Part shown: one piece after another, positions 1 to 64,000 of the stretch
How positions within the stretch are numbered: the first letter of the stretch is position 1
Layout: every line of letters starts with the position of its first letter
Assembly: GCF_048593235.1 (NCBI RefSeq)
Contig: NC_133620.1
Location: 295,817,765 to 295,881,764 of the forward strand
Origin: Sminthopsis crassicaudata
Taxonomy: Eukaryota
DNA: 64,000 nt
Direction: 5' to 3'
Program-made: the position numbers and the translations under genes
Notes under the pieces: model-generated
Told to the model about the DNA's origin: nothing
Databases searched by the model: none
Seen by the model: the letters and a program-made list of their open reading frames with translations, nothing else

Positions 1-98
1 AAGTCTTGGCTACAGAATGTGAGAAAGGCTTACTCACAAGGTAGAAATTAAAATCAAGACAGAGATAGTATAAAAAACTCCAAGTGATAGAAAAAGTT

Positions 99-3000
99 CT
101 ACATAACATCCACAAAAAACTCACTAGGGTTGCCCATGGCTAAATGGAAGCTCTGGCGGCTGGCAGTTAGCTCAGGCGGTACAGAGCCCAGGTCACGCAC
201 AGGAGGTGCCCCAGGAGGCTGAACTGCTGGAGGTGGTGGGGGAGGCATCATAACCACCATCATGGGATTGTATGGTAGGGTCACACCAGAGGGTGGCCCA
301 TAGGGATGGAGATTAGGGTGGGAACGAAGGCTGCTGCTACCCCCACCTAGTCCCCTGGGTGGAGGAAGAGTGGTATCACTGGAATCCCCACCCCAGTGGA
401 GGCTGCCACCACGACTTGATGGTTCTGATTCACTGCCACTGCCTGACTTGGACTCTGGACCCCGATCTTCAGGTCTCCCCGTCCGTCCTATTCCCCCATC
501 ACTTCTAGTAGACCCACTGCTCCGGCTTCCTGAGAAGAGGGGATGGAAAGATTTAGAACATCCACAGAAGCACTGTAATGTTCCCTTCTAGTCCCATTTA
601 CACTTGTTGTAAGTAACCAACTCTCTCCAGTCACTCCAAGCCCACTCAATGTGTAACTCACCTTCACTATGCTGGCTTCCGGCACTGCCCCCTCCATAGC
701 TGTAGGATGAGAGCTCATGGTAAGGGGGAGGCTGGGGGCTGTAGGGATGTGGGGCTGGGTACTGGTAGGAGAAAGTAGGCAGCAGGGGCCAGGGTGTGGC
801 CCCAGGCAGGGGAGCCAATGTGTCCTGGTCAGAAGCTCCACTTGATCCATCATTATCGTTCAGAGACAGATTCACAAGGTCTGAAGGGAAGGAGAGAACA
901 TTCTGGGTTTCAAGAATCTTAAGATCTTCAGCCTCTGAGCTACTAAAGCTGTTTTTTCAAGGGCATCTTAGAACTGGGGTGGTTTGGGACCAAGGGAGGA
1001 AGATTGTTGTGCCAATCCAACTTTCTTAAGGACTTTCCCTCCAACAGGAAAAGAATCGATTTTCATAAGATTGAGAACTAGAAAGGATCTTACTTCTAAA
1101 AAACAAGGAAACTGGCTTAGTAATTTACCCATGGTCAGACAAGTTTGGAATTGCAGAGCGAGGATTCGAACTTAAGCCTCTGTGTCCAACATTCTATTTG
1201 TCCTTTACATTGTTTATCTGCCCCCAACCCCAAGTGAGGCTTATGGTTTTTGAGAGACAAATGTTGAGGCAGGAATGCTCAATCAGGGAGGATTGAACAT
1301 TCCCAGGTCAGGAAGTAATAGAAAAGGAGGAAATGTCTTACAGCTTTCACATCCCCCACTGAGGTCCCCGAAGACATAGTAACACTGTTCAGAAAAGGTG
1401 ATCTTGTTGACAGTATGCCGGATGAGGCCTGCTTTGAGCAATCCACTGGCATATTTCCTTGCCTCACGCCGCTCAGGGAACCCTTCTACATGATGGTAAA
1501 GCCAGTCCACTACATCTGAACCTGTTATAGACAAGGATGCAGAAAGAATATCATAAAGGGCAACATGGATACCAGCTTCAGTCCTCCCTTCTTGTTAGTC
1601 CTCCTTACCCAGAAAAGCATTAGGGATAGTTATCTTGAGCCACATTCGGTCTCGGACCTCCAACCCAGAGTCAGGGGCTGCCATGGCCTTGGTCACAGAT
1701 GCCATGTCTGTGTGTATAGAAAGGCTTCGTCCTTCACAGCCTGGGGGGGGGGGGGAAATATGCATGCTGAGGACAGGGACTGTACTTATGTGTCCCAAGA
1801 AGAAGAGAATAAACTGAGGAAATGAGTCAGAAAGACATGGCGTGGCCTTGGCTAAGCCAATGGCCATTCCATCCTTCTGAGAGTTCTGGAGTCAGGACTT
1901 TGGCTTCCCCTGTGGGGAAAGACAATATCACTAAATAAGGCCTTACCGTCAGGCAGGGAGGAGCCTGAAGTTATGGTGCTCATGGAAGAAGAGCCTGGGT
2001 AGGTAGGGAAGGCACCAGTGAGTGCTGCTGAATGAGAGACCCAGGCAGCAGGGTCAATAGGCTGGATTGGCTCATCTGAGAGAAAGAAAAGAAAGAAAAT
2101 AACAAAAGAGCAGAATTAGATCACTTCACTTTCCAGAGGCATTTGATCCACCTCTATGGGTATATATACTCCCTACAATTCCTCAGCCTCCTTTCTCTTT
2201 AAAGACCCAAGATTCTCCCTGTTTCCCTAAGCCACTAGATTTTATGCTCTCTCCTTCCAAAAAAGAGATCACTCACTTCTAGGGAGTGTGAAGTAAGCCT
2301 GAGGTGAGGGATCCCAACACTTGGCCACTGTTAACACAATGGGGCTGTAAGAGAAGAGGACTTGGTCAGTCTCATGGAAAGACAATATAAGATGGGACAG
2401 TTGAGAGACATGCTAGGATAGGAAATTAGAACAAAAGATACAGAAAGAAAAGGAAGGTTTCAAGGGAATAAGATATGGAAGGAGGGAGCAGAAATAAAGT
2501 GGGCAAGTGAAAGAAAGGTCAGGTGGGTAGAAGGGAGCCAGAGTAAGAGAGAAACCATAAGAAAAGAGCTGAGAAGACTACAAACAATGAGAGATTGGTT
2601 CTTAGCCTCACCCAGGCTTGTGCACAATCTCTCTCAGCACCCGTACAGCATCATCATTACTCATGTTTTCAAAGTTCATGTCATTCACCTGGGGGGGGGG
2701 AGTGTGAGAGAATAAAGGTGAGAAGGCAGCTAAGGGCCCCAAGGAAGGGGGGAAAACCTGTGCTACTATGCACACCTGCAGTAGCATGTCCCCTGGTTCA
2801 ATTCGCCCATCTGCAGCCACAGCACCACCCTTCATGATAGAGCCAATGTAGATGCCGCCATCGCCACGTTCATTGCTTTGGCCCACAATGGAGATGCCCA
2901 GGAAATTGTACTTCTCTGTGGAGGCATTTTGTTTGGCAGTTTGATTCCCCATCCTCTAGAGACTCAGATGAACAAATCCCACTAAATAGCTACTAAAATC

Positions 3001-6000
3001 CCAGCAATCCCAACCTCCTCCCATTCTAGAATCCCAGACTTCCAATTGCCCCCATACCCATGTTGAGAGTAACTGTGATGATGTTGAGAGACATGGTGGA
3101 ATCCGTTACACTGCTGAAGGATGAGGTCTGTAGTGGAGAGAAAGTAAGGACAATGAAGTTTTTTATTCCCTTTTCTAACTAACCACCTCTATAAACCTTA
3201 TTCCCATCATCTCTATTTCAATCAAAACTTATGCAGACCCAGTTTTTCCATTTCCCAATTCTACCCATTAGTTTCCCTCAGAGACTCCCTCAGAGGTGCC
3301 TGGCCACATCACCCTCTCCAGTCGAGGTGGTCGTTGTTTTCTCCTCCGACGGTGTCTCTTTAGGAGTCGGGAAGCACTGCTCTGCTCTGTGGAGCTACTA
3401 AACCTAATAAGGATAATGTGGGCAAAAAAGATCAGGAGTCTAATGGAAACAGTAAGCTGAGTAGGAAAGCAAGAAGTGTGAAGTCAGATTAGGAAAAGAT
3501 ATAAGCCATACCTGCTCATAGTATCATCTTCATCTGAATCTCCCAGGCTGGTATTCTCTAGCTCACTAGTTAGGAGAGTAGAGGAGCTCTCATAACCAGC
3601 CAGGTGCCGCTCCAGGCGGGAAGAACCACTAGGTCGATGGCTCCCACCTAGTCAGATAAAGGGTTTTAGCGGCTGGATTTGTGCTCCAGGAGATCCAAAT
3701 CTAGTTTCCTATGTCCCTGGTTTGTTCTCTGCCTTTCATTGCTCCTATCCCTTTGGGGATTCACATGTTCAGACTACATAAACCCCGCCACGTTTTTTCA
3801 GAATTTAGGAGTGCTATTGCCCTCACCATGATCGATGCTCTCTCTCCGTCTGGACCGCTCCCGTCTCAGTGATATCACTGACTCTGTTTCTGTCTCAGGC
3901 TCCAGGTTCTCTCGGCTGCTAGATACATTAGGGCTAGAAAAGGAATGGGGTCGGGGAAAGATGTAATGGTGATAGGATTGTTCTTAAAAGTAATGCTTAT
4001 CAACTAGCCCCAGAATCTGACGTTCTCCCTTTTCTTCCCACTCCCATCACCAACAAGACTCCCCAGGACTCACTGGAATGATGGAGGCCTTGAATCTCCT
4101 ATGCCACTAGTCCTCTCAGGAGGCAGAGGAGGTAGTGGCGGGGGTGGAGATGAGGGTTCTGGCCGAGGTTCAGAGGCTGGGGGGTTATTCTCTGGCTGTG
4201 AGCTATCTGAGGACACAAGCTACAGATATGGGGAACAAGGATCAAAAAATTAAAGAAAGGTAAGAACAGAGTAAAAATTCTGGTGGGGAAATAAATGGGA
4301 GGAAGAGGGGGATTGAAGCCAAGGAAAATCTGGAAAGGAACCCAAGATGGAAAAATAAAATCTGGAAACCATAACAAGAGAATCCCAAGAGACCCACAGA
4401 ATGATTAAATTAGGATTTATGGGACTAAATTATTTTGGGGAAGGGGACTAGGAAAAGGGAAAGCCCCTAGGCAGGGGTACAGGCAGCTAATCAGTTATTC
4501 CTTTTAAGGAAACTAGAGGGGTTAGTAATGTTGAAGGGTCCCCCCACAACCTAAGCTATCATACCCAAGAGACAACTCTCCCATTGAAACAGGGCAATCT
4601 GGCATTGTCATCTGAAATCTCTTCCTTCACCACCCTGTAAGGAAATGGGAATAGAGTTAATAGGGCTAGATAAAACATTACCATTTCAAAGGTTCTGTTT
4701 TTGAATGTGTCAGCCTTCTTTCTGAAACTCTCCTAACTGGATGGGGAGATGGGGCCTTTTAAAGAGGTTATTTCTCTTCTCCAATCCCTCAATTTGACAA
4801 CAGACCAGCTGACTATTACTAGGTAGGAGAATCCTCTTCCTCCCCCCAGGAATTCTTCCTATGTCCTTTTACTTTTCTTCTCAACCAAAATTAGGAACTT
4901 GGTAATTCTAAATGTTTTTTTGTGTCTACTTGAAACTCTTTAGCTTAATCTTCAAGAGTCATCCACCCAAGCTCACTCAACCTCATTAAACTGTATTTGC
5001 CCTACCACAAGACTTGATCTATCCATCCCAGTTAGATAAATATTAATCCTTTCTTTTGCCCCTTCTGGCAGACACCAAACCTTTGCTGATATATGTCCCT
5101 CTATTTTCCAAATCCCCAACTCTCCCTAATTTCCTAATCTCTTCCAATGGGAGTCCTAACGGATCTCAGTAATCCCCATCTTTCATTCCACCATTATCTT
5201 ACAGGCACTTGTGTCTTTAAGCTGTGTTCAGGCAGTGAATGTTTTCCTTCCCCCCCCCCCTCCCCCCAATATCTAGAAATCCTTTCAAATCAATGCCATC
5301 TACACTTGGGTTTTCTGCCTGTGTGTAGGTGAGTACCCCATCATAACAGCCAAGAGTGGGACTGTGTCTCTCCCAACAGTATGGGAGACCACACCTCATT
5401 GGATCCCAAACTCCAAAGGAATGACAACTCTCCCTCTTTGTGGTTTCGCCAGCACAAGGTACTAAACAACGAAAAGAGAGGAAGACCCATTAATCCTACA
5501 ACGTTCAAATTTCTTAATCCTTCGACTTTGATCCAGGCCTTTATGACCATGTAACTCTTCGGTGATCAAACTGACATTGGCCCCTAACTGTATATTCTCC
5601 ATAACTTGCCTTTCAGTTTAATACTAAACTGAGGCCCAAATTAATTCACTTTGACTATTTTCTCTCCGGGATTTGCTTTATCAAGACTCTTATTAGAATA
5701 AAGAGACATTCCCTAGCCTTCACCCTAGTACAGTCCAGGAAATCCTCATCAAAGTAATAGTTTACCTCGATGGATCTTGACAATAGGTGTAAGAAAAGTA
5801 CTGCAAACATCACATTGGAAGTCAGTGTGGAGAGAAAACTAGCTCAAGTCTAGCGATCTGGGTTCTATTTCTGGCTCTGATATTTAATTGTGTAACTGGA
5901 CAAAATCAATCTCTCAGTGCCTCAGTTTACTCATCAGTAAAATCAGGTTTAATTTTAAGATCGTTCAAAAAGACACTAAGACTTTTGGGACACGCTGTAT

Positions 6001-6393
6001 TATTTCTCGACCTACCCTCCCAAAGTTCTTGGAGCCCAAGTGCCATCTATCTCCAGTTATAACAAAGCGGAAAACTGAGATGAGTTCAAAGGCTTGGATC
6101 GTCCCGCCAGGGTAAGGCAGTGGCCCCTCGGACCCCGCGCCACCACCGCCGCCACGCCTCCCGGCCGCTCGGGCGGGCCCTGGGCCCCGCGCTCACCCGA
6201 AATCCTGGTCCATTGACTTGAAGTAGTATTTGGCCCCGGCGGGGCGCTGCAGGACGCTCTTAAAGTCTCCCAAGGTGATGCGCTCGGCCGGGACCGGGAT
6301 CTTGACTAGGTACGGAGTTTCCTCTTCGTCCAGATGGTAAATCACCTTAGTCTCCCCGGCCCCGCTAAGTCCAGCGGCGCTGCTGCCCGCCAT
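99..6393 (-). CDS. DVL2: Dishevelled-2, 15 coding exons, 730 aa
   Basis: Exons (minus): 6197-6393, 4565-4634, 4074-4219, 3827-3933, 3512-3647, 3313-3403, 3058-3127, 2776-2915, 2612-2688, 2277-2344, 1947-2075, 1609-1740, 1342-1521, 662-880, 99-529; total 2193 nt, all GT-AG, frame continuous. DIX ([20 protein letters not shown]), PDZ ([22 protein letters not shown]), DEP ([21 protein letters not shown]) and C-terminal [12 protein letters not shown]. The 3'UTR runs off the left edge. Confidence 0.98.
1060..1190 (-). mobile_element. MIR-family SINE fragment (DVL2 intron 13)
   Basis: Degenerate core: gaaactgg..taatttacccatggtca..ggattcgaac. Confidence 0.5.
5815..5960 (+). mobile_element. MIR-family SINE (DVL2 intron 1)
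   Basis: ctgggttctatttctggctctg..tgtgtaactggacaa..tctcagtgcctcagtttactcatcagtaaaat. Confidence 0.65.
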
Positions 6394-6810
6394 GGTCCGT
6401 CCGCGTCGCCCTCCCCGCCTTGATGCTCCCCTCTCCCACCAGACCGAGCCCAGCAGCCTATGCCGCCGCGCTTGCGCATACAAGCGCCTGGCCTAGCCAA
6501 CCGAACCCAAGCATACTAGGTGAAGGGAGGAGGGGGCGGAGCCCAGACTCGCTCTCCTCCACACCCCACACCAGCAGTACTTACACCTTCAAAGTGAACG
6601 CCCTCCCGGCTCTTCGCCCTCCAACCCAGCCTCACGCCACACACTTCCCACTGCCGCCGCCTCACGTGACACGGTGCGCCTCACTTCCGGCTTCTCGGTT
6701 CCCTAATCACGTGAGGACTCCCCAGAATCTGCCTACCCACGGTGCTGTTTCTTTCCTCACCTTCAATCTCCCAATCCCCAGTCAAAAGTCCCGCCCCTAA
6801 AATTAACCCC
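6100..6810 (-). promoter_or_regulatory. DVL2 CpG-island promoter
   Basis: CpG-rich region. TCACGTGA E-boxes at 6662-6669 and 6707-6714, ETS CACTTCCGG at 6682-6690, GC box near 6790, NRF1-like TGCGCAT near 6473. Confidence 0.8.
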
Positions 6811-7187
6811 CACTCCCACTAAAATCCAAGGATTAAGACAACGCACATTTTTGCGACCACCAACCCTCTTGTACTTCTGTCTTCATATATCCTTATCGTC
6901 CTGTTCCCCCTCCTCTCTGCCGAGTAGAGACCCTCGCTGAAAGCCAGCTGCTAGAGACTTTCCTACTTATGGTCCAAAGAACTATATGCGAACGTGTAAA
7001 CCTGGAAACCGGAGCAGCTGGGTCCTTTCATTGTATAGAGCAGCAAACAGTTTAGCTCTCAGTATTGGGAATAGGGGGTAAGGGGAATATGATAATCTAG
7101 CACTGCTTTCCCTTGGCTTCTACATCAGACCTTCGAAGAAGGAAAGTGAAGGGTCACAGGGCTATAAACACAAAAGAGCCCACTTTG

Positions 7188-7193
7188 TTTTAT
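7188..7193 (-). terminator. PHF23 polyadenylation signal AATAAA
   Basis: TTTATT on the + strand, about 590 nt downstream of the PHF23 stop. Confidence 0.7.
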
Positions 7194-7778
7194 TTACAAA
7201 CACGCTGTATGTACAAGCAGCTGGCCAATATTATTAAAACAAAGAAGTAGGTAGATGATAGAAATATCACCTGTCCCACACAAAAGACAGAGACCCATGT
7301 GTTACCTTCCTTTGGCCACCTGAGCCAAAAGGTTTTCAAAAGGAAAGAAATGGGAGAAAGGGTTCAAGAAAATAAAAGGTAAGAATCCAAACAAATGATG
7401 GAAGAAAGGGGTAGGCAATGCTATGTTACACTAGAGGTATAGTCAACTGCCTCACCCCACCCTGATTCCAACCCTAGTTTGGGCTGGTGGATATGGGAGT
7501 AAGCAGGATCAACTGGCAGAACAGTGAAGGGATGAAGTAGGGAATCTTAGGAAGAGGGACACCTTCCTGTTCAATGGATCAAAATTCAAGTCCTAAAGGC
7601 TTGAGGGGAAAGACCCATTCATTCCCAAGCAAGCCTTTCTTGAGAATCCCCACCTCATAATAGGACAGTGTTCAAATCCCAATGGATCAGTGGCAACATA
7701 GGGACCCCCATCGTGGTGGTGATGTCTCTGGGAAGAGTTCCAACTTGGAAATAGGAGAGGTTTGGGGTGGGTCGGATC

Positions 7779-10700
7779 TTAGGGCTCTCCAGGCTTAGAG
7801 AGACCACTGGACCGACGGGCCTCTGGTCGCAACTCCTTGCACTTCTGGCAGTAAAATATATCAGGGACGTTGGTCTTCTTAATCTTAGCACATGAAAGAT
7901 GGATCCATGTTCCACATAAACTGCACTCAATCATGGGCCTCCCTGCAAAAGGCTTCTGGCAATAACAGGTGATCAAGTCCCATGAGTCATCGCCTGGGAG
8001 AAGGGATGTTTGTGATCAGTTTCTGATGAGGACTCAAGTCTACAGAAATTCAAGCACTCCCCCATCCCAAAGAACCCACTACTCCCTTCAGGGACAAAAG
8101 TATATGTCCTTCTCTATTTCCACCCCTTCTCCCCAGTATATTTCCCTCAAACACCCTTCTTACCTGATTCTACCATGATGTCTTCATCCATTACCCGCAT
8201 TTCACCCTCACTGGAGCTCCCATCCCCATCCTGGCTCGTCTCTGTGCTCCCCACTTCCTTGGCTTCACTCTCTGTAGGGATACCTCCTGGTGGGGTTGAG
8301 GTGAGGGGCCGAGGGGCCTCAGGGGGTGGAGGGAGTAAAGAAGCTGGGGCCTCACCCCCACAACTGCCTGCTACTGCTGTTGTCACTGCTACTATTTCAT
8401 CTTCTTCCTCCTCCTCTTCCTCTTCCTCTTCTTCAGAGTCTGTGTCACTGGGAAGAGCTCGAAGGGGCCCAGAAGGGGGGGGTCGATCCCCCCTCTCTGG
8501 CTTTTTCAACTTTCGCTTCTTACTCTTTTTTATTCTTGATCTCTTCTCACCATCTGCAGGAGCTGACCGGGGCCTCCGAAGCACTCCAAAGTTTCCTCCC
8601 CCACCTGGCCCCAATTTTCGGTTCTTTCGGTCCTTTTTTCGGGAAGGTTGAGGGAGATCCTCCTGGGAAGCAATGACAGGGGTAAGGGTAGTAGGGGCCC
8701 GAGGAGCATGTGTTGGGGGTGCAGGGACCAGAGGGGGTGCCACTTTGGGTCCATCCAGATCAAAGAGAGAGTCCTTAAGCTTCATCTTCTCAAGCAGTGT
8801 AGCATTGTCAGAGGCCTGCAGTCGAGGAAAGGTGGGCCCTGGTGGAGGGGGGCCTGCTTGGGCAGCCCTCCTTTTGGAAGATTTAGCCTTTTTGACAAAA
8901 GTCTGGATGGTTCGAAGGTCTGAAGGGGCTGAATCCCAGCCATCACTATCTGCAGCACTCTCTCCCCGAAATGGTGAACTAGAGCCAGAGGCTGGCCAGT
9001 CACTTTCCTAGGGGTGGGTGGGAAGGGAGGTTAAGTATTGGTGCTCTCTTTCAACAAAGTTCCAACTCCATTCCATTCCCCACACCTTTAGACACATCAG
9101 ACTAAACCACAATCAGGTACTAGAGTCTGAGACTCTTGCACAGTTAAATTCTCCAAGTTTAACTAATTCTCTGCAAAGGCCAACAATCCCCAAACACCTC
9201 CATGAAATCTCTTTTGCTTCCAGAACCCCTATTTCCCCCATGATCCATTATCTTAATCTTAATCATATTAATAGAAATAATAACCATCCACAGTACACAG
9301 AACTCTTAAGGTTTGCAAATGGAATTCCTTAAATGGACAGTTTAAGGATCACCCCAATTTTATAAATACCTATGATCATTGCTAATGGTTATCTTGGACA
9401 AGATTTGAGCCAAGGATTCATGACACTAAATGAAACACTGGATACCTTTAATCTTCTTACCTACTTACTCCCCCCCCCCACAAGATCCCAAGAATGCCTC
9501 CAAGAACCTCAAAATTTTCCAGCATACTCAAAATCCCAAACAAAACTATAATAACCAATTGTCCTATTTCCCTAATTCTGCCCTACCCCAACTAGCTGCA
9601 TTAACCTTACCTCTACTAATTCTAATCCTAAATTTCTCCATTTTCAATATCCTTCAATTCTCCATCCTAACCATCTCCTAACCCCATATTCACCTATCCA
9701 TTTCATTCTTCATGACCTTCTAGACTTCTGAAACTACCCCTGAATTCTGCTTTATTCCCTCCAGTCTTCCTAAATCTTACTTTAGCCTTCCCTCCCCCCC
9801 TTCCCCTTTATCCAAATCCTTCATGCTCTACCTCTTTGCTGGAGGGAATGTAGCCAGCATATGCCAAGACAAAACTGCAAAATTTGTTGAAGTCTTCAAT
9901 TGTTCGCCTTCGTTTTTCAGGGGGCTATAGAAAAAGAAAATAAGGATTGGGGTGGATCAAGGAAGCAGACATTTGGATCCCCAAAGGGAACAGTGGTCCA
10001 GAAGCAAAGTCCCTTGAAGGGGGAAATCTCACCTGGGCCTCTGGCTTCAAGTTCGGAGGAAGATCTGGAAAAATAAAATAAATAAAAGAGTTATGTCAAG
10101 GGACTGCAAAATCATATATATATGTTTCTTTTCTTCAACATTATTCTTTAAGGATCCCACTTCACTTCTTTCCTTTCCTTCCTACAGGAGGCAGGCCTGA
10201 GTGATTCTGCTATTTTCTTCCCAAGTAATCTTCCCGAGCTCACTGCCCAGTCTTCTAAGACTGGCTTGCATGTGTCCTCCCATGTTGATGTTTCTACGGG
10301 TTCTACTCTTACTTTTTTCCATTGTTACTCTTCCAGGCCCCAAGAACTCCTGGCTTTTCTGTTGCCTTTTATATGAAGCTCCCACTCCCCACATCATCAT
10401 TTTGGTTGGGACACTCCCACACATCATCATGTCCTGGGTCCAACTATTCTAATCTCTGGGTTCTCTTTTCAGACCAGTTCGAAGCTGAGGTTTAATCTAG
10501 CTTCATAATACCCCCTCCTCCTCGTCAGATCTTATTCTCAAGCCTGAACATGCAGCTCACCTCCCCCAACTCAATTAGAAGATTCCCTAGGTCCTATTCT
10601 TTAATTTGCAGACATTCTGCTTAGTATTCTGTCCATACTCTATCACTATTCTCTGACTCAATACTTCATACTTCAAAACTCTCTACTCCAACCTTCTCCT

Positions 10701-11420
10701 ATTTCCCGGCTTCTCAGCTTGGGGGTGTGTTTAGAAGGTGAAGGAGGCCCACCCTTAGGCTCCTCTTGTTTTCAGTGTCTCCCTCCAGCCCATTTTCTCC
10801 CAGCTACAATCCCCTCTATTAAGTCCTGGACAAGTCTCCAGTTTCTGGTCCTCATGGCTTTTCCAGCCCCTACCAATCAACTCCCCGGCTCCAGTTCCTT
10901 AGCCACCCTTCCCCTCCCCCAGCAGCTCCCAGACTCCAGTCACCTCCCCCTCCCAGCAGTTACCCAGTTCCACAGCACCCCTCCCCCGCAGCAGTTCCCC
11001 ATCCTTTCTCCTCCGGGCTGTTCCTCAACTAACCTGGACCTTCAAGCCCCCCAAAATTACCTGGCTCCGCACCTCCGATTTTATCCAATTTCACATTCAC
11101 TAGCCATTCTTGAACCCTCAACTGCACCCAGATCCACAGCAGATCCCCTCCCTGCCCGAAAAGCAGCACCAAAAGGCCGTTCCCCACAAGCTGCCCAGCT
11201 CCCCCCTTCCGGCGCAGTCCAAGGGCCCTCCCTCACCCCTTCCGAACGTCCGACCTCTCCCTCCAGTTCCTTCAGCCTCCGCTTCCCGGTCCTGGTATCC
11301 CAACTCATCACCCCTTCCCCCGGGGCTCTACGGAGCTCCCCGCCCCCCAAGTTTCCCAGTGACCAACTCCGGGTCCCCAGGCTCACCTTCGGGGCTGGGC
11401 TCCGCCATGGCTTCCAGCAT
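7779..11420 (-). CDS. PHF23: PHD finger protein 23, 5 coding exons, 405 aa
   Basis: Exons 11387-11420 ([11 protein letters not shown]), 10033-10064, 9832-9924 ([27 protein letters not shown]), 8164-9007 (contains [15 protein letters not shown] and a poly-Glu tract), 7779-7993 (C4HC3 PHD: [43 protein letters not shown]); total 1218 nt, GT-AG. Confidence 0.97.
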
Positions 11421-12050
11421 CGCCACCGCACCGCCCCTCCCCCCACCCCCCACCCCCAGACTCCCGGTGCTGTCTCCGGTGCCTCTACAGTCTTCCACCC
11501 TCCTGAGACTGTCTCAACCCTAACCCCAGCTCAAGTTTGGGTTCCGTCCTGCTATCCTGTCTTCTCCCGAGCTCCTCTGTCCCTTGTGGTTGAACCGCCT
11601 GGCTCCTGCCGCCTCCCGCACTCCCGGACCGGACCCCCCCCCCACCCCCCCGCGTCGCCTGCCGCCTGCTCCCTACTCCTCCCCTCCCCCTTCCTCTCCG
11701 CCCTCCGCCTCCAACGCGCAATGCACCACGGGGTACGTAGTCCTGGTTTATGTAGATATACGTGGACAGCGAAGACCAGCGTTACTACAATTCCCAGCAG
11801 TCCTAGTCTATGCGCAGGCGCACAGCTTTCTCGCCCCCCCCTCCAGTGGCGGGGAAAGGAGCTAAGGGGTGGCGGTGGGTGGTGGGGAATGACCGCAAGG
11901 GCTGCCGGGAACTGTAGGCTGGGCGGGATCGTAAAAAGAAAGGAAGGGAGAATCGTAGCTTCCGGCCACCTTACCGCCTCTCTGCTACTTCTCCACTTCT
12001 CAAGGGCGCTTCCAATCAGGCGGAAGCCGGGACTGCAGGGAGACATGATC
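11200..12050 (-). promoter_or_regulatory. PHF23 CpG-island promoter/5'UTR
   Basis: GC/CpG-rich around exon 1; CCAAT plus GGCGGAAG (ETS) near 12010-12030; ACTACAATTCCCAG (ZNF143/SBS-like) near 11783. Confidence 0.7.
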
Positions 12051-12319
12051 ACTGTCTTAGCTTGGGTTAAAGTGAGTTTCCCCTTTAGTCAGGCAAGGAT
12101 CCCTTCTCGTACACTGGGATATTCTAACACTATTTGTGTTAAATGTAGATGTGACAATGTTGTCTCCGAACTAATTCCATGGGAGAGGAATCGATCCTTC
12201 CCACTGTGACGAGCCTAAGGAAAGGGAGCAGGTAAAGACAGTCCCATTTCAACCTTCATGGGCCCCACGACGAAGAGCAGAAAAAGGGCAGGAAACAAGG
12301 CAGTTAAGTTGGTGGTTTC

Positions 12320-12325
12320 TTTATT
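12320..12325 (-). terminator. GABARAP polyadenylation signal AATAAA
   Basis: TTTATT on the + strand, about 500 nt after the GABARAP stop. Confidence 0.7.
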
Positions 12326-12821
12326 GATCTTCTCCACCCCCTGCCCATTCCCACCCCTCCACCCCGATCCCGTGGGAGGGAAGATGATGGAAGTGGAGGA
12401 GAGAGGAGGAATTGTAGGAACCGACGTCCCTTGGGAAGTCTGGGAAGGAACAGAAACCAAAACAATCATGAGACAAAGAGAAAAGGGGAATGGACAACCA
12501 AGAAAAGACTGGAGGAGAGGGGGAGGGGGGATAGGAAGGGGCAGAAAAAGGTTTAGGTCCAAGGGAGAAAAAAAGAAAATAGAGACATTGAGGGGTCTCC
12601 CCTACCCTTGCCCTCCCCAAACCCGGCCAGAATGGGCTGAAGGAAAGAGAGTATTAAACATTGCAAATTGCAGGTCCTGACAAGAGGTGGTGGTGTTTGT
12701 CTTCCAGCAGGGGGAAGAAACTGAGGAGAATGGGGTAGGTAGGGGAGAAGGAGAGGAAGAGAGAGGGGAACCCTCACTCTTCTTAGAGAAGGGCCCCCCC
12801 ACCCAGGGGCAGCAGGCAGCT

Positions 12822-15420
<2,599 letters not shown>

Positions 15421-16215
15421 CGGGGCATTTGTAAACAACTGCCCTATTCTCTGCCACTTTATGACCAGCCTCTCTTCTCATGCAGTTGCAGCGTAGGACT
15501 CCCTCAGGCAATCCTCTATCACTAGGCAAAACGTCTCTTTCATGGCTCCTGTCCGCTAGCTTTCACCAAAACACTTATTTCCTCTCCCTAAAGCAGGGGA
15601 GGATGAGGCAATAATACCCCTTCCCAGTGGCCCACCCATCCTCTTTCCCCAATTCTCAAGATCTGGGCACGTTCAATTTCAGTTATAATACACGGTTCAA
15701 TAGTGATAGGAAATCTTGGTTGGGAAGAGGTAGAAGAAGTGGGAAATGGAAAGGGAAAGAAGAGTTGGATGCTAAGATGTTGAGGAGGGCTGGACGAAGC
15801 CCTGTTCCCCTACCAAACCCACCCCTCAGAGTAGCAGTGAAGAATTAGATCTGTTTTTTACAAGTTTTTAAAAAAATCAAATCACAACAGAGCTGGTTTA
15901 GCATCTGTCTGACCCTCCCAGGTCAGTCTCTCCCTACCTCTGACCAGTCTTTCACCCCTGACATGGGGGCTGTTTTGGCCCTCCCAGGCCACAGTCTGTA
16001 TCCCAACCTGGAGTTTCCAGGGAGTGTGTGAACATGGTGAGGCTGTTTCGGTATCTGGGCTTGTATGTCCATCTGGCCTCCAAGTGGAGTGTAGATGGCC
16101 CAGGCCAGGCAGTCCTCAGAAATGGGCTAGGGATGGAGCAAGCAGCCCAAGGGCTCTCCCTCCCTTCCCCCGCTCCATTTGTGTGCGTGGGGGGATGGGG
16201 GTGGGGGAGTAGCTG

Positions 16216-19200
16216 TCACCAGAGCCGATGTTGGTGAAGGTTTCGGCTCAGCACAGAGCGGACGTCGGCAGTAAACCTGGGGTAGGGGAAGAAGGGAATA
16301 GTAGGGGATAAACATTCAACCACTTAACAAAGGATCCAGGATCCCTAGGTCTCCTTTTCCTCCAGCCCCTAATTTCCTCAAGAATATAACAACAACATTA
16401 ACAAAAGACATTTTATACAATGTTAAGATCTACAAAGCACTTTACATAAATTATCTCATTTGGTCATGACAGAACAATCCTGTGATGGAAGTAATACTAC
16501 AGATATTAATCCCATTTTATAGATGGAAGGTTAAGGGATAGTCACACAGCTAGAAGTGTCAGAAGTGGGCCTGAAAACCAGGTCTTCTTTACTCTAGGTC
16601 TAGCATTCATTCTACTACACCTCTCCAGTACCCAGACCCAAGTATCCAACCCTAACCTTCTCACCTGAGAGCATCCAGCATAGGGAGCAGGTTGAGGAGT
16701 GCTGTGTCACTGGGGTCACTAAACCAGGACTTGATTGGGATGGCATTGTCTGGAAGGTAAGGATTAAGAAAATAGAAATGAGCAAGTTTGAAAAAAGATA
16801 ACTATCAAGTTTTACCTGCCTTACAACAATCCTGTATTATGAAATGCAATGCATTATATCACCTTTATTTTACAAATGATAAAAAGGGCTCAGAAAGTTT
16901 AAGTAATTTACTCAAGGTTAGACAACTACATATTTCAGTTTTGGGTTTTTTTTTTTAATAGTATTGTAATTTTCCAAATACATGTAAAGATAGTTTTCAA
17001 CATATATTTTTGTAAAACTTTTTTGTTCTAAATTTTTCTCCTTCACTTCCCTCCCTCCCTGAGACAGCAAATAATCTGACATAGGTTAAGTGTGTGCAAT
17101 CCTTTTAATGTCCATATTTGTTATGGGCAACTAAATATTTGAACAAAGAGATAATATTCCAACTCAAGTGGTCCTTCAAAATACCTCTTTCTTGAACATC
17201 CTTTATTCCCCCTATACAAAAATTAGGTATATTTTATAGCTGTTTGATGTGAGCATAGAAAGCTACAGGACAATTATGATCTATTAAAATTTAATTGCAA
17301 CATTTGAAAATCAAACTTTGGGGGCAGCTAGTGGATAGAGCACCAGTCCTGAATTCAGAAGGACCCGAGTTCAAATTTGATCTCAGATGTTTAACACTTC
17401 CTAGCTGTGTGACCCTGGGCAAGTCACTTAACACCAATTGCCTTAGTAAAAAAAAGAATAATAAAAAATCAAGTTTTGTAAAAGAAATTTGGGAAAGAGA
17501 ATTTACCAAAAAACCTGTCACAATATTCTTTTAAAAGTGCCCCCCTTGATTGCATTTAGAACAATATGACTTAAAAATTTTAAGACTATATACTGTATTA
17601 AGCAAAAGCTATCAATAAATTAGGACTTCTGGTTGATCAAAGTTTAAAAACAAAAGCCTCTCTCCCAAAGTGCTTTTACATGATTTATTATTCAGACAGT
17701 GATCTGAAGTCTTAAAGAGTATGAAGAGATGAGTCTCCCCATTTTATAGAGGTCACACAGCCAAGTCAATCAGTGACTGAATAAAGCACCCCACACCCCA
17801 CCTCCCCTGGCCATTTTCTAGGCTTCCCTCAACCCTCCTACCTGGATGGCTCCTATATGCTCCTGGGGAGTTATCCAGGATCACAATGCTGGAAAGGTCA
17901 CTGTGGACTACAGAGAGGTCCTTGATGTAGCTGCCCAACTCCAAAGTGCAGTGCTGGGAGGTGGTGTAGACAAGGGCATTAGCTAAGAAGAGATAGACCC
18001 CCTTTGGGGCTGGTTCCTCAAATCCCAACCTGTCCAGATTTCTTATTGTTCTCACATTGAGAACCTGGCAAGGAATGGGGAGAGGGGAAGGGAAAGTGTA
18101 AGGGGGAAAAGGGAATGGAAGCCACCTCCCTAGCCCGTATACCTAGAGAAACGGGTTCTGTTATGTTATCTCCTAGCCTGATGATTTGCCCCATCTACCT
18201 GCTTATTCAAGACATTAACATCTGGGTTCCCAAGCCCAATTTTTCTTCAAAAACTAGAGAACTCAGGTCCCTCACCTGTCTGTAGTATCGTCTCTTAAGT
18301 ATGCTCCGGCTATTGTCCAATTTGTCAGCCACAGCTGAACCATAAAACTCCATGCTTGCTGTAAATACAACCAGCTCATACCATTGGCTCACCTGAAGGA
18401 GAAGGAAATGGAAAGCTATCACAGACTGAGAGACTCACATCTCTATGAACCAGATACCAAATTTATAATCCTGATTATATCTTTGGGTCAATATATACAA
18501 ATCCCAGATTCAAAAAGGGTAAGGACAGAAAGCTCAAAAATAAACAGAAGCCCATGGCAACAGCTAGAGTTGAATAAGACCACAATACCACCCTGCTAAT
18601 TCCCATCACTACTATATTGCTCTTCTTCCAAGTCTCCTAATACAACTAACATCTATATTCCCTCTCCCCCTCCCCCAATCTCAACACTGAATAATCCCAA
18701 TCCTTTATAGCCTCTATATTTAGATCCTGAAAATTCTTCTCTTAAACACCCATCCCCCCAATCCCCTACCCAAAACTTACCACTTCTAAGAAGAAGTCCA
18801 CATGGGGCCTCTTATGTACAAAAAAACGGACAGGATGTTTGTCTATTACGACCTGTGGGGGGGATAAGGAGGGGCTGGGGGGAAGCCCTACTATCATCCC
18901 CTCCCTGGAGAGACTTTTGCCCCACCAGGCTTATCCCAGTCCCAAGGTGCAGGGAATAGAAAACCCCAAAGGAGATGAAGAGTAATGGGGACACAGAAGA
19001 GGGCAAAGTAGTGGCATATACATCCATCCCATTCACCCTCAGACCTTGAGAATGAAGTCAGGAGGTGTTCCTGGTCGAACTGTAGGCCTCAGAACCCCAT
19101 CGTGGTGGGAGTGAATAAGAGTTTCATCCAAATCCAGCACTAATATCTTTCGCTTTACCTGGCCTAGAAGGGGAGGGGGGTGGAGGGTGGGGGAGGGAAA

Positions 19201-21914
19201 GATAAGACCTTTGTTCCAGGGCCTTTTAGCTTCTCCAAGATATTTACTAGTAGCTGATCTTTAGGCTCCATCCATCCTACTCTCACTTTTAGCCTTAGAT
19301 TGTTTCCCAAGGTCCAGGTACTCACCAAGCCGGTTTCGGGACACAGGGGATAGAGGAAGGATGTCATATCGAACAGTCTGATACTGAATTATCTAGAAGC
19401 AAGAAGGAAGTATTAGGACTTTTTACTAGAGGAAACTTTTTTCCAATAAAAGTCAGGCACCCACACACAAAGTTCTATCCTAGCCCTCACTATCCCAAAG
19501 ATATTTTATAGCAACTCTTAATATTGACATCAAAAAATGAAATGAACTCTAGATATTTGGGTCTCTGATTCCTGAATAGTGTCAATTGGAATGACTATTC
19601 TTCTGAGGAAAAGAACTGTAGACCGGGAGGCACTCCTGGGTCTCTGAAGGGGAATGGGGGTCTGGGGACTGAAGGGTCAATCTCACCTGGGCCTAGGCAT
19701 ATTCAGAGATTGTCAGGTCAGTTAAGTTCTCCAGGCTAAGGGCCATGGAGCCTATTTTAACTAGCCACCTGTCCACTTCCATCATCACTAGCAGTCCGGG
19801 ATTACACAGGACCTTGGCCCCCAAGGCAAGTTTCTCTAGGTGCTTAGTCTAATTAGTCAAAGGCCCAACTTTTTAGGCAGATTTGACTGGTTATCAGAAA
19901 GCCCAAAGCATTAATTTCTTTCTCCCTCCCCCTGGCTCAGAATAATTTTAATTCCTAGTCTTCATGTACCTAAAAAGATCAGTCCCCTCACTTTATACAT
20001 AAACTAAGACTGGAGGGATTAAATTATTTACCTCATGTAACTAACATAAAACTTGAATCTTGAGGTGGAATTTGAATTCACCTCTAGGAGCTTCTACTGG
20101 AGAAGCTTGGATATTCCACTCTACTTAAACCCAAAGTTCCTTTGGATTGACGTCCTCATTTACCGAACCCAAGATCTTACTACTTATAGGAACCTAGACT
20201 TCTTGGCACAAAGCTGTTTTCTAGAAATCCAAATGTCTTATCTCCCCACTTCCATAGAATCTCCCCATTCTGTTTTCTCCACCTTAGGACAGGGCCTGAT
20301 CTGGAAAACAGAAAACTGTGTATGCTATGTAAGGTAATGTATTTATGCATATGTAGGGAAAAGTTCCAAGCTGCAGCCAAGAGAAAGAGAATGGGGGCTA
20401 CCTGGAAATAGGACTTGAACGTCTAGCTTAGTTCTGGGATTTAGACCAAAAGAGATGATCATTTTGGAGGTCCCTAAACCCAGTACCAAAACCAGATTTT
20501 CTCCTCCTCTACCTAGGATAAAATGAAGCATTTGGAAAGAAGAGTCTGTAAGGCAAAGTCAAGCAGAAAGACAAATCTAGTGTGGTGTCAGTAGTGAAAG
20601 GAGTAATAGTTCACATTTATATAGCATCTGTCTGAAAATAACTTTCTTCACTATAGTATACTCCCTATTTTCAGAATGGAGAAACTGATTTGTTTGGGAG
20701 TAAAAAGCTATTAAATGTCAGAACTACGAATTCTCCCAGCCTCAAATTCTTCCTTATCTCTTTTCTTTCCCATAAACTAGCTCTCCCTAGGTTCAAGGGC
20801 TCAGGTTCTTACTTTCCTTTAGTGGTAGAAACCCTCTCAGTACTCTATGACAGAAAAAATAAGTTAAAAATGAAGCCCGTGGCCTCTTAACTGAAGGGGT
20901 CAATACTCCCTAAAATCCAGGAGATCTTTCTCTCATAGATGGGGCAGCAAACCTCTATTTGTTTTATTTGGAATTTCACTAAAAAGTTGTGGAGACAATT
21001 TATAAATTCTTTTACACCAGAAGCTTGTGTACTCCTAAATTCTCCCTTACAAAAAGATATCTGTCCTATGGAGAAAAAAAATTGGAGTAAAAAGCTAACA
21101 AACTCTATCAACACACACACACTCTCACTCTCTCCCCTTCCTTTCCTCCCTCCCTCTTCCCCTCTTGTGTTTCTCCCTCTGTCTCACAGTGGACATCCAA
21201 TTCAAAGTATCATTCAAATCAACAAAAATTTATAGATGAGGAAAATTACCACCCAGAAGACTCACCAAAATGTCATACTACACATGCCTCCATACCTCAA
21301 ACTTTTCCTAAAGGCTGAAGTCTCTGACAAGGACTCCTACTGTACGTTCTCTTTACCCTCCTATTTTTGCCTAGACACCAGGCTCTATCCCACAGGGTCT
21401 CCTTTAATTCTAACTCAACGGCTCCTCCCCTTTGCAAATGTGGCTCAATTCTTGTTACAAAAGGTTCATCAAAACAGTCCCTTCCACCAACCCAGATCAC
21501 TGGATAAAACTAGGTAAAAATTCTCCAAAAACAGTCCACCCCTTAAATTTCAGGGCCTTGTCAACAAGGTTCCCTATTAATACTCTTCCTTCAAAATCTC
21601 TGCCCTACTAAAGAAAAGTCTCAACCAGCTCAAGGGTGGAGGTTTCCCCCAGCAGGCCATCTTACAATATACATGCTTACCCAACTCCTGTCCTAGACCC
21701 AACGAAAATAGCCCACCAATTACTCCGGATAGCTTTTCTCGTTCCTCCCAAAATCCAGCAGGGGGGAGGGGGGGAAAGCGCTCCAGCCGGCTTCCTGACA
21801 CCCCAGTCTCACCGTTCGGACCTGTCTCCGCAGAAGGTACAAGCAGAAGCTCCAGAGCTTGGCAGCAAAGGCCACGAAGGTGCGCAGACCCAGGAGACAT
21901 TGAGTCCTCATCAT
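16216..21914 (-). CDS. CTDNEP1: CTD nuclear envelope phosphatase 1 (Dullard), 8 exons, 244 aa
   Basis: Exons 21813-21914 ([13 protein letters not shown]), 19326-19392, 19045-19163 (HAD motif DLDET), 18781-18852, 18276-18392, 17842-17953, 16665-16749, 16216-16276 (RNLHQHRLW*); total 735 nt, GT-AG. Confidence 0.98.
16420..16625 (-). mobile_element. MIR-family SINE (CTDNEP1 intron 7)
   Basis: aagcactttacata..ttatctcattt..cccattttatagatg..gtcacacagctag. Confidence 0.7.
16945..17135 (-). mobile_element. Marsupial L1 3'UTR fragment
   Basis: T-rich tail then ttttccaaatacatgtaaagatagttttcaacat.., reverse of the L1 3' ends seen at 35800-35920. Confidence 0.7.
17321..17464 (+). mobile_element. WSINE1-type tRNA-derived SINE with TSD
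   Basis: ggggcagcta..gtggatagagcaccag..gagttcaaat..gtgaccctgggcaagtcacttaac..A tail; imperfect TSD aaaatcaa(ac/gt)tttg. Confidence 0.9.
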
Positions 21915-23500
21915 CCCGACGCCCCTGGCCCTCACGGCCCGGGGGGCCCCGGGGCCCGGCTCAGCCAGGCCCCCAGGGGGCAGTGCCTCCCTTCCCCCTC
22001 CCGCAGTTGGGAGGGGAAAGGTATAGGGTTTGAGCACTAACAAGCTACAACTAGACCACGGTGGGTATGCAGCTCAAAGAAGTCTTCCCCAAAGGGGAGA
22101 AATGTCTCCAAGGAAGTAAGAGGAAAGATGTGGCAAGTCCTTAAGGACTCGCGGGAGGCGCACTCTGAAAGAAGGAGGGAAGATACGTGCTAAAAAGGGA
22201 GCAGATATTTTAGAGTAGGGTCCTTGGACCGAGGGAAGGGGGCAGATTGGGGGGGAGGGGGGAGGGAAGAGAGAAGCCCGCGGCGCAGGCGCACTAGGTG
22301 GTTGAGTGCAGGAAAGCCGGCGGGAGGAAGGGAAGGGCTGGGAGAGCGGGGCGCGCGAAGCTGGGAATGAGGAAAGAGAGAGTGCGGAAAGAGGGGAGGG
22401 GGAGCCACGAAATATGAGGCGCAAGCCTAAAGCTGGTCTCCCCCCCCCCACACTCGGGGGATGCCTTAACCGCTCGGAAGCAGGGCCGCTGCCTCTGCCG
22501 CCACATCCCCCAGCCTGACAGGCGCCATTTTACCGCCTAGAGTCCTCCCTCTCCCCCTTTCCTCCTCCTCTTCTGACATCACTTCCGGCGACCCACCCAC
22601 ATTCAGCAATGGTGGTAGAGGCTACATTCGGACTCATCGCCTCCCATCCGGTTATACTGCGCAAGCTCCAGAATGAAGCTACTAAATCACTCCCCGGAAA
22701 GGAACTGTCAGGTTGGATCTTGATGGAAGGGGATTGGTTTCTCTTCTACCTCCACCCCCGACTTCTGAGCCGGAAATCAGAGAAGCGCGCGGGACTAGAA
22801 GAGTGACGTATTCTCAGGCTGTGGCCTAGATCTTTGCTTTTTAGCATATAGTACTGCGATGCGCACGCGCCGCCCCTCCTCCCACCCTCTAACCTCAACT
22901 GCCCCCAACGGTTTTTCACGCCCTTCCGCGTGACCTACAGAGATGCACCCCTCCCCCTCTCAAAGAAAAGCAGCGTGGTCAAAAGTCAGGCAACTTCTCT
23001 GTCTACGTTTGCTTGTACTCCCAGTAATAAATTTCTTTCGTGGGCACCTAGGGGTAGGCTCGAAGATACTTCCAAGCATTTCCCCCCACCCTTGAATTTT
23101 AATTCTTGAGTCCCTCCCCACGCCAAATCCCATTTCAGATTTCTAGAAAAGAATCATAAAGATCAGGTCCCCAGTCTTGCCTGGGCACCGCCTGCGTTGC
23201 CGAAGCAGACCGGTAACGTCACAATGATGTTCAGAGGGGCCTTTGGAACCGAGGAAGGGAGAATTAGTCGGCCCATACACAAGATCCGAGTTCCCTGACG
23301 CCATCAACATGCGACTAGTCGCTGGAAGGAAGCCAAGTAATGGACAAAGATACTACAGTTGCTCCGGGGCAACGACGCCCTGGGCTTTCTCAGAGGTCAT
23401 GGTGCAGATGAAAGAGCAATAAGGAAGCGAGGTAGGAGGCGTGGCAAAGTGGGCCCCAAATACGGGACTTCGGGGGCTCTGCATGGGTTTCCAACGTTGA
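21780..23500. promoter_or_regulatory. Bidirectional CpG-island promoter CTDNEP1 / ELP5 locus
   Basis: CpG-rich; YY1-type GGCGCCATTTT near 22521, ETS ACTTCCGG near 22581, NRF1-like TGCGCACGCG near 22860, TGACGT half-CRE near 22804, TGACGCCATC near 23296. Confidence 0.75.
23350..23395 (+). pseudogene. ELP5: ELP5 pseudo-exon 1 (ATG>ATA)
   Basis: 46 nt, phase-1 GT donor at 23396; reads ILQLLRGNDALGFLR vs recalled MLDSLLALGGLVLLR (same length and phase, low identity). Confidence 0.6.
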
Positions 23501-23568
23501 TCTCGGTTTGAGGGGCACGGTTTAGAAACAGGCTTTGGTATTGGAGCGTTAGGAGAGCTCTCCTTTGG
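23496..23568 (+). pseudogene. ELP5: ELP5 pseudo-exon 2 (highly degraded)
   Basis: GAG GGG CAC GGT TTA (EGHGL vs EGRSL) at 23510; acceptor not recognisable; GT at 23569. Confidence 0.4.
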
Positions 23569-23754
23569 GTGTGTGGAGTTTGACTGGAGCAAAATACCTC
23601 CTGTCCCCGAATCTTCACCGTCTAGTTAGTAGATTTGCATGGGGGGGCCATCGCCTGCTTTGGAAGTAATCCTTAGGACTCTGAACACTCAAGCGCCTTG
23701 GGTCTCTTACCCCTCTACTTTAAGGAACTCTCTTGAAATCCCACCTTTTTGAAG

Positions 23755-23840
23755 AGGGAAGTAGATTCAATTTCTGGGCTGAGTAATGAATGGTAGGAAG
23801 AGGCACTCAAAGACTGTTTGGATTCGAATACCAACAGCCT
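23755..23840 (+). pseudogene. ELP5: ELP5 pseudo-exon 3
   Basis: ag|A GGG AAG TAG ATT CAA TTT CTG GGC TGA ... GAA GAG ... TTG GAT TCG AAT ACC AAC AGC = GK*IQFLG*..EE....LDSNTNS vs GEQVHILGC..EEE....FDSDINN; stops at 23762 and 23780, +2 frameshift. Confidence 0.75.
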
Positions 23841-24209
23841 GGGAGAGAAAAAGCAATACATAAGTTGTAGTGCCCCTCCCATTCATTGTGCCCCTCTAAC
23901 GTTCATTCATTGAAAGAGAATTTGGAAAATCAAATTCACATAAGTAGGAAGGCAGTAATAACAGGTAGAATCTATCTAACTGATAGAAACGAAATAGAAA
24001 TAAATGGGGGAGAAAAAAAGCTGTTCACCAAAGCCAAATTCTACCAAACTGTAGATCTGCACTTATTGAAACAAGTTCAAGCTTCCTATGGCCATCTCTT
24101 GACTCCTGCATAATTGGCTTCATTTTTTATGCACAGCTTCCTGGCGTGTACCCTCCATTTCATTCATTTTTAGTATTCTTTTCATTGCACAGTGTTCCCA
24201 TTCCTATAT

Positions 24210-24335
24210 GCTTTGGTTTCCCCAAATGTAAAATCGGGACAATAATAGCATTTCATAGGATTGTTGTGAAAATCACATGAGATTTGTAAAGTATTTAGCC
24301 AGGACCTGATATGTAGTAGAAGTTTACTAACTGCA
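24210..24335 (+). mobile_element. MIR fragment (ELP5 pseudogene intron 3)
   Basis: ttccccaaatgtaaaat..ataatagcatttcataggattgttgtgaaaatcacatgag. Confidence 0.7.
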
Positions 24336-25397
24336 CTTTCCTTTCTCTTACCCTTTCTTCTTATTTCTCTTCTTTTGATCATGCTGGAATTCCTGTTCAA
24401 ATCCCATCTTTGTATACGGCTGGTTTCATGAAGTTGCCTGCAGCGCAACTGATCTCTTTTTTCTTCTTATTGAATTAATACCACATAGAATTTTCATTAC
24501 TGTATTTATTCAAATTATGTTTAAGAAGCTTGTTTTTCTCAGTTTCTTTTTTGTATCTCCCATACCTCTCATGATTAATATCAATAGATACTCATTAAAT
24601 TTGATTTGGTTGATTGATTAACAAAAAATATGAAAGACTAAAGCACATAGGGGAGCTCTCTAATGGTTTTAGACATTAGATGTTTCAGACCCAGCTTAGA
24701 CTTGGGGAAAACTTTAGAATTGATTAAAATGTAGGCTGTAGGGGATGAGGTGGGGGATAGTCAAGGGCAAAAGTACCTTTTTGATCCTTAAAGGGGAAAT
24801 AAAAGAATAAAAGGGATAAACATAAGAATTAGACTACAAGGGAATATTTTAGATTATGACTTAGGATTGATTAATCAAACTGTGATGTATAAAATGAAAG
24901 AAAATGTTAGTTCATTATAAGAAATTATGAAAGATGCTGTCATTTAATCTTGGGTATTATCAACTAATAATGAGTGAGCATTACAAAGACAGCAGGATTA
25001 TAAAGAAAACTTTGAAATCCTTAAGAATTCTGATTAAAGCAGTGAACCACCATACCTAGAGAACGCACATTTTGCCCAGTTCCTGACAGAGGTGACAGAC
25101 ACAGGGTATAGATCTGTGTTTTTTGACATGGCCATTGTGTTGATAGTCATTTTGCTTATTTGTTGGCTTTTTAAGTTGGAGGGCAGTGGAAGTTAGCAAT
25201 AGTTGCAAAAGAGGGCAACTTTTAAAATACCCAGAAAAGTTCAGGGGGGAAAAAAGCACAGAATTTTGAAAGTAAAGTACAGAATTTAAATAATGTATAG
25301 AATTTGGGGTTTCTGTTGTGTTCTTTTATATTGATGCTCTTGAGTGTTTAAGTTCAGAATTTCAGAGTTTTTGTTCTTTTCTATTTTTCCTTTGTAA

Positions 25398-25599
25398 GCT
25401 TCTTTGCAATGTTTTCAGAGACCCATTTGTGGTGGGCAGGAAGTGAGACTTTGAAATTTTGAGAAAATATTTTTGAGTCGTGGAGTCTGACCTCTGTATC
25501 CTTGCTTTGGACTTGATTAGCCAGATGTTTCTTGCTCCCTAAAGTTTCTTTTCTCTTCCAGATTCTGTAGTGGGCCATTGGAACTTCATACTCATTTTG
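25398..25599 (+). pseudogene. ELP5: ELP5 pseudo-exon 4
   Basis: FRDP at 25414-25425, LR at 25459, ALDLISQMFL at 25504-25533 (vs ALDSLSWLLL) with conserved spacing; in-frame stops at 25444, 25474, 25540; donor appears as GCAAG at 25600. Confidence 0.85.
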
Positions 25600-25993
25600 G
25601 CAAGAAATCTGTTCATACTTCATCTCAGAACAGCCTGTCAGGAACAAGTTCCCTTTTTATGTTTTGTATCACTTCACCCATATAATTGCTATCATATTGC
25701 TTGCCTTCTCAGAGTATGGATAAGGAATAGGAAGGAGGAAGAAAATTTAAAACTCAATATTTTTAAAACATTAAATAAAAATTCAAATTTAATTGTTTAA
25801 TGAAATAAATAGAAATATGTTTGAAAAGGATCCCTCTTCCTGGCCTGCAACAGACCTTTCACATTCCTTTGTTGCTTCTTTTTTTCTTCTTAGCTTCTGG
25901 TCCATCCTGTTTTTCTGTGCTACCCTAACCTACTCTTAATAATGTCCTCAGTTCACTCATGTCCTGTTTGCCTTTTCCCCTGTCTTTCTCCAG

Positions 25994-26147
25994 AATATGC
26001 TAAGTTGTACATGCATGAGTCAGGTCTCTTGGGTGCCTTGAATATTCTGGCCTAGTTTGACATGGCAAGATAAAGGTGGGTTTTTGGATAACTTAACAAA
26101 AAGAGAATTGGAGGACAAGTCTGCAGAAGGAAGAGATAAAGCAGCTG
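25994..26147 (+). pseudogene. ELP5: ELP5 pseudo-exon 5
   Basis: HESGLLGALNILA*FDM (26014-26064) vs HGPGPVGALSSLAQTEV; CRRKR* (26122-26139) vs CRRPRQ. Confidence 0.8.
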
Positions 26148-26337
26148 GTATTTGGGAAATGGGAATAAAGCACAATCCATTGTTAGGATTAGGAATAAAG
26201 AATGAGGAAGAAGTGGTTAAAAATCATATAGTGAATTTGAGAAAGCATGGGGGCAGAGGTAGAACCGTTCAGGTAGCCATATTTTTGTTCTAAGTGCTTC
26301 CCTTCTAATCTTTTGCTTTCTGATATTTTTCATTTAG

Positions 26338-26430
26338 ACTCATTAATTCTCCATCCTGCCCAATTTCAGTATAGTCCTACTGAAGAAGCTTCTCACCCCC
26401 AGGAATATAGGATGTATCCAGTTTCTGCAA
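26338..26430 (+). pseudogene. ELP5: ELP5 pseudo-exon 6
   Basis: tttag|ACT CAT TAA TTC TCC ATC CTG CCC AAT TTC AGT = TH*FSILPNFS vs TQWFSILPDFS; W>stop at 26344. Confidence 0.88.
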
Positions 26431-26572
26431 GTTCATATAATTGATGGAGAGCTTTAAAAAGCATTGAGAGTGATTTAAGAGGTAAGAGGTGACATCCTAG
26501 GAGAGTTAAAAGAATTTGAGAGTGGGAAGATTAAAGGATGAGGCAAATTTTCATCATACTCTATTCCCATAG

Positions 26573-26673
26573 GTGTGGAATCCATGAGATTTGACTTTTA
26601 ATCTCTGCCTATCCCAGAAGAAAAGGAAAGACTGGGATATCCTGGCTCTGCCCTTCCAATTCAGTTTGGAAAA
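26573..26673 (+). pseudogene. ELP5: ELP5 pseudo-exon 7
   Basis: 101 nt with intact AG and GTAA sites; VWNP*DLTFNLCLSQKKRKDWDILALPFQFSLEK vs VDPTTHLTFNLHLSKKEREARDSLILPFQFSSEK; stop at 26585. Confidence 0.95.
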
Positions 26674-26754
26674 GTAATGTTCCTTAAGAATTGGAAGTGG
26701 GAAATGATACTGAAGATATTAGGAATAGATATCTGTGTCTCAAGTGGTAGAGTA

Positions 26755-26990
26755 ATAACTGCTAGCATTTAAAGTATAAGTTTTGCAGAATTTTTTACAT
26801 ATATTAGCTAATTTGATCTTTACAACAACTCTCTGAGGTAGGTGGTAATATGATCTCCATTTTACAGAAAAGCAAACAGGATGAGAGACTTATTCAGGAT
26901 CTCACCGCATGAAGTATCTGAGGCTGGCTTTGAACTCAGATCTTCCTGATTCCAAGTCCAGCACTCTTCATTGAAATCATCTAGTTCCCT
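26755..26990 (-). mobile_element. MIR SINE (ELP5 pseudogene intron 7)
   Basis: ctagcattta..tttacatatattagctaatttgatctttacaacaactctctgaggtagg..ccattttacag..gtatctgaggctggctttgaactcag. Confidence 0.8.
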
Positions 26991-27463
26991 AAAGTAAAAG
27001 TTACTGATTAACCTCTCAGCCTCTATAGAGACTAAAGTCCTTCCCTAGCTAAAGACATGTTTGGGGAGTGGCTCCTCAGGTGCCCAGGGATGGGTAAGCA
27101 AGAACTGAGGAAAAGGAAGTTGTAAGCCCCCACTCCCACCACCATAGAAGTTTTGGAACACTACTTGGGGGAAAAAGAAAAACACAATAACAACAAACAC
27201 TTAATACCATCTTTTTAGAAAGCTCCAAGTAGAGTGGTAATTGATGACTGACAGGTATTTATTAAATACTTGTTTCATTATGTGGCCACTAGGAGAAAAA
27301 AGTTTTACCAAAACCACCATTCCTCCATTCGTGTTGCAGAAATAAGACCATACCCATAACAATATTGCAAGTACCACCAGATGAAGGGACTCAAAGAATA
27401 GCCTGGAGCAGTAAAGCCTTGAATATCTCTTCATTCTAACACTATTATCTTTTTTCTCCGTAG

Positions 27464-27565
27464 GCAACTATCTTTGTCTCTTCCGCTGATCTTATATACA
27501 TATATTTTATGGGTCTTAATTCTGATGACTACCAGGAAGAATCAGTCAATGACCTGGATATCTGA
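27464..27565 (+). pseudogene. ELP5: ELP5 pseudo-exon 8 (terminal)
   Basis: Acceptor ttttctccgtag; HIFYGS* (27499-27519) vs HIFYEPD; after a frameshift DDYQEESVNDLDI* (27524-27565) vs DDLDQEDPDDDLDI*. Confidence 0.9.
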
Positions 27566-28757
27566 TGGTGCTGATGAATGACTGAATCCTGACTAACCTT
27601 GACTACGAACTGCAGCTATATAATATAGTCATACTTCCATCTTGTAAATTAGGTTCTAAAATCAGTGTATAAATCAAAGTGATTTAGTTAAAATTGCCCT
27701 TGAAATGACTTATAACATACATTATATAGTATCTTTAAGCAGTTATGGTTGGAAAGGGACTGGGGTCTCTGAAATTACTATAAAATAATTTAAAATAAAT
27801 TTTATTTTTCATTACATTCAACTTCACTATTAATCAAGAGTAACTGTTCTCAATTAGAAAAAAAGAAGAGATGTATTCTTAAGTAGCAGTAATAATGACG
27901 AGCAGAAAGCTTTATGCATAAGTGTTAACTCTATTTAAGGTAGGACTTTTCTTCATTCCTACCACAAATAAGTCCAAGGGAATTCTGACCTAGGAAACAT
28001 AACTAAAATACTAGGTTTAAGAGAAGGGATTGTGGTATAATGACTAGAGTCTCCCTCATTCCATCACTTGTACTCAGAGTGGAATGACAGATTTTCTTCA
28101 TACCAATTAGATTGTTTTTCCTCTCCTTTTTGGTCCAGTATGAACAAATGAATGAAGGTAAATTGTATATAATGAGACTTATGTTAGCATCTGCCTGATA
28201 TTGCATAGGATTTGTTAGGACTGGAAGATTTCCTTTCTGATACTTTTTTACTTTTATCTTTTCACTATCTACATCTTTTTTTTTTTTTTTTTTTTTTTTT
28301 TCTTCCTCAGCTATCACTGACCTTTTTCAGTAGGGCAACTCCTCCCTAGGAAGAAAAGTAGGATGGCTGCAAGTAGTGAGAAATTTCATATCCCTTCCCC
28401 CCCCCAAAAAAAAAAAAAGAAGAAAAAAAGCTTTTTTTTTTTTTTTTTTTTTTTTACAGAAAGCTAGAAAATGAGACTATACTAGAGAGAGCTAAACCTT
28501 TTAACCCTTGCAAAGAATGAGATACAAGAGCGCCATGGGTTGGGGAATGGTTTTGAAAATGAGTCCAAATTAATTCAGGAAAACTTAGGAAGAATCAATA
28601 TAAGAATTAAGCAAACAGGTGTAGAACTTGATTGGAATGGAAGCTGAATACCTTGGAGAAAGAACAGCAAAAGCTGAATGAACAGAGGTAAATGAGCAAG
28701 GGCAGGTATTAGCTGTCTAGCCCCAGTGGAATATAGGCAAGGTCCAAAACAAACTTC

Positions 28758-28763
28758 TTTATT
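28758..28763 (-). terminator. CLDN7 polyadenylation signal AATAAA
   Basis: TTTATT on the + strand, about 240 nt after the CLDN7 stop. Confidence 0.7.
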
Positions 28764-29002
28764 ATTATACAAAAAGAACAGTTCTTACCCTTTACTTCCC
28801 ATATCCCCTTCCCCATTCCCCTGGCCTTTGGTAGATTAAATCGGTTGTAGATAGAAGGGTTTGGAGAACTCTGCCCTCCTTCTCCACTGGCTCAGATTTC
28901 TCCTCTTGTTTCCTCCTCATCCCTTCCTGTCTTGAATTATATTTCAGAGCTCTGACCTCGGTGGGCTGGAGTGAGGGGAGATATATAGGAAACCCAGCTC
29001 TT

Positions 29003-31627
29003 TCAGACATACTCCTTAGCTGAACTGGGCTTGGGATAGGACCGTGGGGGTCGGTACCCTGCTTTGCCTTCACTACCTGGGCATGAGCAAGAGAGGAGGG
29101 CCCCCCCCAACAAAACCAGGGCAGAGCCAGCCCAGCCAATAAAAATGGCAGAGCCAAATTCAAACCTGTGGAGAGATGCAGAAAGAAATATGATCAAAAG
29201 TACCCAGTTATCTGGCCTATAATCCCTGACTACTCCCATCATTTTCCCATGAATCCCTATTCCCATTTGTGACCCCAGGTACCCAGAAGGAGTCTAATAC
29301 TTACTTAGTATTCATAGGGACCAATGGATTATAAAAATCTGTTACAATCTGGTGTCCATACCAGGAACAAGCAATGAGGGCAGCAAGACCTAATCAGGAA
29401 AGGAATAATGGATTCAGAGGTCCTATGAATCCCTTGACCTACTACCTCACTTTAAGATCTTTAGAGGTTATAAGTTCCAAGTCTAGAGCAAAACTACTAG
29501 ACTGTTAGAAGGCTTAGGAAAGGGGAGATGGGGCTTTAGGAAGGGGAAACAAGAGTATGGGGAAGGAGATGAGAACTGCTCACCAGCCACAATGAAGACA
29601 ATACCGCCTGTTATAGCAATTCGAGCTTTCTTCACCTTGTCATCACCTCCACATCGTGTACACTTCATGCCCATGGCAGCTACCATCATGGCCAGAAAGC
29701 CCAAAACCAGGGAGACAACCATTAAGGCCCGGGTGGCCTGCATGGAAGCTAACAAAAGGAAGGCTTATTATCATTGACTTAGGTGAAGGGACCAGACCTC
29801 TGATTTTATTGATGAAGGAAATCCCTGGAGGTGAGGAAATTACATCTCCCAAGACTATACCACGCCTTTTTGGCAGCTTATTATTGGCGTACATTCTCCA
29901 TTGTATAACTTATACTGTATTCATGCCTTCTCAATATTGGGCCATAATTAATAGTTCACATTTTTTTAGTTTACATAGTGCTTACAATTTTCCTCAAAGT
30001 AGCTACCTAAGGTTCCTAGTATAAATTATTCAAAGCAAGATCCGTTATACTAGTAATTCTATTTCTTGGATTCGCTATTGGACCTTATTACACCCAAGTA
30101 AGGGGTTTTACTGAGTAGGACAAATTAGCTTAGGAGGCCAAAGCACCTATTTCCTCACAGAATCAAGGTATTCCAGTTTTCTCCATAGGGAACAGCCTTC
30201 TAAATTCCCCTCCCATTGATTTATGTACCTTTAGAATTATCTTTCAGCTACTCCACAGACCTCATCTCCCTAACGTCAATATCTGGATCCTCCCCATCCA
30301 ATTTTGTTCACGTATTCAATCCTGGAACCTCTTCCCTACAACTCTTTTCTTGGTCCCCAGCCAGTAGTAACCTGTTCCTTCCTCTCTGCCATTCCTGCCC
30401 CCTCCTCCCGCACCTGAGCCTTCCTGTTTAGTCCCAGCCCCGCCCGAGGAGCCCCGCCTCAGCTCCTGGACTACGCCCGGGGCGCCCAAGTTTCGGTGAA
30501 ACTGCTCTGGGGAGCAGAGCAAGCCCCTCCAAAGACCCCGAAGCCCAGCCTGGCCCGGACTCCGAGTATTGAGCCCCACCCTTTTGACCTCCCTCGGGCC
30601 CCACTATCTGTAACCTCGGGTGCTAGTTACTATAACTAATCGGTGAGATAAGATTAGAGGCCACAGGCAGCAGGCTCTGACTCTAAGACTCTGGCATTCG
30701 GGCCCTCAATATTCCCGTTGCTTTCTAGTTCGTCAATGTCCTTACTAGGCTGAGACATCAGGTTCCTGGGTTGTTCAGCTCCCACCCAGGCTCAGGTGCA
30801 AAGAAACAGAATCCCTTCAGGACCCAAACTTCCACACTTTAAGCCACCCTCATTCTTTTACTTTCTAGTCCCTCTCTTTTCAGTGGCCTCTAAGGCCGTC
30901 ACTTAGTGCAAGAGAAAAAGTAAAAATTAAAGGGACTAGAAGTAGGTGGATAAGGAACTAGAAGGACGTTGAACTTGAGTTTTATAGCAAATGGGACAGG
31001 ATGAAGACAGAGAAGGAGAGAAATCAGAAGTGAGAGCTCTGTAGAGAGTATTATACTTCTGCTTTGGTAAACTCGCATAACGTCCCTCCTTCAATATGAG
31101 ATCTTTCAACCCTTTCCTCCCAGGCCCATTCACCTCAGATGTCCCCAGTCCCCACCAGCCTCACCTTTCTTCCCTCCTCACCTCGGCCATTTGCCTGCAC
31201 ATTCATCCCAGTTTCCTTCCCACTCCTCCCTCAACCAGACACTTCAGTTGAGTCTTTAGTCTCTAAACTTGTAAACTTCTCCCACAGTGGCTTTCTACCC
31301 GGGAGTTTAGATTAGATCACCTCCACCGTCACCCCCAGCTCCTTCATTTCCCACCCTTTCCTCCCACCATCAGGACCCAAGTGACCAGTGCTCCCCAGCC
31401 TCACCAGGTAGAGCGAGGACTGAGTCGTACATCTTGCAGCTGATGAGGCCCGTACTCTGGCTGATGCATTCCATCCATAGCCCCTTGTACACCGCCTGGG
31501 CAGTAATGATGTTGTCCCCTGCATAAGAGCTGATCTGCCACTGAGGGATCGCGGTGCAGGCTATCAATCCCACCCACCCCAGAGCTGCCATGGTGAACCC
31601 CAGCAGCTGAAGACCTGAGTTTGCCAT
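29003..31627 (-). CDS. CLDN7: Claudin-7, 4 exons, 211 aa
   Basis: Exons 31405-31627 ([18 protein letters not shown] claudin signature), 29584-29748, 29305-29389, 29003-29165 (ends [13 protein letters not shown]-binding YV); total 636 nt. Confidence 0.98.
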
Positions 31628-32229
31628 CCTCCCAAAAACAAAAATAAAAACAACCGATCCTACAAATAAACAACAACAAAAAAAATCTTTGCAGCAACTC
31701 TACAAAAAGTACAATTCACCCCCCTAGTTGGCGGTGTTTTCTAAGAAAACCCTGAAAAACTACTTCTGTGGTCAACCTTTACAATTTTCTAATTATTTTC
31801 TTCTTTCGAACACCCTACAGTAAACAGAAGGGGCTTCTCTCTGAGGGCTCTGCTCTAGGTGAGCAGGAAAGTTAGAAGGGACCTGCAGACAAAGAAAGGT
31901 CGCCGCTCCTCTACACCCCCCCCCCTGCCCAGAGACAGACAAAAGAGAAGGTACTCTAAAATAGAAGACAAAACTCCACAAAGCCCATGCCTGGTTTTTA
32001 GGGACCTCCGGGACTCTCTAGAGCTGCAGCTAACCTACCCAAACAAAAGGTGTGCAAACCTATAGGGATTGCTCTCTGGGTCTCTAAAAGACTGGAGTAG
32101 CTAGTTCAGGTCACCCTGCCAGTAAGAAAACCCCCAAAAGCCTGTTCTCACAGCTGCCTCAGCCTTCGGTCACTTCCAAGTGCTGCCAGACTACAATCCA
32201 GTCCAGAATGGCAGCTAAACTCTCCCGGG

Positions 32230-32410
32230 GATGGGGACAGGTGTAGCTTGAGCACCTGTTTATACGACCCTGGGGGGTGGGGTGGAGTGGAAGGGGCGAG
32301 GGACAGGGGCGTGGCCAGGAGGGAATGGAGAAGGTGACTTGACGTCACAGAAAGGGACAGTCATCTAGACCGGAAGTCCCCCATACACACACCTGCACAG
32401 GTGAAACAGT
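32230..32410 (-). promoter_or_regulatory. CLDN7 upstream promoter module
   Basis: Four E2-boxes (CAGGTG 32238, CACCTG 32253, CACCTG 32390, CAGGTG 32398), perfect CRE TGACGTCA at 32340-32347, ETS CCGGAAGT at 32370-32377, GC-box-like GGGCGTGGC near 32307. Confidence 0.6.
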
Positions 32411-32949
32411 GGAGTACAGAGTCTGGAACCCTGGGACGTGCTACCTCTGACCTGGAAGTTCTGAAGGGAACTTACTTCTGAAAGGGGGGGCGACCTGAAG
32501 ATCTCTGAGGTTCCTCAGGAAAGGGAGGTCTAAGACTTTTTTGTCATCCAAGGTTTTCCTTTCCACTTTCCCTCTGAGTCACCTGAGGTCCCTCTACACA
32601 CCGTTTAGACTTCTTCCTTTTCCCCTTCCTCCTCTCCTCCCTCCTCCCAGTCATTTGGCTCTTAATTCAGCCGCACCCAAGTAAATTGTCACTGGACACA
32701 GATAGGTGTCCCTAGTGCCACCCTGTGGGGACACAGATGGGTTTAGAGGAATTAGCTCCTAGGGCAAGTAAATGTTCTAAAGCCCTGCATTTTTGTCTGT
32801 CTCTCAGACTTTTTATAATAGCAGATATATGATAACTGATTATATAAAAACTCTTATGTGTAATATACTTATACGATATATGCTCACATCTTATCCCCTA
32901 CCTAGTGTAAGCTCTGTATTATATGAAGGGACCATGTTTTACCTCTAAT

Positions 32950-33070
32950 TTGCTTGGAAGGGGAAGGCTTGGTGCCTTGGTGGCAAAAACAGGCATGGCC
33001 TCTGGCTGGGGTTCAAATCTTATCTCTGCTCATTACTACTTGTATGACTTTGGGTAAGTCACACAATCCA
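32950..33070 (+). mobile_element. MIR fragment
   Basis: gggttcaaatcttatctctgctc..tgtatgactttgggtaagtcac. Confidence 0.6.
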
Positions 33071-33269
33071 CGACTACAGTGTCTCTTGAGTTTCTTTCTA
33101 CCTTCTAGAGCTCTTAATACCTTGTAACAGCTCACAATAGGAGCTTAACAAATTATGGTCGTGCTCCCATGCATCCTCTTCTTTCAAGTTTTACCCCATG
33201 ACAATTTCTTCTGCCAAATATTTGTTCCTATTTCTGGACTTCATCATACTTTGACCTCTGCGATGTATA

Positions 33270-33865
33270 TTGTTTCCATCTCCCAGTGTTGCTGGATCCA
33301 TAATAATTTATCACATTTATAGTTCTTTAAGCTCTAACTCTCCCTCCTTTATTTTTTTTGATCTCTCATCAGCTTCCCCCATCTTCCTATCAATCTTTCT
33401 GTGTCCCCTATCTTTTCCTGACTTCTTTCCCTATCTGCATATTTCTACCCCTCTCTCCATCTTTTCCTTCTCATGTTTCCTAGAATTTTGTTCGTTTCTT
33501 TCTGTCCTGTAGCTCTCTTCAATTCTTCTCTATATCTTCATGTTTTGCTCTACTTATTTCCTCTTCATTTCTAATCTCATTCCATCACTCCTTTTATATT
33601 CTTTATTTAGTTTTTTCCCAAACTCTTATCTCTTTCCCCATTATGATGCCAGTCCTTATTCTTTCTCCATCTCAATTTCCTTTATATTGTTTATTTTTCT
33701 TCTTTCCATTGTTTTCTTAATCTACATATCTTATATCTCTCCAGATTTCTTCCTAGACTCACTTTCTAAAAATCTCTTTTCTTTTGTCTTCCCTTCTCTC
33801 TCATCTGTCTCCTTTCCTTTTATACCTGTCTTTCTCATTACTCTCCTCATTTCATTTTTAATTCA
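33270..33865. repeat. CT-rich low-complexity tract
   Basis: About 600 nt of strongly pyrimidine-biased sequence; a similar tract lies at 36137-36480. Confidence 0.8.
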
Positions 33866-36130
33866 TTTCAATTCTATTAAGTGCCTAAGCACATTGATGG
33901 AAATAAAAAAGATAAATATGAAACAGACATGCTCTCAAGGAAATTATAATCTAATGAAATAGAGGGGCACCAACATAATTATAATAAGGAGGAAAATACA
34001 ATAAATGAATTGGAAAGATCTAGATAAAATCTGAGAAATTTGAGCAATTTCTAACTAAAAAGACTTTACTAGAGATATGAATCCTGAGACATCTCTTCAA
34101 ATCAAACAACTCCTTTATGATGAAAGTCCATTTAGGCAATGGGCAAAACATACTATAAAGGACATCAAATGTAAAGTATGAGAAGAGTGTATAAAGATTT
34201 GTTGTTGAACTTCAAAGTCAAGATAAGGAGTTTGTTTTATTCCTTGTTCATCTCTCTTTTGGGGTATGAAAGAATGATCTGCAAACTGTGCATACTCTTT
34301 GATCCAGCAATATCTCTATTGAGTCTGTATCCCAAAGAGATCATTAAAAAGAGAAAAGGTCCCACATGTGCAAAAATGTGTATAGCAACCCTTTTTGTAG
34401 TAGGAACTGGAAACAGGAAATGTCCATCAATTGGGAAATGGCTGAATAAGTTATGGTATATAGATATTATGGAATAGTATTGTTCTATAAGAAACGATCA
34501 GCAGGATGATTTCAGAGAGGCCTGGAGAGACCTGTTGAATGAAGTGCATAGAACCAAAAGAACATTGTACATGGCAACAAGATTATGTAATGATCAACTC
34601 TGATGAATATGGCTTTTTTCAACAGTGATGTGGTTCAGGACAATTGCAATAGATTTGTGATAAAGAGAGCCAAATCACTATTGCTCAGAGAAATGCAAAT
34701 TAAGGCAACTCTGAGATACCACTACACACCTGTCAGATAGGCTAAGATGATAGGAAAAGATAATAATGAATATTGGAAGGGATGTGGGAAAACAGGGACA
34801 CTGATACATTGTTGGTGGAACTGTGAATGGATCCAACCATTCTGGAGAGCAGTTTAGAACTATGCTCAAAAAATTATCAAACTATGCATACCCTTTAATC
34901 CATCAGTGTTTCTACTGGGATTATATCCCCAAGAGATCTTAAAGGAGGGAAACACATGTGCAAAAATGTTTGTGGCAGCGCTCTTTGTATTGGCAAGAAA
35001 CTGGAAATTATTCAATTGCCTATCAATCAGAGAATGGCTGAATAAATTATGATATATGAATGCTATGGAATACTATTGTTCTGTAATAAATGACCAGCAG
35101 GATGATTTCAAAGAGGCCTGGAGAGACTTATCTGAACTGATGGGAAGTAAAATGAGCAGAACCAGGAGATCATTATACACAGCAACTATCAATTCTGAGG
35201 GATGTGGCTGTCTTCAACAATGAGATGATTCAACCAGTTCCACTTATTCAGTGATGAAGAGAGCTAGCTACACTCAGAGAGAGAATCATGGGAATAGAGT
35301 ATGGAACCAACAAAGCATTCTTACTCTGTTATTTGCTTGTATTTTGTTTTCTTCCTCAGTTTTTCTTTTTCTCCCTTCTTGATCTGATTGTTCTTGTGCA
35401 GTAAGGTAATTACATAAAGATGTATACATATATTGGATTTGACATGTATTTTAACATATTCTACATGTATTGCACCACCTGCTAGCTAGAGGAGGGGGTT
35501 GGGAGAAGGAGGGGAAAATTTGGACCAAAAGGTTTTGCAAGGATCAATGTTGGAAAAATTACCCACACATATGTTCTGTAAATAAAAAGCTTTAACAAAA
35601 ATAATAACAACAACACTAGGAAAAAAATAAGGAGACTGGGGACTGAATGTGGATCACAACATAGTATTTTCACCTTTTTTATTATTTGATTTCTCATTTT
35701 TTTTCCTTTTTGATCTGATTTTTCTTGTGCAGCATGATAAATGTGGAAATATGTATAGAAAAATTGCACATGTTTAACATATATTGGATTACTTGTTGTC
35801 TAGGGGAAGGGGTTGGGGGGGAATGGAGGAGAAAAAATTTGGAACACAAGGTTTTGCAAGAGTGAATGTTGAAAACTATCTTTGCATGTATTTTGGAAAC
35901 AAAAAGCTATTTTAAAAATGAATGATCTAATTGTAGTGGTACATCAAGTGGAGAAAGAAATACCAGTTATTATAAGGCTATAATATTATAATAGTCTAAG
36001 CAAAAAGAGATAGAGTCAGAGGAAAGGACAGATAGATAAGTAAAGAGATTTTAAAGATAGGATCAAGAGAACCTGTCAACTGATTGGATATATGACATAT
36101 GGAAAACATTAAAAGTTACTCCAATATTAC
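33865..36130 (-). mobile_element. L2 fragment interrupted by nested L1 copies
   Basis: L2 3' end (aattcatttcaattctattaagtgcctaagcac) at 33865; L2-like sequence resumes near 35920 after the L1 block. Confidence 0.55.
34260..35920 (+). mobile_element. Two nested marsupial L1 3' fragments (L1 about 34671-35630 inside L1 34260-35920)
   Basis: ORF2 C-terminal remnants (KLCILFDPAISLLSLYPKEII; CWKGCGKTGTLIHCWW) occur twice; two 3'UTR/A-tail ends, near 35600 and 35915. Confidence 0.85.
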
Positions 36131-36964
36131 TAGTTCCTAGATGATTTTCCATTTCCATCTCACTATTTTAAATTCTCTTCTCTCTCCTCCGTCTTCTATC
36201 CTATTTCTTTTTCCATCTTTTTTGATATCTCTTAGCCTAATGCTTTTCCTTTTCCGTTTCTGTCCTTTTCCTGGCTCTAAATCATCTCTTCTGCCTCCCT
36301 TCTCTATCTTTCCTTCTCTTACTCTATTTAACTTCTCATTTTGTCTTCCATCTTTATCATTCATTTCCCTCTTCATTTATCCTTATCACTTCCTATTCTG
36401 ATCTTTATCCTTCACTCTCCCCCATTCCTTTGAATCTTAACTTTTTATGACTTTCCTCTTCTGATCTTTTTCTTTATGTCTCACTATGCCACATACAAAA
36501 TCCCCATCCTATAATTATGAATGCCTACTTCTTAAAACTCTTTTGCATACAAAAGTTTCCCACCTCAATCCCAGTCACAGAATAATCAAAGTATCTTTGA
36601 CCTCTGTTACCACTCTGGTGATTATTATTAGGAGCTGATTGACCCAACTTCTAGTCTTGATTCCCCCTCCCCCCCCTTTTTTTCCCCTCTCAGGGGATCT
36701 GTAGAATATTTTACTCTTTATTTTTCTGTTTTATTGCCAGTCACTATTCAGTTACCACACATGTATATTTTTCTCATGAATACACATTAAAAATTCAAAT
36801 AAATTTGTGGTCTTATCATAGCCAAAAATGTAAATTACAATCCAAGTCTGCCCATCTAGTGTGACTCTTCTAATAAATCTACCTTCCCATAAATTTGCCA
36901 CAAGAGCCTCTTCTTTCCCTGAAGCCCTGAGCTTTTTACTTTCTGTTCTTCAATTACCATTAAA

Positions 36965-37120
36965 GGAGGCAGCTAGGTGGCGAAGTGGAAAGAGCACCAG
37001 CCTTAAAGTCAGAAGGACCCGAATTCAAATGTGACTTCAGACACTTAACACTTCCTAGTTGTGGGCCTGGGCAAGTCACTTAACCCCAATTGCCTCAGCA
37101 AAACAAACAAAAAATACTAA
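36965..37120 (+). mobile_element. WSINE1-type SINE (template of the inverted copy)
   Basis: ggcagctaggtggcgaagtggaaagagcaccagcc..gcaagtcacttaaccccaattgcctcagcaaaa. Confidence 0.92.
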
Positions 37121-37977
37121 AAACCAGATTGGTAGTGGTCTCACAGGTGACCATATGCTGGCCAGGACTATTTCAGAAAACATCTCAGCCCTCTATAACT
37201 CCTGAGTGCCACTGGCACCAGGGCCTATGACTCAGCACCTTTTCCTTTTGACATCATGGGGATCTCCAACACAACTCCTCTGAGAAACTGAATTTGGAGG
37301 CCTTTTGGCCATTAAACCAGTTGCCACAGTTCAGAGAAGCATCACACAATCATTGCCATTCCATCAAATATGTTGAGAAAAATAGCATCTCAGATGAATA
37401 GAATTAAGTGCTGCAATACTAGGCTTCTCACTATTAAGATTTCATCCAGGCCTTTATCAGAGGCCTCATCTCCAAAATATACAGAGAATTGACTTTAATT
37501 TATAAGAAATCAAGCCATTCTCCAATTGATAAATGGTCAAAGGATAGGAACAGACAATTTTCAGATGATGAAATTAAAACTATTTCCACTCATGTGAAAG
37601 AGTGTTCCAAAGCACTATTGATCAGAGAAATGCAAATTAAGACAACTCTGAGATACCACTACACACCTGTCAGATTGGCTAAGATGACAGGAACAAATAA
37701 CGATGAATGTTGGAAGGGCTGTGGGAAAACTGGGACACTGATACATTGTTGGTGGAGTTGTGAAAGAATCCAACCATTCTGGAGAGCAATCTAGAATTAT
37801 GCCCAAAAAGTTATCAAAATGTGCATACCCTTTGACCCAGCCATACTACTACTGGGCTTATATCCCAAGGAAATACTAAAGAAGGGAAAGGGACCTGTAT
37901 GTGCCAAAATGTTTGTGGCAGCCCTTTTTGTAGTGGCTAGAAACTGGAAAATGAATGGATGCCCATCAATGGATGCC

Positions 37978-38173
37978 CTACCAATCTGGTTTTTAGTATT
38001 TTTTGTTTGTTTTGCTGAGGCAATTGGGGTTAAGTGACTTGCCCAGGCCCACAGCTAGGAAGTGTTAAGTGTCTGAAGTCACATTTGAATTCGGGTCCTT
38101 CTGACTTTAAGGCTGGTGCTCTTTCCACTTCGCCACCTAGCTGCCTCCTTTAATGGTAATTGAAGAACAGAAA
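37978..38173 (-). repeat. Inverted copy of 36940-37135 (SINE plus unique flanks)
   Basis: 196-nt reverse complement with one mismatch seen. Confidence 0.95.
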
Positions 38174-38321
38174 TGGAGAATGGTTGGATAAATTATGGTA
38201 TATGAAGGTTATGGAATATTATTGCTCTGTAAGAAATGACCAACAAGAGGAATACAGAGAGGCCTGGAGAGACTTACATCAACTGATGCTGAATGAAACG
38301 AGCAGAATTAGGAGATCACTA

Positions 38322-38486
38322 GACTATATTGTAACACATGTAAAATGTATGGGATTGCCTGTCATCGGGGGGAGGGAATAGAGGGAGGGGGGGATAATTT
38401 GGAAAAATGAATACAAGTGATAATATTATAAAAATATATATATAATAAAAAATTATTAATAAAATTTAAAAAAAAAAGAAAAAAAA
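38322..38486 (+). mobile_element. Short L1 3'-end insertion with 18-bp TSD, nested in L1
   Basis: TSD agaattaggagatcacta at 38304-38321 and 38487-38504; A-rich tail. Confidence 0.9.
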
Positions 38487-39105
38487 AGAATTAGGAGATC
38501 ACTATACACTTCAACAATGATACTGTATGAGGATGTATTCTGATGGAAATGGATATCTTCAACATAGAGAAGAGCTAATCCAATTCCAATTGATCAATGA
38601 TGTTCAGAATCAGCTACATCCAGAAAAGGAACACTGGGAAATGAGTGTAAACTGTGAGCATTTTTTGTTTGTTTGTTTTTCTTCCCAGATTATTTTTACC
38701 TTCCGAATACAATTCTTCCTTTGCAACAACAACAAAAAAATTCGGTTCTGCACATATATATTGTACCTAGGATATACTATAAGATATTTAATATGTATGG
38801 GAATTCCTGCCATCTGGGGGCGGGGGATGGAGGGAAGGAGGGGAAAAATTCGGAACAGAAGGGAGTACAAGGGATAATGTTGTAAAAAGTTACCTATGCA
38901 TATGTACTGTCAAAAAAATGTTATAATTATAAAATTAATTTAAAAAAAAAGATTTCATCCTGGATATAGTTTCAAACAACAGGTATTTTGTATATTCAGG
39001 CTCTTGGGGCAACTGATTACCAAGTATTTATGAACTCACTCCAATTCTTGCCATTTCCACCCTGATCCCTGGTTTGACAATGAGAGAACACAATAATGCT
39101 GCACT

Positions 39106-39230
39106 TTATCATCACAGAACTCTGGAGGTTAGGAGCCAATTATCACTCTTCCCCTATGTGTCTATGGTTCAGAGATATAAGATAAAACTTTTTCATTTAT
39201 CATCAGCATATCAGCTATCAGCACCCCACT
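39106..39230. promoter_or_regulatory. GATA-motif cluster with CACCC box (candidate enhancer)
   Basis: WGATAR at 39106, 39140, 39180, 39196, 39214, plus CACCC at 39221. Confidence 0.45.
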
Positions 39231-39239
39231 CCTTTAAAA

Positions 39240-39700
39240 AAATTTTAATTAATTAATTTTAATACACATTGTTTTATGTTGAGAGAGAAAAATCAGAACA
39301 AAGAGAAAAAACCATGGGAGAGGGGGAAAAAAAAAACAACAACAAAAAAAAAGAAGTAAACATAGCAATGTGTTGATTTGCATTCAATCTCCACGGTTCT
39401 TTTTTTGGATGCAGATGGCCTTTTCTATGGAAAGTCTATTGGAATTGCCTTAGATCGCTGAACCACTGAGAAGAACCAAGTCTTTCATAGTTGATTATCC
39501 CATATTTTTGTATTATTGTGTACAATATATTCCTGATTCTGCTTGTTTCACTCAACATAAGTTGATCATTTTTTATAGAACAATAATATTCCATCACCTT
39601 CATATACAACAATTTGTTAAACCATTCCTCACTTGGGCATCTACTCTTTTTCCAATTCTTTGCTACCCCAAAAAGAGCTGCTACAAATATTTTTGCACAT
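39240..39700 (-). mobile_element. Marsupial L1 3'UTR fragment
   Basis: Reverse of L1 3'UTR motifs (gttctttttttggatgcagatggc..cactgagaagaaccaagtc..gttgat). Confidence 0.75.
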
Positions 39701-42059
39701 GCCCCTACTCCAGTCTTTATTCTCCTTTGCTCCCCTATTCCACTGCAGTCTTTGTATTGCCTGTCCTATCATTAATATGCTTCTATTTTTGTCCTCAATA
39801 TCTTCTTATATCCTTTGCATTTCCTGTCACTAGTTTAATTTGGCTTCCTGAATTCCTGGCCACCCTGTACAACTTTACAACCCACCTTTGCAACTGTCAT
39901 GTCTCAACTCTTCCCTCAGTCTCCATCATTAACTCTCTTTTCTTTTTCCTTTTTATTTTTTGAGGTTCACTATGTCACTCTCTCCAGATTCAAGCTGCAG
40001 TCAACTATCTGCTTCCAAGTTACCTTTTCCTTTTTCAAAAAATTCAGTACCTGGTTTACAGCCTCATTCTTCATATAGCATCTTGCAACACCCTGAACAG
40101 CCAAATCATTCAACCTAACTTCCATCTTCCTTCTCAGCCAGAGAAAGATTGGTCACAGCTGTTCTACCTGCATAATCCTGAGCTCTAAAATCACCCTCTT
40201 TGGTGATTGTCTTGGCTTTCTGGTTCTGTCTTATTCCTCCTAAACATCCTCTTTCATTCTCACTATCACGTCTAGCTCCTCTAGTCCATCACCTGTTTTT
40301 ACACTCTTGACCCACTAATTGTCCAGTTCAAATATCTTTCCTTCAATCCTTTTTCCATTGTCCTGTGAACTTTTTAGTTCAAGCCAATCCTGTGTTTACC
40401 CAACCACCATTCCTATTCCAGTATTGCTGAACATTTCAGAAAGAAGTAACATAACTATGTTGTTGGGTTCTCCTCAAATTTATATTATCTAGCTTCAAAT
40501 GGGTACTGTTGATAACCCTTTTATCCTTCCTGAATTGATTTCCCATCACACAGTGATGATAGTGATTATACCTTCCATACTCTTCTTTAGGCCAACACAT
40601 TCCTTTTCCTCTCTCTCTTTCCAAAGGTCCTCACCTACTTTAGTGAATACATTTCAATAAAAGCCATCCCCTTTTATCTATCTCTTCTCCCTTCCAGGAA
40701 AAAACAGTCACCCAAGCAGAGGTATTCCATCCCTCTGGGGACGTCGGGCCCTGTTAGGAGAGTGTCTCTGGAGAGGCCATTTTACAGACAAAATCAGATG
40801 GTAGAAGCTCCACTCAATAATCCAAGAAAGTCCACAAGATCCAAAACAAGTGGATAGGGTTTATAGGCTACTATTGCTGCTCCAATTGTAGAACAACCAG
40901 AATTATGGATCTAGACCCAAAGGATATCAAAAGTAGAAAAAAATCTTTGAGACAGTCTAGTTTCACTTTTACATTTTACAGATGAGAAAACTGAAAACAC
41001 TGAAAATTCAAGGGGCCAATCTATCTGGAATAAAATCCCTAATCTTTCTGACCTTATTCCTTATCCAGTTCCTCCTCTTCCCTCCAGGTGTCACTAGTGC
41101 TGCGTCTGTCCCCATTATTTCCTCTTTCCCCTGCCCCCCATCTTTGGAGAGAAATTCTCCACCTCATACTCCCCTTCTCCTAACTCTGGTCTCTCTCCCC
41201 ATCAGTGTAGGGAGGCAGCTAGAGGTACTCCAGTGACATGATTCGGATGACCCAACGTGGGGTATATGTCTTTTCCTTCATCCACATTGGGGAGCCACTA
41301 CCAAAATAAATGCTTAGTGACTTAAAGGCAGGAACCAATCCGTTGAGTCAGTTTGAATATCTTTTCTCTCTGTCACTGTGCCCCTTTTTATGCCTATTTC
41401 TGTCAGCGTGAGTGTCTACTTTTCCAGGCCTTAGTTCTGCATGACACGTGTAGGGCAGCTCTGATATCTCCCTAGGGACGGTGAGCTGATGGCTGACCAC
41501 AGCCACCTGTCTCTCCTGATGCTCACACTCTTCAGCCTGGCCCCCGCCTCCGAGCAGCTGCCCCTGGGGGAAGGGCCCGAGAGAGTGACCGACACGAGGA
41601 GAGGGAGCTACCGAACTGACAAACACGGAAAGAAAGGGACCGAGGGGGAGATGTCTAAGTAACATCCAAAGAGGAACATAAGTGGAAAGAATCGGAGAAT
41701 TATAGTTCTTAGAGCTACTAGAGGGATATCCGAGGCTACTGCTAACATCCTATCCCCACCCACACCCCGCACCGCCATTTTACAGATGAGGAAACTAAGG
41801 TCCAATGGGGCAGTTTTTCGCCCAGGTCCCCCAGGCAGTAAGCCGAACTGCTCCTCAGGGCCACCGACTCCAGCACCAGAACCCTATACAAGTAGGGAGA
41901 TACAAAAGAAATATTGGCTGGCTGACTAACTCTTATATTAACAGCGAAAGAGCCAATAGCCCTTCAGCCCGTCCTTCCTTGAGAAGCATGCAGCAATGAC
42001 GGCCCTTTACATTCCCGCTACCCTGGCCACCTCCAAGACTTGGGACGAGGGGTTACACT

Positions 42060-42160
42060 CGGGACCTGACATTTGACAGCTCCAAAGACAGGAGCTAAAA
42101 ATATATCCAGAGCGGGTTACTTCAGGCCATTGCCACTCCACCCCCGGACCCAGGATCCCG
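42060..42160 (+). promoter_or_regulatory. GLUT4 muscle enhancer homolog (E-box, MEF2, TRE-like, KLF site)
   Basis: CATTTG at 42070-42075, CTAAAAATAT at 42095-42104 (MEF2 site with last base off consensus), GGGTTACTTCAGGCCA near 42114, CCACCCCC near 42138; order resembles the described mammalian GLUT4 enhancer. Confidence 0.7.
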
Positions 42161-43045
42161 CCCCGGCACGCGTCATTTTCTGCCCCGCCCCGTTCTGGCC
42201 ACCCAAGCCAGGACTCAGTTGTAGGGGAGAAGGACTTAATCCACTCATGCCCTTTCCCTTCGAAAACCCGTTCGAGAGCGCCACTCCCCACGCTTGTACG
42301 TTTCCGCAGCCCGCACACCGGCAGGGGGTGGCGGGGACTGGGGGAGTGCGGGTACAGGACGAGTGCCCGGATAGCTCCTTCTCTGGGACTGTCTTCTCCC
42401 AATTACTTTGGGTCTCTCTGTGTAAAGGGGAAGAGCGGAGTGAGGGGGTGTGTCTCCCTGAACAGACCGCAAGGCCCGCACCTAATAGGCACAGCACCGA
42501 GCGCCCTTCACTTCAGTGGCTCCTGACTTTCCCCAAGCTCCTCCCCTTGGGCATTCTTGAGGAAGGCGGAGTTTCTCTGGGCCTCCTGGGAAGAGCGTGA
42601 CTTTGGGGGGAGTATGGGATCTCAGCCAATGGGTGTTGCGAGAAGGTGTGGCTCATGTGTGTAGGGGTGTGGTTTGTTGGAGGGGATGGGGACTCTAGGA
42701 TTAGGTGTGGGGTGTGTGTGGGGGTGGGTGGGGGATTCGCCGGGTCTCTCCCGCGTCTGGGTAGGATAAGCGTTCGTTCTGCTCCTCTCCAGCTCCTCTA
42801 CTTTGGGTCCCCCTCCCACTGTCCCATTCACCTCTCTTTTTCTCATTTCTCCAATTCCCTTCTTTCAATTTTCGCCAATTCCTTTCTCCTATTTCCCACC
42901 AGTCGGGCTACCTCCAGTCATCCTTTGGCTCCCGATTCTCAAGTTCAACCAGCTTCTTCCCCGGACTCTGTTCTGTTTCCAATTCTTTCTTGGTATTCGT
43001 AGACCCTCACCCCACCTCCAAGTTTTCCCCCTCTTCGTCACAGAG

Positions 43046-46000
43046 ATGCCGTCGGGGTTTCAGCAGATCTGGTCCGAGGTAGGGAAAACTGGTTTTCTGG
43101 GAATTGGGCTGTAAGGGATTCTCTCTAGGTTCCCCCTTTTCCTAACGGGGTTGGAGTGCGGTGAGACTCCTGCGCAGGCTCTACAGGTTCTGAGACTGTG
43201 GTGAGTAGGGGGGTGATACTGGATTGGGAGGGGGGAAGGGAGGAGAGTGCGATCAGGGGCTTCTGGCTATTTATACTATGGCTGAGACTTTAGTCTTTAC
43301 CGCTGTGAAAGGAGATTCGAAGGGAGAGTTTGGGTGGCATTTGTCAAAAACCAAACGTAGAAGCAGGACAGGTGAAGGTGCCTTATAGGAAGTCCTCAAC
43401 TCTCAGATGTTGGGATATGGGACTCCTCTTGGGGTACAGAACATCTAAGGCATAGTAACAAGAATAACTCGTTAGAAAAAGAAATAACTGGGTCGCCAGG
43501 GCGTTTCTTTGTGTCTCTAAGTCAAGGTCCCTGGTGTGATTGATACCACTTTCTGAACGCATGGCCCCACCAGGTGTTGGGGGAGGGGGAATTGGAGAGG
43601 AATATGCAGGGTCACTGCCTGGCATGTCATATTCTGAGTCGTTTGAGTATAGGAGACCTAGACATCTGGGGGCTTAGTCAGGGTATCTGAGTTTTGATTG
43701 CCCTGTCCTATTCCTCTTGGCTAGTTGCCTCCATGAGTCCCTATCCCTCTTCCCCCCCCACCCCCAACACACATACATACACCACAACCTGGCTTCTCTC
43801 CAGGTCTCTGAACTTTCCCTTTGGCTCCACAGTTAGGGAGGGGGAGGGAGAAGGAGTGTCATAAGGCGCCCCCCTCCCCCCAGCCTCCAGCTCAGGTTTC
43901 TACTGGAGAGACAATCTGTGCTGCCAGCATCTATCCTGCCAACCTCCACCCTCGCCCTCACCACCACCTTTCCTCCTGACTCCTCTGGGTACCCTCTCTC
44001 CCCACCCCCAGCAAATCTCTGGCATTGTATGGGGGGGGGAGGAGTCCAAGAGGACGTAGCTGAAAATCTTTTAAGTCTTACTTTAATGATCTAGATGACC
44101 ATATTAGAACTGTTCTCTTCAGTAGAAAATATCTGTAAGTTATATTTTGATAAATTACTTAGAGGGTAGGAAAAAGCAGGATTTGGAAAAGGTTCGGGAT
44201 CTGACATGAGCTAGTCACAAAGGAAAATGGTTTTCTAATTCTCTCACCCCGTGCCGGATTCATCCTGGCCAAGAATTCATTTTCCTTGGGTGTGGGGAGG
44301 GGAGTGGGAAGGGGCTTTCAAGAAGGCTGGAGTGAATTTCTGTGTTCCCATATGTGTGAGAGTGGATAGATTCCATTTGTTCCTCCTGCTTACACTGGGA
44401 TCTGAATTAGATTCCTAATATGGTCCTAATATTAGATTCCTAATTTTTGACTTCATTCGCTGCCCCAGTGATGGATCTGGGGATGGAAGTTTAAAAGCTT
44501 AAAAATGGTTAGCTCAAAACATCAAGGATGTTTCCTTTTCTGTTCACTATGTAGGAGGGGGATCCTCCGAGACAGCGGGTCACAGGAACCCTGATTCTTG
44601 CAGTATTCTCTGCTGTGCTTGGCTCCCTCCAGTTTGGCTACAATATTGGGGTTATCAATGCTCCACAGAAGGTGAGGGGACTGAATATTATGGCACTGAC
44701 AGGGGGGTGGAGAGATCTACCTGGTTCCCACAGGGAAGAGTAGGGGATTTTGGATGGCTGGATACTATCCTGAAAGTATATAGTATAGTATAGTTTGGAA
44801 GGAAAAAAGATCTCTTTTGGAGACAAATCACAACAGAGGACCATTCAGAGAAGGGAATTTCCTGAAGCTAAAGGAAATTAGAGAGCCCCTCTTAAAGGAC
44901 AGGGGTAAGAGTGGAGATTCTGAAGGGAATTTACCAGTGCTTACTGCCTTCCCTTCAGGTGATTGAACAGAGTTACAATGAAACATGGCTGTCTCGTCAA
45001 GGTCCGGAGGCCCCCAGATCCATCCCTCCAGGCACTCTCACCACCCTCTGGGCTCTCTCAGTTGCCATCTTCTCTGTGGGTGGCATGATCTCGTCCTTCC
45101 TTATTGGCATCATCTCCCAATGGTTGGGCAGGTACCAGAGGCTAAAGGGAGTGAGAATGGGGAGGAGGTAACAGCATGGGCAATTTCCACCACTCTTTTA
45201 CTTTCCCCATCTCAAATCTCTTGGTGTTTCTATGTCTGGCACCTATAGGAAGCGTGCTATGATAGTCAATAATGGTGTGGCTCTTCTGGGAGGAGCATTC
45301 ATGGGCTTGGCCAAGGCAGCTGCTTCTTATGAGATGCTCATCCTTGGACGATTTCTCATTGGCGCCTATTCAGGTATCCGCCAGAAACATCTCTTCATTT
45401 AGGGGAATTTGAATAACACATTCTGCCTGCCCTCCAAACCCAAGAATCTAGAGGTATGGGCATGGTGAATATGGAATTTTCGATATCTCTTATGACCTTT
45501 CTCCTGCCTCACTAGGGCTGACATCAGGACTGGTCCCTATGTATGTGGGGGAGATTGCTCCAACTCACCTTCGGGGTGCTTTAGGAACCCTCAATCAGCT
45601 AGCCATAGTCATTGGCATCCTGGTTGCCCAGGTATGCAGTTTTTTTTCTTTATCCTTACTGGGGGATTGAAATATAGAAAAAAAGGAAGGTCTCAGGGAG
45701 ATGGAAGGACAGAACCAGGAAAAAGAGGTGGTTTTAAGGGTATAGGAAAGGGGAAGGAACAATAAAGTTTTATCTCACAATCTCTCTTTTTTTCTTTTCC
45801 CTTCCTCTGCCAGGTACTAGGTTTGGATTCCATGCTGGGAACAGAGAAGCTGTGGCCACTATTGATGAGCATGACTGTACTTCCTACCCTCCTTCAACTT
45901 ATATTATTGCCCTTCTGCCCAGAGAGCCCCCGATATCTTTATATCATTCGTAACCTTGAAGGACCTGCCAGAAAAAGTAAGACACTTCCTCTTTTCAGTG

Positions 46001-49000
46001 ACAAAGGAAACCAAATATCTAAACCTTACCCAGTCTACTACTTCCCAACTATTTTCCCTCAGGATTTCATTCAAGTTACTCTACACCAGTCTTCTCTTTT
46101 CTCTAAATTCCTGCTTTTGCTAAGGACCCATGCATTTCTCCTCTAATCCTAACTCCTCTTTCCCCTACCTAGGTCTGAAGCAACTGACTGGATGGGCAGA
46201 TGTATCTGGAGCACTAGCAGAGCTGAAGGAGGAGAAACGCCAGCTAGAACGGGAGCAGCCCCTTTCCTTGCTCCAGCTTCTTCACAGCCGAACCCATCGA
46301 CAGCCTTTGGTCATTGCCATTGTGCTGCAACTCAGCCAGCAGCTGTCAGGGATCAATGCTGTAAGGGTTGGGCTGGGGACAGAAAGGTGAAGAAATAAAG
46401 ATATGAGGAGCAGGATTTGAGGTGGGGGACTAGCAGATCATGCTAGTAGACTAGGGTTAGAGTTAGAATTTAGGATTAGCATTGGAGTTTCATTTGGGAT
46501 TAGAGTAGGAGGCATTTAGGATCAATAAGAGTTAGAGTTGAAAGCATTTGGGGTTAGGTTTAAAAAATACAGTAAGATTTGAAAGAGAAATAAGGATAGT
46601 TAGAGGAGCTAACATTTTTGGACAGAAAGACTTTGGAAGTGGGAGTAAGGAGGGTTATATATTTGTGTATCTGTATTGAAGGAAAAAAAATATTAAAGGG
46701 ATTGCAGATACACATTACATAGAAGGATCAGAAAACTAGGACAATATAAGCTAGTCAGGAGAAGTCTTCTTATTTTTCATTTCCTTCTCACCCAGGTTTT
46801 CTACTATTCAACTAGCATTTTCGAATCAGCAGGAGTAGGACAGCCAGCATATGCTACCATTGGAGCAGGCGTGGTCAACACAGCTTTCACGTTGGTCTCG
46901 GTAATTGCACTGATGTGGGATCCAGGTGGAGATTATCTTTTGCCCTTAAGCCCACCTCTCTATACTAATAGAGAATTACTACTACTAATAATAATAAAGT
47001 ATACTAATGTAGAATGAGAAGAGCTCCCTCTTTTTCCATTTTCTCACTTGGATCTTTCCTTTCTCTTTCAGCTCTTCCCCCATTTTGCTTCTACTCAAGG
47101 ACCCAATCTTAAGGCCTCTTGCTTTTCCCTCCCCAGGTATTTCTAGTGGAACGGGCTGGGCGTCGGACATTACATCTCTTGGGCCTGGCTGGAATGTGTG
47201 GATGTGCTATTTTGATGACTGTGGCTCTTCTCTTGCTGGTGATGACCTTGGGTTAGGTTGGGGGAGGGGTGGAAAAAAGCCAATGTCCACTTCTGGGGAG
47301 AGTCACCATACTTAAGAAATGCCTGTGAAGCTCTGATCCTTTGGGAGGGGGAGAGGGTATATAGCAATGCTATTTCTACAATAATCTCCATGGTCCCAGA
47401 AACAGGATGTCATCATCCCCTCAATTCCGGTGCTTTCCTTAGCCTCTCCGAGACAGTTATATTTCTTGGTTGTTTGTATTTATCATTTTTATCTGGGCTT
47501 AGGAGTAATATAACAGGGCTTTGAGGAAAGTCTGAACTACAATTCTTAGAACTTCTGAAATTTTTATACGTCCTAGACACCAGAGTCTCTCAGGAACTGT
47601 TTGGGAGCAGTAGTCCTTGTGCACCCCCAGCAGCCAAATTATGATCCTCAGATGCCTTTAGGAGACTTGCTATGTATTGAAGAAACTGGCTGCCCCAGAT
47701 GTTGCTATAACTTGTATTCCCCTCAGTCCTCATTGAGATAGCTTTTGGAACTATAATTTCCTTAGAGGATCCAAGGAACTTCTGATTTTTTTAGAAAAGC
47801 ATGAAATGTAAACTGACTGTCTCTGTTATCCTTGCTATTCAGGAACGGGTTCCTGCCATGAGCTATGCCAGTATGATAGCCATCTTTGGCTTTGTGGCTT
47901 TCTTTGAGATTGGTCCAGGTCCTATCCCATGGTTCATTGTGGCTGAACTCTTTAGTCAGGGACCCCGACCAGCTGCCATGGCTTTGGCTGGCTTCTCCAA
48001 CTGGACATGCAATTTCATTGTGGGTATGAGCTTCCAATACATTGCGGTAAGTCCTTTTTTCTTTCCCCAACTCATACACATACCATATCCCACAGGTGAA
48101 TTTCAGGTAGAAATTTTCCTATCAGATCATTAACTGCAGTATAGGAAGAGATACTCTAACCTCTTATTTTCCATTTCTGTTCTGTTCACTTCCCTGCTAC
48201 CACCTGATCTCCATATACATAAAAATTCAAGGCCTAACTGATGGGAAAGACACATATAGAGCAATATATATATCCACACATGTGCATATATCTACCTCTG
48301 TGTGTGGGTGAAGGTGTGTGGATGTGTGTTGTGTGTGTTTTCCTTTCTTGGCTTCCTATTTGTAGAATATCAGAATTGAGAAAGCCTTATAGATTATCTG
48401 TCCAACTAATACCTCAACAAGAATCCTCTCTATAATCTACATAATAACTAGTCAACCAGCCTTTACCTGAATGCTTCCAATGTTGTTCAAGGATTTTTTC
48501 AGCCTAGTGGCATAGCAGAGAGAAATTCCCAGACTAGGGCAGTGCTCAGAAAAAGCCAAGTCAAGGAGAAGAAATGCAATTTTTATGAGTAATTATTCTT
48601 TGAATTAAATGTATTGAAATAAACAATGTATCTTTGCTCTTAATTCAATTCTACTCTCCTCCCTACTATTTTACTGTTAAGTCCATATCAACCCTCCTTC
48701 CCAAACCTGTAACTGTTAGGACCACCACCCTATCTGATATCCTTGTAGTCCTATGGATTGTGACCACTATTCTCCTAAGCTAGCTACTTCTTACCTTTGC
48801 TCTAGGATGCCAGTGGCCCTTATGTCTTCCTCCTCTTTGCTGTCCTCCTGCTTGGCTTCTTTTTATTCACCTACTTGAAGGTGCCAGAAACACGGGGCCG
48901 AACATTTGACCAGATATCTGCAGCCTTTCGACGGACCCCATCATTGCTGGAACAGGAAGTGAAGCCCAGCACAGAACTTGAATACCTGGGACCAGATGAG

Positions 49001-49009
49001 AATGACTGA
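43046..49009 (+). CDS. SLC2A4: Facilitated glucose transporter GLUT4, 11 exons, 509 aa
   Basis: Exons 43046-43078 ([11 protein letters not shown]), 44555-44671, 44959-45131, 45249-45373, 45516-45631, 45814-45976, 46173-46360, 46796-46900, 47137-47238, 47843-48046, 48806-49009 ([23 protein letters not shown]); total 1530 nt. FQQI, LL and TELEY trafficking motifs intact. Confidence 0.99.
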
Positions 49010-50057
49010 GAGGAAGGGTGGAAGTACACCTTTTCCCTTTCACCCTTAATTGAACTCTCCTCCTCTCTGCAGCACTTTAAGTTCCCCTTTCTAATCCCCA
49101 CAAGGACAGGAAGGAATATCTTAGGTCTGGTGGTACTGGGGGCTAATATATATGGCTTGAATTCCTCTTACCCCCCCCCAAACCCATTCCCTTTAGTGTG
49201 AATCTCTTATATTTATATGGGTGGGACTTGGGGTATAAATATAGGCAGGGCTATGTCCCCAACCTCCTTACCCCCAAGGGTTCCCTGACCCCTCTCTCCT
49301 ATTTCTAACCTGAGATTTCGATTCCCTTCTGCTACAAAGGAGTACCAAAAATCCCCTAGGATTTTCCCAAATGGGAACTATAAGTAGCCTGTGTTTTTTT
49401 TTTTTTTTTTAAAGAGGAAGAAGCCTAGGGCCTAGCTCCCTAAGTTATCATCCCCTCTTGATTTCCTATGAGGGTACCCCTCACATCCAACCTGACAAAG
49501 CCAAAGAAATGGGTGGTAGGCCCATTGGGTGGGGAAATACATGAGTATTCATGTTGAGAAAGCTCTAGGGAAGGTACTTCCTTTCACTTTTTCATTCTTT
49601 TGGAGAGATTGTGCACTACCTGTTAAGGGAAGCTCTAAGGATACCACCTCACCCTTCACATCATTCTCTCCCTTGGGAAGACTGCACGTGATTGGGAGGA
49701 CTCTAGGAAAGAATTTCCCTTCCCTTACTCCTGACCTTTGGTTAAATTGCACATAGTAGGGGATTGCTCTAGTATACCTCCTTTTGTTATCTTTTGGGGA
49801 GACTGCACATGGTAGTCAACATTCTAGGGAAGATACCTCCATTCTGGCTTTTGGGTAGCATTACCACAAATATGCCAGTTAAGTCTTTCTTTTATGGATT
49901 CCCACTTACTAAAAGCCTTAAAGTAGGGCATTGTGTCCCACCAAATTCACTCTCACCCTGAAATGAATTTTGTATAGGTAGCCCTTTTGAGCGCCTGGCA
50001 AAAATACAAACAAAAAAACTCCCAAAACAAAAACAGCATGGAGGCTTCTGTTGGTGT

Positions 50058-50063
50058 AATAAA
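50058..50063 (+). terminator. SLC2A4 polyadenylation signal AATAAA
   Basis: AATAAA about 1 kb after the stop, followed by a T-rich tract. Confidence 0.6.
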
Positions 50064-50129
50064 AAGGCTGATTGGAGCCTTTGAACATTTTTATATGTTT
50101 GTGTAGAAAGAAAAAAAAATATATACTTA

Positions 50130-50197
50130 ATGTATATATACATATATATGTTTATATATATATATATGTATATATATACATATATATATATATATAA
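50130..50197. repeat. (TA)n-type microsatellite between SLC2A4 and YBX2 3' ends
   Basis: Interrupted TATATA/TATG run. Confidence 0.9.
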
Positions 50198-51022
50198 AGG
50201 TCACTATATAAAAGGCAAGTGTGCTTTTTTTAAGGGATGCAGAATTGGAGCTGGCTTCTCAGTTCTGGGACAAATGTCAGACATCTGTTAGCATCTGCCC
50301 CATCCTCTTTTCCTGTCTGTTCCTTTAATACCTAGTCCAGCCTATTTCCTACTCTCACAAGGCTTCCTTTGGTCCTGGGGTATGCTCTAGCATCCGAAGC
50401 AATAGCTTTCATACCCTCCAAGATCACCACCTGTACCAATATTCCTAAATTCTTTGGTCACTCATACTAACTCATAACACCTTAGCTTCTGGTCATGAGA
50501 ACAGAGTAGAGGCAGAAACATGGACAGCTGTGCAAATTTTTTTTTTTTTACTGGAGGCTCAGGTGGCACATGACATTTCACCAAATGGCTTCAGAGTTTG
50601 GGGTGGGGGAGGGAGAAGACCCAAAAAATAAACTGGGGTGGGGGGGAAGGGAGATCTGGCTCCAGTGGACAAAGGATGTACTCCCTTCCTTCCACCCTTG
50701 GGGGTGGGGGTGGGGGGTTTGAACCAAATTAAAAAGTTGTTCTACCCTCCTGGGTCCTGGGAAGGAGGGGACAGGGTGAAGGCCGCTGTTTCAATGTCAT
50801 GGATTTTTTTGGAGGGGGGGAGGGAGACAGGGAAGGAGCAGTTGGAAAAAGTCGGCAGATACCTAAAGAAAAAAAAAAATGAAGAGAAAAAGGAAGGTGT
50901 TAAAAGAATATTTGAAAATGCTATTTGCCACTCCCCTATCCCCAACCCTTGTCTTTCAATATGGCCTCAAGCTATAGGGATACTCAACCAGATAGCTGCT
51001 CTAGTTGTCCCCCTAGTTGGAA

Positions 51023-54000
51023 TCACTCCAGTAAGGTGGTAGGGGAGTCCCCACTGGTTATAGGGGTTGAGGTCTGAAGATAAAAGGTTAGAAGTGAGAA
51101 GTCTATATATAGCTAAAATACCTAACCACAATCAATTCTTACCTGTTCTCTATTCCCCCTTGTCCAAGTTTACCTATCTCTCCCAATCCTCCCCCCTACC
51201 ACCCCTTGGAATTCACATCCACAAGCTGGTGCTGTGGCTCCAAGCGGGGCTGGGAAGGTGTGTCCGCAGGAGGTGGGATGGGCTTGACTGCCTCCACTGG
51301 GGTCTCCTGATGGGTAGGGGCACCTGCTGGGGGTGGGCCCGGGGGTACTGGCTCTTTGTTATCAGCCTGCATGGAAAAGGACACAGATAGTGATTATGAA
51401 AATGAGAAAGCTGAAATCAGCCCTATCTGCACACATAGATTAATTTTCCGTAGCTCTTACCTCAGGGGCTGCAGTCTGCCGGGGACCCGGAGGCTGTTGC
51501 CTCCTACGTTGAAAGTAAGGCCGATTTCGTGGGCGCTGGGGCTCAGGCCTGGAGCCATCTGTGGGACCCTGGCTGGGTTTGGTCTCTCCATCGCCACCTT
51601 CTGTGGTGGGCTGCTGTGGAGGCCGAGGACGGAAAGGCCTGTGTGTTGAGGAGAAAAACAATTGGATCAAAAAAAAAGCAAGACATCCTTCCTACTTGCC
51701 CCACCCTACTTTAGCTCTCGGGTTGGAAGACCAAAGATTCTGCCTTGGCAAAAACTTACAACTGCTAATAAATCACAAGCCATAAGCCCAGGTCTACAAT
51801 TTTGGCTCCTTCCTCTCCAATCTCTTCAGAGCAAGGTTTCCGGTTCCTAAAAATCCTATACTCTTAGAAGTTAGGCATGTTGTCATTTAATTTCCTCCCC
51901 CTAATCTCAATTTATTAATTTTTCTTAAGGCTCAATGTCTATTTTCAAGAAAACAACAGTAATTGTAGAAAAGAAAAAGCACCAATATATGCAAATCAAT
52001 CTTTAGATAATATCTGGGACAGGGAAGATATGCTTACCTTCGATATCTGGGTCGGAATCTGGGTGGAGGTGCCCGTTCATCTCCCTGCTGCTGATCCCCT
52101 TCTAAGGGGGCTGGGTCTTTGGGCTCTACCCCATCTGTTCCCTGAAGATATGTAAAATTGGGGTTTGTGAATGTTCGAAATTTATAAAGATTCCACTTCC
52201 TAGAATATGTACTTAGCTTGGCCAGATTTGATGCAAATTTCCACAAGGACCCAAGCATCAACTTCTCTCTACCCTTCTGCTCACCACATTCTTCTTTCTA
52301 GGTGTCTAGGTAGGTTACTAGATAGAAAGTTGGACGTAGGTCAGAAGTCCTGAGCTCAAATTTTGCCTCAGATACTGTGTGATCCCAGGAAAGTCATTGG
52401 GAATAGAACTTGATCTCTTCTAGTTCAAAACTATGATTTGATACTTTACTTTTCTCTTAGGGCCATTAGAAACTTAAGTTACTACCTCCTAGGCTTTTGT
52501 GATTTAGGACACCTAGCAATCCAAACCTCTCACCTCCATAGGCTGCTGCTGGTTGGAGGGCCTAGGGCCCCTGACAAAACGTCGTCGGTAAAAGAAGGGG
52601 GGTGGGCGTCGTCGTCGAGGTCGCTGACTAGGATCCTCAGCACGTTCCCCTTCACTACCTGGCTCTGCTACCCCTGTAGGGGCCTCTGCCACCAGGGGTG
52701 GGGGTGCAGCAGGGCGTGGCCGGGGAATAAATCTACGAAAACGGCGTCGGTTGGGAGCATAGCGACTGCCCTTCACTGGTACCCCCCCTGGACCAGTCAC
52801 ATTAGCAGCTTCTGCACCCTGGGATGGAAAAAATCAGAACTCTTTCCCAACTCCAACTCCCCCCTGCCCACCCTACATGATCCACTCAGAACACATCACT
52901 GACTTATCTCAGGGCTAGTATCAGAGGTCACTAAAATTAATTTAGAATTTCTCTTTAACATCCCAACTGTTGATTGGGAATAATAAGATTGAGGCCCCCA
53001 TACCTTCTAGACGGGAAGAAGGGCCAAAAAAGTAGGGTAGATGATAACCTCATGAGGTTTTGAAGCCCAGGATTACCCTTCCCTTAAATCCTTATTCTTC
53101 CTGGTTTCTAGGTCCTCCTGCCCCTCCATGAATCCCCCAAACCTTCTCTCCTTCCACGACATCAAACTCCACTGTTTCCCCATCCCCAACACTGCGCAGA
53201 AACTTCCGAGGGTTGTTTCTTTTAATGGCTGTCTGGTTGGGGAAAAAGCAGTGAAAAGAGCTGGGACAAGACAGGAAGACACATCTTTTACCCATTAATA
53301 TCAAATATCCATTGCCTTAATGCTCAATAAGCTATATATCTAGAGGTAGAAGGAGGATTTGCAAAAAATAGGCCAAAGGTTTAGATTCTGACTAGGGATT
53401 CTGGTGTCCTGCTGTCCAAATATACTTCCCACCCAGACATACTTATCTCTATTTCCCATTAGGGAAATGTGATAAGTCAAAGAGGAAGAGACACAGCCAA
53501 CAGGTAGATAGGCAAGATTCATTTAGACAAAGTTTTCTATTCACTAAATTTATCAACCCTCTTTAGATCATTTTCTTCCCAATTAAAATGTTATATTCTG
53601 GATAAATGGCAGCTAACCTGATAAACTAATTCATATTATATTAATGGACAAGAGAATTAGTGTGGAATAGTAGAAAGCTGAACTCAAAACATTAAGATGA
53701 CCAGAACTCAAGTCCAGTCTCTCTAATCCTGGCCAAGTAAATTCCTTAATCTCTCAGTGCTCTAAGCAAATCTGATATGTAGAAGGTACTGACCCAAAAG
53801 GATAGAGGGAATTCCCTATTCTAATTCAATCACAGGCCCAATTCCTATCTCTATTAATAGGCACCACCTATTTCTAATAAGTTATTTAAGTTAGCACTTT
53901 TAATGCTTTAAAAATGACTACGGACTTTGTTTCAGTTATTTCAGGTACTTGTCACAGATGGGGCATAATGGGATTGGAGGCAATAGTAATAGCTTTTTTA

Positions 54001-56430
54001 AGGTTGCCATAGCAGATTCCCAGTTAAGATTAAGCAAGAGAGGTTCATTAAGTAACATTCAGAAAAAAAAAAAAAAAAAAAAACGATCCTTGAATCTTCT
54101 GATCCTACCTGAGAAGCCTGACTCTTACCTGGTGGACAAAGACATCCTCCTTGGTGTCATTCCTGTGAAATGGGAAGGGTCATCATTAGGGGGCTGAAGT
54201 GATGTTTGAGGCTTTGAGGGCATACTCCAAATTTGACTTTCCTGTTCCTGACCAATTAGCTGTTATTTTATTAACCAGTGCTTCTCGAAGGGATTGGTGG
54301 TGTATTTCTTTTTTTAAGTTTGGAAAGAACCACCTTGGAAGGTGTGATCTCTGCAGTCATTATAAGAGTATCAGCAGCTGGCAGGGGCTCCAGGTGGGGA
54401 AGGGTAAAGTCAAGTCAAGGTGTGGCCAGAGAGAGTAAGGACACCAATCTAAGACTCAGATGGGAAAACCAGTCTTGTGGCAAACAGGCAAAGGCACCTT
54501 GAACCTGCCAAGGTGCCCAAAAAATGGGACAGCTCTCTGCTTGCTTCTGCCCCACCTTCTACCCTCAGGGGCAACTCAAGAACTGGGTAGTTCTGGGTGA
54601 AGTAGTTCCTCCTCCCCCTTTCAAAGTGGTTGGAAAATTCCACTCTACCTCCTTCCTTCTTCCTTACCAAAGGAGGGAGAAAAGTGGGGGAGGTGGAACA
54701 GGAGATGCAGAACAGGTTTGGGGAGGGGAGACAAGGAGCCAGGAACCCTCACCAAGAGGCCACTGGTCCCTTCCCCCCAACCCTGACCCCAGACCTCTGG
54801 ATGGATCCCAGTCCCCAGGGTCTGGACACTCCCAATTTGACTGGAAATCCTGGTGAGAACAAGTTGGAGGGAGATTTAAGTGAGGAAGTAGAAATAACTC
54901 ATCCATTATCTACTCTAGTCATAATCTTAATATTCTCCATCTCCTAGGCCTCCCCAAAGATTAGCCGTTTCAGGCTCTAAGGCAGCTGAGTTTGCCAAAG
55001 GTCAGACTATGAAGCTGCCTGGGGTCTTCCCCGGAGACAAACTGGGCAGAGAGCCTACTGGGGGAAGACTTCACTTTTGACTTTGTATTTAACATTCAGT
55101 AGTCTTAATAGGCATTTCAAAGGGGGTATTTACGCCTGATAGGTAGGAAGGTGACCTTAGAATTGGAATCGAGTCAATCATTCCTACAGAAAGGGGAAAA
55201 AGGAACACTTCCAAAAGGAAATTCAGGGAAGGTGGAGATCTCCGCGGGCTGGGAGAGAAGAAAAGCTCTCAAACACTTATCCTGCCCCCAAGGCACGGCA
55301 AATAAAGGGGCAATTGGGCAATTCCAAGGGGGTGTGGCAGACTCCCTGCCAAGTCCGTGGATTCCTAGAGAATTAACCTTTGGCGGTAGGACATAATCGG
55401 AAAGACTGGGCTCCACTAAGGGAAAGCTTCATCTTCCATATAAGGGCGTGGTATTTGTGCAGTGGTTAAAGACGTTCAGACTAGCTTCAGCTGGACATTC
55501 GGGGCAACCATGTGCCTCAATAAAGGGTCTGGATGAAGTTATGGATCCTCCAACCACACAGCCCAGTTTGGAGGACATTCCCACCCCTTCCCTGCCTTAG
55601 GTACCTGTTGATGAATCCATAACCATTTCGGACGTTGAACCATTTGACAGTGCCCAGAACTTGGGTTGCTGCCAGGGGGAGGTCAAGTAGGGAGAATAGG
55701 GCAGGGGAAGAGAGATGGAGTTAGGCTCAATCAATTCTGAGCACACATCAAAAGTCCAGCCCCCACTCCTAATCTATTCAGGAGGACAGCCACACCAGTT
55801 TAGCTTCAGGGAACTTAATCTATCCCCAACCAACTCTAATTTTTGAACTTCCAAATAACTCGACCTCGAGCTCCAGAAGTCCTGAGCTCCACCACATTCA
55901 ATTCCAAGGTACCTCCCATACAGTCCTCTAGCTGTATTTGCCCCCCCAAAGCCCCCCACCTAGAGGACAAGGTCCCCGAGCGCTTCCAGAGTCCATCTGC
56001 CTCGCCCTAGTCCTTCAGTGGGAGTCCGCCTTCCTCCCTGCCTGGGCTCACCTGGCTCCCTATTCTCCCAGATCTTGGCCTCTCATTCACCTGCACCCTC
56101 AGCTCTACCTATTCAACCAGACCTTCCTCCCAAGGCCCCCTCAGGTGTCAGGCCCCTAGACCTGGCCCCCTCACCCAGCACCGGTTTGTCCGCCTGGCTC
56201 CGGGCGGGGGGTGCGGGGGTCCCCGGGGCTGCAGTCGTCGGGGCGCCTGGGGCTGCGGGGCCCGGAGCTGCGGGGATCCCGGCGGGGGGCGGGGCGGGGG
56301 CGGCTCCCACTCCCCCTCCCATCCCACCACCGCCAACGCCGGATTTCTGCAGGTCACCCCCGGGCGACACCACCCCGACCCCCGCCGCATCCACCGCCGG
56401 GGCAGCTGCCGCCGTCTCCGCCTCGCTCAT
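51023..56430 (-). CDS. YBX2: Y-box binding protein 2 (MSY2/contrin), canonical 8 coding exons, 353 aa
   Basis: Exons 56175-56430, 55605-55668 ([22 protein letters not shown]), 54129-54162 ([11 protein letters not shown]), 53143-53232, 52534-52818, 52038-52141, 51461-51638, 51023-51073 ([16 protein letters not shown]); total 1062 nt. Cold-shock domain RNP1/RNP2 present; a further 3'UTR exon starts at 50862. Confidence 0.97.
51217..51366 (-). CDS. Candidate extra Pro-rich cassette exon in YBX2 intron 7
   Basis: Strong acceptor (long pyrimidine tract then TGCAG, ending at 51367); open frame in phase 0 ([22 protein letters not shown]); possible donor GTGAAT at 51216, or CAG|GTAAGA at 51142. Confidence 0.45.
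52325..52500 (+). mobile_element. MIR-family SINE (YBX2 intron 5)
   Basis: gtcagaagtcctgagctcaaattttgcctcagatactgtgtgatcc..aagtca. Confidence 0.6.
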
Positions 56431-57050
56431 CCCGCCGGGTCCGGTACCGGCCCCCGCCGCCTCCGTTGCCGCCGCCGCCTCCTCCTCCGCCTCCTCCGCC
56501 GCCGCCCCGACCCCTCCCCCCCGCCCGCGCGCTCCCTCTCTCGCCCGGCCCGCTAGCGCCCCGCCTCCCCGCCAGGTCCTCGCGCCCCGAGCCTCTCCCT
56601 CGCACCACGCCCCCTCCCCGCTCCTCGCCGCTGCCGCCGGCCAAGCCCAATCTGAGGTGTGTGGGGAGGCTCCGGGAAGATACCCTCTTCCCCGCCCCCC
56701 AGCCTATACAGGACCAACAAGTCCAGCCCACGCGCTAGTCCAGAGCAGTCCCACCCCCAGGCTTCGCACGTGCCTGGTTCACTAGCACCTGGGACTATAT
56801 CCCCGCCTTGGCCCCGCCCACCGAACTTGGCCACGTGACTTAGTGAGTCGGGTTCATTGGCTGGTAAGTTCTCTTCTCCCCTCCCCCTCCTTTCGCCCCC
56901 TCCTTTTCCTTCCCCGCTCCATCCCTTTCCACCCGCCGCGGGAAATCAAACCGACCTGTCATACCCCAACCGCCACCTGCCGGCCCAGGGAGGGGCGGGG
57001 CTCCGCGAGTTCCTCCGTTACCCCTAGCTACAGAGGAGAGAGGAGAAGCT
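56150..57050 (-). promoter_or_regulatory. YBX2 CpG island / promoter
   Basis: Very GC-rich. GTCACGTGG E-box at 56831-56839, CCAAT at 56856-56860, TTTCCCGC E2F site at 56938-56945, CAACCG MYB-type site at 56967-56972. Confidence 0.75.
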
Positions 57051-58049
57051 GCCACTTATGTTCTGTGTGTTTGCGGAGTCCTGGTTCCTGAAGTCCCGCA
57101 GCGCCCTACACAGTCGCGCCTCCGACGTATCCACTAGGCCTGGGGTCCATCCCTCCCAGCCTCAGACCTCTGGTCGTAGTCCACATTCCCCACCCATCAC
57201 TCTCGCCCGGGCACCTCCTCGCTGTCTCCTGGGAGTCGGGGCTGGGATGCGTGAGGGAGGGTGCACGTTCTAAGCCGGGCCGAGGACTAATCATTGATAG
57301 CTGTGCTGGGGAAACGGAGGGAAAGGAGATTGGGACAGAGAAACAGGTGCGGGAAACCTCTGGGCGGAGCTTAAGAGTGAATGCGGTGCATCCTGGAAGA
57401 GGAGAGCTCGAGGTATTTAAGGACAAGAAGAAAGAATGCCCCGCCACCGAAGATCTTGGCTATAGGATAACATTTCCCTTTCCCTTCTAACTCATCTCCC
57501 CAAGTCCTTCGAGCTAGAGTAGCGGTGCACAAGAACCGAGTTCTTGGCTAACGAAAGCTAACCAGGCACTACAGGTTATCTAAATTAATCATGCTGGTTG
57601 GAACCGGATTCATTCCAGAAATTGACATGCATTGCCTACAGCCTCTGAGTTTGGTGTAAGCAGGGGAGAAGCTGTCCCTTCTTCCTTTACGGAAGGCTCA
57701 CTCACCTCCAGGACGCAGTAGGTTTGGGATAGGGTGCGGACGACAGACTCTTCTTTCTGCATCCTATCGACGGAAGATTCTGCCTTTCTGTTCCCAGTCC
57801 CTCTGATTCAGTCAATGAATCGCAGCGAAAATCCTTTCACTCAGACACTGACGCTACTCCCGATACTCCACTTCAGCCCAGCCACTTCGGGGTTAATCAT
57901 TTCCTTTACCTTCAGGAACTGCTTAACAAACTCCCCCTTTAGCCCAGAATTAGTCAGCTGTTCACTTACCTGGAACTAAAAGAAATTTGACTTCTTCGAC
58001 GAGACCTCTGTACGGTATCCAGTGCTCTTTCATGCTCTTGAGACGTGAG

Positions 58050-59330
58050 ACACAGTGACCACACTTTCTCATGTTCCCAGATTCTCCCTTTACACTTCGA
58101 GCCATCTTGACTTTGATTTTTGTTGCAGTCATTTATTAGAAATCACTCATAACTGCTATCTTCACGATCCAGGATTTTTCATTCTCTTTTTTATGATAAA
58201 CATTTATCCTTCCATCGCTCTCTACTTCGTTATTAAACTTACTCATGCTCACCTTTAAATCCAGTTACTCCCACCTCCCCTGTTTTTCTAGTCCAATATA
58301 ATTGCTCTAGACTCAAGACTGCTCTTTTAGTTTTTACAGTGAGTTAACTAATTCAGTTACCATTAAATACTTTGTTATTTTGTCATTCCTATATTGCCAG
58401 ACTCCCAAGCTTAGGTTTGCCCAATCAACAACATTCTTTCTCCACTGTTACTACTGTGCTGCTGAAATGTCTCTGGAGAAAGTTACACAAATGTGTTTAA
58501 TTTAACTGCAACTGTCAAATCTCAATCGAACTTTACATTACTGATTTTTTTCTTTTCAGAATCAATAACACAAACTGGTTATTCTGTACCTCAAAAAATC
58601 TTGTGATATCCCATGTTCTTTGCTCCTTTACTCCATTTTTTGACAAAGAGGTGGCTTTTCTTGCCAAGGCTACCCATTCTACTTGGGCGCTGGAATGAGT
58701 TCCTCTCTTCTGGAATGGTCTCTCTCAACACCTCCCCTTGATTATTCTCTTTCTCATATCCAACTCCCTGTTTACAAATGTTTGTCTCTATCTTTAAATC
58801 TTTGCTTGATCCTGACTTCTCCTTAAACTATCTTTTTATTTTCTTTTCACAGCCAAATATCTAGAATCAGCCATTTATGTTCCATTGTCTCCATTTACTC
58901 ATCTCCACTCACTCTTCAATTCTTTACAACTCAACTTCTAATCATAATACTTTGCTGAAATTAGTAATAAATCCAATGGCCTTTAATTCAGCTTTATTAT
59001 ACTTAAATGTTGTGAAACTTTTGACATTACTAACACTGGCTTCTGTCATACTGGTCTCTTTTTGTTCTCTTAGTTTACTTTCTCAGTCTCCTCTCTTGGA
59101 CCATTGTCCACTTCTACCCTTAAGTTTAGGTGTTCTAGACTGCATTCCCTTTCTATTCTATCGTCTTATTTCTTGGTGAATTTCCATAAATTCTCTACAC
59201 AATTATCTCTACACAGATAAATCACAAAACTACATATCCAACCCCAATCTCTCTTGAACTCCAACCCAATTTTTACTGTCTCCTGGACATCTCTACATGG
59301 ATGTCTCAAAAGCATCTCAAATTCAATACA
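58050..59330 (+). mobile_element. Degraded L2 body
   Basis: catctctacatggatgtctcaaaagcatctcaaattcaata and related L2-type motifs. Confidence 0.55.
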
Positions 59331-59334
59331 ACTG

Positions 59335-60285
59335 GTGCTCCAGATCACTCTTGATCAGAGAAATGCAAATTAAGACAATTCTGAAATATCACTGGCACCT
59401 GTCAGAGGCTAAGATGACAGGAAAATTTAATATTGGAGGAAATGTAAGAAAACTGGGACACTGATACATGTGGAACTGTGAACGGATCCAACCATTCTGG
59501 AGAGCAATTTGGAACTATGCTCAAAATGTTATCAAACTTGCATACTCTTTGATCCAGCAGTGTTTCTATTGGGATTATATCACAAAGAAATCTTAAGACA
59601 GGGAAAGGGAACCACATGTGCAAAAATGTTTGTGGCAACCCTTTTTGTAATGGCAAGAAATTGGAAAGTGAGTGAATGCCCATCAATTGGAGAATAGCTG
59701 AATAAATTATAGTATATGAATGCTATGGAATACTATTGTTCTGTAAGAAATAGCAGCAGGTTGATTTCAGAGAGGCTTGGAGAGACCTACATGAACTGAT
59801 GCAAAGGGAAATGAGCAGAATGATCATTATACAGGATAACAAGATTAGATGATGATCAATTCTGACGGATGTGGCTCTCTTCAACATTGAGATGATTCAA
59901 ACAAGTTCCACTTGTGCAGTGATGAAGAGAATTATCTACATCCAGAGAGAGAACCATAGGAACAGAGGGTGGAACACAACATAGCATTCTTACTCTCTCT
60001 GTTATTTGCTTGCATTTTTTTCCTCAATTTTTCTTTTTCTTCCTCCTTGATCTGATTTTTTTTTTTTGCTCAACCAGATAACTATATAAATATGTATACA
60101 CATATTGAATCTAACATGTATTTCAATATTTAACATGTATTGGACTACCTGCCAGATGGGGAGGAGGTGGGGGGAAGAAGGAGAAAATTTGCAACAAAAT
60201 GTTATGCAAGGGTCAATGTTGGAAAACTTACCCATGCATATGCTTTGTAAATAAAAAGCTTTAATAAAAATATTAAAAATTCAAT
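59335..60285 (+). mobile_element. Marsupial L1 3' fragment (ORF2 end, 3'UTR)
   Basis: cttgatcagagaaatgcaaattaagac..; TCAKMFVATLFVMARNWK; aataaaaagc A-rich end. Confidence 0.9.
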
Positions 60286-60309
60286 ATGACTGAAATGAAA
60301 CTCATAATC

Positions 60310-60455
60310 TTTTTTTTTTTTTTTTGGCAAGGCAATAGAGGTTAAGTGCCCAGGGTCACCCAGGTAGAAAGTGTTAAGTGTGTGAGTCTGGACTTGAACT
60401 GAAGTCCTCCTGACTATAGGGCTGTTGCTCTATCCATTTCACCATATAACTGCCC
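60310..60455 (-). mobile_element. WSINE1-type SINE
   Basis: T tail, then ggcaaggcaat..gttaagtgcccagggtcac..ctctatccat..actgccc. Confidence 0.85.
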
Positions 60456-61399
60456 AGAGAATCCTAATCTACCTATGATCTAATCCTAACATTAATATTA
60501 ATTGTGCTGATAATTTATGTTCTTAAACACTTCCCTATTTCTATTGAGAACACCATCATCCTTCTAGTCATTCAAGTTTGAAACCTTGAGTTTCAATTGA
60601 CCTTAGAATCAATTCAATTCAATTCAATGGGCATTTATTTTCATTGCAGTTTTTGTGCTTTAAATTTTTTTTCTATTGACATCTTTTATTTTTGTCTTTC
60701 ATTTTCAAATACATCCTTTTTCAGAGAGCCTTTCCTTGTAACAAAAAGGATAAAAAAGAGGAAGTACTATATGTTGTTTAGCAAAACTAAGCAATTTGTC
60801 AAATAAGACTGTCAGTATATGCAATATTTCATACTCATAGCCCTCCAACTTGCAAAAGAAGTGAGAAGGAATGCATATTTTTTTTGTCTTTGGGGCTAAA
60901 TTTAATCATTCTAGTTACAATAATGTTCAAAAGCATTTGCATCTATCCAAAACTATGTATAGCTATATGTCAGGTGCCATATTAGGCCCAGGATATACAC
61001 AGACTAATAGAAAATAGTTCCTTTTTTCTAGGAGCTTGCATTGAAGTGGAGAAAACAGTAGGTACACAGTTAAGTACAGTAGATATAAAAATTGAAGATA
61101 AATTAGAAAGGGTAGACACTAACCTTTAGAAAACAGGAAAATCCTGTAAGAGATTGCACTTGGGATAACCTTCAAAGGGAACTAGGGATCCTAGGAGGCA
61201 GAGGTAGAGCATTCCAGGCATGAGGCATATACAAAGACACAAAGGCAGAATATGGAATGTTGTATATTGGGAATAGCAAATAGGTCATTTTCCTTTAAAG
61301 TGTAGGAGAATAATGTGAAATATATTTGACTTGAACCAGACTGTGAAGAACTTTCAATGCCAGAGATGACCTTGCATTTTCATAGAAGTAATGTTGTTA

Positions 61400-61810
61400 T
61401 GAACAGGTACATGGTACAGTGGATGAAGTATAGTATCTGGAATCAGGAAGACCTGAGTTCAAATGTGACTTTGGACTAGGTGACCCTGGACAAGTCATTT
61501 AATATTTCCTCATTTATAAAATGAGCTGGAGAAGGAAATAGCAAATTACTCCAGTAGCTTTGCCAAGAAAACTCCAAACCAAAGAGGTCAAGAAGAATCA
61601 GATATTTAACAATATTTTTGTTCAATTGTGTCTGATTCTTAGTGACTCAGTGGTTTATACTGTCCATGGTGCTTTCTTGGCAAAGTGGTTTGTCATTTCT
61701 CCTGTGGATCAAAACAAATAGGTAGTGACTTGCCCAAGATCACACAGCTAGTACGTGTTTAAGGCTGGATTTAAATTCAGGTTTTCCTGACTCCAGGCCC
61801 AACATTCTTA
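61400..61810. mobile_element. Two MAR1-type SINEs in opposite orientation
   Basis: RTE-type tail ggagaaggaaatagcaaa..ctccagtagctttgccaagaaaac near 61530 (+); its reverse complement tttcttggcaaagtggtttgtcatttctcc near 61675. Confidence 0.7.
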
Positions 61811-62460
61811 TTTGTGGACTCATCTAGCTGGCTCCTATAGAAGTAACAGGGAGTCACAAATTGATGTAGTTATTTCCCCTATTTTCTACATTTTATCACC
61901 GACTTCTGTCCCTAATGCTATTCTTCCACATTTCTGCCTCTCCAGATCACCAGTTTCAAGCATGACCTCAAGTATGCTTCTAGATCTTTCCTTATCCACG
62001 CCCTGCCCCCCACAGTTGTTAGAGTTTTACCATGAAATTATTTTGTATTTATAATGTATATACTTTGTATTTGTTTTATTTATGTTTATGTATCTTCATC
62101 CACCTCGAACTTCTTGAAGGCAGGAAGTGTTTTTGTCTTTGTATGTCTAGGTAAGTATTTAAATAGATAGCTATAGAAACACACACGTACACACACACAC
62201 ATATATATAAAATGTTAAATTGCACTGGATAAATGATAGGATCTAAGAGGGGATAGTCAATGTGAAGAAGCAGAGGGGAGGAGTATCTGCTGGTCAATAT
62301 AGTAGGCACTATTTAAAACTAGCTATTAAGTTCAGGTGGCTTTATGAATGAGACCTGGAGTTAGAAGACCCACTTGTGAGCTTTGTGATGTTAAGTTACC
62401 CTGCCTCATTTTCCTTAACTGCAAAACGGAGTTATTACATCTACCTCAGGGGATGTTTTA

Positions 62461-62609
62461 TTTATTTTTATTTTTGCTGAGGCAATTGGGGTTAGTGACT
62501 TGCCCAGGGTCATACTGGTAAGAGGTGTTAAGTGTCTGAGGTCAGACTTGAACTCTTATCCTCCTGACCTTTGGGATGATGATCTAACCACCATACCAAC
62601 TCAATACCC
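62461..62609 (-). mobile_element. WSINE1-type SINE inserted into a MIR, with TSD
   Basis: TSD caggggatg(t/g)ttta at 62447-62460 and about 62610-62623; MIR sequence on both sides (62320-62660). Confidence 0.85.
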
Positions 62610-63084
62610 CAGGGGATGGTTTAAAGATCAAACAAGACAGTTTCTAAAAGCATTATGCACTTGACACAGAGTAGATAATACATAAAAGCTAATTCTCTTT
62701 GCCTTCCCCAGCATAAGTACTTAGAGAAACATTGTTTCATGGAAGGGATTGTTTTTTATGGAGGGGCATATAGAAGTATAGAGAAAACAAGGCATGGAAG
62801 CCCTCCTAATCTTCCTTGGGAAGGTGAAATCCCACTAACAAAGTTAACTCCATTATTACAAAGATGACAGGCCAGAGACTTTTGTCCATGATACCCAACT
62901 ATAAATTTACTATATTTTGTTCTTTAGGTTGGCTTTTCTATAAGATCAATTTGGTGAACTTTCTAATCAAGTTTAGAAATTACAAAGCATTGAGTCTTTG
63001 GGGCTGTGATAGTCTTTCCTCATAGAGAAAGTGGGTGTGCCCACTAGTATCTTCTTGAGAAAATAAAAGAACTGCTCTTATTTA

Positions 63085-64000
63085 TATTTTTGTCCTTTAT
63101 TTTCTTAGGGAGTTGATCAATAGCTTGTTCTATCTCTTTTTCTAAAATGGGACAATTTAAGTAATTTATTTCCTCTTCTATTAATCTGGGCAATCTATTT
63201 TTGTAGGTATTCCTCCATTTCACTTAGGTTATCAAATTTATTAGCATAAAATTGTAGCTCCTAATTATTGCTCTAATTTCTTCTTCATTGGTGGAAAGTT
63301 CTCCCTTTTCATTTTTGAGACTAACATTTTGATTCTCTTTACTTTTTCTAATCAAATTAAAGATTTATTGTGTTGTTTTTTTCATAAAACCAACTCTTAG
63401 TTTTATTTATTAATTCAATAGGTTTCTTTTTTTACTTTTAATTTTATTAATCTCTCCTTTTATTTTTAGAATTTCAAATTTGGTAGTTGATTAGGGGTTT
63501 TAAATTTGCTCTTTTTCTAGCAACTAAAAAGTTGCAAGCCCAATTCATTGATCTGCTCTTTCTCTATTTTATGCAAGTAAGCAACTAGAGATATAAAAAT
63601 TCCCCTTATTACTGCTTTGTATCCCACCAGTTTTGGTATGTTGTTTCATTATTGTCATTCTCTTGGACTAAATTATTTATTGTGTCTATGATTTGCTGTT
63701 TCATCCATTCATTCTTTAGGATGTGATTATTTAGTTTCCAATTACTTTTTAGTCTATTTTCCCCTGGCCTTTTATTGCATCATGGTCTGAAAAAGATGCG
63801 TTTACTATTTCTGCCATTCTGCATTTGATTTTGAGATCTTTTATGTGCTAATATATGGTCAATTTTTGTATAAGTTCCAGGAATTGCTGAGAAGAAAGTG
63901 TGCTCCTTTCTGTCTCCATTCAATTTTCTCAAAAGAGTTATCATACCTAACTTTTCTAGCATTCTATTTACCTCTAACTTATTTATTTTATGATTTAATT
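63085..64000 (-). mobile_element. L1 ORF2 endonuclease-region fragment
   Basis: ORF 63780-63962 RKEHTFFSAIPGTYTKIDHILAHK (L1 endonuclease end); runs off the window edge. Confidence 0.9.

Follow-up and report, generated by a model that had tools for sequence, protein, structure and literature searches.

A decayed ELP5 gene between CTDNEP1 and CLDN7 in a marsupial genome and its probable replacement by an intronless retrocopy

The replacement of a parental gene by its own retrocopy is a known concept, and such orphan retrogenes have been described with RNF113A, MARS2 and TRMT12 among the examples (Ciomborowska et al. 2013, PMC3548309; Carelli et al. 2016, PMC4772013). ELP5 is not mentioned in the searchable text of these two papers, and our literature search found the concept without any mention of ELP5. 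Compared with the cases in that text, the ELP5 retrocopy of marsupials is similar in being intronless and under purifying selection, with a CpG-island promoter region and a housekeeping function, and its intron-bearing parent became a pseudogene in the same lineage. Unlike those cases it is confined to marsupials and involves a core subunit of Elongator; the relic of the parent can still be read exon by exon and is still transcribed and spliced, and the retrocopy appears to include 240 nt or more of sequence from the parental upstream region. A second related class is the unitary pseudogene, in which a gene is lost and no functional copy is left. The locus described here resembles this class as a disabled gene at the orthologous site with intact neighbours, but differs in that an intact and presumably functional daughter copy exists within the clade, so that the function would not be lost; intact ELP5 is found in 11 marsupial species.

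In eutherians and monotremes ELP5 (DERP6/C17orf81; Pfam PF10483, Elong_Iki1) is arranged head-to-head with CTDNEP1 and tail-to-tail with CLDN7. The window, that is, the whole stretch of 64,000 nucleotides analyzed here, shows the same order and strands as meerkat and echidna, where a multi-exon ELP5 lies between the two neighbours. From 23350 to 27565 on the plus strand it carries eight ELP5 remnants in the correct order, flanked by CTDNEP1 and CLDN7 (both on the minus strand), and the copy occupies the CTDNEP1-CLDN7 interval in the ancestral orientation. The eight-exon layout is common to the window and the meerkat gene model. The neighbours had been described as intact, and indeed the four CLDN7 exons (4/4) and CTDNEP1 exon 1 are open, the other CTDNEP1 exons being seen solely as open frames in the list of open reading frames. 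The relic adjoins the CpG-island promoter of CTDNEP1. Its recognizable parts are the following.

23109..23349, plus strand: parental 5′ leader and proximal promoter; matches DNA upstream of the marsupial ELP5 retrogene (MAFFT alignment)
23350..23395, plus strand: exon 1 remnant; 46 nt ungapped against the retrogene coding sequence, 65-71% identity; ILQLL versus MLQLL
23350-52, plus strand: start codon of exon 1, ATG changed to ATA
23396, plus strand: old donor GT of exon 1; the RNA donor lies 36 nt further downstream and the RNA exon ends at 23431
23628..23676, plus strand: exon 2 remnant, weak, placed by global alignment; core 23640-23659 (WEGRSLL, 16/20 nt)
23755..23840, plus strand: exon 3 remnant; z about 5, 0/200 shuffles; also placed by DNA alignments
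25399..25593, plus strand: exon 4 remnant; z 5.0 versus Monodelphis, 0/200 shuffles; 57% identity over about 180 nt
25993..26144, plus strand: exon 5 remnant; alignable core solely 26009-26060, E 0.002 versus Antechinus, 69-73% identity over 52 nt
26338..26481, plus strand: exon 6 remnant, ancestral part 26338 to about 26414; z 5.8, blastn E 2e-5
26573..26673, plus strand: exon 7, better preserved than any other remnant; 77% identity by blastn (E 2e-17), z 17
27464..27565, plus strand: exon 8 remnant; blastn E 6e-11, z 2.3; old acceptor used by the RNA
27566..27840, plus strand: parental 3′UTR; matches the DNA that follows the retrogene stop codon (blastn E 3e-9, 5e-6); includes an AATAAA region near 27795

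Unlike the eutherian and monotreme genes, the window copy has lost its start codon, contains at least eight in-frame stops as well as frameshifts, and has lost splice donors. At least nine disabling lesions are spread over the eight remnants. Exon 2 is 12 nt short. In exon 3 we find CAG changed to TAG at 23762, TGC changed to TGA at 23780 and a frameshift of +7/-2 nt. Exon 4 retains its acceptor AG at 25397-98, has in-frame stops at 25444, 25474 and 25540 and is about 10 nt short; no donor was found in the approximate alignment to the retrogene coding sequence, and in this approximate alignment GT is likewise absent where the donors of exons 2 and 3 would fall. In exon 5 CAG is changed to TAG at 26053. 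Exon 6 has TAA instead of TGG at 26344, its old acceptor is still in use, and a new donor at 26482 lengthens the RNA exon to 26481. Exon 7 has an in-frame TGA at 26585, with acceptor AG and donor GTAATG both present. Exon 8 has a net loss of 10-13 nt, resulting in a frameshift, and a TAA at 27517 in the old (HIFY) frame; the original stop TGA is retained at 27563-65.

The preliminary description had claimed that ELP5 is a pseudogene at its ancestral site, and the ordered remnants, the lesions and the synteny bear this out. The peptides which it quoted as best matches are all present where it placed them, and the mutated start codon, the frameshifts in exons 3 and 8 and the damaged splice sites of exons 2-4 (the donors by approximate alignment) were read correctly. 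The stop codons it listed are the ones given above, with the exception of 26137, which falls in the unalignable part of exon 5.

The choice of the reference matters for the statistical support. Meerkat ELP5, rebuilt from its genomic locus, served as first reference and proved too distant to be sufficient, giving significance for exon 7 only (tblastn 26591-26704, E 3e-5; z 14.6). Marsupial ELP5 as second reference gave the z values listed above, and no shuffle reached the score (0/200 each) for exons 3, 4, 6 and 7. Exons 1, 2 and 5 are each alone not significant at the protein level against marsupial ELP5; their placement is collinear. At the DNA level the Dromiciops retrogene coding sequence forms a chain with the window through exon 6 (E 2e-5), exon 7 (E 2e-17), exon 8 (E 6e-11) and the 3′UTR (E 3e-9). 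A Pfam search with ten open pieces of the window returned a single match, at 26588-26674 in exon 7, to positions 255-275 of Elong_Iki1 (E 0.002); its 18 bits lie below the cut-off of 22.5, and the window copy has no intact open reading frame of about 290-300 aa. Neither the exon 7 piece nor Antechinus ELP5 matched an ELP5 chain in a PDB sequence search.

Where then is the working gene? A query with cetacean ELP5 gave at least 120 eutherians among the matches listed, and the marsupials surfaced via the bilby protein (phmmer representatives). Eleven marsupial species, drawn from five orders, have an intact annotated ELP5 of 274-289 aa: Macrotis, Notamacropus, Vombatus, Petaurus, Trichosurus, Monodelphis, Gracilinanus, Dromiciops and the three dasyurid genera Antechinus, Sarcophilus and Sminthopsis. 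In 10/10 species queried, gene span and coding sequence are of the same length, so the gene has no introns, and no other gene is called within 10 kb. The gene sits in an AT-rich gene desert with flanks of 36% GC. In bilby, three dasyurids and Dromiciops, the five species for which DNA was compared, these flanks align collinearly on either side of the gene. The retrocopies are orthologous across Australidelphia. For the didelphids Monodelphis and Gracilinanus, and so across all marsupials, the synteny of the insertion is suggested by gene span and protein similarity only. The proteins score 47-59 bits with Elong_Iki1 (cut-off 22.5). Pairwise dN/dS (Nei-Gojobori) is 0.11-0.33, and 0.11-0.14 within dasyurids; judged by these ratios the retrogene is under purifying selection. 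A CpG island (GC 0.6-0.85, CpG o/e 0.7-1.1) covers the coding sequence together with the region upstream of it.

We therefore suggest that the relic in the window is very probably the decayed parental ELP5, replaced by a retrocopy which arose on the marsupial stem, that is, an orphan retrogene. The following steps can be envisaged. A processed ELP5 mRNA holding at least 240 nt of leader, the eight fused exons and the 3′UTR would have been reverse-transcribed in the marsupial stem and the cDNA inserted into another chromosome segment, at an AT-rich site with few genes. The intronless copy would then have served marsupials as their working ELP5, leaving the parent with its introns redundant and free to decay. 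Beside the CpG-island promoter of CTDNEP1 the relic itself is today transcribed as a spliced non-coding RNA of three exons. The insertion appears to be a single one that preceded the didelphid split. As the intronless copy elsewhere would have taken over long ago, the locus would be an ordinary instance of parental replacement by a retrogene. It also gives a clean case, open to dating, in which an essential gene gave way to its own retrocopy.

The relic is still transcribed. RNA contigs from the runs X1, X2, X3 and X11, which come from two organisms (A and B), span the whole interval, extend to at least 27900, past the 3′UTR, and show 0 differences to the window at the lesion sites. The parent is thus disabled in the window itself and, according to the RNA contigs, in organism B. 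The RNA is spliced and consists of exon 1, exon 6 and exon 8, with the joints 23431>26338 and 26481>27464 seen in contigs of X1, X2 and X3. Exon 7 is missing from the assembled spliced RNA and its read depth is at intron level.

It could be argued that the relic is retained for a function of its own, either with the RNA acting as lncRNA or encoding a micro-ORF, or with a role in the activity of the CTDNEP1 promoter. Three old splice sites are still active, exon depth is 5-15 times intron level in X2, and the same spliced form occurs in organisms A and B. The spliced RNA, however, has no open reading frame of more than 37 aa, and its exons have decayed to about 72% identity, which by our rough estimate is near the expectation for neutral drift. 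Moreover, divergent transcription from CpG-island promoters requires no function. We consider a function of the relic unlikely.

The extent of the homology between relic and retrogene bears on how the copy was made. It takes in the fused exons and about 270 nt of 3′UTR, and ahead of the start codon it reaches back by at least 240 nt. On the 3′ side it fades about 270-300 nt past the stop codon. On the 5′ side a gap-tolerant local alignment with the 300 nt upstream of five retrogenes gave z 6-11 (0/300 dinucleotide shuffles); local alignment with strict gaps was not above shuffles. Homology past 23100, possibly to about 22850, is significant for Dromiciops only, and beyond 22800 nothing is significant. 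The desert flanks of the retrogene are unrelated to the window. A duplication or translocation at the DNA level followed by intron loss would fit the upstream homology, as at least 240 nt and perhaps 500 nt are long for a 5′UTR, and would fit the retrogene flanks, where we detected no clear poly(A) tail and no target-site duplication, only degenerate A-rich stretches downstream. Over more than 80 million years such marks can be expected to erode. Against such a duplication, all seven parental introns are missing together in every species with the exon junctions fused, the homology stays within mRNA-like limits (UTRs included), and the new site is an unrelated AT-rich desert. A DNA-level origin is in our view very unlikely. 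As to the age of the retroposition which we prefer, the relic is equally distant from the dasyurid and the Dromiciops retrocopies (71-73% identity), and in a tree it groups with the marsupials and not with eutherians or monotremes (88/87); the same tree leaves it in a polytomy with a branch length of 1.87 rather than as sister to all retrocopies.

The preliminary description had offered two readings, a move of ELP5 elsewhere as a retrogene or duplicate, or an Elongator that runs without it. The intact and intronless copies under purifying selection support the first and, by the yardstick which the preliminary description set itself, speak against the second. A true loss, leaving a lineage without working ELP5 and with a five-subunit Elongator or an altered modification of tRNA U34, accords with the dead ancestral locus and yet is hardly credible given that eleven marsupials, three dasyurid genera among them, have these copies. 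The species of the window is bracketed by those carriers and shares 99% identity with Sarcophilus (Tasmanian devil) in CLDN7 exon 1. Presumably it carries an intact ELP5 retrogene as well, and this retrogene would be expressed and work in the ELP456 ring. Marsupials have almost certainly retained the six-subunit Elongator, and the false alarm of an Elongator without ELP5 is removed. For annotation pipelines this is a warning that, where a syntenic ortholog is missing beside intact neighbours, intronless copies should be sought throughout the genome before a loss is declared. The artefact which the preliminary description had also raised, ELP5 being intact in the animal and the lesions being errors of assembly or sequencing, has nothing for it beyond the general possibility and is negligible, because the RNA contigs of four independent runs and two organisms carry the same lesions and the neighbours are open.

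How a retrocopy could replace an essential housekeeping gene is a further question. The daughter copy may have taken promoter sequence along. We propose tentatively, as a possibility that we rate below even, that the copied transcript started upstream of the usual start and so carried the parental proximal promoter with it. In the MAFFT alignment the 5′ regions share the blocks TAACGTCA (23214-23221), GGCCTTTGGAACC (23238-23250) and TGACGCCATCA (23296-23306). The CRE-like TGACGTCA/TAACGTCA block and the 11-nt TGACGCCATCA block are found in the parental CTDNEP1-ELP5 promoter and in the CpG island of the retrogene across Australidelphia.

In the window the ELP5 interval (23350-27565, + strand) is flanked by CTDNEP1 and CLDN7, and contains no long open reading frame. 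Multi-exon ELP5 lies between CTDNEP1 and CLDN7 in both echidna and meerkat, so the ancestral state here is a gene with introns. The meerkat locus, reached via a short CLDN7 match, carries CLDN7, a 297-aa Elong_Iki1 gene over 5.6 kb and CTDNEP1 together. We rebuilt its eight-exon ELP5 by enumerating the GT-AG chains which give exactly 297 aa. The window belongs to a dasyurid-like marsupial: its CLDN7 exon 1 shares 99% identity with Sarcophilus harrisii, against 92% with Monodelphis and 89% with Vombatus.

With meerkat ELP5 as reference, exon 7 alone exceeds chance in the window. With marsupial ELP5, exons 3, 4, 6 and 7 reach z values of 5, 5, 5.8 and 17, each above 200 of 200 shuffles, and exon 8 reaches 2.3; exons 1, 2 and 5 are individually weak, yet lie in the correct order. 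At the DNA level, the intronless coding sequence of Dromiciops forms a collinear chain.

Neighbouring genes in the window and ELP5 remnants in the Dromiciops CDS chain (E-values where given)
About 17753-22043, - strand: CTDNEP1, exon 1 open against echidna
23350-23395, + strand: exon 1, CDS 1-46
23760-23839, + strand: exon 3, CDS about 111-188
25409-25578, + strand: exon 4, CDS 203-378
26009-26060, + strand: exon 5, CDS 428-479
26338-26402, + strand: exon 6, CDS 559-633, E 2e-5
26575-26674, + strand: exon 7, CDS 655-756, E 2e-17
27499-27565, + strand: exon 8, CDS 799-870, E 6e-11
29003-31627, - strand: CLDN7, all four exons open against echidna

The lesions named in the preliminary description lie in the ancestral frame: the start codon is changed from ATG to ATA, exon 3 carries CAG>TAG (23762) and TGC>TGA (23780) followed by +7/-2 nt, exon 4 has three in-frame stops, CAG>TAG (26053), TGG>TAA (26344) and TGA (26585) follow, and the frameshifted exon 8 is short by net 10-13 nt. 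The stop at 26137 falls within a stretch that would not align to ELP5. Exons 2, 3 and 4 have no GT at the donor sites that the alignment approximately places. RNA-derived contigs from four runs of two organisms, A and B, span the relic interval from end to end at 95% identity or more and show no differences from the window at the lesion sites. The lesions are therefore real and common to two organisms and, together with the ordered remnants, they bear out the earlier proposal of an ELP5 pseudogene at the ancestral locus.

Within the exon 6 remnant (26372/26373), contigs of run X11 (organism A) and loose ends of run X2 (organism B) carry 10 extra nucleotides, AGGAATAACC, that are absent from the window; this looks like an indel polymorphism or a species difference.

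Meerkat exon 4 (73 aa), used as a phmmer query against 1.84 billion representatives, retrieved ELP5 proteins, among them P0072, a Macrotis lagotis (bilby) protein with the name ELP5. With P0072 as query, ELP5 of Notamacropus, Vombatus, Trichosurus, Antechinus, Monodelphis and Dromiciops were among the matches listed; those of Sarcophilus, Sminthopsis, Gracilinanus and Petaurus were found as cluster members. NCBI annotation already labels the marsupial genes ELP5. In ten marsupial species the called gene span equals the CDS exactly (825-870 nt, 274-289 aa), all seven introns being absent, and where locus DNA was examined the protein can be read from it without interruption. The 10 kb to each side contain no further gene call. 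The GC content of the retro-CDS is 61-81% compared with 36-38% in the flanks, and a CpG island comprises the CDS and 250-500 nt upstream. The flanks are collinear on both sides in bilby, Antechinus, Sarcophilus, Sminthopsis and Dromiciops, so this is a single orthologous insertion, no younger than Australidelphia. Didelphid gene records have this intronless span and length too; the flank comparison concerns the five non-didelphid species.

The preliminary description had left two readings, relocation of ELP5 or an Elongator running without it. The latter is unsupported: intronless ELP5 is annotated across marsupials, all proteins tested pass the Pfam Elong_Iki1 cut-off, and pairwise comparisons give dN/dS values of 0.11-0.14 among dasyurids and 0.19-0.33 between orders. 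The evidence shows that ELP5 was relocated as a retrogene. We infer an intact retrogene in the window's own species, bracketed by three dasyurid genera; presumably it is expressed and assembles into ELP456.

The bilby copy (L002:10001-10825) has 81% GC, is 15 aa shorter, and has an altered N-terminus, a long branch (0.68) and dN/dS of about 0.3; it looks like one ortholog under strong GC-biased evolution. The Tasmanian devil protein (L004/L005:10001-10855) has 284 aa, five residues below Antechinus and Sminthopsis, owing to an in-frame deletion near the old exon 4/5 junction, identical in two assemblies. In Petaurus breviceps an identical 'ELP5-like' protein (P0249) stands under two RefSeq accessions on two contigs; either duplication of the retrogene or a haplotig could explain this.

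Homology between retrogene and window takes in some 270 nt of 3'UTR beyond the stop codon, the AATAAA region among them, and reaches at least 240 nt upstream of the start codon (z 6-11, 0 of 300 dinucleotide shuffles). Still farther upstream Dromiciops alone is significant, and past 22800 nothing is. Neither a poly(A) tail nor a target-site duplication was convincingly seen at the retrogene loci inspected. An exact 11-nt block, TGACGCCATCA (window 23296-23306), and a CRE-like block, TGACGTCA (TAACGTCA in the window, 23214-23221), occur both in the parental promoter region and in the retrogene upstream CpG island (upstream of 10001, the start of the called gene, in loci L003, L004, L006 and L007). 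Both blocks fall within the homologous stretch upstream of the start codon and are candidate shared regulatory elements.

The relic has marsupial-type residues (MLQLL start, DSNTN, LALPF, DDY). The protein tree groups it with the marsupials (88/87), on a branch 1.87 changes per site long; a marsupial reference guided its projection and introduces a slight bias. Dasyurid and Dromiciops retrocopies are equally close to it, at 71-73% identity over 460-610 nt and a JC K of about 0.35. This fits a parent-daughter split predating the dasyurid and Dromiciops orders and argues against recent gene conversion; the distance suggests near-neutral drift for something like 100 million years, a figure meant as an order of magnitude only.

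ELP5 follows the pattern of orphan retrogenes, in which the parent is replaced by its retrocopy, often with a CpG-island promoter (PMC3548309, PMC4772013). We found no literature pairing ELP5 with a retrogene, or relevantly with marsupials; for PMC4772013 this covers the searchable text.

The relic is still transcribed. Contigs of runs X1, X2 and X3 contain the GT..AG joints 23431>26338 and 26481>27464, with exon depth several-fold over the intervening sequence. The relic RNA therefore consists of an extended exon 1, exon 6 (old acceptor, new donor) and exon 8 (old acceptor). Exons 2-5 and 7 are skipped in this assembled form, although contigs show presence and not absence, and minor isoforms are possible; exon 7 still has an AG acceptor and a GTAATG donor. 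The longest ORF of the spliced RNA is at most 37 aa. The X2 contig with exon 1 continues for 1447 nt beyond 23000 in the upstream direction and enters the CpG island between CTDNEP1 and ELP5, so the transcript may start far upstream. Within old intron 7 (26772-27099), RNA word depth rises to 200-1240 and many contigs continue into unrelated sequence, which points to an interspersed, SINE-like repeat present in many transcripts.
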